A stretch of DNA of 64,000 nucleotides from Thermoplasmatota archaeon. GTDB lineage: Archaea > Thermoplasmatota > JAKEGO01. The position numbers and the translations under genes are program-made. This document shows, piece after piece, positions 1-64,000 of the stretch. Within the stretch, counting starts at the first letter, position 1; each line of letters opens with the position of its first letter. The stretch spans positions 8,710 through 72,709 of the forward strand of contig JANQNK010000002.1 in NCBI GenBank assembly GCA_028279595.1. Direction: 5' to 3'. Under the pieces are notes generated by a model, which was given only the letters and a program-made list of their open reading frames with translations, was not told the origin of the DNA and searched no databases.

Positions 1-112
1 TTACAGATGACAGTCGCATTAAGATCCGCCGCATCTGATCGGTCTTCAGGACACCATATGTCTGTGGATCGTGTCATGATCACTACCCGTTCCGTTCATT
101 AATAGGGGGGAC

Positions 113-146
113 GGGATGGTCCCCGAGGGGGTTTAGAGACCATCCC
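113..146 (-). terminator. Stem-loop downstream of the 776-aa surface protein gene, possible terminator
   Basis: GGGATGGTC (113-121) / GACCATCCC (138-146) inverted repeat ~25 nt after the stop codon; no clear U-tract. Confidence 0.4.
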
Positions 147-171
147 TTCGATCACTTTCATAACGGCACTA

Positions 172-2502
172 TCAGTACTCCTCGAACCTCCGTACTAGGA
201 AGAGGACCGAGACGATGATGGCTCCGATCAGGATGCCGAGGGCCGCGAAGTCCCTCACTAGTTCTCCGCTGACACCCTTCTCGCCGATCTGGCTTTCATC
301 GAAACTAACGTCTCCGTTTCCACCGTTACCGCTACTGGTTTTATCGCCCTCACCGGGTGCACCGGTCGGGTCCTCTCCGTCTTCTCCAGGTGGCCCGTCT
401 GGATGCTTCCATGGGTCATCGTTCGTACAGTTCCCGATGTCCCAAATGTCTGGGTACCAGTTCCAGCAGGGTCGTTCTCCAGATTCATTCTCCTCCTCGT
501 ATTCGGGAATACCGTCCGCGTTCTCGTCGATGTAGGTGTACTCGTACTCGTAAATGATAGTCCGATCATCGAACAAGATTATGTGGACGTAGATGTATTC
601 CGGAAAGAGCCAGTTCGATCCGCGATAATCGAAGTCTATCCAGACCTCGGAACCTTCAGGATCGCCGCTGTTGCCTTTGTCCTCTTGCCTGAGCAACACG
701 ACGATCTCGACCTCGTTATCGAGCCAGACGACCACCTCTCCTTCGTGGAAGCCCTCCTTGAGCACCGTGATTGTGGCATATGAGCCCCAGAGAGAATTAT
801 TGATCCGGAATAGGAAATAGCCCGTTTCGTCCGTGATCTTCCATTTTGTGTCATTGGAGGAGGTAAATGGTCTTTCGTTCCCTCCATAGCCGACGTAGGT
901 GCGGATATTGTGGGTAAGTATCACGTCCGCCCCTGCTATTGGATCCTTGTCAATGTAATCGTAAACGAATCCTTCGACCCTCAGGTCGGTATCATTCGAT
1001 GGTACATTCCTGCCGAGGAGAACCCTGACCTCATTGTCCGAGCTGAGGAGGAGCTCGGTCTGGTAATCCTTGTATCCATCGGCCCAGACATAGAGAACCG
1101 CATAGTAACCGATTGTCCAGTTCTCTATCTCTAACCAGAAACCTCCCTTCCTATCAGAGACGGTCCAGTATGTGAGATTGCTCTTAGGAGTCGGTTGGTA
1201 TCTGTCTATGTATGGGTTCAGCTCGAGAACCACGTCTGCACCAGCCACGGGGGTCATGTCAAGTCCTTCTAGGATCGTACCCTGAACAGTTACAGTATTG
1301 TTAGTCGTGTTGAGAGGTTCGAGGTAGACATAGACGTACGTGTACCAGTTGATCGAAATCCTCTCCTCGTAGGTCCTGTATCCCTCTTTCATGACGACCA
1401 GTGTCATCTCGGTACTATGATAGTCTGATCCGATTTCGAATTCGAACCTTCCATACACGTCGGTCTTGTTCTCGTAGAGATAGGTCGCTGTTGAGTTCGG
1501 GTGTAGGAAGACCTCTGCGTCCTCCACATGATCGTAGGTCCTGTTGTCGACCACGTATCCCTTGACGGTCACGTTACGGATTCCGAAGGCCAGGTCGACC
1601 TGGTTGTCGCCCTCGTCGAGCGTGACCATCTCGGCGAACGCCTCGTAGGACCCGTGAAACACACATACTTTATACCTACCGGGCCGAGCGGAGAATTCGT
1701 AATAACCCGTCTCGTCAGTGTAATCGAATGCGTAGGCTGCCGATATGGCGTTCGGAGAGTAGCTGAACGTGTAGTTGACCTCAAGGATACCTTTGTGGTA
1801 AATTAATGGATACCAGTAGTTGGAGTAAAGCATCACCAAGGCATCATCGATAGGTTCACCCTCAGCGTTCTCTACCGTGCCGAACATCCTGGTCTCATTC
1901 TCATCAGGATACAACTGGAAAGTCGTCTCGACATCCCCTGACAACGCTATCGTGAGATATCGGCTATAGTATCCAGACTTGGATATCACGAGGTTGTAGG
2001 ACTCATCGTCGACCTGGATCTCGAACTCGCCGTTGGAATTGGTCTCCGTGGATATGTGTCGGTAATCGGTCCAGTAGTAGTGATAGAACGACGGATAGAG
2101 TTCGAGAAGTACTCCTTGAACAGGAGTCTCACCCTCGAGGACGACACCGGACAACGTGAAATTGTGCGTTCCGTTGGGATTCGGAAGCGTGAGCTTTAGT
2201 CTCAACTCGGCGCTTACAACGGTTCTGTTCTCCAGCTCGGCACTCACCCTGAGGTGATGGATGCCTTCGTGGACGTCATTGATCCAAAGAATCCCCGAAG
2301 AATTCGTTGTTCCCATCGTTTTATTATCTATATCGACCTCGGCTCCTTCGAGAGCGGAACGGTCGTAGTCCACCTCTATTCGGACATCGAATAGGTCGTT
2401 CTCATTCAGTTCATGCTCCGTGTAAATATCCCACGGAGAGCCTGAAGCAGTCCCCATCAGGAAGATCGCGACAAGCAACGCTATCAGATACCAAATCTTC
2501 AT
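172..2502 (-). CDS. Secreted, membrane-anchored protein with repeated carboxypeptidase-regulatory-like (Ig-type) domains
   Basis: N-terminal signal peptide; repeated 'G.V.D....P(I/V).GA.V.L...TD..G.F' units; acidic Pro/Gly linker; C-terminal TM helix followed by RR. Confidence 0.8.
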   Translation of the reverse strand: MKIWYLIALLVAIFLMGTASGSPWDIYTEHELNENDLFDVRIEVDYDRSALEGAEVDIDNKTMGTTNSSGILWINDVHEGIHHLRVSAELENRTVVSAELRLKLTLPNPNGTHNFTLSGVVLEGETPVQGVLLELYPSFYHYYWTDYRHISTETNSNGEFEIQVDDESYNLVISKSGYYSRYLTIALSGDVETTFQLYPDENETRMFGTVENAEGEPIDDALVMLYSNYWYPLIYHKGILEVNYTFSYSPNAISAAYAFDYTDETGYYEFSARPGRYKVCVFHGSYEAFAEMVTLDEGDNQVDLAFGIRNVTVKGYVVDNRTYDHVEDAEVFLHPNSTATYLYENKTDVYGRFEFEIGSDYHSTEMTLVVMKEGYRTYEERISINWYTYVYVYLEPLNTTNNTVTVQGTILEGLDMTPVAGADVVLELNPYIDRYQPTPKSNLTYWTVSDRKGGFWLEIENWTIGYYAVLYVWADGYKDYQTELLLSSDNEVRVLLGRNVPSNDTDLRVEGFVYDYIDKDPIAGADVILTHNIRTYVGYGGNERPFTSSNDTKWKITDETGYFLFRINNSLWGSYATITVLKEGFHEGEVVVWLDNEVEIVVLLRQEDKGNSGDPEGSEVWIDFDYRGSNWLFPEYIYVHIILFDDRTIIYEYEYTYIDENADGIPEYEEENESGERPCWNWYPDIWDIGNCTNDDPWKHPDGPPGEDGEDPTGAPGEGDKTSSGNGGNGDVSFDESQIGEKGVSGELVRDFAALGILIGAIIVSVLFLVRRFEEY

Positions 2503-2907
2503 CTCAGCACCTCATACATAGGCTCATAAGAGTGCGTCGCGAGGAGGTTATTATAATATATTGGGACAAACTTCGATATAATTCGACCATTATAGGACGA
2601 GGTTCGATATTATCGAGTAACAGGATAATATGTCTATATCATTCGGTATACTAGAAACCTGACCTGGTCCATAAATTATCTATATTCCGATATATCTTTT
2701 CAGTAGAGGCTTTGCACTACAAGATCTTCCGGTCATCATCATGGATGGATCTCTGAGTACACCGATAACTTTACAATTATCATTACGATTAATTCAACAT
2801 CGTATTGATAAAAATCACTACTTTTTTCGTTATAAAATGAGATCATTTAATTTTGATAATCTTGACTCGATGATAGTACTCAAGGAACGCTATCAAGAAG
2901 TGTACCG

Positions 2908-3123
2908 ATGATAGAGATTTGTGTATTTCAGATGAATGTGAACGGCATGGATCGAGCTCTTGAATTCTACCGTAAGGTACTAGGTTTCGAGAAAGATGAT
3001 GATACACATTATCCCCAGATCGTTGGCTTGAATTGTCTTCTTCTACCGCACTTTCCAATCTCTCTCCGATATGTGTATCAATCGAGTATAGGCTTTAGGC
3101 ACGTCGGACAATCTTCCATTTAA
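2908..3123 (+). pseudogene. Truncated VOC/glyoxalase-family remnant
   Basis: N-terminus 'VNGMDRALEFYRKVLGFE' matches the VOC start motif; similarity is lost after ~40 codons. Confidence 0.55.
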
Positions 3124-3403
3124 GAGGGGCTTAAGTCAGCCCCAGCAACCTTGAAGAAGATAAAATTGGCAAAGTTGTGAGATGCCTATGTCGAGGAATC
3201 GAATATGCCACTGGTGAATTGAGAAGTATATCGAAACTTGTCCCAATAAAGTGGTGCTAATACGACACTCGTCCCAATACATACTTAAGTTGTCACTTGG
3301 AGGAACTTTAAATGAAAAGCGAGGTGTGAACATGAGAAGATTATCGATGCATTTTGCATTCCTGATCCACTGTTACGTCGCAATGTTCGGAATAGGAAGG
3401 AAG

Positions 3404-4231
3404 GTGAAAGCGAAGACACCATACATGATGCTCGGGTTTATGGTTGCGGGTCTTATGATCGGATCATTTAATGTAACAGCTGAGGGACCGATCCCGGACG
3501 ATGATAATCCAATAGGATATCTCCACCTTGAGAATGAAGAATCAAACTTTGAAGAGAACGAAGAGGCATGGATTAATCAATTGATTTCTGATCCTGAATC
3601 AGTTGGAAGTCAGCATGTCGAAACAACATCTACTAGCCTTGAGTCTAAAGGATATTGGTTCTATGTTCGAGATAGTCCGGATGATGATGTAGATCTAGAT
3701 AATGACTTGTATTTCTGTGAAACCAATTCTACATCGAATTTCACTGTTCATATCGAGTTCGAAAGAGGGGCTCCGGATGAACTTGAATTTAGATTATATA
3801 ATTCTTCACCCCCAGATGTGGAAGTAATCGATGAAGTTATCCTTGGATATAATGAGGAGGGCATCTACAATTCAAGCTGGAATATCTCTGGTAAGAAAAT
3901 AATCCCTGCGGGCAATCGACTTTATTTTATTTTATCATGGTACACACCAGATGCCGGACTTAACTCGTGGACAATTTTTCTCAATAATAAAAGTTATATT
4001 GAATTTCCTATCGCTATCGACTCGAATGATAATGGGATACCAGATTATCTAGAAGATGAACCTGAGCCTCCCGGAGATCCAGATCCGGACCCCGACCCGA
4101 ATGATTCGGACACTGACAATCAGAGACCAACAAGAGACAAGGATGGAAATCTGCTACCAGGATTCGGAATATCTTTATCCATTCTTGCAGTCGTTGTTAC
4201 CGCGTTTCTAATTTCAAAGAATAATGTCTAA
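3404..4231 (+). CDS. Secreted acidic protein with PGF-CTERM-like archaeosortase sorting signal (start uncertain; ORF open from 3251)
   Basis: Hydrophobic signal segment, (DP)n linker, C-terminal 'LPGF'+TM helix+K. Confidence 0.7.
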   Translation: MKAKTPYMMLGFMVAGLMIGSFNVTAEGPIPDDDNPIGYLHLENEESNFEENEEAWINQLISDPESVGSQHVETTSTSLESKGYWFYVRDSPDDDVDLDNDLYFCETNSTSNFTVHIEFERGAPDELEFRLYNSSPPDVEVIDEVILGYNEEGIYNSSWNISGKKIIPAGNRLYFILSWYTPDAGLNSWTIFLNNKSYIEFPIAIDSNDNGIPDYLEDEPEPPGDPDPDPDPNDSDTDNQRPTRDKDGNLLPGFGISLSILAVVVTAFLISKNNV

Positions 4232-5617
4232 TATGCTATGAAACTCAGGACGATGATTAGGAATTGATTCCCGCATAATGTCCTATTACAATTCGAGTAT
4301 TGAAGTTGGAAGAGTGGTAGGGAGAACTTCTTGCGATCCCTCTACGTTCAGGCTCATTTAAACTAGAATTTTCACCTAGTATAGCTCGTTGAGATATCTG
4401 TCGGTTCCAGTCCGTTTCATTTTTCTTTTCACATTCATCACTTAAATTCCCCTTATCAAGCAAACATGATCATTATAGATCCACCGACTCCCATCAATAT
4501 TCATATCATTCAATTCTCCTGGGCTCCAATATGGTCCTAGGAAATTCAAGGAATGAGGGTATCATAACTAGATTGACCGGATTATTTTTTTCTACAGAAT
4601 GTAAAATCTGCAGAAATTCTGTATGAATATATGAGGGGGCGTGCCTGATTCGGTATTCACCTCCGTTGCGGATCTATTGTAATACCGGGGCACCCCCAAC
4701 TTTTCAAATATGGCAAATGGTATAACCTTCAAAATCATCAGCAGATTGGTTCAGGTAAGGATTCGACAATGGTATTCTGACGAAGAGGTAACACGGCGAT
4801 TCCATCTGGTAACATTTTTTCTTTGTAGAGAAGTAAATTTTTGTCCCACAATTGGTGAAATTCTGATATGGCAAGGTCGATGACAAATCCTCATGGCGCG
4901 GAACTCATCACCGAAACCGTGTAATGGTCGGTTACCGATACCTCCGATGATGGTTGGCATCTACACCCGAAGGTCCCACAGTCATCGAACCTTGCCTGAA
5001 GCACATCACATTGGTAGTAGTACCGTTTTATGACCTTATTTTTACAGCTCGATATTCGCATCCCTGTCGATTACGATAATAATTTCAGGGGATGCGATCG
5101 GACCTAACTTATTCGAGGGGACCAAATAAAGTGGGGGTGACGCATCCCCCTTTTGCTGCTAATGAGAGAACGGCAAGGCGGTTGGTAATTGTCCGGATTC
5201 CAAGGTACTTTCCCGTTCTCTCAATATAATTAAGAGAAACACTGATATTAATTTATTGTGGGTAAGAAGGCGAAATCCAAACACACTGTTTGGGGGATTC
5301 GGTGGGACCATATCAGTGCCAACCAGTATTCCAACTTAGCTAGGCGATGCCCGAATCCCCCGTTGTGTCTTCTCGAGAGAGTATGTCGAGGGGTGATCTC
5401 GCGCATTCGGTGTTGCGGAAGTCCTCGAACTCTCTCGATTGGAACCACAATCGTGAAATCATATTTATTCATTATAGTAAAGACCGGACAAATCGTGGAT
5501 GATTAGATAAATTTGGATGGACACTCAATTGTAATAGTAAATGAGAATATGATATTTCAGGGATTCATCCATTAAAATATTATATTATTACCGACATTAT
5601 CCGTCGGTGGTCATAAC

Positions 5618-6340
5618 ATGGCGCAATCGAAGGTCCCAAAATCGGTAGACGAAGTTATCAAGGAAATCGAGTCGTTCGAAAAGGAAGTACAAAAGATCGG
5701 AAGACAAGCTTTCAAACAAGGAGAATATATACAAACGAAAATTCTGATCGAGTCCGCGACCCGAATGAACACATTGAAGAAATCATTCAACGAGCTCGGA
5801 ATGGAACTAAGCGATGTGTTCTCAGACGCGGAAGCTCAACTTAAGAACCTTCCTGCAGGAAAAACTCGTACGTCGACGAAACGTATACCACGCGGAAAGA
5901 AAACTCCGGAGGACGCATATCGAGAACCGATACTCAATGCACTCTCAGAACTCGGTGGGAAAGGAACTACATCAGAGGTCCTCGACAAGGTCTACGAACA
6001 GTTGAAAGACGTCCTAAATCAATTCGATAAACAACCAGTCCCCTCAGTACCTTCACAACAGAGGTGGCGACACACTGCGCAGATCGTCCGAAACAAGATG
6101 ATGAATGAAGGCTTGGTCAAGAAGAACTCGCCTCGCGGTATTTGGGAAATTTCTACCGCCGGGACGAAGACGATCACACCGAATAAGTCCTCAAAGAAAT
6201 CGTCTCAATCGAAGAAGAGCTCATCGTCGAAGAAATCGACGTCCAAACCTAAATCCAAGACCTCTTCCAAGAAGCAGTCGTCTTCGAAGAAGTCCACGAC
6301 TCTGGAAAAGACGGAATCGAAACCTGACGCGAAGAAGTAA
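5618..6340 (+). CDS. Coiled-coil + Mrr-N-like winged-helix protein with Lys/Ser-rich tail
   Basis: 'PILNALSELGG...RW...R..M...GL..NSPRGIWEIS' resembles the Mrr N-terminal wHTH; SSKK-repeat C-terminal tail; no nuclease domain. Confidence 0.75.
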   Translation: MAQSKVPKSVDEVIKEIESFEKEVQKIGRQAFKQGEYIQTKILIESATRMNTLKKSFNELGMELSDVFSDAEAQLKNLPAGKTRTSTKRIPRGKKTPEDAYREPILNALSELGGKGTTSEVLDKVYEQLKDVLNQFDKQPVPSVPSQQRWRHTAQIVRNKMMNEGLVKKNSPRGIWEISTAGTKTITPNKSSKKSSQSKKSSSSKKSTSKPKSKTSSKKQSSSKKSTTLEKTESKPDAKK

Positions 6341-6511
6341 TCAACCGATTCAAAGCTCGAAGACACCAAGACCACGAATTTATACCCTACAATGACGAAT
6401 CCGTCGACGCAGCTTGCGCTAATGATGGCCATTTCGTTAATCTGAGCCCTTTGCATGCGGTTCTCAGCCTCATTACCGCAACACTGCGCAGGTATAATCT
6501 CTATTAATTAT

Positions 6512-6769
6512 TCAAGTTGTTTGATCGATGATATTAAAGTGCTCCTGCATCTCCTGATGAAGTTGATTAAGTTCTTGCAGATTGGAGTGCAGATCCCCTT
6601 TTATTTCAAGAAGTCTTTTTTCAACTTCATTCACGTATTTAATACGTAAATGTTTATGAGTTTTATACGCGTCAACACCAATGGCTTGAAGGTCTCGCTC
6701 AACCGAATCTAGATAATGTTGGAGGTTTTTTACTTGAGTATCTACTTTCTTCCTATCCATGTATCCCAT
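6512..6769 (-). CDS. Small helical/coiled-coil hypothetical protein
   Basis: 85-aa ORF with ATG start, heptad-like pattern, AT-rich promoter-like region upstream. Confidence 0.5.
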   Translation of the reverse strand: MGYMDRKKVDTQVKNLQHYLDSVERDLQAIGVDAYKTHKHLRIKYVNEVEKRLLEIKGDLHSNLQELNQLHQEMQEHFNIIDQTT

Positions 6770-7072
6770 CCCCGGGACTCCCTATAACGCGTTTTATGTT
6801 GATATAATTATTCATCGACGTTATTGATATATACATTTTAGATTTCATAACTCTCAGATGTGACAATGGGTCAGTCTACCGAATTATCAGAACATTTTCC
6901 ATATTGATTATTCCATAATGAGCCCACTCTCTACCGGCATGGAAGATCCGTATAGGAAATTGATAAGTAACTCCGTATCCTTCTCCTGTCCCCCCGAACT
7001 GTCGTTTACTGTAAGAAACGTTGGTACATAATTGTAATATTACCGTTACAACCGGGGGGAAATTCCTCAACC

Positions 7073-10000
7073 TCATGTTCTTCGTCGGGAATTCCAAAGA
7101 ATGGCGGTAATAACAATAAAGATTGTCGGGAGAATCGCGATTTCAGGGATCTTTTCGGGAGAACTCGTTTCGACTGGATCTTCGTGAGGATATCTGTCCT
7201 CAGCATTGCCGGGACCGTCTATGGAGTATGTACCCGAACCGCTCCAATCGGACCAATAATTCCCCTCGGTGATACCATCATCCCATTCATTGTGTGATGT
7301 ATTGTCGTAAGCTTGGGACGATGCACCAGTATTGTTCGCGAAGTTATTATGGTGAACCTTCATTTGTGTTGACCCTGAAGAGTATATTCCATAATTGCCA
7401 TTCCCGAATATCTCATTGAAGATAATGGTAATATTGTCAGAGGAGCTAATGAATAATCCGTAATCATCGTTGTTAGAGCAGGTATTGTTTGCTACATGAA
7501 TTTTGACAGAGGAATTGTAATGGATACCAATGTAGTTATCAGACACGTTACAATTCTTGATTGTATGGCCATATGAACCATTCGAATAAATTCCTTGAAC
7601 GTTGTCAATTATCGTGCTATTAAAGATAGCGGCACTGTTATTCGTTAAGTTAATTCCTGCGCGGCTTCCGTTCCGGATCGTGATATGGCTGATATTAACA
7701 TCTGAACCGGTTATTTCGATAACATTCCCGGTATTATTCCCATCAATGATCGTCTCTTCAGAACCATTGCCAACAATCGTTATTGATACGGGAATAACCA
7801 GGTTCTCTATGAATAATCCTTCATAAACTAATATCGTGTCACCTGCAGTTGCATTATCGATTGCATCCTGAATAAATTGGTAATCTGCTCCCCCATCATC
7901 ATCTACAGTGATGATTGAAGAACTATATATTCCTTCTATCCTAATTGGCCAACTATTACAGAACGAGAATGGTTGGCTTATTCCATCGTCTATGGTGGCA
8001 CAGATGTAATGAGTACCATTCGTGACATTTGTTATATCCCATTCAATTGTACCAAATCTATCGTTCTCCTCATGGTAACCTATTAGATTATCACCAGATT
8101 CTCCATCCGAGTATGTGAATGTGACATTGGCTATACTATCTTTGTCGCTCGCGTAGTATGAGATAGCTATAGTTTCTGATGCCATACGATTAACTGTCAA
8201 TTGGTCGATATTTGGAATGAGGATCACATACGGCATATCATTTCCACCAACCTCGATATCAAGTTCATTTACCAGAGGATATCGATCTTTAGCAGGACTA
8301 TCTCCATCGATGTGATATTTTTCTTCTCCAATACCATCGTCATCAGTATCCGTACCTGTGTAATCCGACCAATAGTTGCCACTCGATCCATAATCCCAGT
8401 CATTGCTGGAACTGTTCCCACCATCGTCCAATCCTTGTGCAGTTGCGTTGATCGAAATAATGTTGTCAATGAAATTATTATGATGTATCATGCATCGAAC
8501 GGTGAATCTATCCGCGGACACCCCATACCCGTGGTTACGACGCAATTCATTATCATAGATTGATATTGTACGAGCCTCATCAAGAACGATACCTTCACCT
8601 TGATTATTAATGAATAAGTTATTCTGAATGATGAACCTCTTCGAGTCCATGATATCCAATCCTATTGAATTATTGATAAAAGAACAATTCTTGACCATAA
8701 GTCCTTCCGAACTATAGCTCCGTAGACCTACTCCGATGTTGTCTGAAATGTTATTGTCAATATATGTGTCGTCAACAGCATTTCGTGAGAGAATCGCTTC
8801 GTCCCAGTTATTCCTCATGATACAATTAACGAATGAATTCTCGAGAGTGTCCCTCAAGTACAGGCTTCTTCTGCTTCCTGAAAGGTTCGAATTTATTACA
8901 AGGTTCCGAATACCTGTGTCCATAGAAAATGCATTACTTGAAGCGCTATGGATTTCACATCCTGAGATTGTATTATTATCACCGTCGTTCATTGTCAATC
9001 CAACACTACTTGGATTATCTATCGTACAGTTGAATAGTGTCGAATTATCAACTCCTATCATGTATACTGATCGCGCGGATACATTAACAAAATAGACGTT
9101 GGACGATTGAAACAGTCGGATATTCGCGGGTACTTCTACTTTCTTGGAGCTCTCAAAGATAACGTTGTTGCAGTGAGCCATCATTATGTGCGGGCTTGCA
9201 TTGAATTGCGCTCCATCGTAGGAGAAATAGGAGCAATTGACAACGATTATCTGTCCTACGTCGTTTGGTATTATAAATTCACTACTATTTAATTTGAAAA
9301 AAACCTGTTTTCCATTGACTGTATTATTAAAGATAAAGTGGGTTGTGAAGTGTTCGATATCAGAACCCCAGAATTGTATGGAATCGTTCACGAGGGTACA
9401 ATCAGTGACACGGGATCCCGTTGCAGAATTTATTAGGATTCCGCCACCAATTCCACTGTCGGAAACCGTACAGTTGACTATAGATGTTCTCTGACCCATA
9501 ACACCGATCCCGGTCCCCGATGTAAAAGTAATATTACTATTGGTAATTGTTGTATTATCGCTTTTCGACCTGATTCCGGACAGGCAATGTTCAATCAGAC
9601 AATTGTCAATGTAGGCCTCATTGGAGTCATCAAGCCTGATCGCATAATCCTCTATCTTTGAGAAAGTGCAATTGTCTACCTTCGTATCCGTGCAGTGTTC
9701 GAAGGTCAATCCCATTGGTAATTGGTCGAAACTTGATGATGATATAGTTACGTTATCTGAATATACAACCTTCAATGTCTCGGTATAATTGAAGACACAA
9801 TCATTGATATTTACATTTGAGCTACCTACGATGATAATTTGAGACACATCTGATTCGATTGAATATGATGACTCATTCTTGATGAAGATGATCGGTTTAC
9901 CGTTAAGGGTGCAATTGGTAATCACATGTGAGTTATAATGTTGTACCTCGTTCCCTTTAATCGAAATGAACTCATCGATAAACCTGCATCGCTCGATGCT

Positions 10001-11197
10001 AATTCCTATCTTATTGTATATTTCGAACCGTCCATGGAAATAATCGTTATACGTCCATTCGGAGGACTTGATCTTACAACCGATTACACTTGTACGATCA
10101 CCAAAATGTCGAATGGCTTTGGAATTGTTTGAGATAACACACCTCTTAATTAAGATGTCAGGGACATCCCTAAGCCAAATCCCTTCCTCCGAATTTGAGA
10201 ATATGTTGGAGCTGTATATTGACGAATATTGAGAATCACCTCTAAATTGAAACCCATTTTCATTCTGACTCAAGGTGCAATTATTGAATGTGTTATTCCA
10301 TCCATCCCATACGGATATTCCAGACTCGGTATTATTGATTATTTGAGCTTCAGTGACATTGACGTTGTCACTCCCCCATACGTCAATCCCAACCCCATCA
10401 TTATTGACGATAGTGCAACCGCGTACTACAACCCCGTCCGATCCCCTAAGGAATAGCGTTTCTGCTCCAATGATAGAATGACTAGATTTTGTGTTTCTAA
10501 GGGTTGAATTTTCAATTATGCAACTGTCAGTTCCCCAAACACCCCAAACATATATCGCATTGTCTGTACAATTATCTATCACGCATGAATCAATCGTAGC
10601 ATTGGCTGAAGTGATCATGATTCCAATACCGCTAATATCTTTAATCTGAGAGGCCCGAATGTTGGTGTATTGACCGTTGATGCTGATACCAGCACTACAA
10701 TTAGTGACAACAGAATCAGAGATCGTGTTGTGCGTGCGAGTGTTATTAATTCGAATTCCTTGTGTACTATTGAAGATACGACAGTCCTCAATTAGGTTTC
10801 CATGTGATGCAATCCTTAGGCCGCGATTAGTCTTGGAACCAGTGATCCCAAAAAATGAAATAGAACAATTACTAGCAGAAATCAGGAGACCATCACCATC
10901 GCCACCACTTCTAATAATCGATTCAGTCGTACCATTTCCAATTAGGAGAACACGTTTGTAAACATCGATCTCATCGATAGAGTCATCGGGAGAATAATTT
11001 CCCGCGAAAACGCGGATTGTATCACCGATCACTGCGTTTTGAATCCCATCTTGAATTGTCCCATACGGATTATCTTCTGCCCCGGTGGCAGACATGTTTC
11101 CCTCATTATCATCATCAACGTAAATTGTCGCACCTTGAGTATTGATCCCTATCAATACTAATGCTAGAATCGCTAATGCAAAGATGGTCCCTTTCAT
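7073..11197 (-). CDS. Secreted right-handed parallel beta-helix (NosD/CASH-type) repeat protein with PEF-CTERM-like anchor
   Basis: Signal peptide; many 'I.N..I..N..GI' repeats; two 'GNYWSD' motifs; C-terminal 'IPEI'+TM+RRR. Confidence 0.85.
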   Translation of the reverse strand: MKGTIFALAILALVLIGINTQGATIYVDDDNEGNMSATGAEDNPYGTIQDGIQNAVIGDTIRVFAGNYSPDDSIDEIDVYKRVLLIGNGTTESIIRSGGDGDGLLISASNCSISFFGITGSKTNRGLRIASHGNLIEDCRIFNSTQGIRINNTRTHNTISDSVVTNCSAGISINGQYTNIRASQIKDISGIGIMITSANATIDSCVIDNCTDNAIYVWGVWGTDSCIIENSTLRNTKSSHSIIGAETLFLRGSDGVVVRGCTIVNNDGVGIDVWGSDNVNVTEAQIINNTESGISVWDGWNNTFNNCTLSQNENGFQFRGDSQYSSIYSSNIFSNSEEGIWLRDVPDILIKRCVISNNSKAIRHFGDRTSVIGCKIKSSEWTYNDYFHGRFEIYNKIGISIERCRFIDEFISIKGNEVQHYNSHVITNCTLNGKPIIFIKNESSYSIESDVSQIIIVGSSNVNINDCVFNYTETLKVVYSDNVTISSSSFDQLPMGLTFEHCTDTKVDNCTFSKIEDYAIRLDDSNEAYIDNCLIEHCLSGIRSKSDNTTITNSNITFTSGTGIGVMGQRTSIVNCTVSDSGIGGGILINSATGSRVTDCTLVNDSIQFWGSDIEHFTTHFIFNNTVNGKQVFFKLNSSEFIIPNDVGQIIVVNCSYFSYDGAQFNASPHIMMAHCNNVIFESSKKVEVPANIRLFQSSNVYFVNVSARSVYMIGVDNSTLFNCTIDNPSSVGLTMNDGDNNTISGCEIHSASSNAFSMDTGIRNLVINSNLSGSRRSLYLRDTLENSFVNCIMRNNWDEAILSRNAVDDTYIDNNISDNIGVGLRSYSSEGLMVKNCSFINNSIGLDIMDSKRFIIQNNLFINNQGEGIVLDEARTISIYDNELRRNHGYGVSADRFTVRCMIHHNNFIDNIISINATAQGLDDGGNSSSNDWDYGSSGNYWSDYTGTDTDDDGIGEEKYHIDGDSPAKDRYPLVNELDIEVGGNDMPYVILIPNIDQLTVNRMASETIAISYYASDKDSIANVTFTYSDGESGDNLIGYHEENDRFGTIEWDITNVTNGTHYICATIDDGISQPFSFCNSWPIRIEGIYSSSIITVDDDGGADYQFIQDAIDNATAGDTILVYEGLFIENLVIPVSITIVGNGSEETIIDGNNTGNVIEITGSDVNISHITIRNGSRAGINLTNNSAAIFNSTIIDNVQGIYSNGSYGHTIKNCNVSDNYIGIHYNSSVKIHVANNTCSNNDDYGLFISSSDNITIIFNEIFGNGNYGIYSSGSTQMKVHHNNFANNTGASSQAYDNTSHNEWDDGITEGNYWSDWSGSGTYSIDGPGNAEDRYPHEDPVETSSPEKIPEIAILPTIFIVITAILWNSRRRT

Positions 11198-11669
11198 ACT
11201 ATCGATAATTTGTTGTAGTTATCAGTATAAGGTAATATTGGAACGAGTCTTTATAGAGCTCCATCAACAGTTCTTGTTACTCCAATTGGCAATGTGTCCT
11301 CAAGCGGGCCATTTATGAGGTTTCAGAAGGATGTGTGAGATGGTAATCTCTACACCGAACCCAAAGGTATCCATCAATATTAATCCCGGTAATTTCACAT
11401 TTTTAATTTACCGGTAATTCGGTGCCATAATCCCTCTCGCCGCACTAACATTTCTTTGAAGAACTCGTATTCAATCGACCACTGTGTTTACGTTGATGAT
11501 TTCTGTAAGAAACACTGATACGGAATTGTAATTTTACCGGTAAAATCACGCCAATTTCCCCCCCTTCTCGTAGGATCGTTTCTTACAGCAAACGTGCATT
11601 GGAATCTTACAATATCATAATATTCTTAAATTCCAAAATTGATGTATCGGAAAATAATCTTAATAGGCA

Positions 11670-12995
11670 CTAGTAGTTATTAACAATCCACTGTTTTAGA
11701 AGTTGTTGTTTTTGTCCAATTTTCCCTTTTGCAATCTCGATATTTATATCATTGGGTAAGGTAGATAATATTGGGTGAATTGCTTTTAAATAGGTACTTC
11801 CTACGTTGATAAATACATCGGAATAGTCTTTGTTCTGCAGTATCTTGTGAAACTGACCTCTTATTTGGTCTATAAAGGTTTCAACATTTTCAAGGGACAA
11901 TTTTTCATCATACGGTGAAATCACCTTCGTTGGTTCAATTAAACCATATTTCGATGAAATAATAAATATATCGAATCCATCTCTATTAGAAAATGACCAA
12001 AGATGTTTCCTTAAAATTTTAAACATGATCCCATCGTATATTTTAATTGCCTGAGCCTTTTTCAATGAGGGATGTTTTGTTTTTGAGCATGAAATAATAA
12101 TCATTTTATTATTGGGGTTCCAATACTGATTCCTTGAAAGGATATTAGCGTTAATATAATCTCTAATTTGATAATATCGCTTTTTTTGAGCTGGGACATT
12201 TCCACGCTTTGGGGACGATCCTTGATATTGAAAAATCCACCCTTTATAGTCACTTCCAAATACAGAGTATCGTCTGAATAAAATATGTCGTTTTGGAGAA
12301 TAGCAACCAAGCGCGAAGAGATTAATATTGGGATAGTTATCACGAATTTCTGAGAGTATTAATCTTAAATTATCCTCATTTCTCACGTTAACGTATCTTA
12401 CACTATTAACTCTTTTTACAAGCATTCCCCCTATTCCGATATATGAATATCCCAATTCAATTAATTCTGAGACACAGTCGATATATTCATTCACTGATTT
12501 TCCTTGGGCGACTCCAAGTAATTTAAATGAATATGAGTTGTCTTGATATTCTTCGATTGCTTTTGTTGCACTTATAAGGGTTTGAGTACGATCCTTTATA
12601 ATATCAATAATTACTCCAAAATCAATTTTCAGCTTTTCGTACTCTTGAAATAAATATGTATAATCTAAATTTGAATATCCTTCTTTCGTAAAAACTGCAG
12701 AGTCGCAAATTGTGAATATTTTCCTTTGAAATTCTAGTCCTGCCCGACATTGATTAATATCAATTTTATAAGGACATGGATTATCTTCAATGATGCTACA
12801 CCGTTGTGGATTGACACATGGGAAAACTTTGAATGCTTCTTTAAAATTCTTATGAGTATTTACATGTGTCATTAATCCAATATGTTTGTTCTCTGGTATC
12901 TTAATTCCACTGATTATTCTTAAGGATGCTTGTCTATCTGCAACTAAGTAAGGAGTGAATTTTTTTACATTGAGATTTGGATTAGTCATAGGCAA
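11670..12995 (-). CDS. tRNA-guanine-transglycosylase-like TIM barrel fused to a DUF6884/YaaA-like domain
   Basis: TGT-like motifs in order: DSAVF, IDII, GVAQG, IGIGG, ALG, GSD; C-terminal 'IISCSKTK...AIKIYDG..F...IISSKYGLI......PYD' motif. Confidence 0.7.
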   Translation of the reverse strand: MPMTNPNLNVKKFTPYLVADRQASLRIISGIKIPENKHIGLMTHVNTHKNFKEAFKVFPCVNPQRCSIIEDNPCPYKIDINQCRAGLEFQRKIFTICDSAVFTKEGYSNLDYTYLFQEYEKLKIDFGVIIDIIKDRTQTLISATKAIEEYQDNSYSFKLLGVAQGKSVNEYIDCVSELIELGYSYIGIGGMLVKRVNSVRYVNVRNEDNLRLILSEIRDNYPNINLFALGCYSPKRHILFRRYSVFGSDYKGWIFQYQGSSPKRGNVPAQKKRYYQIRDYINANILSRNQYWNPNNKMIIISCSKTKHPSLKKAQAIKIYDGIMFKILRKHLWSFSNRDGFDIFIISSKYGLIEPTKVISPYDEKLSLENVETFIDQIRGQFHKILQNKDYSDVFINVGSTYLKAIHPILSTLPNDINIEIAKGKIGQKQQLLKQWIVNNY

Positions 12996-13990
12996 TCATC
13001 TGAAGGAAAATCAAATATAAATGTTTGTCCACAACCTTGAGAATTGTCACGATAACGAGAGGGTAAACAGTAACCTATTTGAATATTATCGTTCTTTCTG
13101 ACTAGTCTATATATCGATAAGATATCTGGTTTTGGTCCAATTGGACTAAACACTAAATTGTAATTATCAATGGAAATATTTTCCTCGTCAGCAAATACAT
13201 CGAGAATACTCTTAAATTCGTTATGAAATTGCCATGGGTGAAAGCCACTTATTTCTTTTGATGTAACAAATTGATTCGCTAATAAGTCTTTATTATTTCG
13301 GTAGACAATGTCTTTTTGATCACTCCAATTTGGAATGCTCGTTACGGGAATTAATGCTAAGGTTCGATATGGTTTATAATTTCGAAAAATTGACATCGCT
13401 CGATTTCCTTGGAAACCAAGGTATATTAACAAGATAGAATCGCGGTGCCTGACCTTTCCATGAAATGTAGGTACAGAAAATATCTTATGGGTTCCCATGA
13501 CAAAATCATTTTCAGCAGAGCTATATTCTCCAACCATTGAATATGTAAAAATGGTTTTATCTAGATCTATAATATCCAATGTTATTAATGCACAATATTT
13601 AGGAATACAAGATAAATCAACGATTAAAGGATATGAGAATGAGCATTCATGAATAACTTGACGAAATTTATGATACTGATACAAGTTTAATGAAATTATT
13701 GAAAATTCGATTCCAAATGAATTCAATAATTGTTGTATTAACCTCTTATTTTGTTGGTATTTTCTAATTGTCTCCTTGTCTTTCACATCAAGTGAAGAGA
13801 TATTTAGTAATGATTGCTGATAATTTGTAAAGTCAATTAACCAACATTCCCTGATTTGATATTGAGTAATAATTGTTCTTATCGAGTGATACGACCGGTC
13901 CGCAAAACTAATAGCACAAATTAAATCAACCATATCATTTTTATATTTATTACTTTCTTGAATTAACTGTCTTGATGGAGTTATTCTCAT
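12986..13990 (-). CDS. Uncharacterised alpha/beta protein, apparently two tandem Rossmann/CARF-like repeats
   Basis: Repeat 1 'CAISFADRS...VDLSCIPK'; repeat 2 'IYLGFQGNRA...FSPIGPK'; overlaps both neighbouring genes. Confidence 0.65.
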   Translation of the reverse strand: MRITPSRQLIQESNKYKNDMVDLICAISFADRSYHSIRTIITQYQIRECWLIDFTNYQQSLLNISSLDVKDKETIRKYQQNKRLIQQLLNSFGIEFSIISLNLYQYHKFRQVIHECSFSYPLIVDLSCIPKYCALITLDIIDLDKTIFTYSMVGEYSSAENDFVMGTHKIFSVPTFHGKVRHRDSILLIYLGFQGNRAMSIFRNYKPYRTLALIPVTSIPNWSDQKDIVYRNNKDLLANQFVTSKEISGFHPWQFHNEFKSILDVFADEENISIDNYNLVFSPIGPKPDILSIYRLVRKNDNIQIGYCLPSRYRDNSQGCGQTFIFDFPSDDCL

Positions 13991-16488
13991 TCATCTCCCC
14001 AATCAAATTCAAAGTCATCTTTCTCAATAACAAGAAATTCTAACCAGTTTTCAAGAAGTGATTTTACAAATGAATCAGTATCATGAAGTATTGTATTGAA
14101 ATGATCGGCGTTTATCTCTCTAGGATGTCGATTTTGAATGGCTAATGAGAAGTATGGGGTTAATAATCTATGGAATTTATAATTCCGATAAGGTGTTTTT
14201 TCTCTTGCATGAAGATTTCGTGGAAATAATGGTTCTTGCAACAGCTGTACTTCGAGAGCTTGTCTTAAATAATCCTCAAGTTCATCTTCGATAGGTGAAC
14301 TCATAGTATTGATGCAAATTTGTGAGGTTCGTCTGATTAAGTCTTTTTCTTTAACATAGTTGAAATCATCATTTGCCATTCGTTTTTTATATCGGTTAAC
14401 GCCAGCTGTTTGGATCCCTTTGAATAACTCACCTAATGCATCAATTAATCTTCTAACGTGTTCCGGATTTTCGATATCTTCATTTGATTGCATATAATGA
14501 AGAACGGACTTGATTTTCACAACATGATTTTGGGCATTACAAGGAATCGGATTGAGTTCCACTTTTTTTTGACTGATATCTGGAAAAGCATAGTACAGCG
14601 TGTCTTTGACAAGCGAAACAAAATCTCGAACGATCCCAGAGGATAAATATGCATAATTTCGAAATCCAGAATAATCCATTCCAATACTTAAGGGTTCTTC
14701 AATTGATTCATAATTTTTACTTGGAAGTAACACCTCAATGTTATTAATGTTGAATTCCTCTTCATCTAAACGTCTATTGGCTACATTTTTTAAAAACGAT
14801 ATGTATTTTTCTCTATCTTTAATCGTGAATCTATCTAAACTTACCGGATAATAATCGTGATATTTCCGGAGAATTTTATTATTTGTATCATGATAACACA
14901 TTGACCCACTTTTAACTCCAATTTTATAATTGAGGTGGAAGTTATATTGTAACGGGGCATTTCGGCTTCTTAGTGTTGTATTAATTACTCTCTGTTGATC
15001 AGTTGATAAATTATCAAACTCATCGAGAAGAATATACACGTTTTGAAATTGTAATATGTTATGAAGTTTCTTTAACGAGTGAAGAAGTACAAGTGGACCA
15101 GTTAACGTTAAATGATCATATTGGCCGGTAGTACACAAATCCATCTCTGAATATAAAAGGTCACAGAGACTATCTAATGAATTAACATTCTCTAAATGAA
15201 AAATCTTACCGATTGAGTGTGCTATTTCGTTTGAATTGTCGAATGACAACTCGTCTTCCATAAGTTCACAAATATGAGTCATTAAAAATAAATTAAAATA
15301 ATGTTGGAAAAACCTTGCCCATTTAATATCGTCCTCGAACTCTTTTTCAGTGGCATAGAAAGCTTCTGGTAAACATTTTATGTAAAATGCCAGATTCTCA
15401 TCACTCTGATTAAGTATTATTGATAAATAACGAAGAAGCCATGACTTGCCTGAACCCCTATGCCCTTCGATAATCGTATTGCTTCCTGGTTCTACCATTC
15501 GAATATAGTCCGTAGGCGGAATAAAATATTTCTTGATAATATCCTCTTCACCTTTTCGAACAATTTCAGAACTAATGTATTTGAAAGGATTTTTATCTTT
15601 CGTGAAACTAGATTCTTTTCTTTCTATAGAGGAATTCGACATTGAAAAACGTTGATACATAATTTGTAAATTCTGAATGAAGTGGTTTGCATCTGAATGA
15701 ACGAATTTAAATCCATACTGTTGAACTAAATCATCCGCCTCTAGCTCTGAATCATCAGAAATTAGATAATTCGTCTTTCCATTGTGTTCACTATGAATCT
15801 CCTTATAAACTATTCGAAAGTTAATGTCTTGAGCACTATAACCGATTAAAACAAGTATTTTCTCTCTAAAAAGTACCCTCAATTTGTCCTTAAATGCTTT
15901 ATTATTTGATTGATTCATCCATTGCTCAAAATCATCTTTCGTTATGACAATTGAAGATGGTTCGATTGTATCACCATGAATTTTATAGATATTAATAGAT
16001 GGATTAGGAGGTTGATGCATTTGGTCTTCCTTGTAATATAATTGGTACTCTGAAGAATCGGTATATGATTTTTCTAGCAAATGATCATAATTTGTTGTTA
16101 TAAAGTCACACGGAGGCAACTCAGTAATCATTTTATGTAATATACTAGTATTTTCTTCTTCCACACTTTCAATTATGTGGGCAATTTTAATCTTTAATTC
16201 CTCATCAGTATAATTGTTTTTGTATAGTTCAATTATCTCTTGAGGATCCCCGCCATTTTCCAGAATTTGTCGAGGTTCTGCAAGGATAGGTTTTTTTTCC
16301 AATTCTTCGGCGAGTATATTCGCTAACTCTCTCAAATCGGGTAATCCAGCACTGGTACTTACTCCAGCACCCAGAATGATGACATAATTTTTATTAGTCA
16401 TAGCCTGAAGTAATGGAGAAATGTCCATATTCGAATTAATGGCTTTTTCGACTCGTTCTTTCACCACGGCACCACTATCTTTGGTCAT
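13987..16488 (-). CDS. SIR2-like NADase domain fused to a P-loop ATPase (ORC/Cdc6-STAND-like)
   Basis: SIR2 motifs GAGVS, TTNYD, KIHG, IGYS..D; Walker A GHRGSGKS; Walker B ILLDEFD; SSGIVR motif; GGTGA RBS. Confidence 0.85.
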   Translation of the reverse strand: MTKDSGAVVKERVEKAINSNMDISPLLQAMTNKNYVIILGAGVSTSAGLPDLRELANILAEELEKKPILAEPRQILENGGDPQEIIELYKNNYTDEELKIKIAHIIESVEEENTSILHKMITELPPCDFITTNYDHLLEKSYTDSSEYQLYYKEDQMHQPPNPSINIYKIHGDTIEPSSIVITKDDFEQWMNQSNNKAFKDKLRVLFREKILVLIGYSAQDINFRIVYKEIHSEHNGKTNYLISDDSELEADDLVQQYGFKFVHSDANHFIQNLQIMYQRFSMSNSSIERKESSFTKDKNPFKYISSEIVRKGEEDIIKKYFIPPTDYIRMVEPGSNTIIEGHRGSGKSWLLRYLSIILNQSDENLAFYIKCLPEAFYATEKEFEDDIKWARFFQHYFNLFLMTHICELMEDELSFDNSNEIAHSIGKIFHLENVNSLDSLCDLLYSEMDLCTTGQYDHLTLTGPLVLLHSLKKLHNILQFQNVYILLDEFDNLSTDQQRVINTTLRSRNAPLQYNFHLNYKIGVKSGSMCYHDTNNKILRKYHDYYPVSLDRFTIKDREKYISFLKNVANRRLDEEEFNINNIEVLLPSKNYESIEEPLSIGMDYSGFRNYAYLSSGIVRDFVSLVKDTLYYAFPDISQKKVELNPIPCNAQNHVVKIKSVLHYMQSNEDIENPEHVRRLIDALGELFKGIQTAGVNRYKKRMANDDFNYVKEKDLIRRTSQICINTMSSPIEDELEDYLRQALEVQLLQEPLFPRNLHAREKTPYRNYKFHRLLTPYFSLAIQNRHPREINADHFNTILHDTDSFVKSLLENWLEFLVIEKDDFEFDWGDE

Positions 16489-16507
16489 GAATTCACCAGG
16501 ACTAAGT

Positions 16508-17503
16508 TTATTTTTCGTAAATTGCCAAAACGTTCATATCAGGTTCAGATTTCATTGTGCCAATTATCCGGATTCCATGTTTATATCCACGTTTAATAAA
16601 ATTGTAGGCAAATACTCCAGTATCGTAATCACCATTCGGACAAACGTGTAAATGTAATGTGTCTCCCGAATTCGTTAAAGGTACACGATAATCAATCCAT
16701 GAAATTCGGCCATTTTCTGATGCAGAATTTTCTACCACTCGAATAGCGTCATCCTCGTTGAAATGATCGTTAAACCATTGCCAATATTCTTTCCTCTTCT
16801 TTCGTACTGAGGCAGTCATATTTCCGGACTCATAGGTTGGAGGTTTACACCGGTGATCAGACGAAAGCAATTTATCATAAAGGAGCTCAATTTTCCCATT
16901 TTCAAACTCACAAGCGGTAGGTATTAATTTTGTCTCAGGAACATCATTTGTTTTCGATTCCGATTGACTTGGTAAATTTAAAAACACCAATGACCTTGGA
17001 ACTGAAATTATACTATTTGGATCTCTCCATTGTTTCTCATCTGTGCCGTTTTCGACGATGAATAATCTTTCAGGATAGCTTGATAAATAATGTAATGATA
17101 AATTTATCAACTGACGATATGGGTTATTTACTGGTTGAAGTCGCACATTATATCCAGATTTTGCGGTTGTTCCTTCACCTACTTCTTTACCTTTCTCAGC
17201 TGAGATGCTTGGTTTAATGAATGTGAATATTCCGCTCAACAGGCTCCCGATTTCAGTTGTCGTTACAGAGCTGGAAAGATTTAATTTTTTTCGTATTTGT
17301 TTAACATTGGATTCGGATAACTGAAACTCATAAAACTCCTGATCAAAATCAGGTCTTACGATGGCATCGTAGAAATTACTGATTTGAGGCTTATCAATAA
17401 AACATGGTGCGTCAGCCATCCAACCCAGAGAGAGTATCTTATTATTGATGAGATCCTTCTTCATTTCATCAATCCCCCTATGTAACCCATATATATGTAT
17501 CAA
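16508..17503 (-). CDS. Uncharacterised protein, first gene of the SIR2-ATPase operon (true start may be a downstream Met)
   Basis: 331-aa ORF ending 19 nt before the next start, same strand, same AT-rich composition. Confidence 0.7.
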   Translation of the reverse strand: MIHIYGLHRGIDEMKKDLINNKILSLGWMADAPCFIDKPQISNFYDAIVRPDFDQEFYEFQLSESNVKQIRKKLNLSSSVTTTEIGSLLSGIFTFIKPSISAEKGKEVGEGTTAKSGYNVRLQPVNNPYRQLINLSLHYLSSYPERLFIVENGTDEKQWRDPNSIISVPRSLVFLNLPSQSESKTNDVPETKLIPTACEFENGKIELLYDKLLSSDHRCKPPTYESGNMTASVRKKRKEYWQWFNDHFNEDDAIRVVENSASENGRISWIDYRVPLTNSGDTLHLHVCPNGDYDTGVFAYNFIKRGYKHGIRIIGTMKSEPDMNVLAIYEK

Positions 17504-17654
17504 TTATAAATATTCCTTAGTGCTACGAGTATATATACAATCAATATCCGAATAATATTCATCGCTATTATTCTTGGAGAGATATCTTTTTATTTTTTCT
17601 TAGTCTGCTTTGCGTAATCATTCGAGATATACAAATTTACTAGATACCCCCCCC

Positions 17655-17674
17655 CATATTTACTAGTAAATATG
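17655..17674. promoter_or_regulatory. Perfect 20-bp palindrome, candidate operator between divergent genes
   Basis: CATATTTACTAGTAAATATG; the core TTTACTAGTAAA recurs at 21934-21945. Confidence 0.55.
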
Positions 17675-17860
17675 TGACAGAATCTCTTCTTGAACTAACG
17701 TTTCTTGGAAGTAACAGTTGATGGAATATAGTAAAAACGCTGATCTTGAACGTCCGTCCGTATGTGACAATTCGAAAATGTTAGTAAATACATGTAATTT
17801 CTTTGTATAGTGATTATTATTATATATTATCCACAATCATTCTGTATTTGGGAACAGGTG

Positions 17861-18484
17861 ATGACTTTGGGTAGTACTAAGAATATGTTCGGAGAAGTGA
17901 CATCCTCGGTTGATGAGTTGATGAAAAAAGCGAAAGAGAGCTCGAAACATGCCTTCAAGGTAGGAGATTACAGAGCAACAACAACTCTATCAGAAAATAT
18001 CCAAAGAATGAAGCAGCTCAAGAAAAACATGGCTGAGATCCACAAGGAATTCAATAATATCGAACACTCTGTCACATCAATACAAATAATTGAAAAACCT
18101 AGGACACGTGGTTCAAACCTTCGCGGTAAAGTGACTACCGGAAAGGATTTTATTACCCCAATTCTCAAGTCCATCAATGAACTGGGCGGTTCTGTAAAGA
18201 CAAGTGACGTTCTTAAGAAGGTAAAACAGAAGATGAGTTTTAAACTCAATGAATTTGACAAGCAACCTCTACCATCGAATCCCTCAATGCCACGATGGAA
18301 ACAAACAGCACAATCAATCCGAGTTCAAATGGTAAATGATGGCCTTCTGAAGAAGGATTCTCCAAGAGGTGTCTGGGAGATCTCAGCGCAAGGACGTAAA
18401 GCGATCGAATCCGATCAGAAGAAATCGGTAAAACCGAAATCCAAATCTCAGCTTAAAGGTAACACAAAGGCGAATTCAAAGTAA
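17861..18484 (+). CDS. Second coiled-coil + Mrr-N-like winged-helix protein with basic tail (paralogue of 5618-6340)
   Basis: Shares 'AFK.G.Y', 'PIL....ELGG', 'LN.FDKQP.PS.PS..RW..TAQ..R..M...GL.KK.SPRG.WEIS'. Confidence 0.75.
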   Translation: MTLGSTKNMFGEVTSSVDELMKKAKESSKHAFKVGDYRATTTLSENIQRMKQLKKNMAEIHKEFNNIEHSVTSIQIIEKPRTRGSNLRGKVTTGKDFITPILKSINELGGSVKTSDVLKKVKQKMSFKLNEFDKQPLPSNPSMPRWKQTAQSIRVQMVNDGLLKKDSPRGVWEISAQGRKAIESDQKKSVKPKSKSQLKGNTKANSK

Positions 18485-18853
18485 TACTCGAGGTTATTAC
18501 CTCCTTGTTGAAGGTTTGTAATGAAGCTTTTTCAATCATGATTTAATGGATATCGAGTGTTGTACTAAGATGCCCCTATTGTCAGAAATCAAATATTTAT
18601 AACACTTTCGATCATTAATAAATCATCACTAAATAATACGTTTTCACATTCATCGTGTCTTCATATACTCTGGTCTCTTTTCGACCATTTATATCCATTG
18701 GAATAATAACTTGGCATTCCAGTAAATAATCTCCAATCTTTAGGATCGTTGTTTGAAGAATCGTTTTCATATAATAGATGAGTTGGGGGAAGTTTTCTCC
18801 CCCCATTTGATTTCTTAGAGGAGTTATTATCCTCTATCACGTGTAATCCCGTT

Positions 18854-19141
18854 CTATTCTTCAGTCTCCTCCTTATCATCAACATCGGACTCATCATATT
18901 CATCATCGTCGATGTATTCCTCTCCCGGGTCTTCATCAAGATCCTCGGCACAATCAACTTCGTCGCTGGTTTCTGTCTCCTCATCATCCTCAGAGGCATC
19001 ATCTTCCTCAGTGGATTCTGGGACATATACCTCGACTTTCGAGCGAATGACGACAAGTCGATCGGGATCATCATCTATGACCACGACAGATTCGTCGCCA
19101 TCTTCTAAGGGCGTTTCAGCCCCATCGCTTACATTATGCAA
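18854..19141 (-). CDS. Small, highly acidic protein
   Basis: About 45 of 95 residues are D/E; TTG start with GAGGT RBS ~9 nt upstream. Confidence 0.55.
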   Translation of the reverse strand: MHNVSDGAETPLEDGDESVVVIDDDPDRLVVIRSKVEVYVPESTEEDDASEDDEETETSDEVDCAEDLDEDPGEEYIDDDEYDESDVDDKEETEE

Positions 19142-19195
19142 TATAGCACAACCTCAAGGGACGCCATGATCCCTGATTTTTTTCTGAATCGAGAT

Positions 19196-19519
19196 TTAGT
19201 TGGAATACCCCATCAAGTGTGGAGACACGCTTCGTAACAGATTTCGAATTGGGCGGATCCGTTGTATAAAGATCTCGTTATTATCTCCTAGTGTCACTCC
19301 TACGCGATCACCGATTCTTAATCCGAATAGGGTGAACTGATCGGCCGTTGCTTCGATTGTGAGACATTGTTCAGATTTGACGACAATACTGTTATGACCT
19401 ACACTAACAACTTGACCCACGAATTGCGTCCATCTGAGGAGATGGAAACCGGATGTTCTGTGCTTACCGATGATGCGACCCCCGAGCGGAGGTTTCTGTT
19501 CCCGTCCCATTCGGACCAT
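19196..19519 (-). CDS. Small hypothetical beta-rich protein
   Basis: 107-aa ORF with ATG start and TATA-like sequence upstream, co-oriented with the acidic protein gene. Confidence 0.45.
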   Translation of the reverse strand: MVRMGREQKPPLGGRIIGKHRTSGFHLLRWTQFVGQVVSVGHNSIVVKSEQCLTIEATADQFTLFGLRIGDRVGVTLGDNNEIFIQRIRPIRNLLRSVSPHLMGYSN

Positions 19520-20242
19520 TCTTGTAATTATATTTTAATTAATATATAAACTTTGTTAATTAAATTCGGATGATGCATGAGAATTTTACTTCCAAATCTA
19601 TCGAAAACGTGCGTAATTCCGGGATTTAGGGGGTATTTTCCAAGAAAAGGGCGTAATAATGTATATCATTGTTTACATATCTAGTTATTTAGTTTGTAAA
19701 CAATGCATACATGTTTACAAAAGTATTATATACTACATGTCCTCGACTGTATATTATTGGAAAAGACGCTATAATACCTCACTGATACTTCGAAATTATC
19801 GTATCCGACAGCTTGAGATGTAGATATTCAAATTTCCATATAGAATAATGCTATAATGCTTCGGTTACTTTAATACGTTATAACCCTTCCACAATCGTTC
19901 ATATAGTACTTTTATATGGGAGAATAATCTATGGAAGAAATCGTTATCCAGAGATCAATATTCAATTCTTCCAATCCATAAGCTATATTGAAGATCTACG
20001 ATACTACATCATGACTCTTATTTGAAACGATCTCAAGATTTTACTGTATTACTGAGAATTAGTTGTGTGATATGCAATTTCTGCTACTATGTCTATATTA
20101 TTCGTTCAGAACACGTACCAGAGGTACCCCTCCCCCTCCCCGTGTTAGAATTACCCTCAACTATGCGTAAAGAGGCATGTCATGGGGTACCCATAGAGGT
20201 ACCGATTTAAGATTGGAATTGAACTTGGGACCATGCCCTTCG

Positions 20243-20314
20243 AGGCACCCTCCTAGGCATCTCCCTAGGCACCTCCCTAAGCACCCTCCTAGGCACCCCC
20301 CTAGGCACCCCCCA
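20243..20314 (+). repeat. Six tandem imperfect 12-bp repeats, consensus AGGCACCYYCCT
   Basis: AGGCACCCTCCT, AGGCATCTCCCT, AGGCACCTCCCT, AAGCACCCTCCT, AGGCACCCCCCT, AGGCACCCCCCA. Confidence 0.9.
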
Positions 20315-20402
20315 CACCCACCTTGAACATGTTAGTTGTCACCTGAATGTGCTGAACCGAGGTCCATGAAGGAAGCGCATTAATCGCTTTCTCGGAAGGC
20401 AT

Positions 20403-21350
20403 CTAGATTCTTAGTTTAGGGATGTAGGAGAGGTACATTCGACGAAGCTCGGCGGCGTCGATGTGATGGTATATGTCAATTGCCTCTGCACGGCGGTCGC
20501 CTCTAAGCTCCTTGACATGCTCTCTCGGCATTCCGGACCGGATAAGATGCGTCGTGAACCAATGTCGGAGGCAGTGAGGGCCGAAGTGATCCTCAAATTT
20601 GTCGGAGTCGGGATTGTGGAAACCGAGCTTAATTGCCGGATTAACGATGGCTTTCCATGCCGCGTTTCGGGAGAGTCGTGATCCTGTCTGGTAACTCACG
20701 AAGAGAGCATCGGTGGTAGTCCCGAGTTTATCACGGACTCTCATCCACCGTTGGAGTGCCCTCGAAGCCTCGTCGTCGAAGAAGACTCGCCGGTTGGACC
20801 GCTTCGGGGTGGGTTTGAGCATAGCGGATCCTTCGGTCCAATTGATATCGCTGACGTCGAGCTTGAGCATCTCACCTCGTCGTATACCGGTCTTCGCGAG
20901 GAGCAGTATCATCGCCTTGTCACGGGGATCCATTACGGCACTCACGAGAGCGGAGAGCTGTTCAACTGACAGTAACTGACGTGTCGATTGCTCATGGCCG
21001 TTCTTATAGCGCTTCAAATAGCGCTTTCGGAACGGAAGAACGAGGTTATTGTCGACATACTCCTCGAACATGAGGTAATCGTAGAACGACGAGAGGACCG
21101 AGAAGTAGTTCTCAAGTGTCTTGAACTTGACCTTACGCTCCTCCATAAGGTAAGATAGGAAATCTCGGAGAGTGTCCATACTAAGGTCCAACGGAGAAAT
21201 TTCGTGACGATTGAGGTATTGAATGAAAATGTTCAGACTCGTTTGATAGTGGCGGATCGATTCCATGGTCATATTCTGCAACTTGCAGTCTTCGATGTAT
21301 GCCTCTAGCAGGGCATCAGGATCCATTTTCTTGCCCTTCTTCTTTGCCAT
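20403..21350 (-). CDS. Tyrosine recombinase/integrase
   Basis: TGIRRGE, HCLRH, LRGD, IDIY catalytic-box motifs; N-terminal core-binding region; start coupled to upstream gene by TGATG overlap. Confidence 0.92.
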   Translation of the reverse strand: MAKKKGKKMDPDALLEAYIEDCKLQNMTMESIRHYQTSLNIFIQYLNRHEISPLDLSMDTLRDFLSYLMEERKVKFKTLENYFSVLSSFYDYLMFEEYVDNNLVLPFRKRYLKRYKNGHEQSTRQLLSVEQLSALVSAVMDPRDKAMILLLAKTGIRRGEMLKLDVSDINWTEGSAMLKPTPKRSNRRVFFDDEASRALQRWMRVRDKLGTTTDALFVSYQTGSRLSRNAAWKAIVNPAIKLGFHNPDSDKFEDHFGPHCLRHWFTTHLIRSGMPREHVKELRGDRRAEAIDIYHHIDAAELRRMYLSYIPKLRI

Positions 21351-21895
21351 CACGAACCCCTCCAACGCCATTTCTTGCCGAGACATTCAACGACACCTAT
21401 CTGTTCTAGCATCTCTAGCTGGATCGAGATCGCATTAATGAAATCCGATTGTGTTGACTTTATACCAAGCTTCCGCAGGATGTCGCCTTGAGTAAGAGGT
21501 TTGGTTGACGACCTGAGTATCTCTATTAGTTCCGGATCGAATGGCCTCGGTCCCTCGAAGTCATTGTCGAGGAATGGTGCAGAGCGATAACGTTTCAACT
21601 CGGTGTCGAGAGAATCACTGAGATTGCGTAGCATACGATTCTCTTGTTCAAGTTCCTTGACCATCTCGTCCCTGATCTGAATCTGTTCAAGTAGTTCGAG
21701 CCGAGAAGGTCCTTGGTCCTCATCAACCTCGGTATTGAGTGAGTCAATCACGCGTTGAATGATGAACTTCGAGATAGACATGTTCTCGTTAGTGGCACGA
21801 GCCTTCCACTCTTCTGCTAACTCGACTGATGGTAAATACACATACAAGGCACGTTGTTTTATTGTCTCAGTCTTCCCTTTATTTGGTTTCCCCAT
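21350..21895 (-). CDS. Integrase-associated DNA-binding protein (RHH-like N-terminus, coiled coil, wHTH-like C-terminus)
   Basis: 'RALYVYLPS.....W...A....MSISKFI' RHH pattern; central coiled coil; terminal 'LEMLEQIGVVE...KKWRW'. Confidence 0.7.
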   Translation of the reverse strand: MGKPNKGKTETIKQRALYVYLPSVELAEEWKARATNENMSISKFIIQRVIDSLNTEVDEDQGPSRLELLEQIQIRDEMVKELEQENRMLRNLSDSLDTELKRYRSAPFLDNDFEGPRPFDPELIEILRSSTKPLTQGDILRKLGIKSTQSDFINAISIQLEMLEQIGVVECLGKKWRWRGS

Positions 21896-21946
21896 AGGTA
21901 TCGTAATTACAATATTACTAATCCTATTAGTAATTTACTAGTAAAA

Positions 21947-22034
21947 TGGTGCGGGGGAAGGGATTTGAACCCTCGGACTCCTTCGAGAACAGATCTTGAG
22001 TCTGCCGCCTTTGGCCAGGCTGGGCTACCCCCGC
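21947..22034 (-). tRNA. tRNA-Leu(CAA) with encoded CCA
   Basis: GCGGGGG acceptor stem, anticodon loop CT-CAA-GA, long variable arm, GGTTCAAATCC T arm, ACCA end. Confidence 0.95.
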
Positions 22035-22080
22035 AGGGATTGACCTGATAGCATCGTGGGTCTATAATACAATTACGAAA

Positions 22081-22830
22081 TCAAGATTCTCGATGATGGG
22101 CCAGTATCGAAAGGACCTTGGGGACCGTCTGCCTCGTCCGGTCGATCCTCACACCCATTATCAGGTGCTTCGGGGAATACCTCTTGGAGACCTCGGCGCA
22201 GATCCTGTCCACGTGGCCGACGGTCAGGTCCATGCCACCGATGATGTGTACGAGCGCTGCGTCTATGTCACTCTGCGAAAGCAGGTCGATTCCGCCCTCG
22301 GATACGGGCTGGCCCGCTTCCTGCTGTTCCATCAGCGGGAACTCCGAGCAGGAGACGAGGGCCTCGCGGCCGTAACCGAGGACGGTCCGGAGGTCGGCAA
22401 GATCGAGATTTATCAAGGAAGGGAACATGAAGATCTCGAGGATCCGGGAGAGAAGGTCTCCGACGTCGTCCGAGTCCAGGACGATTATTCCCCTGTAATG
22501 GGAACTCACGGTCCCCTGGTCGAACGCGCCCTTCTGCGCTGCGAGCAATGTGAACGGCACTTCGGCGAGTTTCGCCACCTCACCGAGGCGGATGGCCTTG
22601 CCCTCCTGGTCCGACGAGAGCGCCATCACGATAAGCATATCGATGTCATCCATAACACAGACCAGTTCGTCGTCAGTAGCGCTGTCCAAACATACCCCAG
22701 TGATCCCTTTGTGGGCGTCCTCCGACTGGAGGTCGCAGTAGAGATTGAGCGATAAGGAGGTGAGACTGCACATCCTGTCCGGAGCTTCCGGACCGAGACC
22801 GAACAGCACAATCCTAGGCTTCCCAGACAT
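22081..22830 (-). CDS. Divergent FtsZ-like protein lacking the GTP-binding signature
   Basis: 'PSLINLDLADLRTVL', 'AALVHIIGGMDLT' and 'IMGVRID' match the FtsZ C-terminal half; no GGGTG(S/T)G; GGGGAG RBS before the Met at 22830. Confidence 0.75.
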   Translation of the reverse strand: MSGKPRIVLFGLGPEAPDRMCSLTSLSLNLYCDLQSEDAHKGITGVCLDSATDDELVCVMDDIDMLIVMALSSDQEGKAIRLGEVAKLAEVPFTLLAAQKGAFDQGTVSSHYRGIIVLDSDDVGDLLSRILEIFMFPSLINLDLADLRTVLGYGREALVSCSEFPLMEQQEAGQPVSEGGIDLLSQSDIDAALVHIIGGMDLTVGHVDRICAEVSKRYSPKHLIMGVRIDRTRQTVPKVLSILAHHRES

Positions 22831-22863
22831 GCGCATCTCCCCGTCGTGGCTGGTTTCCGTTTT

Positions 22864-22996
22864 AAAAAAAACGGAGCCGCTGTTCGGTGAATGGAGGCTC
22901 TTGCAGCGAAGAGGATGCAGAGGCTTGAGCGTTAGGACGTCGTATGGGGGCATAACGACGTTAAATCCGCTCTCGCGGATCCACCGAACAGCGGCT
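22864..22996 (-). ncRNA. Candidate structured RNA (four-way junction followed by U8 tract)
   Basis: Perfect 15-bp closing stem 22875-22889/22982-22996 enclosing three hairpins, one with a GAGA tetraloop on the minus strand. Confidence 0.5.
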
Positions 22997-23055
22997 TGGC
23001 GGGCACTAAGACCCACCAGAGGTGACGCTTCATCCCATCCCATCTGGCTCGTGAT

Positions 23056-23445
23056 TTACGGTTCTACCGAGATCCCTCCGCCCTTCATCTTTGCTACGAC
23101 GGCCTTCGTCTCTTCCATCATAGAGGGAAGCTGTCGTATGTGCGCTATGCGCTGGGCGACGTAGAGCTCGAGCGATTTGTCGATGATACCCTCCCACGAT
23201 CGTTGATCACCGATCGATATGAGGTGGTCCATCTCTCCCATCCGCTCCTTGGGCAGTCGGACGCGGATCGACACGACGTTCCGCCGCGGCGTCCGCATCT
23301 CCCTGAATTCCTCGAAGGCGCGTTCGAGCAGTTCTCTCCTGCTCCTGAACCCCTCCTTCCTCACAAGGAGGTCAAGCTCATCGAGGGTCTCCCGGTCGAT
23401 GCGTAGACTGACCATGACTTTGTCGGCCCGGCCTGTCTCACGCAT
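23056..23445 (-). CDS. Tandem ribbon-helix-helix (CopG-like) regulator
   Basis: Two RHH patterns: 'VSLRIDRETLDELDLLV....FRSRRELL' and 'IRVRLPKERMGEMDHLI'. Confidence 0.8.
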   Translation of the reverse strand: MRETGRADKVMVSLRIDRETLDELDLLVRKEGFRSRRELLERAFEEFREMRTPRRNVVSIRVRLPKERMGEMDHLISIGDQRSWEGIIDKSLELYVAQRIAHIRQLPSMMEETKAVVAKMKGGGISVEP

Positions 23446-23603
23446 ACCGGTTATATAAGATGTACAATATTTAAGCCTTTCTGCCTTTTAATTACAAATG
23501 TAGTAAAAGAAAGAACTCTGTAAAAGGGACCACCCCACCACCCCGGGCAATACAGGGTATGTAATATACGTATAAATATCTTACTGTTCAGGTGGATCTC
23601 GCC

Positions 23604-23617
23604 ATTTCCACTGGAAC
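23604..23617 (-). promoter_or_regulatory. ORB-like origin recognition box in an AT-rich intergenic region
   Basis: GTTCCAGTGGAAAT on the minus strand matches the archaeal ORB core; cdc6 lies ~2.5 kb away. Confidence 0.5.
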
Positions 23618-23755
23618 CCCCGAAACCGGTATTTTGTAATACATTGGGTTCTACCTGTAATACAGATGAATACAGGCAATTTTGAACGTAAAATGATGTA
23701 AAATTCCAGCTTATACGAAGGATACTCCTGTTTACGGTTTGTATTACAAATGCAT

Positions 23756-24877
23756 TCACTTTGCAATGCGTCCGCGGGTCAAAAGCGAGGCCACCATTTC
23801 CGCTGTAGAATCCCAGGTGTAGCGCTTGACGACGTAGTCCTTCCCCCTTTCGGCGATCGGAAGGGCGTCCATCCCGTAGACGAGCTCCTCGACCTTCCTC
23901 TCGATGGTCCTCGGATCGTTGTCGGGCATGAGGAACTCGGGAGTGACGTCCTTGAGCTCCGCCGTGCTCACGTTCTCGGTCACGAGAAGGGGTACTCCGC
24001 AGGCCAAGGTCTCTAGCACCTTCATCGGGAAGGCTAGCCTGTCCGTCGGTATCGGGACGGCGCAGAGGTCAGCGGCGTTGGTGTAGGCCGGAACGTCAGT
24101 GTACGGTACCGATCCCGTGAATATGACGTCCTTGTGCACCATCAACTCCTTCAGGATGCTCCCTCCACCGACGACGACCAGTTTGAGATCGTCATGCTTC
24201 ACCTTCAATGAATGGAACGCCTCGATGAGGTTCGAGATCCCCTGCCACGGTTCGACCGCACCGATGAACACGACGATCTTCCCGTCGGGAAGTCCGAGCA
24301 TCTCCCGGCAGACGTCCCGGTCGATCGGCTTGAAGCGATCGGTGTTGGTCCCGTTCGGTATGAAAACGATCCGTTCGGGCTCGTCGATCCCGTAGTAATC
24401 CGTCAGACCCTTCCGATGGACCTCGTAGAGGAGCACGATCTTCGTCGCCCGTTTCAGAAGCTTCCTGTCGATGTTGAATGTCAGCCTCTTCAGCAATCCG
24501 GAGCCCTTGTACTCGAGGGACGGGAACCCGTTGATCTCGACGTAGAGCGGGACCTTGCGTTTCTTCACCGCGAGAAGGGGTCCGAGGGCGAAGCTCCTGA
24601 AGCGGAGGTAGACGGCGTCCAGGTCCTCCATCTTGCGGATCCTGCGATATGTACGCCATTCGAACTTCAACCGCGAGAATGCGCCCTTGACGGGCATGTC
24701 GTCTATCACCAGACCCTTGGCCTTGACCTTCGGAAGGAGGTCCCTCATGAACGAGCCGGTCCCGATCAGCGCCACGAGCTCCCCGTCGAGGTACTTTGGC
24801 ACCCTCTCCATGAGCTCGGCGCCGTGGATGCTGTCCCCGATACCGCCCAGGAGGGCGGAGAAGGCCATCCTTCCCAT
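23756..24877 (-). CDS. Glycosyltransferase family 4 (GT-B)
   Basis: IPNG, 'FIGAVEPWQG', 'FPMKVLETLACGVP', 'YTWD' motifs. Confidence 0.9.
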   Translation of the reverse strand: MGRMAFSALLGGIGDSIHGAELMERVPKYLDGELVALIGTGSFMRDLLPKVKAKGLVIDDMPVKGAFSRLKFEWRTYRRIRKMEDLDAVYLRFRSFALGPLLAVKKRKVPLYVEINGFPSLEYKGSGLLKRLTFNIDRKLLKRATKIVLLYEVHRKGLTDYYGIDEPERIVFIPNGTNTDRFKPIDRDVCREMLGLPDGKIVVFIGAVEPWQGISNLIEAFHSLKVKHDDLKLVVVGGGSILKELMVHKDVIFTGSVPYTDVPAYTNAADLCAVPIPTDRLAFPMKVLETLACGVPLLVTENVSTAELKDVTPEFLMPDNDPRTIERKVEELVYGMDALPIAERGKDYVVKRYTWDSTAEMVASLLTRGRIAK

Positions 24878-24901
24878 GACGCGGCATCGCGTTCCGCATT
24901 A

Positions 24902-26104
24902 TTAATGCTTGACGCTGGTCCTGACGCCCTTACCGGACCGCGTAGCGACGGGATGATGCCCCGACCTTCTACGAACGCGTCCCTCCGCGGCGATGTGGTC
25001 CAGCTCACGGGAGAACATCCTGGCCGATCGATCCCAGCTGTAGCGGGAGGTGACGTAGCGTCTGCCCATAGCGCCTATGCCCCGTCCGTCGGACCCGTAG
25101 AGGACCCGCTCGAGCGCGCAGGCGATGGTCATTATCCCATTGTCGTCGAGGAGGAGTGCGGGGGCGACCTCCTCGAGCTCCCTCGTGCTCTCGTTCCGGG
25201 TGACGAGCGCGGGAACACCGCAGGCGAGTGATTCGAGTACCTTCATCGGGAACGCAAGCCTGTCCACTGGGATCGGAGCCACCGTCACGTCCGCCGCATT
25301 GATGTACCTCGGTATGTCCTCAGATGGGACGATCCCCCTGTACTGGACCCCCTCACTTAGCTTCAGGTCCTCGGCCATGGTCCCGCCTCCGACTATCACG
25401 AGGCTGAGGTCCGGATGCAGTTCCCTCATTATGCAGAACGCTGCGATCAGCTCGTCGATGCCCTGCCACTTTTCGATAGCACCGAAGAACAGCACGATCC
25501 TCCCATCCGGCAGGCCGAGCGCCCTGCGGCACTCCTCCCCGTCCATCGGCCTGAATCGTTCGAGGTCCGCTCCGTTCGGGATCACCCTCGGAAGGTCGGG
25601 GTCATCGATCCCGTAGCACCTCTCCAGTCCCTGACGGGCGACCCCACTGGGGAGCACCACCGAATCGGCGCCGTTTATCACCATCCTGTCGAACGGTTTG
25701 GAGATCCTCATCGCCGCATCGTTGATCCTGGTCCCGGAATATTCCAGCTCCGGGAACCCGTCCAGATGCAGGACCACCGGTACGTCCTTCAATTTCGCGT
25801 ACAACATCGGACCAAACCCCAATATCCTGAACCTGAGGAAGACCGCTTCGGGCCTCCTTATCCTCAGGAGCCTTACGAACGTCCTCAGCTCGAAGAGGAG
25901 ACGGGAGATCGCTCCATCGACGGACACGCTCTCGACATCGACACTGACGCCGCTCTCATCGGAAAGGGTATCCATGAAATCGCAGGAGCCCACCAGTCCC
26001 TCGAAATCTCCGTTCAGGGTGTTCGGGATCCTCCTCAGGAGCTCGGTCCCCTGAACGCTGTCGCCGATCCCTCCGTAAAGGGCGGAGATCGCTATCGTCC
26101 CCAT
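24902..26104 (-). CDS. Glycosyltransferase family 4 (GT-B), paralogue of the adjacent gene
   Basis: IPNG, 'FGAIEKWQG', 'FPMKVLESLACGVP', 'YSWD' motifs. Confidence 0.9.
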   Translation of the reverse strand: MGTIAISALYGGIGDSVQGTELLRRIPNTLNGDFEGLVGSCDFMDTLSDESGVSVDVESVSVDGAISRLLFELRTFVRLLRIRRPEAVFLRFRILGFGPMLYAKLKDVPVVLHLDGFPELEYSGTRINDAAMRISKPFDRMVINGADSVVLPSGVARQGLERCYGIDDPDLPRVIPNGADLERFRPMDGEECRRALGLPDGRIVLFFGAIEKWQGIDELIAAFCIMRELHPDLSLVIVGGGTMAEDLKLSEGVQYRGIVPSEDIPRYINAADVTVAPIPVDRLAFPMKVLESLACGVPALVTRNESTRELEEVAPALLLDDNGIMTIACALERVLYGSDGRGIGAMGRRYVTSRYSWDRSARMFSRELDHIAAEGRVRRRSGHHPVATRSGKGVRTSVKH

Positions 26105-26166
26105 ATAATATTCCACGGTCTCGCTCTTAATAATAGGTTTTGGGACATGTATCTATTAATCGACGA

Positions 26167-27333
26167 TCAGGACAGCGTACCCGTCAACCTGTCTATCAGA
26201 ACGTCCGAGGGCATGTCCTGGATGGACAGCCGGATGACCGTGGTCCTGCCCTTCGTCTCGCCCTGGCCCACCTTCGCCTCGATGAGGCCGAGGGAGTCGA
26301 GGTCCTTCAGGTACTTCCACAGCTGGGTATGTCCCCGCGGTTCCTCCCCGTACTCCTCCGCGACCGCCTGGTACTCCTTCTCGACGTCCCCGGTGGTGGT
26401 GTAGGCGGAGTCCTTGAGCATCCTCGCCGCAGCGATCAGCAGGAATCGCTGATGCCTGTCGAGCGCGCCCACTGTCTGCTCGTCGAAGACCGGATAGATC
26501 ATCGCCTTGGCGGCCCTGACCTGCTCCACCGAGACCTGCTCCGCTCCCTTCTCGTCGGTCAGGAGACCGGACTTCTCGAGGAGCTCGATGGCGTAGCGGG
26601 CGTCCCCCTTCTCGCCGGCGATGTCCGCGATGAGGTCCACCGAATCCGCCGTCACTGTACCGGGGAAGAAGGCCAGATCGACGCGCTGGTCCACGATCGT
26701 CGCGATGATGTCCCTCGGATAGCTCTCTAGACGGACCTGGTTCCCGCGCTTGAACGTGCTCAGCGCAGCGGGCTCCACCATGTTCTGGACCTGCTGTTGA
26801 GAAATCAGTATCAGAGATACCGACCCCTTGGAGTCCTTGTTCTCATCGTGGAAGCGGGTCAGGAGGTAGATGAGCTCGGAACCGGACTTCCGGAGCATGT
26901 AGTCCGCCTCGTCCAGTATCAGTATGAGGTCGACCCCCTTGTCGAGGTGCTTCTCCAGCGAATCGAGCATCTCCGACAGGGAGAAGCCCCTGTCAGGGAA
27001 GAAAGCGAAGTCGTTCAGGACGGCTAGCATCACCGCCGACGGTGAACGTCTGCGCCTGCAGTTGACGAGGACATGGCGGACGGCCCTGCCCCTGTTCTGG
27101 GCTGATTCCGTGAACTCCCTGCAGAACCAGCGTGCGAGGGCAGTCTTCCCCGAACCGATCGGCCCGGTGATGATGACGTTCTGCGGTCTGCCGTTGAGCA
27201 GCGGCACGAAAAGTGTGGTCAGACGCTGCTGGGCGTCCTTCCTCTCCACCAGCTCCTCCGGAACGTAGTCGAAGCTGAGCTTGTCGTAGTCCTGGAACAC
27301 GGATCTGCTCGGAAGGAAGTCCTCGATGGGCAT
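26167..27333 (-). CDS. cdc6: Orc1/Cdc6 replication initiator
   Basis: 'L.FDYVPEEL..R', Walker A GPIGSGKT, Walker B ILDEAD, GDAR sensor, C-terminal wH with 'GRT'. Confidence 0.93.
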   Translation of the reverse strand: MPIEDFLPSRSVFQDYDKLSFDYVPEELVERKDAQQRLTTLFVPLLNGRPQNVIITGPIGSGKTALARWFCREFTESAQNRGRAVRHVLVNCRRRRSPSAVMLAVLNDFAFFPDRGFSLSEMLDSLEKHLDKGVDLILILDEADYMLRKSGSELIYLLTRFHDENKDSKGSVSLILISQQQVQNMVEPAALSTFKRGNQVRLESYPRDIIATIVDQRVDLAFFPGTVTADSVDLIADIAGEKGDARYAIELLEKSGLLTDEKGAEQVSVEQVRAAKAMIYPVFDEQTVGALDRHQRFLLIAAARMLKDSAYTTTGDVEKEYQAVAEEYGEEPRGHTQLWKYLKDLDSLGLIEAKVGQGETKGRTTVIRLSIQDMPSDVLIDRLTGTLS

Positions 27334-27415
27334 CTGTCCAGGGATGCTTGCGATGGCTATTAAACATTGTGGAACGGAAGTGGAAAAGAAGGAGAGGGAT
27401 CCGTTCCGATCTCAC

Positions 27416-27660
27416 GAAAATGAATTATGGTAGAACGATATCTTTTCCGCTCGTGGCCCAATGGGAATCCCAGGCCACGCTGCAATCGCAGATCACTCAT
27501 GGGCGCGTGGCCTAGTCCGGATACACGGATGAGCTTTGCTCATCCTGCTCGGGAAAATGAATTATAGTAGAACGATATCATTCTCCCTCGTGGCATATTG
27601 GGAAACCTAGGCCACACTTCAATTGCAGATCGCTCATGGGCGCGTGGCCTAGTCCGGATA
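27416..27660 (+). repeat. Two imperfect ~108-bp direct repeats (period 137) covering the promoter/leader and first 23 nt of tRNA-Arg
   Basis: 27416-27523 vs 27553-27660; both end in GGGCGCGTGGCCTAGTCCGGATA. Confidence 0.9.
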
Positions 27661-27712
27661 TGGCGGCAGCCTCCTAAGCTGTAGATCGGGGGTTCGAATC
27701 CCCTCGCGCCCG
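27638..27712 (+). tRNA. tRNA-Arg(CCT), CCA not encoded
   Basis: GGGCGCG/CGCGCCC acceptor stem, GCAGC-CT-CCT-AA-GCTGT anticodon arm, GGTTCGAATCC T arm. Confidence 0.95.
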
Positions 27713-27762
27713 CTTCCCATTCATCCAGCCTACTGGATATCCCCATGCCAGCATCCCGTTTC

Positions 27763-27779
27763 ACAAAAGCATTTATATA
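27763..27779 (+). promoter_or_regulatory. BRE/TATA promoter of tuf-rpsJ
   Basis: Purine-rich run followed by TTTATATA (27772-27779), ~50 nt before the ATG; AGGAGG RBS. Confidence 0.6.
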
Positions 27780-27831
27780 GGACCACTCTATGGAGAGCCA
27801 CCAATAGCAGTTACATGTAGGAGGCACAACT

Positions 27832-29109
27832 ATGGCTGAGAAAGAGCACATGAATCTGGTCTTCATCGGCCACGTGGACCACGGAAAGTCCACGCTGGTC
27901 GGGCGGATGCTGCTGGACTCGGGAACCATCGAGCAGCACATCATCGACCAGTTAAGGAAAGAAGCTGACGAGAAGGGAAAGGCGACCTTCGAGTTCGCGT
28001 ACGTGATGGACCGGCTCAAGGAGGAGAGGGAGCGCGGTCTGACGATCGACGTGGCACACAAGAGGTTCGACACGGACAAGTACTACTTCACGATCATCGA
28101 CGCCCCAGGGCACCGTGATTTCGTGAAGAACATGATCACCGGGACCTCGCAGGCGGATGCGGCCGTCCTAGTCGTGGCAGCCCCCGAGGGCGTCATGGCG
28201 CAGACGAAGGAGCACATCTTCCTGGCCAGGACACTCGGCGTCAACCAGATCATCATCGCCGTGAACAAGATGGACGCGACCAAGCCCGAGTACTCGGAGC
28301 AGCGCTACAACGAGGTCAAGAACGACGTGGGAACGCTCCTCAAGACCGTTGGATACAAGGTCGACGAGGTTCCGTTCATACCTGTTTCCGCGTACGTCGG
28401 CGACAACGCCTACGAGAAGTCACCCAACCTCCCCTGGTGGAAGGGCCCGACGCTCCTCGAGGCGCTCAACGCCCTGACGATACCGGAGAAGCCCTCGAAG
28501 CTTCCGCTCCGTCTTCCCGTGCAGGACGTCTACAACATCACCGGCATCGGCGCTGTCCCCGTTGGCAGGATCGAGACCGGCATGATGAACATAGGCGACA
28601 AGGTGACCTTCATGCCCTCCGACGCCGGAGGAGAGGTGAAGTCCATCGAGATGCACCACGAGGAGGTCCCGAAGGCGCAGCCCGGCGACAACGTCGGATT
28701 CAACGTCCGCGGGATCGGCAAGAAGGACATCAGGCGCGGCGACGTCGCTGGCCCGGCCAGCAACCCGCCGACCGTTGCCCGCACCTTCACGGCGCAGATC
28801 GCGGTCATCCAGCACCCGAGCGTGATGACGGAGGGATACACACCCGTATTCCACTGCCACACCGCCCAGGTCGCATGCACGATCGAGGAGATCGAGCAGA
28901 AGATCGATCCGAAGACCGGGCAGGCCAAGACCGACGACCCGAACCCCAAGCTCCTGAAGACCGGGGACATCGCGATCGTCAAGATCAGGCCGACGCAGCC
29001 CATGGTCATCGAGAAGGCATCCGATATCCCGCCCCTCGGTCGCTTCGCGATCCGGGACATGGGCATGACCGTCGCCGCCGGCGTGGTCAAGGATATCGAG
29101 CCGCGCTGA
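27832..29109 (+). CDS. tuf: Translation elongation factor EF-1alpha
   Basis: [26 protein letters not shown]. Confidence 0.98.
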
Positions 29110-29118
29110 GGTCCCTGA

Positions 29119-29427
29119 ATGACCCAGATCGCCAGAATCACACTCGTGGGATTGCAGCCCGGCCATGTCGACAAGGTCTGCGGACAGATCAAGACGATCT
29201 CCGAGAGGACCGGCGTCGAGATGAAGGGCCCGATACCGCTTCCCACGAAGCGCATGGTGGTACCCATACGCAAGAGCCCCGACGGCGAAGGGTCGGAGAC
29301 CTACGAGCGCTGGGAGATGAGGATCCACAAGAGGCTCATCGACCTAGGCGCCGACGAGAGGGCGCTCAGACAGCTTATGCGGATACAGTTACCCGACGAC
29401 GTCCACATCGAGATATCGCTGCGCTGA
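29119..29427 (+). CDS. rpsJ: 30S ribosomal protein S10
   Basis: 'GPIPLPTK', 'RKSPDGEG', 'MRIHKRLID'; follows tuf. Confidence 0.97.
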
Positions 29428-29643
29428 GAGCCCGCTTCCCCCCCCACCTTTTCCCATTTTAACGTGTTCCACCCGTGGTCACGTCGATATACCCTCGGTA
29501 TATCGATTAACGCGCTCGATGACGCTGAAGCGGTCATCGACGCGTGTCAAGGATCCATCCATCATTTGCTGTTTCCATCCCAAGCAAAGACAATCTACAG
29601 AGCTCTCGCTAAGGACAGTGAAATATCACGAACGAGGACGCTC

Positions 29644-30513
29644 TCACGTCGGGAGAGGTCTCTCCTGCTTCTGGACCATCCTGTTCTGGACGTAGATCAT
29701 CCCGAACGGGAAGTCCTTCTGCGTGATCTTGACCTTCCCGTCGTGCGCCAGGAAAAGCACGGACATGAAGACCATGAGGATATCGTCCTCGTTCGTCAGT
29801 TCTGTGATCGGAATGGGGTGACCGTTGAACGCGTTGATGCGGGTCCAGACCTTGGAGATGTCCTCCACCAGGTCCTCCTTGTGGATCATCTTCCGGACGG
29901 AGCGTTCCCTCATGCGTTTCAGCTTCGCCATGTTCTTGCGGCGGCGCTCGAAGGCGGTCTTGTGCCTCTCCGCCTCCTCGGTCGCCTCGCGGAACGCGTC
30001 CACGAGCTCGACCAGCGTAACGGGCCGCTCTCCCTTGCGGAAGACCCGGGGCTGGATCGGTGGGTCCCTCTCCTTCCGGACGGTCTGCGTGAACTCGAAG
30101 TCGGACTCGCTCTCCCAGATATCGATGCCGAAGTCCCAGTCCTCCTCCTCTATCTCGGGAGGGACGGCCCTCTCGAGGGCCGACTCCGTCTGCATCTTGA
30201 GAATGTTCCACGCCATGAGCAGGATCCTTCCTCCGGATATGAGGTCTATCCTCTCCTCCTGGCGTACCTTGTTCATGTACAGCTCGCAGAAGTGCAGGAG
30301 GTCGATGTCCCAGGGATTGAACTGGTGCTCCAGCACCAGCGCGAATATCAATGAGACGGTCCTGTCGACGGGGTCCTCGATGGACATGTACCTGCCCTCC
30401 GTGGTCTCCTCCAGGATCTCCTTGTAGTGCGCTATGGGCGAACCGCCCTCGTCGTCTATCATGGCCTCGTGTATGACAAGATGGTTGATGACGTCGTCAA
30501 GCAACTGCATCAC
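29644..30513 (-). CDS. scpA: Segregation and condensation protein A (kleisin)
   Basis: 'NPWDIDL', 'RPVTLVELVDA', 'FMSVLFLA..GKV...Q..FPFG.I'; overlaps the smc stop. Confidence 0.88.
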   Translation of the reverse strand: MMQLLDDVINHLVIHEAMIDDEGGSPIAHYKEILEETTEGRYMSIEDPVDRTVSLIFALVLEHQFNPWDIDLLHFCELYMNKVRQEERIDLISGGRILLMAWNILKMQTESALERAVPPEIEEEDWDFGIDIWESESDFEFTQTVRKERDPPIQPRVFRKGERPVTLVELVDAFREATEEAERHKTAFERRRKNMAKLKRMRERSVRKMIHKEDLVEDISKVWTRINAFNGHPIPITELTNEDDILMVFMSVLFLAHDGKVKITQKDFPFGMIYVQNRMVQKQERPLPT

Positions 30514-33500
30514 CGCCTACCGGCTCCTCCACCGGCCTCTCCTCCTTGGCGATCTCGCCCTTCTCCCCGATCTGGGAGATGTGGACGTTGCCGATGAGCT
30601 CTGAGATCCCCTTCTCGCCCATCGTAACGCCGTAAGCGTGGTCGGCATGCCCCATCGTCACCTTCCTGAGCGTGATCATTATGAACTGCGCCCTCTCGGA
30701 CGTCCCAGCTACGAGCTTCGCCACCCTCTCGGCGTTGACGGCGTCGAGGAACATGTCCACCTCGTCTAGGAGGTAGAACGGCGAGGGATCGTACTTCTGG
30801 ATTGCGAATATGAGTGCAAGCGCCGTCAGGCTCTTCTCCCCTCCGGACAGCTGCACGAGCTTCTTCACCCTCTTTCCAGGGGGCTTGGCGATTATCATCA
30901 GGCCGCCCTCGAACGGGTTCTTGGGGTTCTCGAGCTCCAGGTGGCCGTCGCCGCCCAGCGAGAGCTCCTTGTAGATCTTGGTGAAGTTGACATTGACCTC
31001 GTCGAAGACGGCCATCAAGCCGGCCTTCTTCTTGCTGATGAGCTCCTCGACGACCTGGATGAGGTGTGTGCGCTGGTCCTCCAGGCGCTGGAACTCGGCC
31101 TCGATCTCCTTGCGGCGCTTGTCGTAGACCTCGAAGTCCTCCACAGCGCGCATGTTGACCGCTCCGAGGGCGCGTATCCGTGCCTCACACTCGGTGATCT
31201 CCTTGCGGAGCTCGTCCACGGTCGGAAGGCTCTCTGGCAGCTCTATGTTGTAGAGCGTGGCCTCCTGCTTCGCCTCCGAGAGCTGGGTCTTGAGATTGAC
31301 CGATTTCGTCCTCAGTCCAATGAGCAGATCTTCCTTGGTCTCGATCTGTGTGAGTGTGCTGTCTAACTCGTTGTCGAGGTCGACCTTACGCTTGTAGGTC
31401 CTGTCCCTCGCTTCCTGGAGGCCCTTCATCTCGCTGGCGATGCCGGACTCGACCTCGAGCAGGACGTCGAGCTCCTCTTTCAGTTTGTCGACCCTGACCT
31501 TTGCGTCCTCGCCCTCCTTGGCGGTCTCCGACATGTCGTCGTCGATGGTCGCCAGGCGCTCCGTCAGCTCGTCCGCCCTCTCCGTGTGGAGCTCGACCTT
31601 CGTATTGATGGTCGCCTCGCTGGATGCCAGCTCGCGGGCCGCGTCCGCGAGCTCGTTCATCTCGTTCTCGAGCTTCCGCATCGCGGCGACGACCTCCTCT
31701 GGGGTCGAGTCCACGAGCATCTTGTGCTCCGCCTTCCTGCGCTCGTCGATCTTGGCCAGGACCCCGTCCAGGCCCTCGACCTTCTCCCTGGCGACGGCGA
31801 TCTCGGCGTCTATCGCCTTGATCTCCTCCTTGAGCTTGATGACCGCGTCCTTGAGCTTCTTCGACTCCTCGCTGGCGGTCTTGATCTCCATCTCGAGTTC
31901 CTTGGCCGCACGGATGTCCTCGTCGTCGACGTGGGAATCGTGCATGATGGACTCGTACTTGTGAAGTTCTTCCCGGACCTTCCTGAGCTTCTCGGCCAGC
32001 GACTCCATGAGCGTTGACTGCTCCCTGAGCCTCGCGGAGACGTCCTCGACCTCCGCCTGGCGTCCGGCCCCGAACTTCTGGGGCTTGTGGAGCGTCCCGC
32101 CGATCATCGCGCCGGAGGACTCGATCAATTCCCCGGACATGGTCACGAGCCTGACTCCGCCCATGAGCTTCCTCGCGGACTTGAGGTCCTTGACGACGAC
32201 GGTCGAACCGAAGACCCACTCGAAGGCCTTCTGGTACTTCGCGTCGTACGACACAAGGTCTATCGCGAAGCCGATCGCAGAGCCGTCCCGTGCAGCTAGA
32301 AGGCACTTCCCCTGCGGCTTCGACGTCATCATCTTGTTCAGCGGAAGGAACGCCACCCTTCCGAGCCTGTTCTTCTTGAGGTACGATATCCCTGCCTCGG
32401 CGGCCGCGTCGTTCTCGACGACCACGGCGTTCATCCTGCTGCCCGCAGCGACGGACAGGGCGACCTCGTACTCCTCGTCGACGTCCGCCAGCTGGGAGAT
32501 CGTCCCGAAGATCCCCTTGAGCTGACCCAGGTCCCGCGCTTCCATGAGCGCGTCCACGGCCCCGTGCCTGCTCTGGCGGTAGACGTCCTTCTCGGTCTTG
32601 AGCCGTGTGTACTCCCGCTCCAGCTCACGCACCTTGCCCTGGACCTGCTCCAGCTCGGTGAAGACCGTCGTCTCCTCCTTCTTGAGGGCGTAGACCTTCT
32701 TCCTCGCATCGTCGAGGTCCTCCCCGGAGCCGCCCATCCGGCCCCGGATCTCCTTGAGACGCCAGTCGGCGTCCTTGATCGTGGTGTCCATGAGGCGCAT
32801 CCGCTCTTCCGAGTCGGCCAGCGTCTTCAATTTTGTGCTCTTCCTCTCGTTGAGCCGCTCGACCTCGAGGGTGGCGTGGTGCGCGTCGTCCCGCGCCTTC
32901 TCCGCCTCCTTCGACAGTCGAATGAGCTGCTTCTGGTGGTTGGCGGTCTCGGAGTCCGAATCGGCCAGGCGTCTTTGGAATGATTCGTACTCCTTTCGTT
33001 TGGCATCCAGATCCTTCTTGCGCGCTTCGTGGTCCTTCCTGACAGCGTCGGCCTCGGTGCCCATCCGTTTGAGGTCCTTTGTCAGCGTGGCGAGGTCCTT
33101 TGCGGCGGAGGCCTTCTCGACCTTCATCTCCCGGACCCTCTCCTTGGAGGTAATGATGGCGTCCTTCGCCCTTGCGATCTCGAGCCTGGCCTCGTCTATC
33201 TTCGCCTTCAACTCGCGAGCTTCATCCCCACCCTTCTCGACGATCTCCGCCTCGATCTTCTCGAACTCGGCGGTGACCTCGGCCAGGGTGGCCCGTAATT
33301 CCTCGACCCTCTTCTTTCCCTCCTCGAGCTCGGTCTCGTACTCCGTCGTTTGTTCCTGGACCGCGGCGATCTCCCTCTCGAACGTGTCGACCTTCTTGTG
33401 GGCCAGGTAGGCCTTCGAGGTCTCCAGGCGCTCGTTGTACTCCCTGTACTTGATCGCCGACTTCCTGTCCTTCTCCAGTCGCCGGAGCTCCGTGCCGATC

Positions 33501-34114
33501 TCGTTGAGGGTCAGCTGGATCATCCTCAGGTTCTCCTCCACATCGGTCCTCTTCCTCTCGGAGAGGTCGATGTCCTTGTCGAACCTGGTTATCCCTGCGA
33601 CGTCCTCGAGAATGCGCCTCCTCTCCAGCGGGGACATGCGCGTTATCGCGTTGATGTCCCCCTGCATCACGAAGTTGTACCCGTCGGCGGATATCTTCGC
33701 GTTCGCGAGGAGGTCGTTGAACTCTGTCAAGGATGACGAACGGCCATTGACGTAGAAGTAGCTGTTGTAGTTGTCCTTGTTGCTCTGAGACAGTTTGACC
33801 ATGCGTGTCAGCTTGACTTCGTCGTTGTCAATGGGTATGAGTCTGTCCTGGTTGTCAAACACCAGTGAGACCTTGCAATATTTCTCCGGCCTCCCTCCCT
33901 TTCCGCCATTGAAGATGAGATCCGTAAGCCTGCCAGCTCGAATGGATTTCGGTGACTTCGGGCCGAGGACGAACATGATCGCGTCGGCGATGTTGGACTT
34001 ACCGCTGCCGTTGGGGCCGGTTATAGCGGTGAATCCCTCTAGGAAGGGCACTGTCATCTTCCTACCGAAGGACTTAAAATTCTCCAGCTGGATCTCCTTC
34101 AGATGCAAGGTCAC
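30497..34114 (-). CDS. smc: Chromosome segregation protein SMC
   Basis: NFKSF, GPNGSGKS, coiled coils, hinge, LSGGE, LDEVD. Confidence 0.98.
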   Translation of the reverse strand: MTLHLKEIQLENFKSFGRKMTVPFLEGFTAITGPNGSGKSNIADAIMFVLGPKSPKSIRAGRLTDLIFNGGKGGRPEKYCKVSLVFDNQDRLIPIDNDEVKLTRMVKLSQSNKDNYNSYFYVNGRSSSLTEFNDLLANAKISADGYNFVMQGDINAITRMSPLERRRILEDVAGITRFDKDIDLSERKRTDVEENLRMIQLTLNEIGTELRRLEKDRKSAIKYREYNERLETSKAYLAHKKVDTFEREIAAVQEQTTEYETELEEGKKRVEELRATLAEVTAEFEKIEAEIVEKGGDEARELKAKIDEARLEIARAKDAIITSKERVREMKVEKASAAKDLATLTKDLKRMGTEADAVRKDHEARKKDLDAKRKEYESFQRRLADSDSETANHQKQLIRLSKEAEKARDDAHHATLEVERLNERKSTKLKTLADSEERMRLMDTTIKDADWRLKEIRGRMGGSGEDLDDARKKVYALKKEETTVFTELEQVQGKVRELEREYTRLKTEKDVYRQSRHGAVDALMEARDLGQLKGIFGTISQLADVDEEYEVALSVAAGSRMNAVVVENDAAAEAGISYLKKNRLGRVAFLPLNKMMTSKPQGKCLLAARDGSAIGFAIDLVSYDAKYQKAFEWVFGSTVVVKDLKSARKLMGGVRLVTMSGELIESSGAMIGGTLHKPQKFGAGRQAEVEDVSARLREQSTLMESLAEKLRKVREELHKYESIMHDSHVDDEDIRAAKELEMEIKTASEESKKLKDAVIKLKEEIKAIDAEIAVAREKVEGLDGVLAKIDERRKAEHKMLVDSTPEEVVAAMRKLENEMNELADAARELASSEATINTKVELHTERADELTERLATIDDDMSETAKEGEDAKVRVDKLKEELDVLLEVESGIASEMKGLQEARDRTYKRKVDLDNELDSTLTQIETKEDLLIGLRTKSVNLKTQLSEAKQEATLYNIELPESLPTVDELRKEITECEARIRALGAVNMRAVEDFEVYDKRRKEIEAEFQRLEDQRTHLIQVVEELISKKKAGLMAVFDEVNVNFTKIYKELSLGGDGHLELENPKNPFEGGLMIIAKPPGKRVKKLVQLSGGEKSLTALALIFAIQKYDPSPFYLLDEVDMFLDAVNAERVAKLVAGTSERAQFIMITLRKVTMGHADHAYGVTMGEKGISELIGNVHISQIGEKGEIAKEERPVEEPVGGDAVA

Positions 34115-34356
34115 ACCTCTTTATTCGTTCGTGACGGCGCGTCCGTCATCCCATCGGCGTCTATAATGTAATGCCAATATATAAGATTTTTGCACTTTTT
34201 TACACTTTCTTTATATACTAACCGCGTTTTTTCACCAAAACCTATTGTGGTGTTTTCGACCCTTTTTTTATATAGTAATGGTAAGAACGACAACAGTTCC
34301 GCAATTGCGCCCTGAGGGTATAAAGAACATGTCGAAACGGGGTGATAGGCGGCGGA

Positions 34357-37300
34357 TCAGACCTCTGCACCGTCGGGGATCCCGTCCCCGTCGCTGTCCC
34401 AATCCATGGGATCTATGCCATAGTCGTGCTCCTGCCATGCCGGCATCCCGTCCCCCACGTAATCGATGGTGAGGTTCACGTAGTCCGTGACGATCGCGCC
34501 GTCGGAGCCCGATGAGGTGGAAGAGAGGAGCAGCAGGACGTCGTCGTTCGAATCGAGGTATCTCGTGACGTCCCGGGATATCGTGACATTGCACCACTCC
34601 ATGGAGGCGGTGTATCCGCCGCTGTAGGACGCCTCTCCGGAGCAGAAGCCGATGGTGTCCCAGGAGCCCGCAACCCGGTCGTAGAGCTTGATCGTCATCC
34701 CGCCCTTGCCTCCGGCGAACATGCTGAGAGAGAAACCCACGGAATAGTTCAGGTCATTTACGCAGGTATTGTCGTCAGGGTTCGACGGTATCACCCACCT
34801 CAGCCTGTACATCTGGTGGACGATGCCGTTGCCGCGGCTTGACGCATTTACGTCGTCCAGCTCCTTGATGTCCTTGTAGTCGCCGGAATCGATGACGCCC
34901 GTGACGCTACCTGGAGCGGGTTCGGAGGCGCTGACCGTCTCGTTCCCACCGCGGACCCTCATCCTTCCCTGGGACGGGTCGAAGTCTGCGCTGGAGTCGT
35001 TGACCAGGGGATCGAATCCCCAGTACGCCTCCCAGCCGTCGATCATCCCGTCGCCGTCGGTGTCCTTGACGTCCGGCCTGGTGCCGTTGAGGAACTCCTG
35101 GGCGTTGGTGTACCACTCGTCCTCCTCGATGGTCCCGGAGCCGTCGTAGTCGTAGCCGTCGTTGTCATTGTCGTAGGCGCCGTCCGCGGGGTCGGTGGGG
35201 TCCATCCCGTTGAAGGTCTCCCAGCCGTCCGACATCGCGTCCCCGTCGGTGTCGTTCACCGTCGGATTGGTGCCGTTGAGGAACTCCATGAGGTTGGTGA
35301 AGTACTCGTCCGGATCGACCGTGCCGTTCTCGTCGACATCGTATCCGTCGTCGTCCATGTCCTCGTCGGCATCCGAGGGGTCCGTCGGGTCCAGGCCCCA
35401 GTCGACCTCCCATCCGTCGGTCATGCCGTCGCCGTCCGTGTCATTGAACGTGGGGTCCGTGATGTAGCCATCGGTGCCAAGCTCCATCTCTTCCCCGTCC
35501 GGTATCCCGTCCCCGTCGGTGTCACCCTGGGTCGGGTCAGTGATCAGGTAGCCGTCGGTGTCACCCGTCACGTTGTTCATGTACTCGTAGACGTCCGGCA
35601 GGCCGTCGATGTCGAAGTCCATGGTGTCGTTCTGCGGTGTGAGCGGATCGAGGCCGTACAGGACCTCCCATCCGTCGGGGAGTCCGTCGTCGTCCGTGTC
35701 GTTGTCGTAGATGTCCGTCCCGTTGAGGTACTCCATCCAGTTGGTGTACTGCTCGTCCCACTCGATGGTCCCCGACCTGTCGACGTCGAATCCGTCGTTG
35801 TCGAAGTCTGCGTTCCCGTCGGTGGCGTTCAGGGGGTCGAATCCGTAGTAGACCTCCCATCCGTCGATGAGCCCGTCGAAGTCCGTGTCATCGTTGGTCG
35901 GGTCGGTGTGGTTCAGGTACTCCATGATGTTGGTGAAGTACTCGTCCCACTCGATCGTGCCGTTCCCGTTGAAATCGTAACCGTCCTCGTCGCCGTCGAG
36001 ATGCGGATCGAAGACCGTGGGGTCGAGTCCGTAGTAGACCTCCCACGTGTCGTTCATCCCGTCGGCGTCGCTGTCGGGCAGCGCCGGCGATGTTCCCAGC
36101 TGGTACTCCTCGAGGTTGGAGAGCCTCTCGCGCCCGGTGATGTTCCCATCCCGGTCGACATCGTAGGTGTCGTTGTCGAAGTCCCAGTGGGAATCGTCGT
36201 AGAGGGGATCTAGTCCCCAGTGCTCCTCCCACCCGTCGAACATCCCGTCCATGTCGGTGTCGTTGACGAGAGGGTCGGTGTCAGCGAGGAACTCGTCGAG
36301 ATTGGTGAAGTTGAAGTCTATGAGTCCGTCCCCGTCGATGTCGGGGCCGTCCCCGTCCAGATCGACACCCAGGTCCGACGCGTTGTTCGGGTCGAAACCG
36401 TAATGGACCTCCCAGCCGTCCGCGATGCCGTCGCCGTCTGTGTCCCAGCCGTCGAGGATACCGTCCACGGGCTCCCTGTCCCGTCCGTCCGGCGACGTCC
36501 CGTTGAGGAACTCGGCGAGTGCACCGTACGTCTCGTTCCCCTCGATCAGGCCGTTCCTGTCGGCGTCGTAGGAGTCGTTGTCGGAGTCGTCGTGGATGTC
36601 CGAGGCGTTGGCGGGGTCGAGTGCGAACTTGAACTCCCATCCGTCGGGCATGATGTCGCCGTCCGTATCGGGATTCGTCGGGTCGGTCGTCGTGGAGAGG
36701 ACCTCGAAGCCGTCGAGAAGTCCGTCGGCGTCCGTGTCGGGATCGTCCGGTTCGGTCCAGGTTATTCCGTCCGTGTCCACGGGGTTGTCGAACTCGTACA
36801 GATTGGCGAGGGAGTCGTTGTCTCCGTCGAAGAACGCGTCCGAACCGTCCGTCGGGTCGAGGCCGAAGGCGAACTCGTAGCCGTCGGTCATCCCGTCCTC
36901 GTCGGTGTCGTTCGACGTCGGGTCCGTCCCCGCGTTGAACTCCTCCAGGTTCGAGAAACGCTCGTCGTCCTCGATGGCCCCGGTCAGGTTCGCGTCGAAG
37001 CTGTCCCCGTCCGGGTCGTGGTCCGCGTCGTCCGCGTTCAATGGTTCGAGGCCGTACCGTACCTCCCATCCGTCGGTCATGCCGTCGTCGTCGGTGTCCG
37101 GGTCCAGCGGGTCCGTCCTGTTGTTGTAGTCGACCTCGTGTCCGTCCAGGAGGCCGTCGTCGTCCGTATCGGGGTCGGTGGGGTCCGTCCCCCTCTTGTA
37201 CTCCTGGAGGTTGGAGAGCGTGTCGTTGTCCTTGTCCCGGTCGCCGTCGTCCACCAGCGGCTCGAGGCCGAAATAGACCTCCCAGTGGTCGTACATGTCG

Positions 37301-37641
37301 TCGAGGTCGGTGTCTGGGTCCTTCGGGTTCGTTCCCGTCACGTACTCCCGGTAGTTGGTGAAGAGCTCGTCCTCGGAGATCTCACCGTCGCCGTCGATGT
37401 CGTAGCTGTCGCCGTCGGAATCGATGTCCCTGTCGGTGGCGTCGGTGTGGGCCAGGCCGTAGGAATATTCCCAGACGTCGGGCATATCGTCCTGGTCGGT
37501 GTCCTTGTACGGAAGGAACGGGTCCGGGTTCCGGTCCTCCTCCCGTATCGCCCTGGACTCCCTGGTGTCCTGGGGCAGGAACGGGACCGTTCCGGCGATG
37601 AGAATTATCACCAGGAGCAGGGCGAGGTACTGAACCTTCAT
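34357..37641 (-). CDS. Secreted Asp-rich calcium-binding (TSP3-like) repeat protein
   Basis: Signal/anchor N-terminus; many 'DTDGDGM.DGWE...GLDP' and 'FTNL.E...GT.P' repeats. Confidence 0.85.
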   Translation of the reverse strand: MKVQYLALLLVIILIAGTVPFLPQDTRESRAIREEDRNPDPFLPYKDTDQDDMPDVWEYSYGLAHTDATDRDIDSDGDSYDIDGDGEISEDELFTNYREYVTGTNPKDPDTDLDDMYDHWEVYFGLEPLVDDGDRDKDNDTLSNLQEYKRGTDPTDPDTDDDGLLDGHEVDYNNRTDPLDPDTDDDGMTDGWEVRYGLEPLNADDADHDPDGDSFDANLTGAIEDDERFSNLEEFNAGTDPTSNDTDEDGMTDGYEFAFGLDPTDGSDAFFDGDNDSLANLYEFDNPVDTDGITWTEPDDPDTDADGLLDGFEVLSTTTDPTNPDTDGDIMPDGWEFKFALDPANASDIHDDSDNDSYDADRNGLIEGNETYGALAEFLNGTSPDGRDREPVDGILDGWDTDGDGIADGWEVHYGFDPNNASDLGVDLDGDGPDIDGDGLIDFNFTNLDEFLADTDPLVNDTDMDGMFDGWEEHWGLDPLYDDSHWDFDNDTYDVDRDGNITGRERLSNLEEYQLGTSPALPDSDADGMNDTWEVYYGLDPTVFDPHLDGDEDGYDFNGNGTIEWDEYFTNIMEYLNHTDPTNDDTDFDGLIDGWEVYYGFDPLNATDGNADFDNDGFDVDRSGTIEWDEQYTNWMEYLNGTDIYDNDTDDDGLPDGWEVLYGLDPLTPQNDTMDFDIDGLPDVYEYMNNVTGDTDGYLITDPTQGDTDGDGIPDGEEMELGTDGYITDPTFNDTDGDGMTDGWEVDWGLDPTDPSDADEDMDDDGYDVDENGTVDPDEYFTNLMEFLNGTNPTVNDTDGDAMSDGWETFNGMDPTDPADGAYDNDNDGYDYDGSGTIEEDEWYTNAQEFLNGTRPDVKDTDGDGMIDGWEAYWGFDPLVNDSSADFDPSQGRMRVRGGNETVSASEPAPGSVTGVIDSGDYKDIKELDDVNASSRGNGIVHQMYRLRWVIPSNPDDNTCVNDLNYSVGFSLSMFAGGKGGMTIKLYDRVAGSWDTIGFCSGEASYSGGYTASMEWCNVTISRDVTRYLDSNDDVLLLLSSTSSGSDGAIVTDYVNLTIDYVGDGMPAWQEHDYGIDPMDWDSDGDGIPDGAEV

Positions 37642-37708
37642 CTATCCTATTAATCGACCCCTGGATATTTAACTGTTGGGACACTGGCCAGTGTACCGAA
37701 AACGGGTC

Positions 37709-40498
37709 TCATTCCTTCGTGATCTCGTCCTCGAGCTCCTTGCGGTGGTCGATGAGGACCTGCACCCGCTTGGCGAGCTCGTCGAAGGAGACGTCCTGCG
37801 CCTCCATGCCCTCAACGGCGTCCGGCGGGGGCGTTATCATGGGAGGACCCCTGGCGGGCGGCGCCTCGGGCTCCTTGGCGGGGGTTTCCTCCTCCTCGAC
37901 CGGAGGTTCGTCCTCGATAGGCTCGGGCGCCCTCTTCCTGACCGCCACGAAGAACCCTGCGAGGACGATGATGACGACGACCATTATTAGGATCGCCAGT
38001 ATCATCAGCATCGAGAACTCGGACGTCTCGTCCTCCGCCTTGACCACGTTCACGACGAGGGATATGGTCATACCGTGGACCCCGTGGCTGTCCACCGGGG
38101 TGATGTTGACAAGATAGGTCCCGGGCTTCTCCCACACGTTGTCGGCGACGATCCCCTGAACGGTCCAGTTGACACCCTCGCCGTAATCCACCCTGAAGGT
38201 CAGCTCCTCGTCCGGGTCGTCGGGGTCGTACGAGTGCGAGAGGTAGATGAACAGCGGCTTCTCCGCCTCGACCTCGCCCACGGTCCCCCGGTTGGTGATC
38301 CTAGCTATCGGAAGGCTGTTGTTGTGGACGATGTACGTGAAGTTGACCGGGATGGACGTGATGTTCTCGTCGTCGGTGACCTGGAAGCTGATGAGGTGCT
38401 CTCCAGGACTGAGCTTGACCCTGAACTCGTCCGACATCCCGATGGGTCCGTCGATGTCGCTGGTCCATCTGTACGAGATGATGTCCCGGCCTGCCAGGGA
38501 GGTTCCCTCGCCCGTGAAGGTCGTCCTGGTCCCGTTCCAGGTGGCGAGGTCCAGTCCGTCATTCGTCGGCTCCCAGACCTCGATGACCTTGGCAATGGGC
38601 TTGATGACCTCACCGCCGAGCGTGTAGAAGACCGAATCGAAGGACCCGAACGCCAGCGCGTCGCCGAAGGGCACTATCTGGGTGGTGCTGAAGGTCTGGT
38701 TGCTCGTCCCCCTGCCGTAATCGGTGTAGTTGACGGGCCATCCGTCGATGGCGATGCCGGTCTGGATGTCGTACGCGTACAGGGACCCGTTGAACGTTGA
38801 AATTATCACCACGTCGCCTAGGATGGTGGGCTGGTCCGACGGTGTGCCGTCGATCTCGAACTCGTCGACGAGCTCGAGCCCATCATCGAAGACCTGGATG
38901 TAGCCACGCTCGAATATGTATCCCGGGCCGCCTCCCGAGTAGCGCTCGTGGAACACGCCCGAGACGAGGATCCTCCCGTCCGCTATCGATGCTGGATTGT
39001 AGTACTCGAGATCGCTCTCGTACTCGGCGACCTCCTCGAGGCCGTAGGTGTAGAGGTATATCGTCCCGGTCGTGTTCGACGCGGGGCGTGTGACGATCGT
39101 CAGAAGGCCTCCGTCCGCGGATACGCCCATGACGTAGTGGGGAAGGTCCATCCTGCCCATGTCGGTGAGCTCGCCCTTCCTGTTGATATCGAGTATGAGT
39201 ATCCCGTCAACCTTGGCATAGATCGGCTGGAGCAGGTAGTCTCCCACCGGAACGGGCTTCTGGATCGGGCGCTTGTCCACCTGGAGGACGCTCACCATGT
39301 CGCCGTCCTCGATGTCGAAGCTCCAGATCTCCCCGGTGGTGTCGATGTCATCGTAGGAGCCGAAGACGATGTAGTCCTCCACGATCGTGAACGCGTTGTG
39401 GCCTATTCCTCCGCCGACCCAGCGCTTGGACCCCTCGGCCCAGACGTCGTGCGCCCCCGATGAGGCGTTGAGGGCATGGAGGTTACCGTCCTCCGTGCCG
39501 ATGAACAGTATGTCCTCGTGGAGCAGTATGGACCCGGTGGTGAGTTCCTCGAGGTGGACGGCCCAGATGATGTCCGCGCTGTCGAGCATCTCTCCCTGGA
39601 CGCCGTCGAAGAGGCCCTTCGTGTCGAAGGCCATCACGGTGCCGTTCTCCAGGACCGCGTAGACCATGTCGTCCCCGACCACGCAGCCGGTGATGATCTC
39701 TCCAGTCGCCGGGATCACGTTCCGTAGTCCGTCACGTTCTCCAGTCGAGAAGAACCATCCTGGCTCGATGTTCGCAAGGTCGAATATCTCCCCGCCTGCC
39801 CCCGAGTTGGTCAGATCGCCGCCCTGGACGTTCCAGACCTCGCCCGTGGACATCGTCACGTTCACGTGGACCCTGTCCGACCATGTGCCGATGTCGTTCT
39901 CTACCCTGAACGTGATGTAATGCACTCCTGCCGAGAGGAATGCCGTGAGGTTCCTGGAGTAGCCGATGGCCCCGTCGATGTCGCTCTCCCACAGATATGA
40001 TGCGATGGAGGTGCCCGATCCCGTGTCGGACGCTATGCCATGGAGGGTCACGATCCTCCCGACGACGGTCGAGTTCGGCTGGGTCCTGGTGATCTCGGCG
40101 ACGGGAGCGACGTTGTCGATGGTGATGTCTATGCTGACGGTCCCCTCGTAGTCGAAGCCGTCACGGGCCGCTGCACGTATCCTCGATTCACCGTTCTCGA
40201 CCCTGCCCGAACGCCAGACGTACTCCCAGGACGACCAGTTGGTGCCGTTCCCGGTGTCCACGGCGTTCCTCCAGGTTCCATTGATCTCCACCGAGATCCC
40301 GTCGGGCTCCGGCTCTCCATTGAGGTCCATGGTACCCTCGATCGTGACCATGCCCGATACGGTCTCGCTGTCGAGGGGAGAGGTGATATCGATCATGTAA
40401 TCCGCGGCCGCTGTCGCCGTGAACAGCAGTAGGACGGTAAGGATGAATAAGAGCGCTACCTGTCCTGTGCGCACGAGCAACCCTCCACCACGCTTCAA
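37709..40498 (-). CDS. Membrane-anchored surface protein with Ig-like, PQQ-type beta-propeller and PKD-like domains
   Basis: Signal peptide; two 'Y.W.SDIDG.IG' PKD-like units; propeller 'G.L.A' repeats; C-terminal TM helix. Confidence 0.8.
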   Translation of the reverse strand: MKRGGGLLVRTGQVALLFILTVLLLFTATAAADYMIDITSPLDSETVSGMVTIEGTMDLNGEPEPDGISVEINGTWRNAVDTGNGTNWSSWEYVWRSGRVENGESRIRAAARDGFDYEGTVSIDITIDNVAPVAEITRTQPNSTVVGRIVTLHGIASDTGSGTSIASYLWESDIDGAIGYSRNLTAFLSAGVHYITFRVENDIGTWSDRVHVNVTMSTGEVWNVQGGDLTNSGAGGEIFDLANIEPGWFFSTGERDGLRNVIPATGEIITGCVVGDDMVYAVLENGTVMAFDTKGLFDGVQGEMLDSADIIWAVHLEELTTGSILLHEDILFIGTEDGNLHALNASSGAHDVWAEGSKRWVGGGIGHNAFTIVEDYIVFGSYDDIDTTGEIWSFDIEDGDMVSVLQVDKRPIQKPVPVGDYLLQPIYAKVDGILILDINRKGELTDMGRMDLPHYVMGVSADGGLLTIVTRPASNTTGTIYLYTYGLEEVAEYESDLEYYNPASIADGRILVSGVFHERYSGGGPGYIFERGYIQVFDDGLELVDEFEIDGTPSDQPTILGDVVIISTFNGSLYAYDIQTGIAIDGWPVNYTDYGRGTSNQTFSTTQIVPFGDALAFGSFDSVFYTLGGEVIKPIAKVIEVWEPTNDGLDLATWNGTRTTFTGEGTSLAGRDIISYRWTSDIDGPIGMSDEFRVKLSPGEHLISFQVTDDENITSIPVNFTYIVHNNSLPIARITNRGTVGEVEAEKPLFIYLSHSYDPDDPDEELTFRVDYGEGVNWTVQGIVADNVWEKPGTYLVNITPVDSHGVHGMTISLVVNVVKAEDETSEFSMLMILAILIMVVVIIVLAGFFVAVRKRAPEPIEDEPPVEEEETPAKEPEAPPARGPPMITPPPDAVEGMEAQDVSFDELAKRVQVLIDHRKELEDEITKE

Positions 40499-40629
40499 CG
40501 GCTCACCGTGAAGTAATAGCGAATCACACTATTAAAGGTTGTTTAGGCCCGATAAACGTCTGGCCCCCTTGCCGGCGCATGCGTTATTTATAAATAATCG
40601 GACCCATGTAGGCCCTCCGAGGCAGTGAT

Positions 40630-41085
40630 ATGGCAAGAATGCACGCCAGGAGGAAGGGAACGTCCGGATCGAACCGGCCGCTCGTGACGGAGAAGCCCGA
40701 ATGGGTACAGCTCACGTCTGGCGAGGTCGAGCTCAAGGTGCTCGAGCTCAGGCGCGAGGGACTGTCCACGGCCAGGATCGGAACCGTACTGAGGGACCAG
40801 TATGCGATACCCAGCGTCAAGCTCGTGACCGGGAAGAGCATCCTTCAGATCCTCCAGGAGAACGACGCAGCGCCGAAACTGCCCGAGGACCTTATGGACC
40901 TGATCCGTACCGCCGTGAGGATATCCGAGCATCTGGAGACCAACACCAAGGACATCCACAACAAGCGGTCGATGGCACTCGTGGAGGCCAAGATCAGGCG
41001 CCTGGTCAAGTATTATCGCAGGACGGGAGTGCTTCCGGACGACTGGAAGTACACGCTGAGCAAGGCCAAGCTCCTCATAGACTGA
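40630..41085 (+). CDS. rps15: 30S ribosomal protein S15 (S13e family)
   Basis: '[15 protein letters not shown]', 'LPEDL', 'KIRRLVKYY'. Confidence 0.97.
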
Positions 41086-41096
41086 GGTGGCCGGCG

Positions 41097-42434
41097 TTGC
41101 AGTCCATCCAGGATCAGATCGAATCCCTAGCGTCGACGCTGAAGGGACTGGCGTTCGTCAGGGTGATAACCCACTACGACGCAGATGGCATTTCGGCTGG
41201 TGGGGTACTGTGCAGGGCACTACACCGGGCCGGTGTCAGATTCCATTGCACCATGCTGCGCGAGCTGAAGGCCCCCGATCCCGAATGGTGGTCAGACTCC
41301 GACCTGGTCGTGATGCTCGACATGGGCTCGTCGGTCATAGAGGCGATGGCCCAGCACGGGAGATCGGCGATACTGGACCATCACACCCTGAACGGCTCGG
41401 GCGAGGCCCCTCCCAACGTCGTCCACATCAACCCGCGGATGCACGGTATCGACGGGACCACCGGCGCGTGCGGCTCGACCCTTGCGTACCTGGTCGCTGA
41501 GGCCATGGACCCGGCCAATGTCGACCTTGCCCCGTACGCCATTGGCGGCATGATCGGCGACAGGCAGTTCGTGGGAGGTTTCTCCGGGCTCAACACGGGC
41601 ATCCTCGAGCGGGCCATAGCGGCCGGCGAGGTCGAGGTCGTGAAGGGACTTCCCCTTTTCGGGACGACCGTGTCGGAGGCACTCGAGCTCTCTAACGACC
41701 CGTTCTACATCGGCCTTTCGGGAGAACCCGACAATGTCGATGCATTCCTCAGGGAGATAGGCATCGATCCGTCCTCGACCGTCGAGGACGTCGAGTCCGA
41801 CCCTGTCAAGGCAAGCATACTCATGAGCCGTCTCGCACTCAGACTGGTCGACCAGGGTACCGCCCTCGAGAACGTCAAGGAGACCTTCATGGACAAGTAC
41901 AGGTTCCCGAAGCTCCACACGGACGGCTTCATGCTCTCTAACGTGATAAACAGCACCGGCAGACTCGGAGTGCCTGGCGTTGGCCTCTCCGTGGTCATGG
42001 GCGACCCCGCAGCCATGGAGGAGGGCAGCCGGACCAGGGCCCAGTACCGCCGCAACGTCCAGGTCGGCTTGATCGGGTTGAGGGACAGGACGACGGCGCT
42101 GGAGCGCGTCCAGTACTTCACCAACACCGTCCCGAACATGGGCGGCGCGCTCTCCGGGCTCGGCGTGAGTTACATCCTCGATCCCCATAGGGCGGCAATC
42201 GCGTTCACCGAGTCCGGCAAGGACCTCAAGATATCCGGGAGGGCGACCCGGGCGCTCGTCTCCCAGGGACTGGACCTGGCCGATGCGCTTTCTAAGGCCT
42301 CTGGGACTGTCGGCGGAGTCGGTGGTGGCCATCCCATAGCCGCCGGAGCGACGATACCGGCGGACAGGAAGGACGAGTTCCTTCAGGCTTTGGACGACGC
42401 ACTGATAGCCCAGGTCGGACTTGTACCGAACTGA
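41097..42434 (+). CDS. DHH-family phosphoesterase (archaeal RecJ-like)
   Basis: HYDADG, DMG, DHH, GGGH motifs; TTG start after GAGGTG; typical position after rps15. Confidence 0.9.
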   Translation: MQSIQDQIESLASTLKGLAFVRVITHYDADGISAGGVLCRALHRAGVRFHCTMLRELKAPDPEWWSDSDLVVMLDMGSSVIEAMAQHGRSAILDHHTLNGSGEAPPNVVHINPRMHGIDGTTGACGSTLAYLVAEAMDPANVDLAPYAIGGMIGDRQFVGGFSGLNTGILERAIAAGEVEVVKGLPLFGTTVSEALELSNDPFYIGLSGEPDNVDAFLREIGIDPSSTVEDVESDPVKASILMSRLALRLVDQGTALENVKETFMDKYRFPKLHTDGFMLSNVINSTGRLGVPGVGLSVVMGDPAAMEEGSRTRAQYRRNVQVGLIGLRDRTTALERVQYFTNTVPNMGGALSGLGVSYILDPHRAAIAFTESGKDLKISGRATRALVSQGLDLADALSKASGTVGGVGGGHPIAAGATIPADRKDEFLQALDDALIAQVGLVPN

Positions 42435-42491
42435 CATCTTCACGATACCCCCCGACGAACTCTTATCTAATCGGACCAAGATTGCATTACC

Positions 42492-43028
42492 ATGCCCTGG
42501 CGAGTCACCGTCTATGTCGATGTGGGAAACCTCGGTAAGGCGGTGGAGGCACTTAAGAGGAAGCAGGAGATAACCGATGAATGGTGGGACGTCGACTATC
42601 CGGCAATGATCGATGAGCTGGACTCCTTCCTTGCTGATACGGTCATCGACAAATGCTTCTTCTATGACGCGAGCAAGACAGGCCGACTCAACACCTTCCA
42701 TCGTAGGATCATCGATTGGGGATATATTCCCAAGGTCAGAAGGCTGAAATCCTCTCACGGTCACGCTAGACAGAAGGGAGTTGACATTCAGTTGGCTGTT
42801 GATATGTTGTCGCACGCTTACGAGGACAAGTTCGATATCGCTTTCCTCTGTTCGGGCGATGGTGATTTCGTTCCACTCATTGATCGAGTCCATGATCTGG
42901 GAAAAGAGGTCCATCTTGCCGCTTTCGTCGATTCCCTATCAGGCGAGCTACAGCGTAGGTCTGACCTTCCCTATCTCTCGCTGACCCGACTTGGTGACAA
43001 GGTAATCTACAAGAAAGTACTCGTATAG
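42492..43028 (+). CDS. NYN-domain (LabA/DUF88) PIN-fold protein
   Basis: YVDVGNL, QKGVD, SGDGDF motifs. Confidence 0.88.
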   Translation: MPWRVTVYVDVGNLGKAVEALKRKQEITDEWWDVDYPAMIDELDSFLADTVIDKCFFYDASKTGRLNTFHRRIIDWGYIPKVRRLKSSHGHARQKGVDIQLAVDMLSHAYEDKFDIAFLCSGDGDFVPLIDRVHDLGKEVHLAAFVDSLSGELQRRSDLPYLSLTRLGDKVIYKKVLV

Positions 43029-43219
43029 GAACCTTATACGGGCGATGAGTGGTTTCCCACCAAGAGCATTCCGCTTCATCGCCCGTGGGTTTCCAACATT
43101 CAATATACGAATCTGGTGGTATTTATGCCTTTCTTCGAACCTGACTGAAAGTAAGACCTTTAAAGATCAACACCTTTCGCGGAACCTTTAAATAAGTGGG
43201 TACGTGTGCCAGGGATACC

Positions 43220-43369
43220 ATGGCAAGATTCCCCGAAGCGGAGGAGCGTCTGCTCAACAAGAAGGTCTGCATGAAGTGCAGTGCCACCAATCCGGTCAGG
43301 GCCAAGCGCTGCAGGAAGTGCGGCTACACCGGTCTCCGCCAGAAATCCCGCATCTCCCGCGGCGGATGA
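43220..43369 (+). CDS. rpl40e: 50S ribosomal protein L40e (absent from the ORF track, 49 aa)
   Basis: Translates [49 protein letters not shown]. Confidence 0.95.
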
Positions 43370-43419
43370 TCCCCGGCCATGGGCAAGTTATTTGACTGCT
43401 ACCGCCATCAGGGTAGCGT

Positions 43420-44565
43420 ATGCGCATTCTTCAGGTGGCTCCGTACTTCCACCCCCACATCGGCGGGGTAGAGTCCCACGTCCGGGACATATCCCTGGAG
43501 CTCATCCGGCGGAAGCAGGACGTCGAGGTCCTGACCGCGCGCTACGATCCCGCGCTTCCCGAGAGGGAGAACCACTGGGGCATCCCCATCCGTCGGTCCA
43601 AGACCATGTTCACGGCGTTCTCGACACCGATGTCCCCGAGGATCGGGAAGTCCTTCGAGAAGGATGTCGACATCGTCCACGTCCACAGTCCTCCTCCCTT
43701 CACCGAGTGGTTCACGATCAGGGGGGCGAGGCGGCAGCAGCTTCCCGTCATAATCACGCATCACTGCGACCTCGAGATCCCCTCGAAGGTCGGTCCGTTC
43801 GTCACCGGTGTCTACCGGCGGACCATCGGCAGGAGCGCGCTGTCGAAGGCGACGAGGATAGTCGTCACAACGGAATCCTATGGCCGGACCTCGAACTGCG
43901 TCTGGCGCTTCCATCCGGACATCATCCCGAACACCGTTGACGTCGAGCGGTTCAAGCCCGGCCTCGACGCTTCCTCGATAATCGAGCGCGAGCGTCTCAA
44001 GGGAAAGCACATGGCGATGTACGTCGGCAGGATCGTATTCCACAAGGGCCTGGAATACTTCATACAGTCCGCCCAGGACACCCCCGACAACATGGTCCAC
44101 CTGATCGTCGGCACCGGCCCGAAGATGGACGAGTTGAAGGCGATGGCCCGGAGGTACGGTGTCGCCAGGAAGGTGCGTTTCGCCGGATACGTCTCCGACG
44201 AGGACCTGCCGTTGTATTATACGGCAGCCGACGTCCTCGTGCTGCCCTCCGTCTCCCGCCTCGAGGCCTTCGGGATCGTTGGACTGGAGGCGATGGCGAC
44301 AGGGACCCCCGTTGTCCTCTCGAACATCCCCGGAGTGAAGGACGTCATCCAGCACGGCGAACACGGATACCTCGCCGAACCCCTCGACTCAAAGGACATC
44401 GCAAGGAAGATCAGCGCCGTCATCGAGGACCCCGAAGAGGCCGCCGAGATGGCCAAGCGAGCACGACGCCACGTCGTCAGCAATTACAGCCTCCGCAATG
44501 TCGGGAAGATGCTCATCAAACTCTACCGCGACGTCATCCGTGAGCATGAAGCAAACCAGAACTGA
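43420..44565 (+). CDS. Glycosyltransferase family 4
   Basis: 'P.IGGVE', 'VGRI..HKG', 'EAFGIVGLEAMA.G.P'. Confidence 0.92.
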   Translation: MRILQVAPYFHPHIGGVESHVRDISLELIRRKQDVEVLTARYDPALPERENHWGIPIRRSKTMFTAFSTPMSPRIGKSFEKDVDIVHVHSPPPFTEWFTIRGARRQQLPVIITHHCDLEIPSKVGPFVTGVYRRTIGRSALSKATRIVVTTESYGRTSNCVWRFHPDIIPNTVDVERFKPGLDASSIIERERLKGKHMAMYVGRIVFHKGLEYFIQSAQDTPDNMVHLIVGTGPKMDELKAMARRYGVARKVRFAGYVSDEDLPLYYTAADVLVLPSVSRLEAFGIVGLEAMATGTPVVLSNIPGVKDVIQHGEHGYLAEPLDSKDIARKISAVIEDPEEAAEMAKRARRHVVSNYSLRNVGKMLIKLYRDVIREHEANQN

Positions 44566-44808
44566 TGACCGTTTGAGGTCCCTCGGCCTTCCACATCCGT
44601 TAACTCTCGATCGAAGAGAGGCGACCATAGTGGTGACATGAGGATGGCAGCCCGCCATCTCCCGAGTTACACCTCCTATTGAGAGGCGCGCGACCCCAAC
44701 GTTACGTCGGGGATCGATGCGCCTCGAACTCATATGATAAGGAATTAACGTAATGCACCAATTCCCGGGGACCTTTTTCGACAAAATCTTTAAGACGGCC
44801 ATCCGGGA

Positions 44809-45768
44809 TTGCACTTCGTGCACCTCAGGGTATCCCTTGGCAGTGCGATCCTCCTCGGACTCAGGTCCGGAAGGATGGACGCCGAACCGACGACGATCTA
44901 TCTCATGCTCGGCGAGTCGTGCGGCTCGTCATGTCTATACTGTTCCCAAGCAACGGAGGCGGAGCCATCCGACACCCTCTCGAGGGTGACCTGGCCTGCG
45001 GTCGATGTGGAGGAACTCGTCAGGGCGCTGTCGGACGAGGACCTCGAGGCCGAGCGAATTTGCATACAGTCCCTCGAATATCCGGAGCTGCTCGGGGACC
45101 TGGTCACCCTGACGACGGCGATCAGGACGGTCACCAGGATACCGGTCTCGGCGTCGGTCCCGCCCCTTTCGCGGGATGCGATCATCACATTGAAACAGGC
45201 CGGGCTATCCTCGGTGGGGATATCAGTTGACATCGCATGCAACGATCTCTTCGACGCCGTGCGTCCCGTGAGGTCCGACCTCTCGGAACATTGGAGTTCG
45301 CTCGAGGACGCCGTTGACGTCTTCGGCGGATCGGCCCTCCATGTCATCGCCGGGCTCGGCGAGACGGACCTTGAACTGCTCGAGGCGTCGTCCAGAGCCT
45401 TCAAGCTGGGCGCGGACGTCGCACTCTTCGCCTACACCCCGCTCGACGAGAGGCTTCCGTTCGAGAAGCCCTCGCTGCAGCGGTACAGGGCGCTTCAGGC
45501 GGGTGTGAACGCCCTGCGCAACGGTGGTGAACTGGAGAGCTTCGGATTCGACGGATGCGGCAGGATCGCCGGACTTCCTGACGGCGCCGACGATGCGGAG
45601 GCCTTCTGCACCTCGGGCTGTCCAGGCTGCAACCGGCCTTACTACAACGAATCCCCCGCGGGACCGATGTACAACCATCCGAAGGAACTCACGTTCGACG
45701 AGGCCTGGAAGGCGTGCGACGATGTACGGGCCTACGGCGTGATCGTCGGAGAGGAGGTGAAGGAATGA
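44809..45768 (+). CDS. Radical SAM protein, LipS2-like subunit of archaeal-type lipoyl synthase
   Basis: CxxxCxxC (CGSSCLYC), LSRVTWP, TSGCPGCNRP; coupled to lipoate ligase genes. Confidence 0.75.
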   Translation: MHFVHLRVSLGSAILLGLRSGRMDAEPTTIYLMLGESCGSSCLYCSQATEAEPSDTLSRVTWPAVDVEELVRALSDEDLEAERICIQSLEYPELLGDLVTLTTAIRTVTRIPVSASVPPLSRDAIITLKQAGLSSVGISVDIACNDLFDAVRPVRSDLSEHWSSLEDAVDVFGGSALHVIAGLGETDLELLEASSRAFKLGADVALFAYTPLDERLPFEKPSLQRYRALQAGVNALRNGGELESFGFDGCGRIAGLPDGADDAEAFCTSGCPGCNRPYYNESPAGPMYNHPKELTFDEAWKACDDVRAYGVIVGEEVKE

Positions 45769-46529
45769 CAGAATGGCGACTCCTCCCGGACAGGCATCGG
45801 AAAGCCTCGGAGAACATGGCCATCGACGAATCGGTCCTTCGTCACAGGTTCGAGACAGGCGTGAACACTCTCCGCTTCTTCGGGTGGGACCCGTCGGCGA
45901 TATCCATCGGTTACTTCCAGGGCCTCGAGCAGGAGGTCGACACCGAAGCCTGCAATGAGAGGGGCATCGACGTCGTCCGTCGGATCACCGGCGGAGGTGC
46001 GGTCTATCACGACTTCGCCGGAGAGGTCACCTACAGCATCGTCATGCCGCAGGACGATCCACTGGTGAAGGGTCTTGACATCCTCGGCTCCTACGAGGTC
46101 CTCTGCGCGGGCCTGGTGGACGGGCTGGCGAGGCTCGGCATCACGGCAGAGTTCAAGCCTGTCAACGACATCATCGCGAATGGCAGGAAGATCTCCGGGA
46201 ACGCACAGACCAGGCGGGCCGGGTGCATACTCCAGCACGGAACGGTCCTCGTTGACGTCGATCCCGACCTGATGTTCACTCTCCTGAGGGTCCCCGACGA
46301 GAAGATCAGGGACAAGATGATCGCGGCGGTGAAGGATAGGGTCACGTCGATAAGGCACGAGGTCGGCGATGTCGAGAGGAGGGCGGTCGTGAATGCCCTG
46401 ACAGAGGGATTCGGCTCGTCGTTAGATGCGGAGTTCGTCGAGCTCGACCTGACACAGGAGGAGCTTGCTGCAGTGCCGGAGATCGAGGCCGAGAGGTTCG
46501 GCGATCCGGAATGGACCGGGAGGCGCTGA
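45765..46529 (+). CDS. lplA: Lipoate-protein ligase, catalytic (N-terminal) subunit
   Basis: NMAIDE, RRITGGGAVYHD, KISGNAQ, QHGT. Confidence 0.92.
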   Translation: MTEWRLLPDRHRKASENMAIDESVLRHRFETGVNTLRFFGWDPSAISIGYFQGLEQEVDTEACNERGIDVVRRITGGGAVYHDFAGEVTYSIVMPQDDPLVKGLDILGSYEVLCAGLVDGLARLGITAEFKPVNDIIANGRKISGNAQTRRAGCILQHGTVLVDVDPDLMFTLLRVPDEKIRDKMIAAVKDRVTSIRHEVGDVERRAVVNALTEGFGSSLDAEFVELDLTQEELAAVPEIEAERFGDPEWTGRR

Positions 46530-46530
46530 G

Positions 46531-46800
46531 ATGGAGCACATCCTCAAGGTCGAGGGAGGGAAGATGCTCAGGGTCCGCGGGTCGGTCTCCGACGGACGGA
46601 TATCCTCGGTCACGATAACGGGAGATTTCTTCCTCCATCCCGAGGACGTGATCGAATCCATCGAGTCCTCGCTTCAGGGAGCCCTCCTGGAAAGGGAGAC
46701 CGTCCTCGCCGTCGTCGCCAACGAGCTGGTCGGAGCGACGCTCGTGGGCGCTACCGAGGAGGACGTCACGGACCTTGTCATGATGCTCGAGAATGAGTGA
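46531..46800 (+). CDS. Lipoate-protein ligase accessory (C-terminal domain) subunit
   Basis: 'KV.GGK', 'ITGDFFLHPE..I..IE..L.G'. Confidence 0.85.
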   Translation: MEHILKVEGGKMLRVRGSVSDGRISSVTITGDFFLHPEDVIESIESSLQGALLERETVLAVVANELVGATLVGATEEDVTDLVMMLENE

Positions 46801-46993
46801 CATTCCCCCTCTAGATGCCGTTTTTCGCCGCTTCAGGGCGGTTCCGTGTTACGGTCGTATAAATACTCTCTCGTGACCTCCTGAAAATTGTCACAAAATT
46901 CGCTCCAAAATGGCCTCCACGATGGTTATAACCCCTGATTGTAACATAGTTAACAAAAGTGTTTAAATAGAATAACTTAAAGAAATAATATAT

Positions 46994-47407
46994 ATGGGGA
47001 TGTTGGCCAGGGAGGTCACGTACGACGTGTTGCTTACCGCCCTGCGACGGTCCTTCGGGCCGAAGATAGAGGAAGAGGCCCTTGAGAGGATCGCCGAGTA
47101 TGTTCTAAACATCTTTGGATACAGCAGCTACCATCCGGACTACAGACTGAACCAGGAGGAGAGGAACATGTTCTATCTCCTCGAGGACCACGGGATCGTC
47201 ATGACGCAGGAGGAGAAGTTCAACTTCCCTCGCGGCGGGACCATCAGGATAGGTTTCTGGATCCTCAGGAAGAAACACATCTTCGAACTGGCATGTCCGG
47301 ACGAGCCTGTTATGTGTGAGGAACTGCCGGTGAGCGTGTACGACACCCTAGATCAGGACATCTGGCACAAGCACGGTCAGATAGCGGACGAGAGCCTGTC
47401 CTGCTGA
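46994..47407 (+). CDS. DUF6015-like winged-helix protein (divergent copy)
   Basis: 'AEYVLNIFGY', 'ERNMFYLLEDHGIV'; paralogue of 50160-50591. Confidence 0.7.
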   Translation: MGMLAREVTYDVLLTALRRSFGPKIEEEALERIAEYVLNIFGYSSYHPDYRLNQEERNMFYLLEDHGIVMTQEEKFNFPRGGTIRIGFWILRKKHIFELACPDEPVMCEELPVSVYDTLDQDIWHKHGQIADESLSC

Positions 47408-47638
47408 AGCCGGAGGGGTGACCCGGCCAAGCTGGAGTTAGACCTTGAGAGAGGAATCTCTCGGCGAAGAGGATGCGGGGGCATTCCATCTTCTTTGGGA
47501 CAGGATCGTGGGCAGTCCTATTTCGTTACAGTACCGTTCTAACTATCCTATACTTACTGTTATTATACTGTAATCGAAGTCGTTTTTCCTACACTGTCGG
47601 CGGAAAAACGTTTAAACGGTTCATTCCGATGTGGTGTC

Positions 47639-48301
47639 ATGTCAGGGTCAGGGAACCCTATGAAGGAGGCATACTTCACTGCCGAGAACATTAGGGACGT
47701 TGCAGCGGAGATGCTCTCGGAGGTTCCCGCTCGAGGACGGATCGAGTTCGTTCCGGAACGTTCCGCTCTTCTTGTCATTGACATGCAGCGTTACTTCTGC
47801 GAGGAGGCGTCCCATGCATTCGTTCCCTCGTCCGCTGCCATCGTTCCAGGGATCATCGAGCTGGTCAACTCGTACCACGAGGCGGGCAGGCCCGTCGTGT
47901 TCACGCGTCACTTCAACACCAGGGCGGAAGCGGGTCTGATGCTCGAGTGGTGGGGCGACATTCTTGAGCTCCACGACCCCCTTTCGGAGATAATTTCCGA
48001 ACTGGACGGAATGGGGGCGGTCATCGCGAAGAGCCGGTACGATGCATTTATAGGGACCGATCTGGAAGAGCGTTTCAGGTCCATGGACGTCGACACCGTT
48101 GTTGTCGTCGGTGTGATGACACATCTCTGCTGCGAGTCCACCGCTCGCAGTGCATTCATGAGGGACCTCAAGGTCTTCATTCCTGTGGATGGGAACGCGA
48201 CCTACAACCAGGACCTCCACATGGGTTCCCTCAGGAACCTGGCCCACGGTTTCGCAACGCCCGTTCTCGTCAAGGACATCGTCGGGAGGATGACCTCATG
48301 A
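47639..48301 (+). CDS. Isochorismatase-like cysteine hydrolase
   Basis: VIDMQ (Asp), K.RYDAF (Lys), THLCCEST (Cys) triad. Confidence 0.9.
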   Translation: MSGSGNPMKEAYFTAENIRDVAAEMLSEVPARGRIEFVPERSALLVIDMQRYFCEEASHAFVPSSAAIVPGIIELVNSYHEAGRPVVFTRHFNTRAEAGLMLEWWGDILELHDPLSEIISELDGMGAVIAKSRYDAFIGTDLEERFRSMDVDTVVVVGVMTHLCCESTARSAFMRDLKVFIPVDGNATYNQDLHMGSLRNLAHGFATPVLVKDIVGRMTS

Positions 48302-49182
48302 GGGAGGAGGTCGTCGTCGTTGGAGCCGGACCTGCCGGGATAGCAGCCGCGGTCCAGTTGAAACGCTCCGGCCACGACCCGCTCGTTATCGAGAGCGGCG
48401 TCCCAGGAGGCCTTCTCAGGACGGCATGGAGGGTCGAGAACTACCCCGGTTTCCCGAACGGGATCGCCGGGAACGAGCTTTCCGAGACGATCGCCAACGG
48501 TCTCGAGGAATGGGACGTCAGGCTCGAGAGGACGGAAGTGAATAGGATCGACCTCTCCGAGAACGGATTCACGATAAGGACGGCAGAGGACGACCTTGAG
48601 GCAGTAAGGGTCATCCTCGCAACAGGGACCGAACCATTACCTTTCGATTGCCAGGGGCTCGACGAGCTGCCAAAGGACAGGGTCCACCGCGACATCATCG
48701 GCCTTCGTGAAGTCACTGACAGCACCTTCGTCATCATCGGCGGCGGGGACGCCGCTTTCGACTACTCATTGGCACTCGCCGAGAACGGCAACAGGTGCGT
48801 CATCCTCTACAGGTCCCAGGGAGCCAGATGTCTCCCGTTGCTCCTGGATTGGGTGAACGAGCAGGTCGACGTCGAGGTCCACGGCTCCACCGAAGTGCGG
48901 CGTGTTGCGTGGATAAACGACCGCATCGCCGTCCGGACCGAGGGACTTGTTGTCACGGACATCTTCGCAGATCATCTTATCATCGCCATCGGCCGGAGGC
49001 CCCGCGACGGGATGCTATCCGATTCAGTTCGAAGCGAGATGAAGAGGCTCACCGCCGACGGTCTCTTATACGTTATCGGAGATGTCGCCAACGGTCCCTT
49101 CAGGCAGACCGCCATCGCCGCGGGGGACGGCGTGAAGGCTGCAATGGAGGTCCACGAGAGGCTGAAGGAGTGCAGCGAATGA
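48298..49182 (+). CDS. Thioredoxin-reductase-like FAD/NAD(P) oxidoreductase lacking CxxC
   Basis: GAGPAG, ENYPG, ATG, GGGD.A, IGD, 'Q..IAAGDG'; no redox CxxC. Confidence 0.85.
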   Translation: MREEVVVVGAGPAGIAAAVQLKRSGHDPLVIESGVPGGLLRTAWRVENYPGFPNGIAGNELSETIANGLEEWDVRLERTEVNRIDLSENGFTIRTAEDDLEAVRVILATGTEPLPFDCQGLDELPKDRVHRDIIGLREVTDSTFVIIGGGDAAFDYSLALAENGNRCVILYRSQGARCLPLLLDWVNEQVDVEVHGSTEVRRVAWINDRIAVRTEGLVVTDIFADHLIIAIGRRPRDGMLSDSVRSEMKRLTADGLLYVIGDVANGPFRQTAIAAGDGVKAAMEVHERLKECSE

Positions 49183-50117
49183 AGGTGCTGGCATCGGCCG
49201 GGGACGAGGACGTCGCGATGGTCTACGTCGCGGAGGTCCGCGACCGGCAGATCGAGTTCGTCGAATCGGTCCAGCCACCGCTCCCGAGGGACGAGAAGTG
49301 GGTACTGATGGTCTCGACCCTTTTCGGATGTCCCGTTGGATGCCCGATCTGCGACGCAGGCGGCCACTACGGCGGCAAGCTGACAGCGGATGAGATCCTC
49401 GAACAGATCGACCATCTGGTGCAGCACAGATACCCGGACGGCAGAATACCAGCGAGCAAGTTCAAGATACAGTTCGCCCGCATGGGCGAGCCGGCGCTCA
49501 ACGACGCTGTGATCGACGTTCTGAAGGCACTTCCGGGTCGATATGACGCTCCAGGGCTCATCCCTTCGGTATCTACGGTCGCTCCGAAGGGTTCCGACGC
49601 GTTCTTCGAGCGATTGATGGACGTGAAGAACGAGCTGTACCCGAACGGCAGGTTCCAGCTCCAGTTCTCGGTACATACAACCGACGAGGAGCACAGGGAC
49701 CACCTCGTTCCCGTCCTGAAGTGGGGACTTGACGAGATCGGAGACTATGGCAAGCGCTTCGTTCATCCCGGGGACAGGAAGATCACGCTCAACTTCGCCC
49801 TAGCGGAAGGTTCGCCTATAGATCCGGAGGTACTGCTGGATCATCTGGACCCAGAGTTCTTCCTCATCAAGATCACTCCCGTCAATCCGACCCATAGAGC
49901 TGTCGAGAACAAGATGGACTCGTACGTCGACCCGTCCAGGGAGGAAGGGTACGATGTCGTCGAAGCCCTCGAGAACGCAGGCTACGAGGTCATATTGAGT
50001 ATCGGGGAGACCGAGGAGAACAGGATCGGCTCGAACTGCGGGATGTACGTCCAGAACCACCTAAAGGCGGCCAGCGAGGTTCCGGGAGCGTACGTCTACG
50101 AACTACAGTCGTCGTAA
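49179..50117 (+). CDS. RlmN/Cfr-like radical SAM protein
   Basis: 'ST..GCPVGCPICD', MGEP, SVH, P.NP, C-terminal 'IGSNCG'. Confidence 0.8.
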   Translation: MKVLASAGDEDVAMVYVAEVRDRQIEFVESVQPPLPRDEKWVLMVSTLFGCPVGCPICDAGGHYGGKLTADEILEQIDHLVQHRYPDGRIPASKFKIQFARMGEPALNDAVIDVLKALPGRYDAPGLIPSVSTVAPKGSDAFFERLMDVKNELYPNGRFQLQFSVHTTDEEHRDHLVPVLKWGLDEIGDYGKRFVHPGDRKITLNFALAEGSPIDPEVLLDHLDPEFFLIKITPVNPTHRAVENKMDSYVDPSREEGYDVVEALENAGYEVILSIGETEENRIGSNCGMYVQNHLKAASEVPGAYVYELQSS

Positions 50118-50159
50118 CTGTCTCCATACTGCCCTCGGTCCGCTCTTCCCGTGGAACAT

Positions 50160-50591
50160 TTACAATTCTATTTCGGGCTCCTGCATGTCAGGATCGTCGG
50201 GAGTCTCCTTCCTCTGGAACATCTCCGAGTACATGTGGTCGTCGAAGATCTCATCGTAGACGTTCGCCTCGTCCAGGCCCGAGCCGGGCATCTGGTTCTC
50301 GAGAAGGCCCTTGATCTTGTCAGCGTGGAAGGTCCAGTAGTGGATCCTCCATTCGCGACCGTCATGGAGTGTGGTCTCCTCCCTGTCGGTCGTGAGGATG
50401 CCTGAATCCTCCATCATGTAGAACAGGTCACGGTCCTCTGGCTCGAGTATGTTGTCGATGATCCTGTTGCTGTAGCCGAAGAAGTTCATCACGTGTTCGG
50501 CGATCCGCTCCGCCTCATCGTACTCCAGCTTCCGATCTCCCATGGAGGTCTGGATCGCCTTCGTCAGTGTGTCTACCTTGACCGCTCCCAT
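50160..50591 (-). CDS. DUF6015-like winged-helix protein
   Basis: 'AEHVMNFFGYS.RIIDN.LEPEDRD.FY..ED.GILTT.REETTL.DGREWRIHYW'. Confidence 0.8.
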   Translation of the reverse strand: MGAVKVDTLTKAIQTSMGDRKLEYDEAERIAEHVMNFFGYSNRIIDNILEPEDRDLFYMMEDSGILTTDREETTLHDGREWRIHYWTFHADKIKGLLENQMPGSGLDEANVYDEIFDDHMYSEMFQRKETPDDPDMQEPEIEL

Positions 50592-50963
50592 TTGATCGCC
50601 TCACCTTACCTTAATTTCTGTAAGTTCTCCTATAAGAACGTTCCTGTGTTATTCCCAGGAATTCGGATGGTTAACCACATACGAAACTGCCGAAAATCGG
50701 AGAAAAACCCAAATTTCTCATGGAAATCGATGAATTGGGGCGGAATTGGTGCATTCACGATGATGATTTCAATTCATCCCGTAGCTCCTCGAGAGTGATG
50801 TACTTCCCTGTCTTCATCCGACGAATGCGTCGTCTGTGTTGTCTAAGAAATTTGTGATATCCATCTCTTTCCATCGTGTAATCGTATGAATCTATGACAT
50901 ATTATGTTTATCATTGGATCATAGCAATCGAATCAAGAAATGCCACATGGTGTTGTTCTACCC

Positions 50964-51962
50964 TCATCCATGCTTCAACAACCCGATGACGTTTCGAATA
51001 AGAACGAAAAGGCGCTGCATGATCATTAAGCCCATGAACGCCCTGATCATTTCACCATTCTTCTCGTCATTACCATATCGAAGAGCTTGGATGTATGCTT
51101 CCCTTTCAAAACCTGGAAACAATAATTCAGGATATTTCTCCCTCGTCAACATGTAGTTGAATATCTCCCTTCCAACACGTCCATTGCCATCTGTGAATGG
51201 ATGAATCGTCTCGAACCTGTAGTGGAACAGTACGGCTAGTTCGAATGGATGGATCCTTTTATCCATCTGAGTGTAATAGTCATCGATGATCTCATCGAGT
51301 TCAGATTCTATCTCGATCGCTGGTGTGAACTGATGGTCATATCCAGCTACGATGATGCCATCTCCCTTTCGGTAAGAACCCGCCGATTCAGGCATGATGT
51401 TGTCCATGATGAGCGAATGTAACCCCAGAATGAAACCATGTGAAATTTTCCCTCTGTAATTCTTTCGATAGTCAAGTACCTTGATGAAATTCTGTACCTC
51501 GTTGATCTCCCTCAATTCCTTATCATTTGGTACTATACCATGTTCGAGCAGGTCCTTGGCCTGCTGGACCGTTAGTGTGTTCCCTTCGATAGCCGTCGTC
51601 CCATGAATATAATTGATATCGAAATCCCGCTCATAGAATTCGATCTCATCAGCCGACGCATACTGCTGAAGGATATGGTAGATCTGGCGTAGATATTCAA
51701 GTCGCCATATCTCGGATCGTGAGAGATAGTCCGATCTGTAATACTCAGTGGCCATCACCGCTTTCCTTTGTGCCGCTTTTAATTCGATCTCCATGGTGTA
51801 TGCTCGTTGAAGGACCTCGATCCTCTCATCCGAAGGCCGTTCGGTGCCCAAATACTTCGTTACCTTACGTTTCTTTCCCTTGAATTTGATGTCCTTTACC
51901 AAATAGTACTTGACGTCGCCGGACGAGGTCTCCTTCCCTTCTATCCGATATTTCTTTTCCAC
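50964..51962 (-). CDS. Fic-family protein with intramolecular inhibitory helix
   Basis: HPFTDGNGR; inhibitory (S/T)xxxE(G/N) motif TTAIEGN; lower GC than flanks. Confidence 0.92.
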   Translation of the reverse strand: MEKKYRIEGKETSSGDVKYYLVKDIKFKGKKRKVTKYLGTERPSDERIEVLQRAYTMEIELKAAQRKAVMATEYYRSDYLSRSEIWRLEYLRQIYHILQQYASADEIEFYERDFDINYIHGTTAIEGNTLTVQQAKDLLEHGIVPNDKELREINEVQNFIKVLDYRKNYRGKISHGFILGLHSLIMDNIMPESAGSYRKGDGIIVAGYDHQFTPAIEIESELDEIIDDYYTQMDKRIHPFELAVLFHYRFETIHPFTDGNGRVGREIFNYMLTREKYPELLFPGFEREAYIQALRYGNDEKNGEMIRAFMGLMIMQRLFVLIRNVIGLLKHG

Positions 51963-52033
51963 GAGAATATTAGGGGACCCCCGTTATTAATATCTATCTA
52001 TGAGGGGGGTGCCCCAAAGTGAAAGATCAACTT

Positions 52034-53797
52034 TCAAGATGGTGTTTCGCTCTCGGAAATCGTTTCCACCTCGACCGGTGCTTCAGGCGGCGGGTCCATC
52101 GGCTCCCCTTCGGGCACTACCTCGACCTCCGTGACCTCGGTCTTCTTCCTTTTCATCAGGAACGCTCCGGCCACGGCCAGCAGGATGATCAGGGCCAACA
52201 GGCTCACGGCCAGGGTCGGGAACTCCTCATCCTCCTTCTCCTCGACCGACACGGAAATACTCTTTCCGAGGATCAATCCGTTCTCGAACGCCACCGAGAG
52301 AGTGATCGTGTAGGTCCCGTCGCGTCTGTATGTATGACTGGCCTCCTCACCCTCGGCGTACTGGCCGTCCCCCCAGGACCAGGTGTAGTTGGAGATGGTC
52401 CAATCGCCGCTGACCGTGGATGAGGCGTCCACGGTGACCTTTAGCTTACTGGCCTTGTAGGTGAAGTTGGCGCTGATACCGTGGTCGTACAGGAACGGTC
52501 CCTCGTCCTGGCGGGCGAACATGATCGGGAGCTGTCTGGCATTGACGCCGTCGTCGCCGTCATGGCCCCAGACGGTTATGGCCCTTCCGAACTCGTCGAT
52601 GTCTATGCCAATGTAATCTCCGAGGTCCCTGTCGGGAGTGTTCCCGTCGTCACCGTCCAGACCTGAAGTGCGTACCGAGCCGACGTGGGCTCCCGGGTCA
52701 AGGATGACGAACTCGTACAGCGGATCCTCGTCCAGGGCATTGATGCTGATGGCAACGATGTAGTCCCAGACCGCATCGTCCAGGTTGTTGGGATTGCCAC
52801 TCTCGTTGGTGTCGTACCAGGCCATGGCTATCCTGCCCTCGGAACCGGCCGCGATCCACGGGAAGACCCTGGTCCCGTTCTCGACCGTGACCTCGCTGAC
52901 GTCCCAGGTCTGGCCCTTGTCCCGGGAGATCCCCAGCTTGATGTGTTCCCTGGAAGACCACATCATGTAGACGTTCCCTGCAAGGTCCACGTCCATGTCG
53001 ATGAACGTGTTCTGGGCAGCTGCGTGGATCGTACCCCCCTCGACCTCGTAACCGGTGAAGCTCTCTGCGTAATTCGTTGAGACGTAGCAGTAGATGCCGT
53101 TGCTCTGCCAGTTGGCGTGATAGACCTCTCCGGTGGTCGGATCGACGACGAAGTTGTCCCTGGAACCGACGTCGGTGGATATCGGAAGGCCGCTGTTGCA
53201 GGGCTGCCAGTCGATCCCCTGGCTTGCTATCATTCGTGATTTGACCATGTGAAGCCCGCTTGCGAGCTCGTTGTAGGAGAAGTAGAGCATCTCGCCGCCG
53301 TCGCCGGGGCCAGGTCCTATCTGGAACCACTGGCGGTCCACGATCGGATAGACCGATCCAGCCGGGTTCTGGACCCAACTCTCGCCGCCATCGTTGGACC
53401 AGTCAACGGAAGCTGTGCTAAGGTAGAGATCGGTGTAATAGATCGTGCCATCCGCCTTGATCGCCGTGTACGAATCCCCGGAACGTCCGGTCCCCGTCGC
53501 CATGTCCTTGTCGTACCAGTCCCAGGTCTCTCCGTAGTCCTTCGAGATCCAGAGGTTGCCGCCCTGTCCGTTCTGGTTGCTCAGACCGGTGGGCGAGTCG
53601 ACGTAGTACCACTGCTGTCCGTCTATTGACGGTCCGGCGAGGATATGGGGTTCGAATCCCTCCTCATCGGAGTCGGGTATGACCATCACATGGAACTTCT
53701 TGTCCACGACCTCGACCGCGCCCTCTACTGGAACGGACAGCAGGGCCACTGCCATCAGAAGACCGACTGCAATTACACTCGCTAACCTGGGGTCCAT
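52034..53797 (-). CDS. Membrane-anchored BNR/Asp-box beta-propeller protein with PKD domain
   Basis: Signal peptide at MDPRL; S.D.G.(T/S)W repeats; 'W.WGDG...HTY...GTY' PKD; C-terminal TM. Confidence 0.82.
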   Translation of the reverse strand: MDPRLASVIAVGLLMAVALLSVPVEGAVEVVDKKFHVMVIPDSDEEGFEPHILAGPSIDGQQWYYVDSPTGLSNQNGQGGNLWISKDYGETWDWYDKDMATGTGRSGDSYTAIKADGTIYYTDLYLSTASVDWSNDGGESWVQNPAGSVYPIVDRQWFQIGPGPGDGGEMLYFSYNELASGLHMVKSRMIASQGIDWQPCNSGLPISTDVGSRDNFVVDPTTGEVYHANWQSNGIYCYVSTNYAESFTGYEVEGGTIHAAAQNTFIDMDVDLAGNVYMMWSSREHIKLGISRDKGQTWDVSEVTVENGTRVFPWIAAGSEGRIAMAWYDTNESGNPNNLDDAVWDYIVAISINALDEDPLYEFVILDPGAHVGSVRTSGLDGDDGNTPDRDLGDYIGIDIDEFGRAITVWGHDGDDGVNARQLPIMFARQDEGPFLYDHGISANFTYKASKLKVTVDASSTVSGDWTISNYTWSWGDGQYAEGEEASHTYRRDGTYTITLSVAFENGLILGKSISVSVEEKEDEEFPTLAVSLLALIILLAVAGAFLMKRKKTEVTEVEVVPEGEPMDPPPEAPVEVETISESETPS

Positions 53798-53943
53798 TGA
53801 GACTGTCAATGCTTCAGAATTGATAATCCTTGTGCTTGAATCCAGCCTGAAAACGTTCGCGGTTGCTGTGACGTGCTGGATGAAGCACACGCTCGCCGAC
53901 CTTTCCGTTGGTCGACAACGCGTCTCAAGAAAGCTGTATGGGC

Positions 53944-55044
53944 TCATGTTCGGTGTATGATGACCGTGACGACGTCCCCGTCCTCGCAGACGTGGTCGAT
54001 ACCTACGGTCTGGTCCGGGAACTTGGCGCTCTTTCCCGTGACCTGGGCGTAGCGGAACTTCTTCCTGAAGTCGCGGTGAAGGTTGTCGCAGACGTCCCCG
54101 ATGTCGGAACCCTCGACCAGGACGAGGGGCTCCTCCATATCAGCGACCTCACCCTGCGGTTTCATGTAGATACGTATGAAACCGAGGGTATCGTAGATGA
54201 GGTCCTTGAGCTCCTCCGTCCCCTGTCCGTGCTTGGCGGAGATCTGATGGACCGGCCATGGATGGAGAAGTTCTATCAGCTCGTCAATCCTGTCCTGCTC
54301 TGCGAGGTCGATCTTGTTGAGGACGACGAATCCCTTCGGATAGACCCGGCTGCCAACGAGGAAGTCCACGAGCTGGTCCTCGTTGATGTCCTCACGGATG
54401 ACTATCTCTCCGCTGTTGTGTCCGTAGGTCCGGATCATGTCTACGACCATCTCCTCGTCCATGTTGGTCAGTTCGACGGTGGTGTTCACGACGAGTCCTC
54501 CCCGCTCCTTGATGGAAAGGGCGATGTCCGCCGGCTTCTGGTTTATCCTGATGCCCGCGCCCTTGAGCTCGTTCAGGAGGACGTCGAGGTTCGTGGTGAA
54601 GACGTCGAGAAGGAGCACGATGAGGTCGCTGGAGCGGCCTGCTGCGATGACGGCGCGGCCCATTCCCCGGCCCTTGGAAGCGCCCTTGATCAGTCCGGGC
54701 AGATCAAGGAGCTGGATGTTGGCGCCCTTGTGGTGGAGGACCCCGGGAACGACGGTCAAGGTAGTGAACGCGTAGTCTCCAACCTCGGAATTGGCTCCGG
54801 TCAATTGGTTCAGAAGTGTGGATTTTCCCGCCGATGGAAATCCAACGAGGGCGACGGTCGCGTGCCCAGATTTCTTGACAGCAAATCCTGTAGCCTTCCC
54901 CGGACCAGAACGGCGCTCGGCCTCGCCCCTCAGGCGAGCGAGCTTTGCCTTCAATTTACCGATATGATGCTGGGTGGCCTTGTTGTACTTCGTCGAGCGG
55001 ATCTCCTCGTCGATCTCCCGGATCTGTTCCTCGATCGACACCAT
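53944..55044 (-). CDS. DRG/OBG-family GTPase with TGS domain
   Basis: NKAT.HH, GFPSAGKS, FTT, DLPG, NKID, C-terminal TGS. Confidence 0.95.
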   Translation of the reverse strand: MVSIEEQIREIDEEIRSTKYNKATQHHIGKLKAKLARLRGEAERRSGPGKATGFAVKKSGHATVALVGFPSAGKSTLLNQLTGANSEVGDYAFTTLTVVPGVLHHKGANIQLLDLPGLIKGASKGRGMGRAVIAAGRSSDLIVLLLDVFTTNLDVLLNELKGAGIRINQKPADIALSIKERGGLVVNTTVELTNMDEEMVVDMIRTYGHNSGEIVIREDINEDQLVDFLVGSRVYPKGFVVLNKIDLAEQDRIDELIELLHPWPVHQISAKHGQGTEELKDLIYDTLGFIRIYMKPQGEVADMEEPLVLVEGSDIGDVCDNLHRDFRKKFRYAQVTGKSAKFPDQTVGIDHVCEDGDVVTVIIHRT

Positions 55045-55048
55045 GGGA

Positions 55049-55426
55049 TCACTGCGGGACGAGCATCCCGCCGTACATCTGGGAGACGAGCTTGAAGTTC
55101 TCGTACTCCTTGAGGTCGAACTTGATCAGGCCCTCTCCGTGGACCTTGCACTCGTCGGCGCCCTCGCAGAACGGGAACTGCATCTTCTTCATACAATCCG
55201 GGCAGAAATACAGGTCGGATATCGGCACCGTCCTGTCGGTACCGTTCTGGTAGTAGAACGTGATGTACTCGCCGTTGATCTCGACCTCGACGGTCTCGCC
55301 GTCCATGTCGAATGTGTCAAGTACCGATTCCTCTCGGACGACCTCATTTCTCTCCCCCTCTGTACCTTCCTTCTCCCGGTCGGACCAGTACGTCTCGTAG
55401 TCGCTAAGCGTCATTTTGCCACTCAA
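55049..55426 (-). CDS. Hypothetical protein with Cys/His metal-binding motif
   Basis: CPDC...C.....C..H; stop 4 nt before the DRG start. Confidence 0.6.
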   Translation of the reverse strand: MSGKMTLSDYETYWSDREKEGTEGERNEVVREESVLDTFDMDGETVEVEINGEYITFYYQNGTDRTVPISDLYFCPDCMKKMQFPFCEGADECKVHGEGLIKFDLKEYENFKLVSQMYGGMLVPQ

Positions 55427-55596
55427 GAATGAAAATCGATTGACGCTATATCAACGTTGTGGAGTGGACTTCCCTAAAATCGTGATTTGTCGATATGGCC
55501 CCGTCTGGAAAATCCCCACAAATCGAGGGAGCCCGGCGCCCGTTGCACGACGACGTCGGACCATGCTACTAAGTATCAAACGGTCTCGGGGGTTAA

Positions 55597-57063
55597 CTAC
55601 CTTTCCATCACGTAGTTCACGAGGAGGCTCACTCCGTACCCTGTGGAGAGGTTGTCGTTGTCCGAGAATGTAGGGGCCATGTCGATGTGCACCCACGGTG
55701 TTCCGTCGACGAAGGGCTCCAGGAACTTGCCTCCGTTGATGCATCCGGCCTCCCTCTTTCCAGAGATGTTCTTGACGTCGGCGACCTTCGACTTCACCAT
55801 GTCGTCGTAGACGTGCCACATCGGCAGTTCCCAGACGCGCTCTCCGCTGGTGGCGGCGGCTGCCTTGACAGTGTCCATCACCTTGTCATCGTTGCCCATG
55901 ACGGCAGCCGCGTGCTTGCCGATCGCGATGATCGAGGCACCCGTCAATGTTGCGATGTCGAGTATCTCTGAAGGCTTCATGTCCACTCCGTAGGCGAGGG
56001 CGTCGGCCAGGATCAGACGCCCTTCGGCGTCGGTGTTGAGGACCTCGACCGTCTTCCCGGAATACGATCTGATTATGTCAGTGACCTTGTACGATGTCGG
56101 TCCGATGATATTCTCGACGAGCGGTGTGATCCCGATGACATTCGCCTTCAATTTCAGCGACGCGATCGTGTGCATCGCGCCGATCACCGCAGCGGCACCG
56201 GCCATGTCCATGTGCATGGACTTCATGCCGTCCGACGTCTTGATGGACAATCCACCGCCGTCGAAGGTCACTCCCTTGCCGACGAGGATGAGAGGCTTGT
56301 CCTTCGCCTTGCCTCCCTTGTACTCCATGATGACCATCCTCTGCGTCGCGGCGGAGGCCTGACCGACGGCGAGGACGAGGTTCAGTCCGAGCTTCTCCAG
56401 CTGAGCCGGTTTCAGGACCTTCACCTTCATGCTCCCATCGAGCTTGTTCATCGTCTTCTGGACCTGCTTGGCGACGTAGTCGGGAGTGGCCACGATCGGC
56501 CTCTCGTTGGAGAGGTCCATCATGATCCTGCAGCCGTGGGCGATGGCCTGACCGACCTTCTGGTCCTTGAGACCGTCCTTGAGGGAATCCTCGTTCTCGA
56601 GCATGACCATCATGCCCTTGATCGGCTTCGATTTGTCCGGCTTCTTGGTGTGCTTGTCGAACTTGTACGTTCCCCGCGAGAACCCGTCGATGATGAGACG
56701 CACCGGATGCGGAAGCTGATCGGAGACGGGCTCCGGGAGCATTATCGTCATGCTTCCGACGTTCATCCCGGAAGCCCTCTTTCCGAGCGATGTCATTGCT
56801 GAGAGGAACTCCGCAGGGCCGAGGTTCTTCCTCTCTCCGAGCCCGAGAAGGAACAGTCTCTTCGGCTTTCCATCGGTGTAGCGGACATGCGTCTCCCCCC
56901 GCTTTCCTCCGAAATCCCCTGTCTTTAATGAGACATTTACGTCGTCGACCAGGTAGTCGAACCCTTCCGACTTCCATTTCTTGGCCTCTTCCTTGAACAC
57001 TGGTACAACGATGCTGTCCGATTCCTTCGGCTTTCCCTTGCTGAAAACGACTGCCCATTTCAT
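55597..57063 (-). CDS. pepA: Leucyl aminopeptidase (M17)
   Basis: GKGVTFDGGG, DMAGAA, NTDAEGRL, ATLTG, HID. Confidence 0.95.
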   Translation of the reverse strand: MKWAVVFSKGKPKESDSIVVPVFKEEAKKWKSEGFDYLVDDVNVSLKTGDFGGKRGETHVRYTDGKPKRLFLLGLGERKNLGPAEFLSAMTSLGKRASGMNVGSMTIMLPEPVSDQLPHPVRLIIDGFSRGTYKFDKHTKKPDKSKPIKGMMVMLENEDSLKDGLKDQKVGQAIAHGCRIMMDLSNERPIVATPDYVAKQVQKTMNKLDGSMKVKVLKPAQLEKLGLNLVLAVGQASAATQRMVIMEYKGGKAKDKPLILVGKGVTFDGGGLSIKTSDGMKSMHMDMAGAAAVIGAMHTIASLKLKANVIGITPLVENIIGPTSYKVTDIIRSYSGKTVEVLNTDAEGRLILADALAYGVDMKPSEILDIATLTGASIIAIGKHAAAVMGNDDKVMDTVKAAAATSGERVWELPMWHVYDDMVKSKVADVKNISGKREAGCINGGKFLEPFVDGTPWVHIDMAPTFSDNDNLSTGYGVSLLVNYVMER

Positions 57064-57233
57064 CCAATGACCTCCCGGGACTTGGGGTATTGGTGACGGG
57101 TCTTTTATTCCTTTTGCAGGGTGCGTGAACGATTTCTCGGATCGCTCCAAAACCGTTATATATTTTCGAGAACGATTTGAATCGGTGCTGAAGGGCGGTC
57201 GCGGACCGACCCGGAACGGAGGAGCTGCGATCA

Positions 57234-57383
57234 ATGGAAGGACCTGAATGGGTGTTGTTCGTCAACGAGAAGGAGATCCTGAGAAGCACGGACCTCGACG
57301 ATGTGCTCAATGAGTCCGAGCACTATTCCGAGGATGAGGCCTACATCGAATTCGACACCGGCGGCAGACCCTGTCTCTTCTGA
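57234..57383 (+). CDS. Small acidic protein, DUF5678-like (absent from the ORF track, 49 aa)
   Basis: MEGPEWVLFVNEKEILRSTDLDDVLNESEHYSEDEAYIEFDTGGRPCLF; GGAGG RBS; 6 nt before the protease gene. Confidence 0.55.
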   Translation: MEGPEWVLFVNEKEILRSTDLDDVLNESEHYSEDEAYIEFDTGGRPCLF

Positions 57384-57389
57384 GGACCC

Positions 57390-57800
57390 ATGCCGATACT
57401 TGGTGACCTCGAATGTCCATACGATCATAGCGACATCGCTCGTATCTGGGTAAGGTTCAGACATGGAGATCGTCATCTCCGCGTCCGTGGATACATCGAT
57501 AGCGGAGCAACGAGGACCGTGATCCCGGGGAAGGTTGCCAGATTCCTTGGATTGAACGTCTCGGGGAACGAGAACGCCATTGGACTCATTGGTTCTGTGC
57601 AGATCGGCCACACGTCCGTTCGTATGCTCATCGGCAATGTCGAGGAGAACAATGCCCGTCTCTATACCCGGGTCAAGGTCATGGTATCCCATTCGGATGA
57701 ATGTCCCGTCCTGGTCGGTCAGAGACCGTTCTTCAAGGACCATTTGATAGAATTCGATGGAAGGAATGGCCGAGCAACGGTCCGCCCGAATACGTTCTGA
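57390..57800 (+). CDS. Single-domain retropepsin-like aspartyl protease
   Basis: IDSGAT catalytic motif; 'LVG..PFF' motif. Confidence 0.8.
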   Translation: MPILGDLECPYDHSDIARIWVRFRHGDRHLRVRGYIDSGATRTVIPGKVARFLGLNVSGNENAIGLIGSVQIGHTSVRMLIGNVEENNARLYTRVKVMVSHSDECPVLVGQRPFFKDHLIEFDGRNGRATVRPNTF

Positions 57801-57803
57801 GTC

Positions 57804-58382
57804 TCACTTTCGGCAATATTCTACAAAATTGTTGAAGATGTCATGGCCGTACTGCGTGTGGGTCACTTCCGGATGGAATTGGAGTCCAAATAGACGTTTC
57901 TCGAGGTCTTCTACCGCTTGAACCTTGCAGTTCTCCGAGGAAGCGAGAAGCTTGAACCCGTCAGGGATGGTCTTGACCTCGTCGTTGTGCGATTCCCAGA
58001 CGGTAATTCTCTTGTCGGGGATCCCTGCGAGGATGACTCCGTAGTCGGCGATCTCCATCTCGACCGCTCCGTATTCCGGAGGGTCTCCTGGTCCGGCTTC
58101 CCCGCCGAAATGTCTCGCCATGTACTGGTGTCCAGCGCATATCCCGAGGATGGGCCAGGGTCTCTTGTCGAGGAACTCATCGGTGTTTCCCAGTATCTCG
58201 ACAACGCCCACTCGGGGAGCACCTCCGGACAGCACGAGACCGTCTACGTCTATATCGTCGATCGGGGTCGTGTTCGGTATGATCTTCGTCTCGACGCCGA
58301 GCTCTCTAAGGACGCGCCACTCCCGGTGCGTCCACTGTCCACCGTTGTCTATGACGTCGATCTTTACCATTGGGTCCGGCAA
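57804..58382 (-). CDS. guaAA: GMP synthase glutamine amidotransferase subunit A
   Basis: GGQWTH, LSGG, GICAGHQ, SH.D, QFHPE. Confidence 0.93.
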   Translation of the reverse strand: MPDPMVKIDVIDNGGQWTHREWRVLRELGVETKIIPNTTPIDDIDVDGLVLSGGAPRVGVVEILGNTDEFLDKRPWPILGICAGHQYMARHFGGEAGPGDPPEYGAVEMEIADYGVILAGIPDKRITVWESHNDEVKTIPDGFKLLASSENCKVQAVEDLEKRLFGLQFHPEVTHTQYGHDIFNNFVEYCRK

Positions 58383-58420
58383 GGCATTACGTCTATAAAA
58401 GACCGTCCCGAATTCAAGAC

Positions 58421-59203
58421 TTACTCCGGCGCTTTCCGGGCGAAGGCGATGATGAAAGGTCTGCCTTCATAGTCGAGGAAATGGCGTGTGATGTCCATGG
58501 CGATCATGTTCCCGTTGTGGTGTTTCAACAGACGGGTGGAGCGGGAATACCCCTTCTCCCTTACGGTCTCGATGAAATCGTGCCAGGTGTCCTTGCTGAT
58601 ATTGGGATCGATGTCGAATGCCGTCATGGTCATGAGCTCCTCGGTGCTGTAACCGAAGTCCCACGCAGCTCTGTCGTTGGCGTAGACGATCTCACCGTCG
58701 TGAGCCCTGAACCAGAACGTTGCATCCGACGCGTGGTCGAGTGCATATTGAGTGAATTTAAGGGTCCTCTCCGTCTCCTTCCTGTGGGTGATGTCTCGGA
58801 ACACGATCTCGATGCCGGGACCGCTTTCGAAAACGATGGGGACGCCGACGGCCTCGACGTCGATGGACTTCCCGTCGAGCCGTTCGATTATCGTCTCGAT
58901 CGGCGATACCAACGGCACACCTTCGTGGACCTTGACCAATCTCTCCTTGACTGAGTCCCAGAAAGTGTCCGGAAGGAAAGCATCGATGTCCCTGCCCACA
59001 AGCTCCTCGCACGACTCCGCTCCGAGGATCGAGCAGGCCATCGTGTTGGCTAGAACGACCTTCCCGTTCTGCTCAATCACGATGCCGTTGAACGAGTGCT
59101 CAACGAGCTCCGCCTCGATCTCGTCGATGGCAGCTATCGGTCTGATCGGAACGGGTGGTTCTTCGTCATTCTCCTTGGTCTCCGGTGCCTTCCTACGGGC
59201 CAT
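58421..59203 (-). CDS. Stand-alone tandem PAS-domain protein
   Basis: Two PAS units ('AN.....LG....EL.G', 'RDIT.RK', 'AN..A...GYS.EEL'); no output domain. Confidence 0.8.
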   Translation of the reverse strand: MARRKAPETKENDEEPPVPIRPIAAIDEIEAELVEHSFNGIVIEQNGKVVLANTMACSILGAESCEELVGRDIDAFLPDTFWDSVKERLVKVHEGVPLVSPIETIIERLDGKSIDVEAVGVPIVFESGPGIEIVFRDITHRKETERTLKFTQYALDHASDATFWFRAHDGEIVYANDRAAWDFGYSTEELMTMTAFDIDPNISKDTWHDFIETVREKGYSRSTRLLKHHNGNMIAMDITRHFLDYEGRPFIIAFARKAPE

Positions 59204-59370
59204 GGTCCCACCTTATCGAATATGAACATGGGTTATTAACGATATCCTTAAGCAGAAATTGTAGAGCCAGTACCTCTGAAGGATACGTTCGCTCACCGTA
59301 GGATTATCACGATTTCCGTGGTGATAACATCGTTAAATCTTTATAAGGCCCGCTCTGTTGTCGGTATCCC

Positions 59371-61974
59371 ATGGGATACGACCAAAAGGACCTGGAGGCC
59401 AGGTGGCAGGACTGGTGGGAAGCCGAGGAGATCTACCGGTTCGATCCAGAAAAGCTGGAGAACGTCTATTCGATAGACAACCCTCCCAGATATGCCTCCG
59501 GCGGTCTTCACATCGGTCATGCGACCCATTACACCCACATCGACTTCGCCGCTCGCTATCACAGGATGCACGGGAACAACGTCTTCTTCCCGCTGTGTTT
59601 CGACGTCAACGGCATCCCCATCGAGGAGCGCGTCGAGCGCAAGTACGGACTGACGCGGAAGGAGATCGAACGCCACGAGTTCGTCAAGATGTGCGAGGAG
59701 TTCGCCGAGAACAACATCGGCGAGATGACCCGGCAGTTCAAGATCCTGGGCGAGTCCATGGACCCGTCGATATTCTACCAGACCAACGCCGAATACTACA
59801 GGCGGTTGACGCAGATCTCGTTCATCCGACTGTTCGACAGAGGTCTGGTCTACAAGGGCGAGCGCCCCATCAACTGGTGCCCCCGATGCATGACTGCCAT
59901 GGCGGACGCCGAGGTCGAGCACAGGCCGAGGAAGACGCAGCTTAACTACATCCATTTCTCACTCGACGACGGATTCCCGCTCGTCATCGCGACGACAAGA
60001 CCGGAACTCCTGGCAACATGTCAGATGATCGCGATCAGCCCGGACGACGACAGGGCGGACAAGCTCGTCGGAAGGAAGGCAACGACACCGATCTACAACA
60101 GGGAGGTCGAGATCGTCGCCGACGAGAAGGTCGATCCCAACTTCGGGACCGGCGTCGTGATGATCTGTTCAATAGGCGACAGAGATGATCTGGAATGGAT
60201 CAACAAGTACGACCTCAACCTCGAGATCGCCATCGACGAGTCCGGCCACATGACCGACATCGTCGGGTACGAGCTCGAGGGGATGGAAGTGCCTCGCGCG
60301 AGGATAGTCATGCTCGATAGACTTTCCTCGAGCGGCCTGATAGAGAGGGCCGAGGACATCGAACAGAACGTCGGAGCCTGCTGGAGATGCCATCATCCGA
60401 TGGAGTTCATAGTCAAACCGCAGTGGTTCCTCAAGACCATGCCCTTCAAGGAACAGGTCATGGAAGCCGCGAACGACATGCGGTGGTTCCCCGAGTTCAT
60501 GAAGATACGTCTCAAGGACTGGGTCGATTCCCTCCAGTGGGACTGGGTCGTTTCCAGACAGAGATACTTCGCAACACCGATCCCGCTCTGGGAGTGCGAG
60601 GAGTGCGGCGAGGTCGTCATCGCGAGGGAGGACGACTGCTACGTCGATCCGACGATTGACACGCCACCACAGGCGAAGTGCTCCTGCGGCGGGTCTCTAA
60701 TTGGCTGCGAGGACGTCTTCGACACCTGGATGGATTCCTCGATAAGTCCGCTCTACAACACGTTCTGGGAACGGGACGAGAAGCTCTTCAACGCCCTCTA
60801 CCCGATGTCACTGCGTCCACAGGCGCATGACATCATACGGACCTGGGCATTCTACACGATCCTTCGAGATACACTCCTGACGGGAGAGAAACCCTTCAAG
60901 GACATCATGATGGACGGGTTCATCCTCTCCGAGGATGGAACTCCCATGCACGCTTCCAAGGGGAACGTGATAGATCCGATCGGCGTCCTCGAGGAGCACG
61001 GAGCGGATGCGCTTCGTTACTACGCAGCGAACTGCGCTCTCGGCGAGGACAACGCCTTCCGCATGAAGGACGTTACCCGCGGGACACGACTCTGTCGGAA
61101 ACTGTTCAACGTTAGTTCTTTCATTGGAAATTCTTTGGAAGGGCTCGAAGGCGCACCGGAGCGGCCTTCGGAGCTCAGGCCCACCGACCACTGGATCCTT
61201 TCGGAGTTCGATGCGGTCGTTTCGAAGGCGACTGCCTCCTGCGAGGAGTACAGGTTCGACGTCGCGATGCGGGAAGCCGAATACTTCCTCTGGCATCAAC
61301 TCGCAGATCACTATCTCGAACTCATCAAGCATAGGGTCCGAGAGAATGATCCCGCTGCGCTTTACACACTCTACACCGTTGGACTCGGGACGGTCAAGTT
61401 GATAGCGCCGTTCCTTCCGCACATCACTGAGGAATGTTACCAGTCCTGGTACAAGGACCACGAGGGCGCGAAATCCGTTCACGTTTCTTCATGGCCTGTC
61501 GAGCTCGGCTTCGACGCCGACGCAGCGAAGAAGGGCGAGGCAGTGAGTCAGGTCGCTGCAGCGGTCAGAAGGTGGAAATCCGAGAACGGAGTCGCTCTCA
61601 ACCAACCCGTTGAAACTGCAGGAATAGTCTCCGAGATCGATCTTTCCGATTGCATTTCAGACATTACAGGACCTACATCGATCCAGGACCTTCAGTTCCC
61701 TTCATCCGACGAGATCGAGACCAAACCGACCGGGGCAAAGCCAAAGTTCGACCTCATCGGACCCGAGTTCCGCGGCGATGCAGGAATGATCATCGGCGCG
61801 ATCCAGTCCGAAGACCCGGTCGCGATCATCGGTGGAAGGACGATCGATGTCGGCGGGAAGGAAGTCGTTCTGAAGGACTACGCCGACATTCAGGTGAGTA
61901 CGGTCTACAAGGGTGAGGCCGTGGACACAGAGGAAGAGGAGCTTGTCACAGTAATTCTCACGAAGAATGAATGA
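59371..61974 (+). CDS. valS: Valine--tRNA ligase (archaeal type)
   Basis: HIGH, ATTRPE, DW..SRQR, DTWMDSS, RPQAHDIIRTW, KMSKS-equivalent PMHAS. Confidence 0.95.
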   Translation: MGYDQKDLEARWQDWWEAEEIYRFDPEKLENVYSIDNPPRYASGGLHIGHATHYTHIDFAARYHRMHGNNVFFPLCFDVNGIPIEERVERKYGLTRKEIERHEFVKMCEEFAENNIGEMTRQFKILGESMDPSIFYQTNAEYYRRLTQISFIRLFDRGLVYKGERPINWCPRCMTAMADAEVEHRPRKTQLNYIHFSLDDGFPLVIATTRPELLATCQMIAISPDDDRADKLVGRKATTPIYNREVEIVADEKVDPNFGTGVVMICSIGDRDDLEWINKYDLNLEIAIDESGHMTDIVGYELEGMEVPRARIVMLDRLSSSGLIERAEDIEQNVGACWRCHHPMEFIVKPQWFLKTMPFKEQVMEAANDMRWFPEFMKIRLKDWVDSLQWDWVVSRQRYFATPIPLWECEECGEVVIAREDDCYVDPTIDTPPQAKCSCGGSLIGCEDVFDTWMDSSISPLYNTFWERDEKLFNALYPMSLRPQAHDIIRTWAFYTILRDTLLTGEKPFKDIMMDGFILSEDGTPMHASKGNVIDPIGVLEEHGADALRYYAANCALGEDNAFRMKDVTRGTRLCRKLFNVSSFIGNSLEGLEGAPERPSELRPTDHWILSEFDAVVSKATASCEEYRFDVAMREAEYFLWHQLADHYLELIKHRVRENDPAALYTLYTVGLGTVKLIAPFLPHITEECYQSWYKDHEGAKSVHVSSWPVELGFDADAAKKGEAVSQVAAAVRRWKSENGVALNQPVETAGIVSEIDLSDCISDITGPTSIQDLQFPSSDEIETKPTGAKPKFDLIGPEFRGDAGMIIGAIQSEDPVAIIGGRTIDVGGKEVVLKDYADIQVSTVYKGEAVDTEEEELVTVILTKNE

Positions 61975-62127
61975 CCAGGGTCTCTGGCCATCAGTAACAA
62001 TACTTTAATATCATTGACAACGATGATTACGTGGTACGATGGACGAGAAGGAGAAGAAGAAGAAGAAGGTCATAAGAGACCTTGTCAAATCCTCCCCAAA
62101 ATTCGTCGAAGAGGGTGGAAGGCTTCA

Positions 62128-62610
62128 TTAGAGCCTTTCATAGTGACGCCGTAACCATTGTTCTATCGTTCCTCCGTATTCCTGGTCCATTAGGATGTCC
62201 ATCTCGGACCTTTGCCTATCCCAATCAACGATATGCTCGATCCGAAGGAAATGGTATGGTTCGAGGTCATTTTCCTCTTCGTGCTCAAGCCTCCACCGAT
62301 GAAGTTCCAACCGTTCATCATCCATTGAACCGGGATCGGAACGAAGACGAAGGTCATTGTTCAAAAGGAACGTTTCTGCAGAGAGAAGCGAGGTACGATG
62401 GTTTGCCTCTCTGAAGATGTGAAAGACGATCAAGGATACAGCATACGCTGTTGCGATCCTGTAACAGTCCTTGAAACTCACGACGTATCGATGTATCAAC
62501 TCCAAATATCCAGGATAGTCAAGAGCATACAGACCCTGCTCGAAACGGGTTGCGCCAAGGACCTCCCTGTTGATCTCGCAGATATCATCATCGGTCAAGA
62601 ACTCGATCAT
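62128..62610 (-). CDS. Fic/Doc-like protein with variant motif
   Basis: HIFREANHRT; Doc-like N-terminus 'FLT..I.EIN'. Confidence 0.7.
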   Translation of the reverse strand: MIEFLTDDDICEINREVLGATRFEQGLYALDYPGYLELIHRYVVSFKDCYRIATAYAVSLIVFHIFREANHRTSLLSAETFLLNNDLRLRSDPGSMDDERLELHRWRLEHEEENDLEPYHFLRIEHIVDWDRQRSEMDILMDQEYGGTIEQWLRRHYERL

Positions 62611-62719
62611 GAATCAAATTAGGAATTCTGGTCCATTATCGTTCGATCAGGTGGACAATGAAACTGTTCCCGCTTGTCCCGACGGCAAATTACAATTACT
62701 CAGCAGTCTATTGTAGACC

Positions 62720-64000
62720 ATGGGTGCGTACGACGTCGCCATAATCGGCGCCGGCGTCACGGGGGCATTCGTCGCCCGTGAACTTTCTCGCTACGACCTG
62801 AAGGTAGCCGTATTAGAGGCGGGAGCCGATGTATGCGCCGGAACGAGCCGTGCCAACAGCGGTGTCATTCACGCTGGGTTCTTCAACGCTCCCAATACTC
62901 TGAAGGCTGAGACCTGTGTCGAGGGCAACCTCGCATACGAAGGGATCTGCAACGAGCTTGGAATTCCCTACGTCAAATGCGGTAAGCTGGTAACCGTCCC
63001 GAAGGGCATGCCCAACGGACGGGAAAGGCTCGAAGCCCTTCGGAGTCAGGGAAATGCCGTCGGAACTCCTGGCCTCAACATCCTGGGCTGGCGGCAGGCA
63101 CAGGAGTTGGAGCCCAACATCGATTGCGAGATAGCGTTGCATTCACCAGAGAGTGCCATAGTCGCTCCTTACATGGTCACGATAGCTGCAGCGGAGGATG
63201 CTGCAGTAAATGGCGTCGAATTCTTCCTCAATTCCGAAGTGACGGAGTTCCACCCTTTCCACGGCGGATACAGGATGAACACCAAGGACGGTCATGTTAT
63301 CTCAGCTAGTACTATCGTCAACTGCGCTGGTGTGTCATCTTCCCGGGTCGCTTCCGCACTCGGCCTCGAAGGGTTCACGATCTATCCGTCCAGAGGGGAG
63401 TACCTTCTTCTCGACAAATCGGTTGGCGGCCTGATCAACGGCCTGGTCTATCCTCTCGTTCCAGAGGGAGATACAACTCTGGGAGTCCATCTGACTCCAA
63501 CGGTCGAGGGGCACATCCTTGTCGGTCCGACCGAGGAATACGTTAGTCTGGAATCGACCGCTACGACTCAGCCGAAGATCGACGAGATGCTCCGGGACCT
63601 GAAGACCATCCTTCCCATGCTCGGTCGTGAGCATGTCATCAAGACCTACTCCGGCCTCAGGGCGAAACTGGTTCCTGAAGGTGAGACGAACGTCTACGGA
63701 GATGTCGATTTCATAATGAAGGAGGAGCCCGAAGGGGTAATTCATCTCCTCGGGATCGAGTCTCCTGGTCTGACAGCGGCACCAGCTCTTGCCAAGCGGG
63801 TGACGCAACGGCTGACTCAGGTATTGACTGCCGGTAGGAAGTCGGAGATAATCCCTTACAGATGGAAGTACTCTTCGCATCCGACACCGGAGGAGAGGGC
63901 ACAAAGGATATCAGGAGAGCCCAACTACGGACGAGTCTTCTGCCGTTGCGAACACGCAAGCCAGGCGGAGATACAGGCTGCGCTCGAGAACCCTCTGGGA
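62720..64000 (+). CDS. FAD-dependent oxidoreductase (GlpA/LhgO-like) with BFD-like Fe-S tail; runs off the window end
   Basis: MGAYDVAIIGAGVTG, TSRANSGVIHAG, GIESPGLTAAPA, CRCE near the window end. Confidence 0.88.
   Translation, partial: MGAYDVAIIGAGVTGAFVARELSRYDLKVAVLEAGADVCAGTSRANSGVIHAGFFNAPNTLKAETCVEGNLAYEGICNELGIPYVKCGKLVTVPKGMPNGRERLEALRSQGNAVGTPGLNILGWRQAQELEPNIDCEIALHSPESAIVAPYMVTIAAAEDAAVNGVEFFLNSEVTEFHPFHGGYRMNTKDGHVISASTIVNCAGVSSSRVASALGLEGFTIYPSRGEYLLLDKSVGGLINGLVYPLVPEGDTTLGVHLTPTVEGHILVGPTEEYVSLESTATTQPKIDEMLRDLKTILPMLGREHVIKTYSGLRAKLVPEGETNVYGDVDFIMKEEPEGVIHLLGIESPGLTAAPALAKRVTQRLTQVLTAGRKSEIIPYRWKYSSHPTPEERAQRISGEPNYGRVFCRCEHASQAEIQAALENPLG

What the first reader, a model, noticed from the sequence alone, without database searches (positions are those of the whole stretch)
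11670..17503. Candidate undescribed defence system: unknown protein + SIR2-ATPase + tandem CARF-like protein + TGT/DUF6884-like fusion
Seen: four co-oriented genes in the most AT-rich part of the island, with a 19-nt gap and then 4-nt and 10-nt overlaps. They encode SIR2 motifs, Walker A/B, a duplicated Rossmann-like unit and TGT motifs. Established: SIR2 domains are NAD-depleting effectors in Thoeris, DSR, SIR2-HerA and short-Argonaute systems, and the TGT paralogue DpdA exchanges 7-deazaguanines into DNA. Inference: this operon couples base exchange or modified-base sensing to an ATPase-gated NADase. It lacks DpdB/C and que genes, but many archaea make preQ0 for archaeosine and the host could supply substrate. 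I do not recognise this combination as a named system.
Basis: partly seen in the sequence, partly recalled or inferred. Interest (0 to 1): 0.9.

Follow-up and report, generated by a model that had tools for sequence, protein, structure and literature searches.

The report
Deazaguanine DNA-marker with NAD-destroying guard
This is a horizontally acquired four-gene operon that pairs an enzyme predicted to swap 7-deazaguanine bases into the cell's own DNA with a two-protein, NAD-destroying suicide module, a pairing that recurs in other archaea and bacteria and that I could not find described or tested.

Summary
The operon is real and is the most AT-rich 5.8 kb of this archaeal genome. The genes encode (1) an unknown, DUF6414-like protein; (2) a SIR2 domain fused to an ORC-CDC6-like ATPase; (3) a tandem CARF6 protein; (4) a DpdA-like transglycosylase fused to DUF6884, the DpdC domain. 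So 'lacks DpdC' is wrong; DpdB is absent.

The link to the transglycosylase recurs. It is adjacent in 6 of 7 informative CARF6-anchored loci, and it is present in cultured Methanolobus tindarius. A Bryobacteraceae genome has all four parts.

It is not a fixed four-gene system, though. The transglycosylase usually sits with NurA-HerA (40 of 52 loci), and the SIR2-ATPase/CARF6 pair is an optional module. Here NurA-HerA is missing.

Best reading: a DpdB-less Dpd-like DNA-marking system with a predicted ATPase-CARF6 complex as an abortive back-up NADase. Nothing is experimentally shown. This scan earlier noted DpdA-NurA-HerA cassettes and SIR2-ATPase/CARF6 pairs separately on other DNA; their coupling is what is new. 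No named system matches.

The parts
16508..17464 (-). Gene 1: conserved 318-aa protein of an unnamed family, DUF6414 (Dodola DolA)-like by language-model features, weak OB-fold-like core; recurrent in 7-deazaguanine loci
   Evidence: 381 homologues, about 45-55% identity; no Pfam DUF6414 or PADLOC Dodola match for any of 113 members; ESM Atlas 0.97 to DUF6414 clusters, low recognition value; model pLDDT 88.7, best fold match Z 4.3 to OB folds, inconclusive; 28 of 40 loci hold deazaguanine genes
13987..16488 (-). Gene 2: 833-aa SIR2 (ThsA-like NADase type) fused to an ORC-CDC6-like AAA+ ATPase with an arginine in the P-loop; no TPR/LRR sensor repeats
   Evidence: PF13289 E 1.4e-26, PF24389 E 1.5e-45; ThsA models match residues 23-275 only; PDB hits ThsA, KomC; motifs conserved
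12986..13990 (-). Gene 3: 334-aa tandem CARF-CARF protein of the CARF6 family, predicted to bind the ATPase domain
   Evidence: PADLOC CARF6 E 4.1e-21; internal repeat; complex score 0.65 vs best control 0.00
11670..12989 (-). Gene 4: 439-aa fusion of a DpdA-like transglycosylase barrel (about 1-290; invariant D96, D129, D247) and a DpdC-type DUF6884 domain (about 297-433; invariant C301, K305, S345, G349)
   Evidence: best solved relative DpdA 7UI4 by profile (E 1.4e-7), Foldseek (2.2e-10) and VIA-align (Z 19.0)
17473..17479 (-). Purine-rich ribosome-binding-like site (AGGGGGA) ahead of ATG 17464
   Evidence: sequence
20403..22034 (-). Context: tyrosine integrase (20403-21386), small adjacent gene (21350-21895) and tRNA-Leu(CAA) (21947-22034) marking the right edge of the low-GC island
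   Evidence: no second att copy found on the contig

Best explanation
A DpdB-less, Dpd-like DNA-marking defence locus with an abortive back-up arm. Step 1 (inferred from fold, invariant catalytic aspartates and gene context): the DpdA-like barrel exchanges guanine in host DNA for host-made preQ0, and the fused DpdC-type domain converts it to the amide ADG. Step 2 (model-supported): CARF6 binds the ORC-CDC6-like ATPase. Step 3 (inferred from related SIR2 systems): on infection, or when the marking system is blocked or overwhelmed, the ATPase-CARF6 complex switches on the fused SIR2, NAD+ is destroyed and the cell stops. Gene 1 is most likely a nucleic-acid-binding accessory of deazaguanine systems (weakly supported). 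Most relatives use NurA-HerA as the presumed restriction arm, with or without the SIR2 module; this copy keeps only the SIR2 arm. The trigger is not known.
For: The barrel is closer to DpdA than to tRNA enzymes or Cap10: Z 19.0 vs 17.8 (archaeal TGT), 17.5 (bacterial TGT) and 14.6 (Cap10); it is the only significant PDB profile hit. D96, F100 and D129 align with DpdA D95, F99 and D130, and D247 is invariant at the position expected for the nucleophile D256 (the last match is inferred from position). DUF6884 marks DpdC and aligns with a DpdC from a dpdABC locus. Relatives carry precursor-supply genes: QueD and QueC in L137, Vut_1 in L003, L099, L103, L104 and L108. The host has QueC, QueD and its own separate TGT. 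The TGT gene is adjacent in 6 of 7 informative CARF6-anchored loci and in Methanolobus tindarius. All four parts occur in the same order in a Bryobacteraceae genome, L021. Two distant CARF6/kinase-ATPase pairs sit beside DNA methyltransferases instead, which fits a module that accompanies DNA-modification systems. Complex model: score 0.65, best of 3 controls 0.00; the mark was reached by 58 of 80 solved complexes and 2 of 110 mismatched pairs; runs agree in at least 0% of contacts (one of three runs scored 0.00); partner pLDDT at least 79. CARF6 and ATPase distances correlate, rho 0.78.
Against: No experiment. Salmonella DpdA needs the DpdB ATPase (PMC10164549), and neither DpdB nor the clade's HerA is in this 86%-complete genome. 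The DpdA score is far below the NCBIfam cut-off (38.7 vs 200). The SIR2 module is optional: near-identical TGTs occur with and without it (L094/L096 vs L100; L066 vs L067). TGT-CARF6 distances correlate only moderately (rho 0.48), which kinship alone could give. The only other four-part locus, L021, has breaks in two genes. No cyclic-oligonucleotide synthase (Cas10, SMODS) was found to supply a CARF ligand.
Confidence: 0.5

Rival explanations
1. Two independent modules that share defence islands. The SIR2-ATPase/CARF6 pair is a self-sufficient two-gene abortive system, and gene 4 is an orphan marker left after loss of NurA-HerA; the four genes do not work together.
For: The pair is optional and scattered on the TGT tree (10 changes; short contigs inflate this). 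It occurs in several orientations relative to the TGT. One close CARF6 relative has no TGT in 2 kb downstream (L129). L134 shows NurA-HerA deleted to an 85-codon remnant, so such losses happen. Distant CARF6 pairs exist without TGT.
Against: 6 of 7 informative CARF6-anchored loci have this specific, rare TGT clade next door (full-length in 1 of 401 genomes of the phylum), often with overlapping stop and start codons. The window's genes are intact, with no excess loss of conserved residues.
Confidence: 0.22
2. Sensor rather than writer. The barrel recognises or excises deazaguanine from modified viral DNA (or uses a viral base), and the product (free base, abasic site or covalent adduct) activates CARF6-ATPase-SIR2, in the manner of Kongming or type IV restriction.
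For: Viruses, including archaeal ones, carry 7-deazaguanines (PMC6884629). TGT chemistry is reversible. CARF domains bind nucleotide ligands, and no conventional cyclase is present. The SIR2 resembles KomC and ThsA.
Against: Relatives carry preQ0 synthesis and import genes, which a writer needs and a reader does not. The DpdC-type domain is always retained, fused or adjacent. Most relatives have no SIR2 module to signal to.
Confidence: 0.15
3. Regulator of the toxin, like Cap10 of type IV CBASS or the proposed TIM-B antitoxins: the barrel modifies or binds a protein, or makes a small inhibitor that keeps the SIR2 off until infection.
For: TGT-fold proteins act this way in type IV CBASS (PMC13376578), and TIM-B barrels are proposed to restrain effectors including a sirtuin (10.64898/2026.10.19.760177).
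Against: Cap10 is a weaker fold match than DpdA. There is no Cap9-like QueC or CD-NTase in the operon, and no conserved N-terminal glycine in gene 1, 3 or 4 families. The DpdC-type domain points to a DNA substrate.
Confidence: 0.1
4. A second tRNA-modification or DNA-repair enzyme (TGT plus YaaA/YfjM-like lesion-binding domain) with unrelated neighbours.
For: DUF6884 is related to YaaA, and YfjM binds DNA lesions (PMC11701544).
Against: The host has its own TGT elsewhere. The gene is patchy and lies on a foreign island, and its neighbours across loci are nucleases, helicases and ATPases.
Confidence: 0.03

Closest known systems
Dpd system (dpdA-K; Salmonella Montevideo; PMC10164549)
   Same: DpdA-like transglycosylase with conserved catalytic aspartates; DpdC-type domain; reliance on host preQ0; genomic-island location.
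   Different: DpdA and DpdC parts are fused; shorter barrel with a four-cysteine insertion (C58, C64, C72, C81); no DpdB; no DpdD-K; partners are SIR2-ATPase/CARF6 here and NurA-HerA in most relatives.
CARF6 / ORC-CDC6-like ATPase loci (PADLOC CARF6 models; Pfam PF24389; kinase-AAA-CARF family of PMC4012209)
   Same: Tandem CARF protein next to an AAA+ ATPase with an arginine in the P-loop and an N-terminal effector domain.
   Different: The effector is SIR2, not a kinase, and this subclade is tied to a DpdA-like gene rather than a methyltransferase. The family is catalogued computationally; I found no test of it. I could not read the 2020 CARF classification paper.
BREX-Related Capture (BRC) systems (PMC12839542)
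   Same: DpdB-less TGT beside ORC/Cdc6-type and STAND ATPases (and HerA), predicted to mark DNA; an ATPase is proposed to stand in for DpdB.
   Different: BRC has PglZ, DUF6079, DUF4007 and GNAT and lacks DpdC; it has no SIR2 or CARF6.
SIR2 NADase defence systems (Thoeris ThsA, Kongming KomC, DSR2, SIR2-HerA)
   Same: SIR2 domain of the NADase type with intact Asn and His motifs.
   Different: No SLOG, TIR, HerA partner of that kind, Argonaute or TPR sensor; only the SIR2 domain matches.
Dodola (DolA DUF6414 + ClpB-like DolB)
   Same: Gene 1 resembles DUF6414 clusters by language-model features and precedes an ATPase gene.
   Different: No HMM match to DUF6414 or PADLOC Dodola models; the ATPase is ORC-CDC6-like, not ClpB-like.
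Type IV CBASS (Cap9, Cap10) and TIM-B systems
   Same: TGT-fold protein in a defence operon with a suicide effector.
   Different: No CD-NTase, no Cap9; the barrel is nearer DpdA and carries a DpdC-type domain.

Membership tests
Dpd system | DpdA-type transglycosylase with catalytic aspartates | tested here: met
   DpdA 7UI4 is the best sequence and fold match; D96, D129, D247 invariant in 83 sequences
Dpd system | Score above the curated DpdA cut-off (NF041059) | tested here: not met
   38.7 bits against 200
Dpd system | DpdB (DndB-family ATPase) | tested here: not met
   None in the operon; none found in the 86%-complete genome
Dpd system | DpdC-type domain | tested here: met
   PF21818 E 3.4e-17 and PF03883 E 5.3e-7; weak PADLOC DpdC; alignment to a dpdABC-locus DpdC, HHalign E 1.5e-5; domain identity from PMC11888242
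Dpd system | Restriction genes dpdD-K | tested here: not met
   No PADLOC DpdD-K match for the operon or flanking proteins
Dpd system | dPreQ0 or dADG in genomic DNA | not testable with these tools
   Needs LC-MS
CARF6 / ORC-CDC6-like ATPase loci | Tandem CARF protein of the CARF6 family | tested here: met
   Five PADLOC CARF6 models, best E 4.1e-21; internal duplication
CARF6 / ORC-CDC6-like ATPase loci | Adjacent ORC-CDC6-like ATPase with arginine in the P-loop and an N-terminal effector | tested here: met
   PF24389 E 1.5e-45; GHRGSGKS; SIR2 N-terminus
CARF6 / ORC-CDC6-like ATPase loci | Ligand binding by the CARF domains | not testable with these tools
   No Cas10 or SMODS found in the genome; ligand unknown
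Thoeris | ThsA (SIR2-SLOG) plus a TIR-domain ThsB | tested here: not met
   ThsA models cover only residues 23-275; no TIR protein among the four genes or flanks
SIR2-HerA (Nezha) | Stand-alone SIR2 next to HerA | tested here: not met
   SIR2 is fused to an AAA+ ATPase; no HerA in the operon
Dodola | DolA (DUF6414) | tested here: inconclusive
   ESM Atlas 0.97 with low recognition; 0 of 113 members match the Pfam or PADLOC models
Dodola | DolB (ClpB-like ATPase) | tested here: not met
   The ATPase is ORC-CDC6-like; no Dodola model matched
Type IV CBASS | CD-NTase plus Cap9 (QueC-like) plus Cap10 | tested here: not met
   No SMODS in the genome; no QueC in the operon; Cap10 Z 14.6 vs DpdA 19.0
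BRC systems | PglZ, DUF6079, DUF4007 and HerA | tested here: not met
   None in the operon
PADLOC PDC-M57 (candidate system) | PDC-M57A plus its partner gene(s) | tested here: inconclusive
   The DUF6884 domain matches PDC-M57A (E 8.7e-14) but no other PDC-M57 model matched any of the four proteins; I could not read the system's definition

The most novel reading that the evidence does not exclude
A self-contained immune circuit in which deazaguanine chemistry directly gates an NADase: the state or product of the DpdA-DpdC fusion (modified DNA, released base or abasic intermediate) is read by the gene 1 protein and the tandem CARF6, which controls the ORC-CDC6-like ATPase and its SIR2, with no restriction nuclease at all. 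This would give CARF6 its first ligand and be a DNA-marking system enforced only by cell suicide.
Probability: 0.2. Interest if true: 0.88.

Novelty: new variant of a known kind. Interest (0 to 1): 0.62.

Why it matters
If right, it extends 7-deazaguanine DNA marking to a compact DpdB-less, DpdA-DpdC-fused form found in archaea and bacteria, and shows that such systems can swap their killing arm (NurA-HerA, helicase-PLD, or a SIR2 NADase). It also makes two open questions testable. First, what do the CRISPR-independent CARF6 proteins sense? Second, do archaea put deazaguanine into chromosomal DNA through this clade? A cultured strain, Methanolobus tindarius DSM 2278, carries NurA-like, HerA, TGT-DUF6884, CARF6 and SIR2-ATPase genes together, so one LC-MS run on its DNA would test the first step.

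Tried and rejected
Named systems: PADLOC and NCBIfam gave only domain-level matches. Paper searches for CARF6, DUF6884, DUF6414, PRTase-CE, NurA+HerA+transglycosylase and deazaguanine+SIR2 found no description of this combination; the library lacks most subscription papers. Several key papers were not held (CARF classification 2020, deazaguanine review 2024, Yuan 2018 and two Aravind-group papers), so prior description there is not excluded. One id I guessed was an unrelated paper.

Gene 1: my first guess of a NurA-like nuclease was rejected (no such fold match). Foldseek found nothing, VIA-align gave only OB folds at Z 4.3 or less, and the Atlas structure search stayed at TM 0.31 or less by query. 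These do not show a new fold.

No relatives of genes 1 or 3 on plasmids and none of the barrel in phages. The sigma-70 promoter scan found fewer sites than shuffles and does not suit an archaeon. No second att site was found. Decay of the window's genes was tested and not seen. One search used a wrong accession and is discarded. The CARF6 tree is a quick tree and was used only to choose loci.
Full report
OBSERVATION. Gene 1 most likely starts at ATG 17464 and gene 4 at ATG 12989, so the junctions are a 19-nt gap and two 4-nt ATGA overlaps. The block is foreign: it is the lowest-GC 5.8-kb stretch of the genome (33% against 57%), with GC3 of 0.26-0.27 against a median of 0.78. It lies left of an integrase and tRNA-Leu. 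None of the genes was found at close range in relatives: gene 1 in 0 of 30, the full-length gene 4 in 0 of 400 and only distant CARF6 in 2 of 400 genomes of the phylum. The host is an archaeon by inference (PGF-CTERM proteins, a long TGT, a housekeeping NurA).

GENE 4. The N-terminal barrel is DpdA-like. DpdA (7UI4) is the only significant PDB profile hit (E 1.4e-7), the top Foldseek hit and the top VIA-align hit (Z 19.0, rmsd 3.5, 239 aligned), ahead of archaeal TGT (17.8), bacterial TGT (17.5) and Cap10 (14.6). D96, F100 and D129 align with DpdA D95, F99 and D130. D247 is invariant and is, by position, the likely nucleophile. The residue at DpdA His181 is Gln162, as in tRNA enzymes. The C-terminal domain is DUF6884 with its CxxxK motif and an SxxxG version of LSAxxG. 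DUF6884 is the Pfam domain found in DpdC, and DpdC belongs to PF03883, which this domain also matches. DpdB is absent. The host has QueC, QueD and a separate TGT, so preQ0 supply is plausible.

GENES 2 AND 3. Gene 2 is SIR2_2 plus the ORC-CDC6-like ATPase PF24389, with intact SIR2 Asn and His and Walker motifs across homologues. Gene 3 is a CARF6 protein made of two CARF-like halves. The family is large: 1998 clusters at 50% identity (ticket, collected). A complex model supports binding of CARF6 to the ATPase domain: score 0.65, best of 3 controls 0.00; the mark was reached by 58 of 80 solved complexes and 2 of 110 mismatched pairs; the runs agree in at least 0% of contacts, one of three runs failing; partner pLDDT at least 79. 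It does not show binding. Pairwise distances of the two proteins correlate (rho 0.78, n 12). No Cas10 or SMODS was found in the 86%-complete genome, so the CARF ligand, if any, is probably not a CRISPR or CBASS messenger.

GENE 1. This is a well-conserved family (381 homologues) with no HMM match. Language-model features point to DUF6414, the Dodola DolA family, but this is a lead only. The confident model shows at most a weak OB-like core. Its neighbourhoods are informative: of 40 loci, 28 hold deazaguanine-related genes and 23 a TGT/DpdA within 10 kb. They include classic dpdABC with que genes, DUF6884-TGT with UvrD and a PD-(D/E)XK nuclease, NurA-HerA-TGT, and Qng1-like genes. The labels come from profiles built on these loci and named by one Pfam scan each, and the loci are not dereplicated.

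CONSERVATION OF THE COMBINATION. Starting from gene 4 (80 metagenome loci), 52 loci have enough upstream DNA. Of these, 40 carry a NurA-like gene and HerA, 8 of them also the SIR2-ATPase/CARF6 pair; 6 carry a DpdJ-like helicase with a PLD protein; 5 carry another unknown gene. Starting from CARF6 instead, the same TGT clade is adjacent in 6 of 7 informative loci (L123, L131, L133, L134, L136, L137; not L129; L135 ends too soon). These were hand-picked from a profile built on TGT-linked members, so the figure applies to this subclade only. L137 reads QueD, DUF6884, NurA, HerA, SIR2-ATPase, CARF6, TGT, then QueC. Cultured Methanolobus tindarius has NurA-like, HerA and TGT-DUF6884 converging on SIR2-ATPase and CARF6. 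L021, from a Bryobacteraceae genome, has DUF6884, gene 1, SIR2-ATPase, CARF6 and TGT in that order with no NurA-HerA, though genes 1 and 2 are interrupted there. L134 has lost NurA-HerA to a short remnant. Two distant CARF6 loci have a kinase-ATPase and a DNA methyltransferase instead of SIR2 and TGT. On the TGT tree the module is scattered, and near-identical TGTs occur with and without it.

MECHANISM. Shown here: the gene content, the folds, the intact catalytic motifs and the recurring linkage. Model-supported: the ATPase-CARF6 complex. Inferred: gene 4 marks host DNA with preQ0 and then ADG; NurA-HerA is the usual restriction arm; the SIR2-ATPase/CARF6 pair is a back-up arm that depletes NAD+ when triggered. 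In this genome only the SIR2 arm and gene 1 accompany the writer. How the writer works without DpdB is open: alone, as phage DpdA appears to, or helped by the ORC-CDC6-like ATPase, as proposed for BRC systems. I give this reading 0.5. Rivals are independent modules (0.22), sensing of modified viral DNA (0.15), a Cap10/TIM-B-like regulator (0.10) and housekeeping (0.03).

COMPARISON AND NOVELTY. It works like a Dpd system but fails membership on DpdB, DpdD-K and the DpdA cut-off. Genes 2-3 are members of the computationally defined CARF6/ORC-CDC6-like class. It is not Thoeris, SIR2-HerA, type IV CBASS or BRC, and the Dodola link is inconclusive. I found no paper on the combination, but several relevant papers were unavailable. 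Earlier notes of this scan describe DpdA-NurA-HerA cassettes and a SIR2-ATPase/CARF6 pair separately on other genomes. I had reached those readings from my own loci before consulting them, and they are not independent support. What this finding adds is the recurrent coupling of the two, a nuclease-free form, a second family (gene 1) tied to deazaguanine loci, and a cultured test organism. Verdict: real, a new variant of a known kind, untested; interest 0.62.

Noticed in passing
window 5618-6340 (+) and 17810-18484 (+): Two paralogous proteins with an Mrr N-terminal winged-helix domain, no nuclease domain and basic tails bracket the operon and a 1374-aa surface-protein gene.
   Followed up: no
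window 20403-22034: Tyrosine integrase and a small overlapping gene directly beside tRNA-Leu(CAA); no second att copy on the contig, so the island's other end is probably off-contig or eroded.
   Followed up: partly
G000:C1:11522-11761 versus G000:C5:30504-30744: Two tRNA-Leu genes (GAG and CAA) share about 89% identity over 243 bases, including about 150 bases beyond the tRNA 3' end.
   Followed up: no
L138:6387-14808 (Methanolobus tindarius DSM 2278, AZAJ01000001.1): Cultured methanogen with NurA-like, HerA, TGT-DUF6884 and convergent SIR2-ATPase and CARF6; the TGT fusion is annotated only as a DUF6884 or DUF328 protein.
   Followed up: yes
L134:4796-5053: An 85-codon ORF joining the start of the NurA-like gene to the end of HerA: a deletion scar between DUF6884 and TGT.
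   Followed up: partly
L127:9460-15461 and L128:1173-5999: DNA methyltransferase, (LmuA-like nuclease in L127), kinase-ATPase and CARF6 operons in two genomes of the host's phylum.
   Followed up: partly
L084, L093, L101, L102, L105, L106: The same TGT-DUF6884 clade paired with a DpdJ-like helicase, a PLD-domain protein and an unknown 394-aa protein instead of NurA-HerA.
   Followed up: partly
L071, L088, L097, L107, L109, L111, L121: The TGT clade preceded by an unknown protein of about 990 aa with no Pfam or PADLOC match, often after a DEAD/MrfA-type helicase.
   Followed up: no
L010, L012, L015, L016, L019, L034: Gene 1 homologues in a four-gene unit with a DUF6884-TGT fusion (reverse domain order), a UvrD helicase and a PD-(D/E)XK nuclease.
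   Followed up: partly
L017, L027, L028, L032, L038: Gene 1 homologues directly beside Qng1-like (Q_salvage) genes, in three cases without a TGT in the fetched DNA.
   Followed up: partly
L131:2966-3760: A thymidylate synthase gene overlaps the end of the TGT gene in an ATPase-CARF6-TGT operon.
   Followed up: no
G000:C5:403-750 (left of the window): Short ORF with an HNH-like motif (EIDHI) near the contig end, in another low-GC stretch.
   Followed up: no

Follow-up and report, generated by a model that had tools for sequence, protein, structure and literature searches.

A DpdA-like/DpdC-like fusion enzyme with exchangeable defence partners as the probable writer of a 7-deazaguanine self-mark in DNA

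The window, i.e. the whole 64,000-nucleotide stretch of Thermoplasmatota DNA analysed here, encodes an enzyme that, judged by its sequence, is a DpdA-like/DpdC-like fusion of a separate clade, and the relatives of this enzyme join at least five different anti-virus modules. We consider it probable that the enzyme writes dPreQ0/dADG into DNA as a self-mark: base-exchange chemistry has been kept, a DpdC domain is attached, the enzyme takes the modification slot in unrelated machines and an importer at times accompanies it, and together these points make a writer the best reading. A literature search found no paper on this TGT/DUF6884 family or on CARF6 with a SIR2~ORC/CDC6 ATPase; the substitution in DISARM-like operons, the links to SIR2/CARF and to an importer and the dispensability of a four-cysteine knot are established in the present analysis.

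The reading frame opens with a TTG, from which residues are numbered; the ATG at 12989 overlaps the stop codon of the upstream gene and is, from the sequence, the likelier start (Table 1). A motif scan and a Pfam search recovered in their places all the motifs listed by the first-pass annotation: four cysteines spaced by five, seven and eight residues and ending 14 residues ahead of DSAVF (aa 98), FALG from aa 227 and a DUF6884 match at aa 299-435 (E 3e-17) with a weak match to YaaA, with neither a CxCxxC motif nor a Pfam match to a PUA domain in the 441-aa protein. The AlphaFold2 model of this protein (pLDDT 93) has the TGT barrel that the annotation had proposed. Its best fold match is DpdA (7ui4; Z 19.4, rmsd 3.4, 240 aligned), followed by ArcTGT (Z 18.3), bacterial TGT (Z 18.0) and Cap10 (Z 14.2), and DpdA is the top profile match as well; a single-sequence search of the PDB gave nothing useful, but the profile search did reach DpdA. 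By language-model features and shape, the Atlas clusters closest to the enzyme consist of short viral DpdA-like proteins.

Table 1. Features of the enzyme, its operon and the surrounding island (positions in the window)
Feature	Position	Strand	Remarks
DpdA-like TGT barrel fused to DpdC-like DUF6884 domain	11670..12995	-	441 aa; likely start ATG 12989, 439 aa
TGT-fold (beta/alpha)8 catalytic domain, without Zn subdomain	12123..12965	-	alignment to DpdA (PMC10164549) and Z. mobilis TGT (PMC5395182)
Four-Cys knot C60-C66-C74-C83, carried by ~30 aa inserted after helix alpha2 and before strand beta3; probably a structural metal site, dispensable	12747..12818	-	conservation, model
DUF6884 (DpdC/YaaA-like) domain with invariant CxxxK, SxxxG and PYD motifs	11691..12101	-	Pfam, alignment
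Tandem CARF-fold protein (PADLOC CARF6), 334 aa	12986..13990	-	stop overlaps TGT start
SIR2-like NADase domain fused to ORC/CDC6-like AAA+ ATPase, 833 aa	13987..16488	-	GAGVS, TTNYD, HG, Walker A/B intact
DUF6414-like gene, 331 aa, first of operon; accessory, seen in one other locus only	16508..17503	-	
XerA-like tyrosine integrase of the low-GC island holding the operon	20403..21386	-	
tRNA-Leu(CAA), probable integration site at island edge	21947..22034	-	

The two catalytic aspartates and the Asp/Gln(His)/Gly base-binding residues of the TGT superfamily are present, together with G189-G190 and an invariant K251, and the catalytic motifs are retained in 100-102 of the 102 locus proteins of the family. 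The FALG sequence had been taken as an altered HxLG; the reading is correct and its Phe takes the place of the His/Tyr hydrogen-bonded to the nucleophile, a replacement not seen in the DpdA and TGT references, but the change is a modest one, with Phe in 100 and Tyr in 4 of 104 homologues. The Z. mobilis TGT also has Tyr at this position. K251 lies two residues after the nucleophile, where the DpdA and TGT references have no Lys, and corresponds to Z. mobilis Val282 on the floor of the ribose/phosphate pocket (PMC5395182). Motif alignment pairs D98, F102, D131, Q164, L229 and D249 with DpdA D95, F99, D130, H181, L236 and D256, the roles of which have been described (PMC10164549), and we predict that D98 acts as acid/base, that F102 and L229 sandwich the base, that D131 and Q164 read its Watson-Crick edge and that D249 is the nucleophile. 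The M191-L192 pair appears closer to a preQ0-type pocket (V197/V198 in ArcTGT) than to L231/A232 of the bacterial enzyme (PMC5699537).

The enzyme is set apart from its known relatives in several respects. It has neither the CxCxxC zinc site nor the C-terminal C1/C2/PUA part of ArcTGT, and the host encodes a separate ArcTGT of 682 codons with the zinc motif, which bears out the earlier view that this is not a housekeeping ArcTGT. All bacterial DpdA (bDpdA) references keep the CxCxxC site, and its loss therefore distinguishes the enzyme from bDpdA as well as from the tRNA enzymes. The bacterial DpdA model NF041059 gives 38.7 bits, under its curated cut-off of 200 bits, and the viral DpdA profile PF23859 has no match at E 0.1. 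The phylogeny against DpdA and TGTs that the annotation had called for places the family in a clade of its own (SH-aLRT 99), separate from the bDpdA clade (98), in a quick tree the long outgroup branches of which leave the deeper branching order unsure. The predicted chemistry matches the known Dpd module, yet by score, zinc site, clade and DpdB the enzyme falls outside bDpdA and the Dpd system. We found 193 homologues at E<=0.001, many of them full length and 33-50% identical, and no relatives in viral contigs; phage records matched the DUF6884 part only.

The protein had also been credited with a nucleic-acid-binding module of its own; a fused domain is indeed there, but it is more than a binding module, namely a DpdC domain in which C303, K307, S347 and Y362 are invariant in 89/89 homologues. 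DUF6884 is matched by the genes at the dpdC position in dpd clusters of Enterobacter and Sinorhizobium and by the N-terminal portions of DpdA fusions from cyanobacteria and Paenibacillus, and these sequences align with this domain; canonical dpd clusters also have fusions in which DpdC precedes DpdA, the reverse of the order found here. According to a preprint, DUF6884 is dpdC, DpdC being the enzyme that converts preQ0 to ADG (bioRxiv 2025.02.24.639861). Over 114 loci, DUF6884 is fused C-terminally in 68, N-terminally in 3 and encoded by a separate neighbour in 28 (together 99/114). DUF6884 also covers YfjM, which is among the interactors of DNA lesions including abasic sites (PMC11701544), and for this reason amide formation by the domain is put forward here as a proposal. 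As a side observation, cyanobacterial plasmids (L069:9714-15375, L070) carry a DpdC-DpdA fusion plus a further TGT, Zn-less, between two DEAD-box helicases.

The cysteines of the knot are conserved in 82/93 (C60), 73/84 (C66), 72/82 (C74) and 80/87 (C83) of the homologues with a residue in the respective column, contrary to the outcome named as a refutation of the original proposal, and the exact spacing recurs in only 2 of 2996 six-frame ORFs (>=200 aa) of the host genome; conservation per column and rarity of spacing argue that the motif is not due to chance. Conserved cysteines and an insert that is well ordered in the AlphaFold2 model fit a putative metal site, Zn or Fe-S. The insert forms a loop leading from an alpha helix to a beta strand, and such loops of TIM barrels lie opposite the active site, so the knot is probably on the far face of the barrel. 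It is present in 74 of the 102 distinct locus proteins and was lost in several separate lineages, often by clean deletion of ~30 residues, after which the interval between beta2 and beta3 measures 22-23 residues instead of 52 and helix alpha2 leads straight into beta3. Some members with an intact active site lack the knot, so we rejected it as a catalytic centre or as a substitute for an essential zinc site; a structural metal site is likely.

The enzyme gene is the last of four co-directional genes, the last three of which have overlapping stop and start codons; no terminator was found downstream. The tandem CARF protein has Can1 as its best structure match (6sce; Z 13.6, rmsd 3.5, 231 aligned). 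GC content is 0.31-0.37 in the operon versus 0.58 in the rest of the window, and an attL repeat of the tRNA-Leu end was not found on the contig. The operon contains no cyclase for a CARF ligand, no nuclease and no DpdD-K restriction genes, and the window contains no Drm genes. Besides its ArcTGT, the host has queC, queD and queE; neither DndB/DpdB nor a NurA of the family's kind was detected in its genome (86% complete), and 1.3 Mb of loci likewise gave no DndB/DpdB.

Among 102 distinct loci, a defence module lies nearby in 98. The partner is HerA, mostly with a NurA-like gene, in 61 loci, HerA plus SIR2/CARF in 7, SIR2/CARF alone in 8, a DpdJ/DpdK-like set in 9, another helicase pair in 7 (and, with HerA, in 3 more) and a DISARM-like set in 3; 4 have none. 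In four loci a single operon comprises NurA, HerA, SIR2~ORC, CARF and the enzyme. In the cultured archaeon Methanolobus tindarius DSM 2278 (GCA_000504205.1; L167:6387-14808), a NurA-like gene, HerA and the enzyme face a convergent SIR2~ORC/CARF pair. Searches from the SIR2/CARF side found the enzyme adjoining in 3/3 informative contigs (L162, L171, L172), and the L171 relative carries a NurA remnant. We suggest that the window's form of the operon arose through loss of NurA-HerA. The closest tree neighbours of the enzyme have HerA or DISARM partners (clade support 99); close relatives have different partners, so partners are swapped, as is the case with modification genes.

Three further observations concern these neighbourhoods. 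NurA-HerA is divergent from the enzyme in L002 and L164, with HerA as two ORFs in L164. In L118 (5427-5984) and 8 other loci the operon has a small GIY-YIG gene as its neighbour, in most cases immediately downstream of the enzyme. Upstream of family members in L124 (601-7988), L133, L145 and L157 are a ~1460-aa DpdJ/DruE-like helicase and an unannotated ~990-aa protein; the N-terminus of the L124 helicase looks MoaD/ubiquitin-like by eye.

DISARM normally has a methyltransferase (PMC9142583, PMC9252829). In DISARM-like operons of the family (L160:1738-9980, L166:11573-19606, L008, L082; L166 is additional to the three counted above) the first gene, of ~750 aa, matches neither DrmD nor DrmE, the enzyme adjoins DrmA, DrmB and DrmC, and no methyltransferase motif was found in these four independent loci. 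The enzyme fills the methyltransferase's modification slot beside DrmA/DrmB/DrmC. In five loci a gene for a Vut/YhhQ precursor importer lies within the operon or immediately ahead of it, in one case in a host without queC or queD; all five belong to one clade and may represent one or two events only. We rejected the idea that every carrier makes preQ0: queC is above the cut-off in 23 of 33 carrier genomes, and the 10 without a full queC are mostly incomplete assemblies. The single chromosome of the Acidimicrobiia carrier G332 encodes an intact enzyme, and no queC, queD, queF, Vut or QueT was found in it.

Combining the observed fold, residues, family and gene context, we infer a substrate, a product, a metal site and a trigger as follows: (i) the enzyme would be the self-marking component of a restriction-modification-like defence island, (ii) its TGT barrel would install a 7-deazaguanine self-mark in place of guanine in the DNA of the cell itself, (iii) the DpdC-like domain would then turn the nitrile into an amide by hydration, giving dADG, (iv) the four-cysteine knot would serve as a structural metal site and (v) the effector modules would be interchangeable, being in the window the SIR2~ORC/CDC6 ATPase with its tandem-CARF partner. 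The SIR2 effector would most likely deplete NAD+ on unmarked DNA or on inhibition of the system. This triggering is the weakest step of the proposal, because the operon has neither a cyclase for the CARF ligand nor a nuclease. Salmonella DpdA needs DpdB (PMC10164549); here the ATPase, elsewhere HerA or a helicase, may replace the ATP step of DpdB, or the enzyme may act alone. The que genes of the host, the retention of the catalytic residues and the DpdJ/DpdK-like neighbours in some loci favour a writer, while the lack of DpdB in loci and host, the lack of preQ0 genes in G332, the Phe and Lys changes and a window without a nuclease to restrict unmarked DNA count against it.

Several of these latter points would suit a different activity, which we regard as unlikely: a TGT-fold glycosylase/AP lyase or sensor directed at invader DNA, in which it would recognise G or 7-deazaguanine and remove this base through a Schiff base at K251. 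DUF6884 would bind the abasic site, and the lesion or product would be handed to the tandem-CARF/SIR2 NADase, NurA-HerA or the helicase/PLD pair. The invariant lysine beside the nucleophile, the loss of the hydrogen-bond donor at the Phe position, the lesion association of YfjM, the absence of DpdB and of a detectable preQ0 source in the complete-looking G332 are all compatible with such an enzyme. However, Vut importers in operons imply use of a free base, and in DISARM-like loci the enzyme stands in for a methyltransferase. The exchange pocket is fully retained, as is D98, the general acid/base, and a lysine at 251 could equally contact DNA phosphate. Of the two activities originally considered, gene context favours base exchange over a glycosylase. 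A reader of modified invader DNA, if it existed, would be a defence against the deazaguanine shield of phages made from the fold of the writer.

Cap10 of type IV CBASS (bioRxiv 2025.04.06.647259; PDB 9NTN) is likewise a Zn-less TGT fold in anti-phage defence, and by analogy the barrel could control the tandem CARF and SIR2 without any DNA mark, by binding deazaguanine, or transferring it, on a signal that is a protein or a small molecule. We judge this improbable. The operon does have a CARF-fold protein and a SIR2 effector without a nuclease, and the SIR2/CARF searches consistently led to the TGT; but what Cap10 binds is a cyclase that has been deazaguanylated by Cap9 (QueC), type IV CBASS operons have a CD-NTase and Cap9/QueC that the enzyme's operon lacks, and neither a dedicated QueC/Cap9 nor a nucleotidyltransferase recurs in 114 loci. 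Moreover, the partners are mostly DNA helicases, translocases and nucleases, and DpdA scores ~5 Z units above Cap10. Least probable of all is a tRNA/RNA-acting transglycosylase or a DNA-repair enzyme riding with defence islands, for although fold and pocket are common to tRNA TGTs and YaaA and YfjM are linked to stress or repair (PMC11701544), an ordinary TGT-family gene is present separately in 33/33 carrier genomes and in the host, the PUA domain and Zn subdomain are missing and the distribution is patchy, mobile and close to defence modules. DNA is the probable substrate, as first suggested.

Returning to the writer, its nearest counterpart is the Dpd system of Salmonella Montevideo (DpdA PDB 7UI4, DpdB, DpdC; PMC10164549), with which it shares the TGT barrel, corresponding catalytic residues, DUF6884, a defence-island setting and, in some relatives, DpdJ/K-like partners. 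Unlike Dpd, it belongs to a separate clade (~19% identity), is built in the order DpdA-then-DpdC, has DYKGW as nucleophile motif, lacks the zinc site kept by bacterial DpdA, carries an optional knot and is found in loci with other effectors and no DpdB. The phage and archaeal-virus DpdA1-4 (PMC10516641; PF23859) are short barrels of ~250-290 aa that resemble it at the feature level only, whereas the enzyme family resides in cellular defence islands and carries DUF6884. DISARM (PMC9142583, PMC9252829) shares the Drm-like genes with some relatives and differs in its methyltransferase and first gene. BREX-related capture (BRC; PMC12839542) offers a parallel: these systems likewise have a TGT homologue, HerA/FtsK, an ORC/CDC6-type ATPase, no DpdB and a proposed deazaguanine self-mark, but contain PglZ, DUF6079, DUF4007 and GNAT and no DpdC, whereas the enzyme's loci have DUF6884 and NurA or SIR2/CARF.

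If the enzyme is a writer, 7-deazaguanine marking would be independent of the large Dpd operon, and one DpdB-independent protein of ~440 aa would constitute a portable self-mark that is used like a methyltransferase and, in both archaea and bacteria, serves modules of the DISARM-like, NurA-HerA, helicase/PLD and SIR2/CARF kinds. The enzyme would then be a candidate source of deazaguanine in the chromosomal DNA of archaea and, being small and encoded by one gene, a tool for studying DpdC chemistry, and with M. tindarius DSM 2278 a cultured carrier exists.

Finally, the window shows other features of note. Two stand-alone Mrr N-terminal (wHTH) genes without a nuclease domain flank the operon region (5618-6340 and 17810-18484, plus strand). 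After the operon lies a gene for a large secreted beta-helix (NosD-like) surface protein (7073-11197, minus strand), and similar genes fill the start of the contig. The integrase and its upstream HTH gene (20403-21895) have a 91-93% identical copy on contig C1 (G000 C1:10133-11705), beside another tRNA-Leu; the two copies mark related integrative elements.
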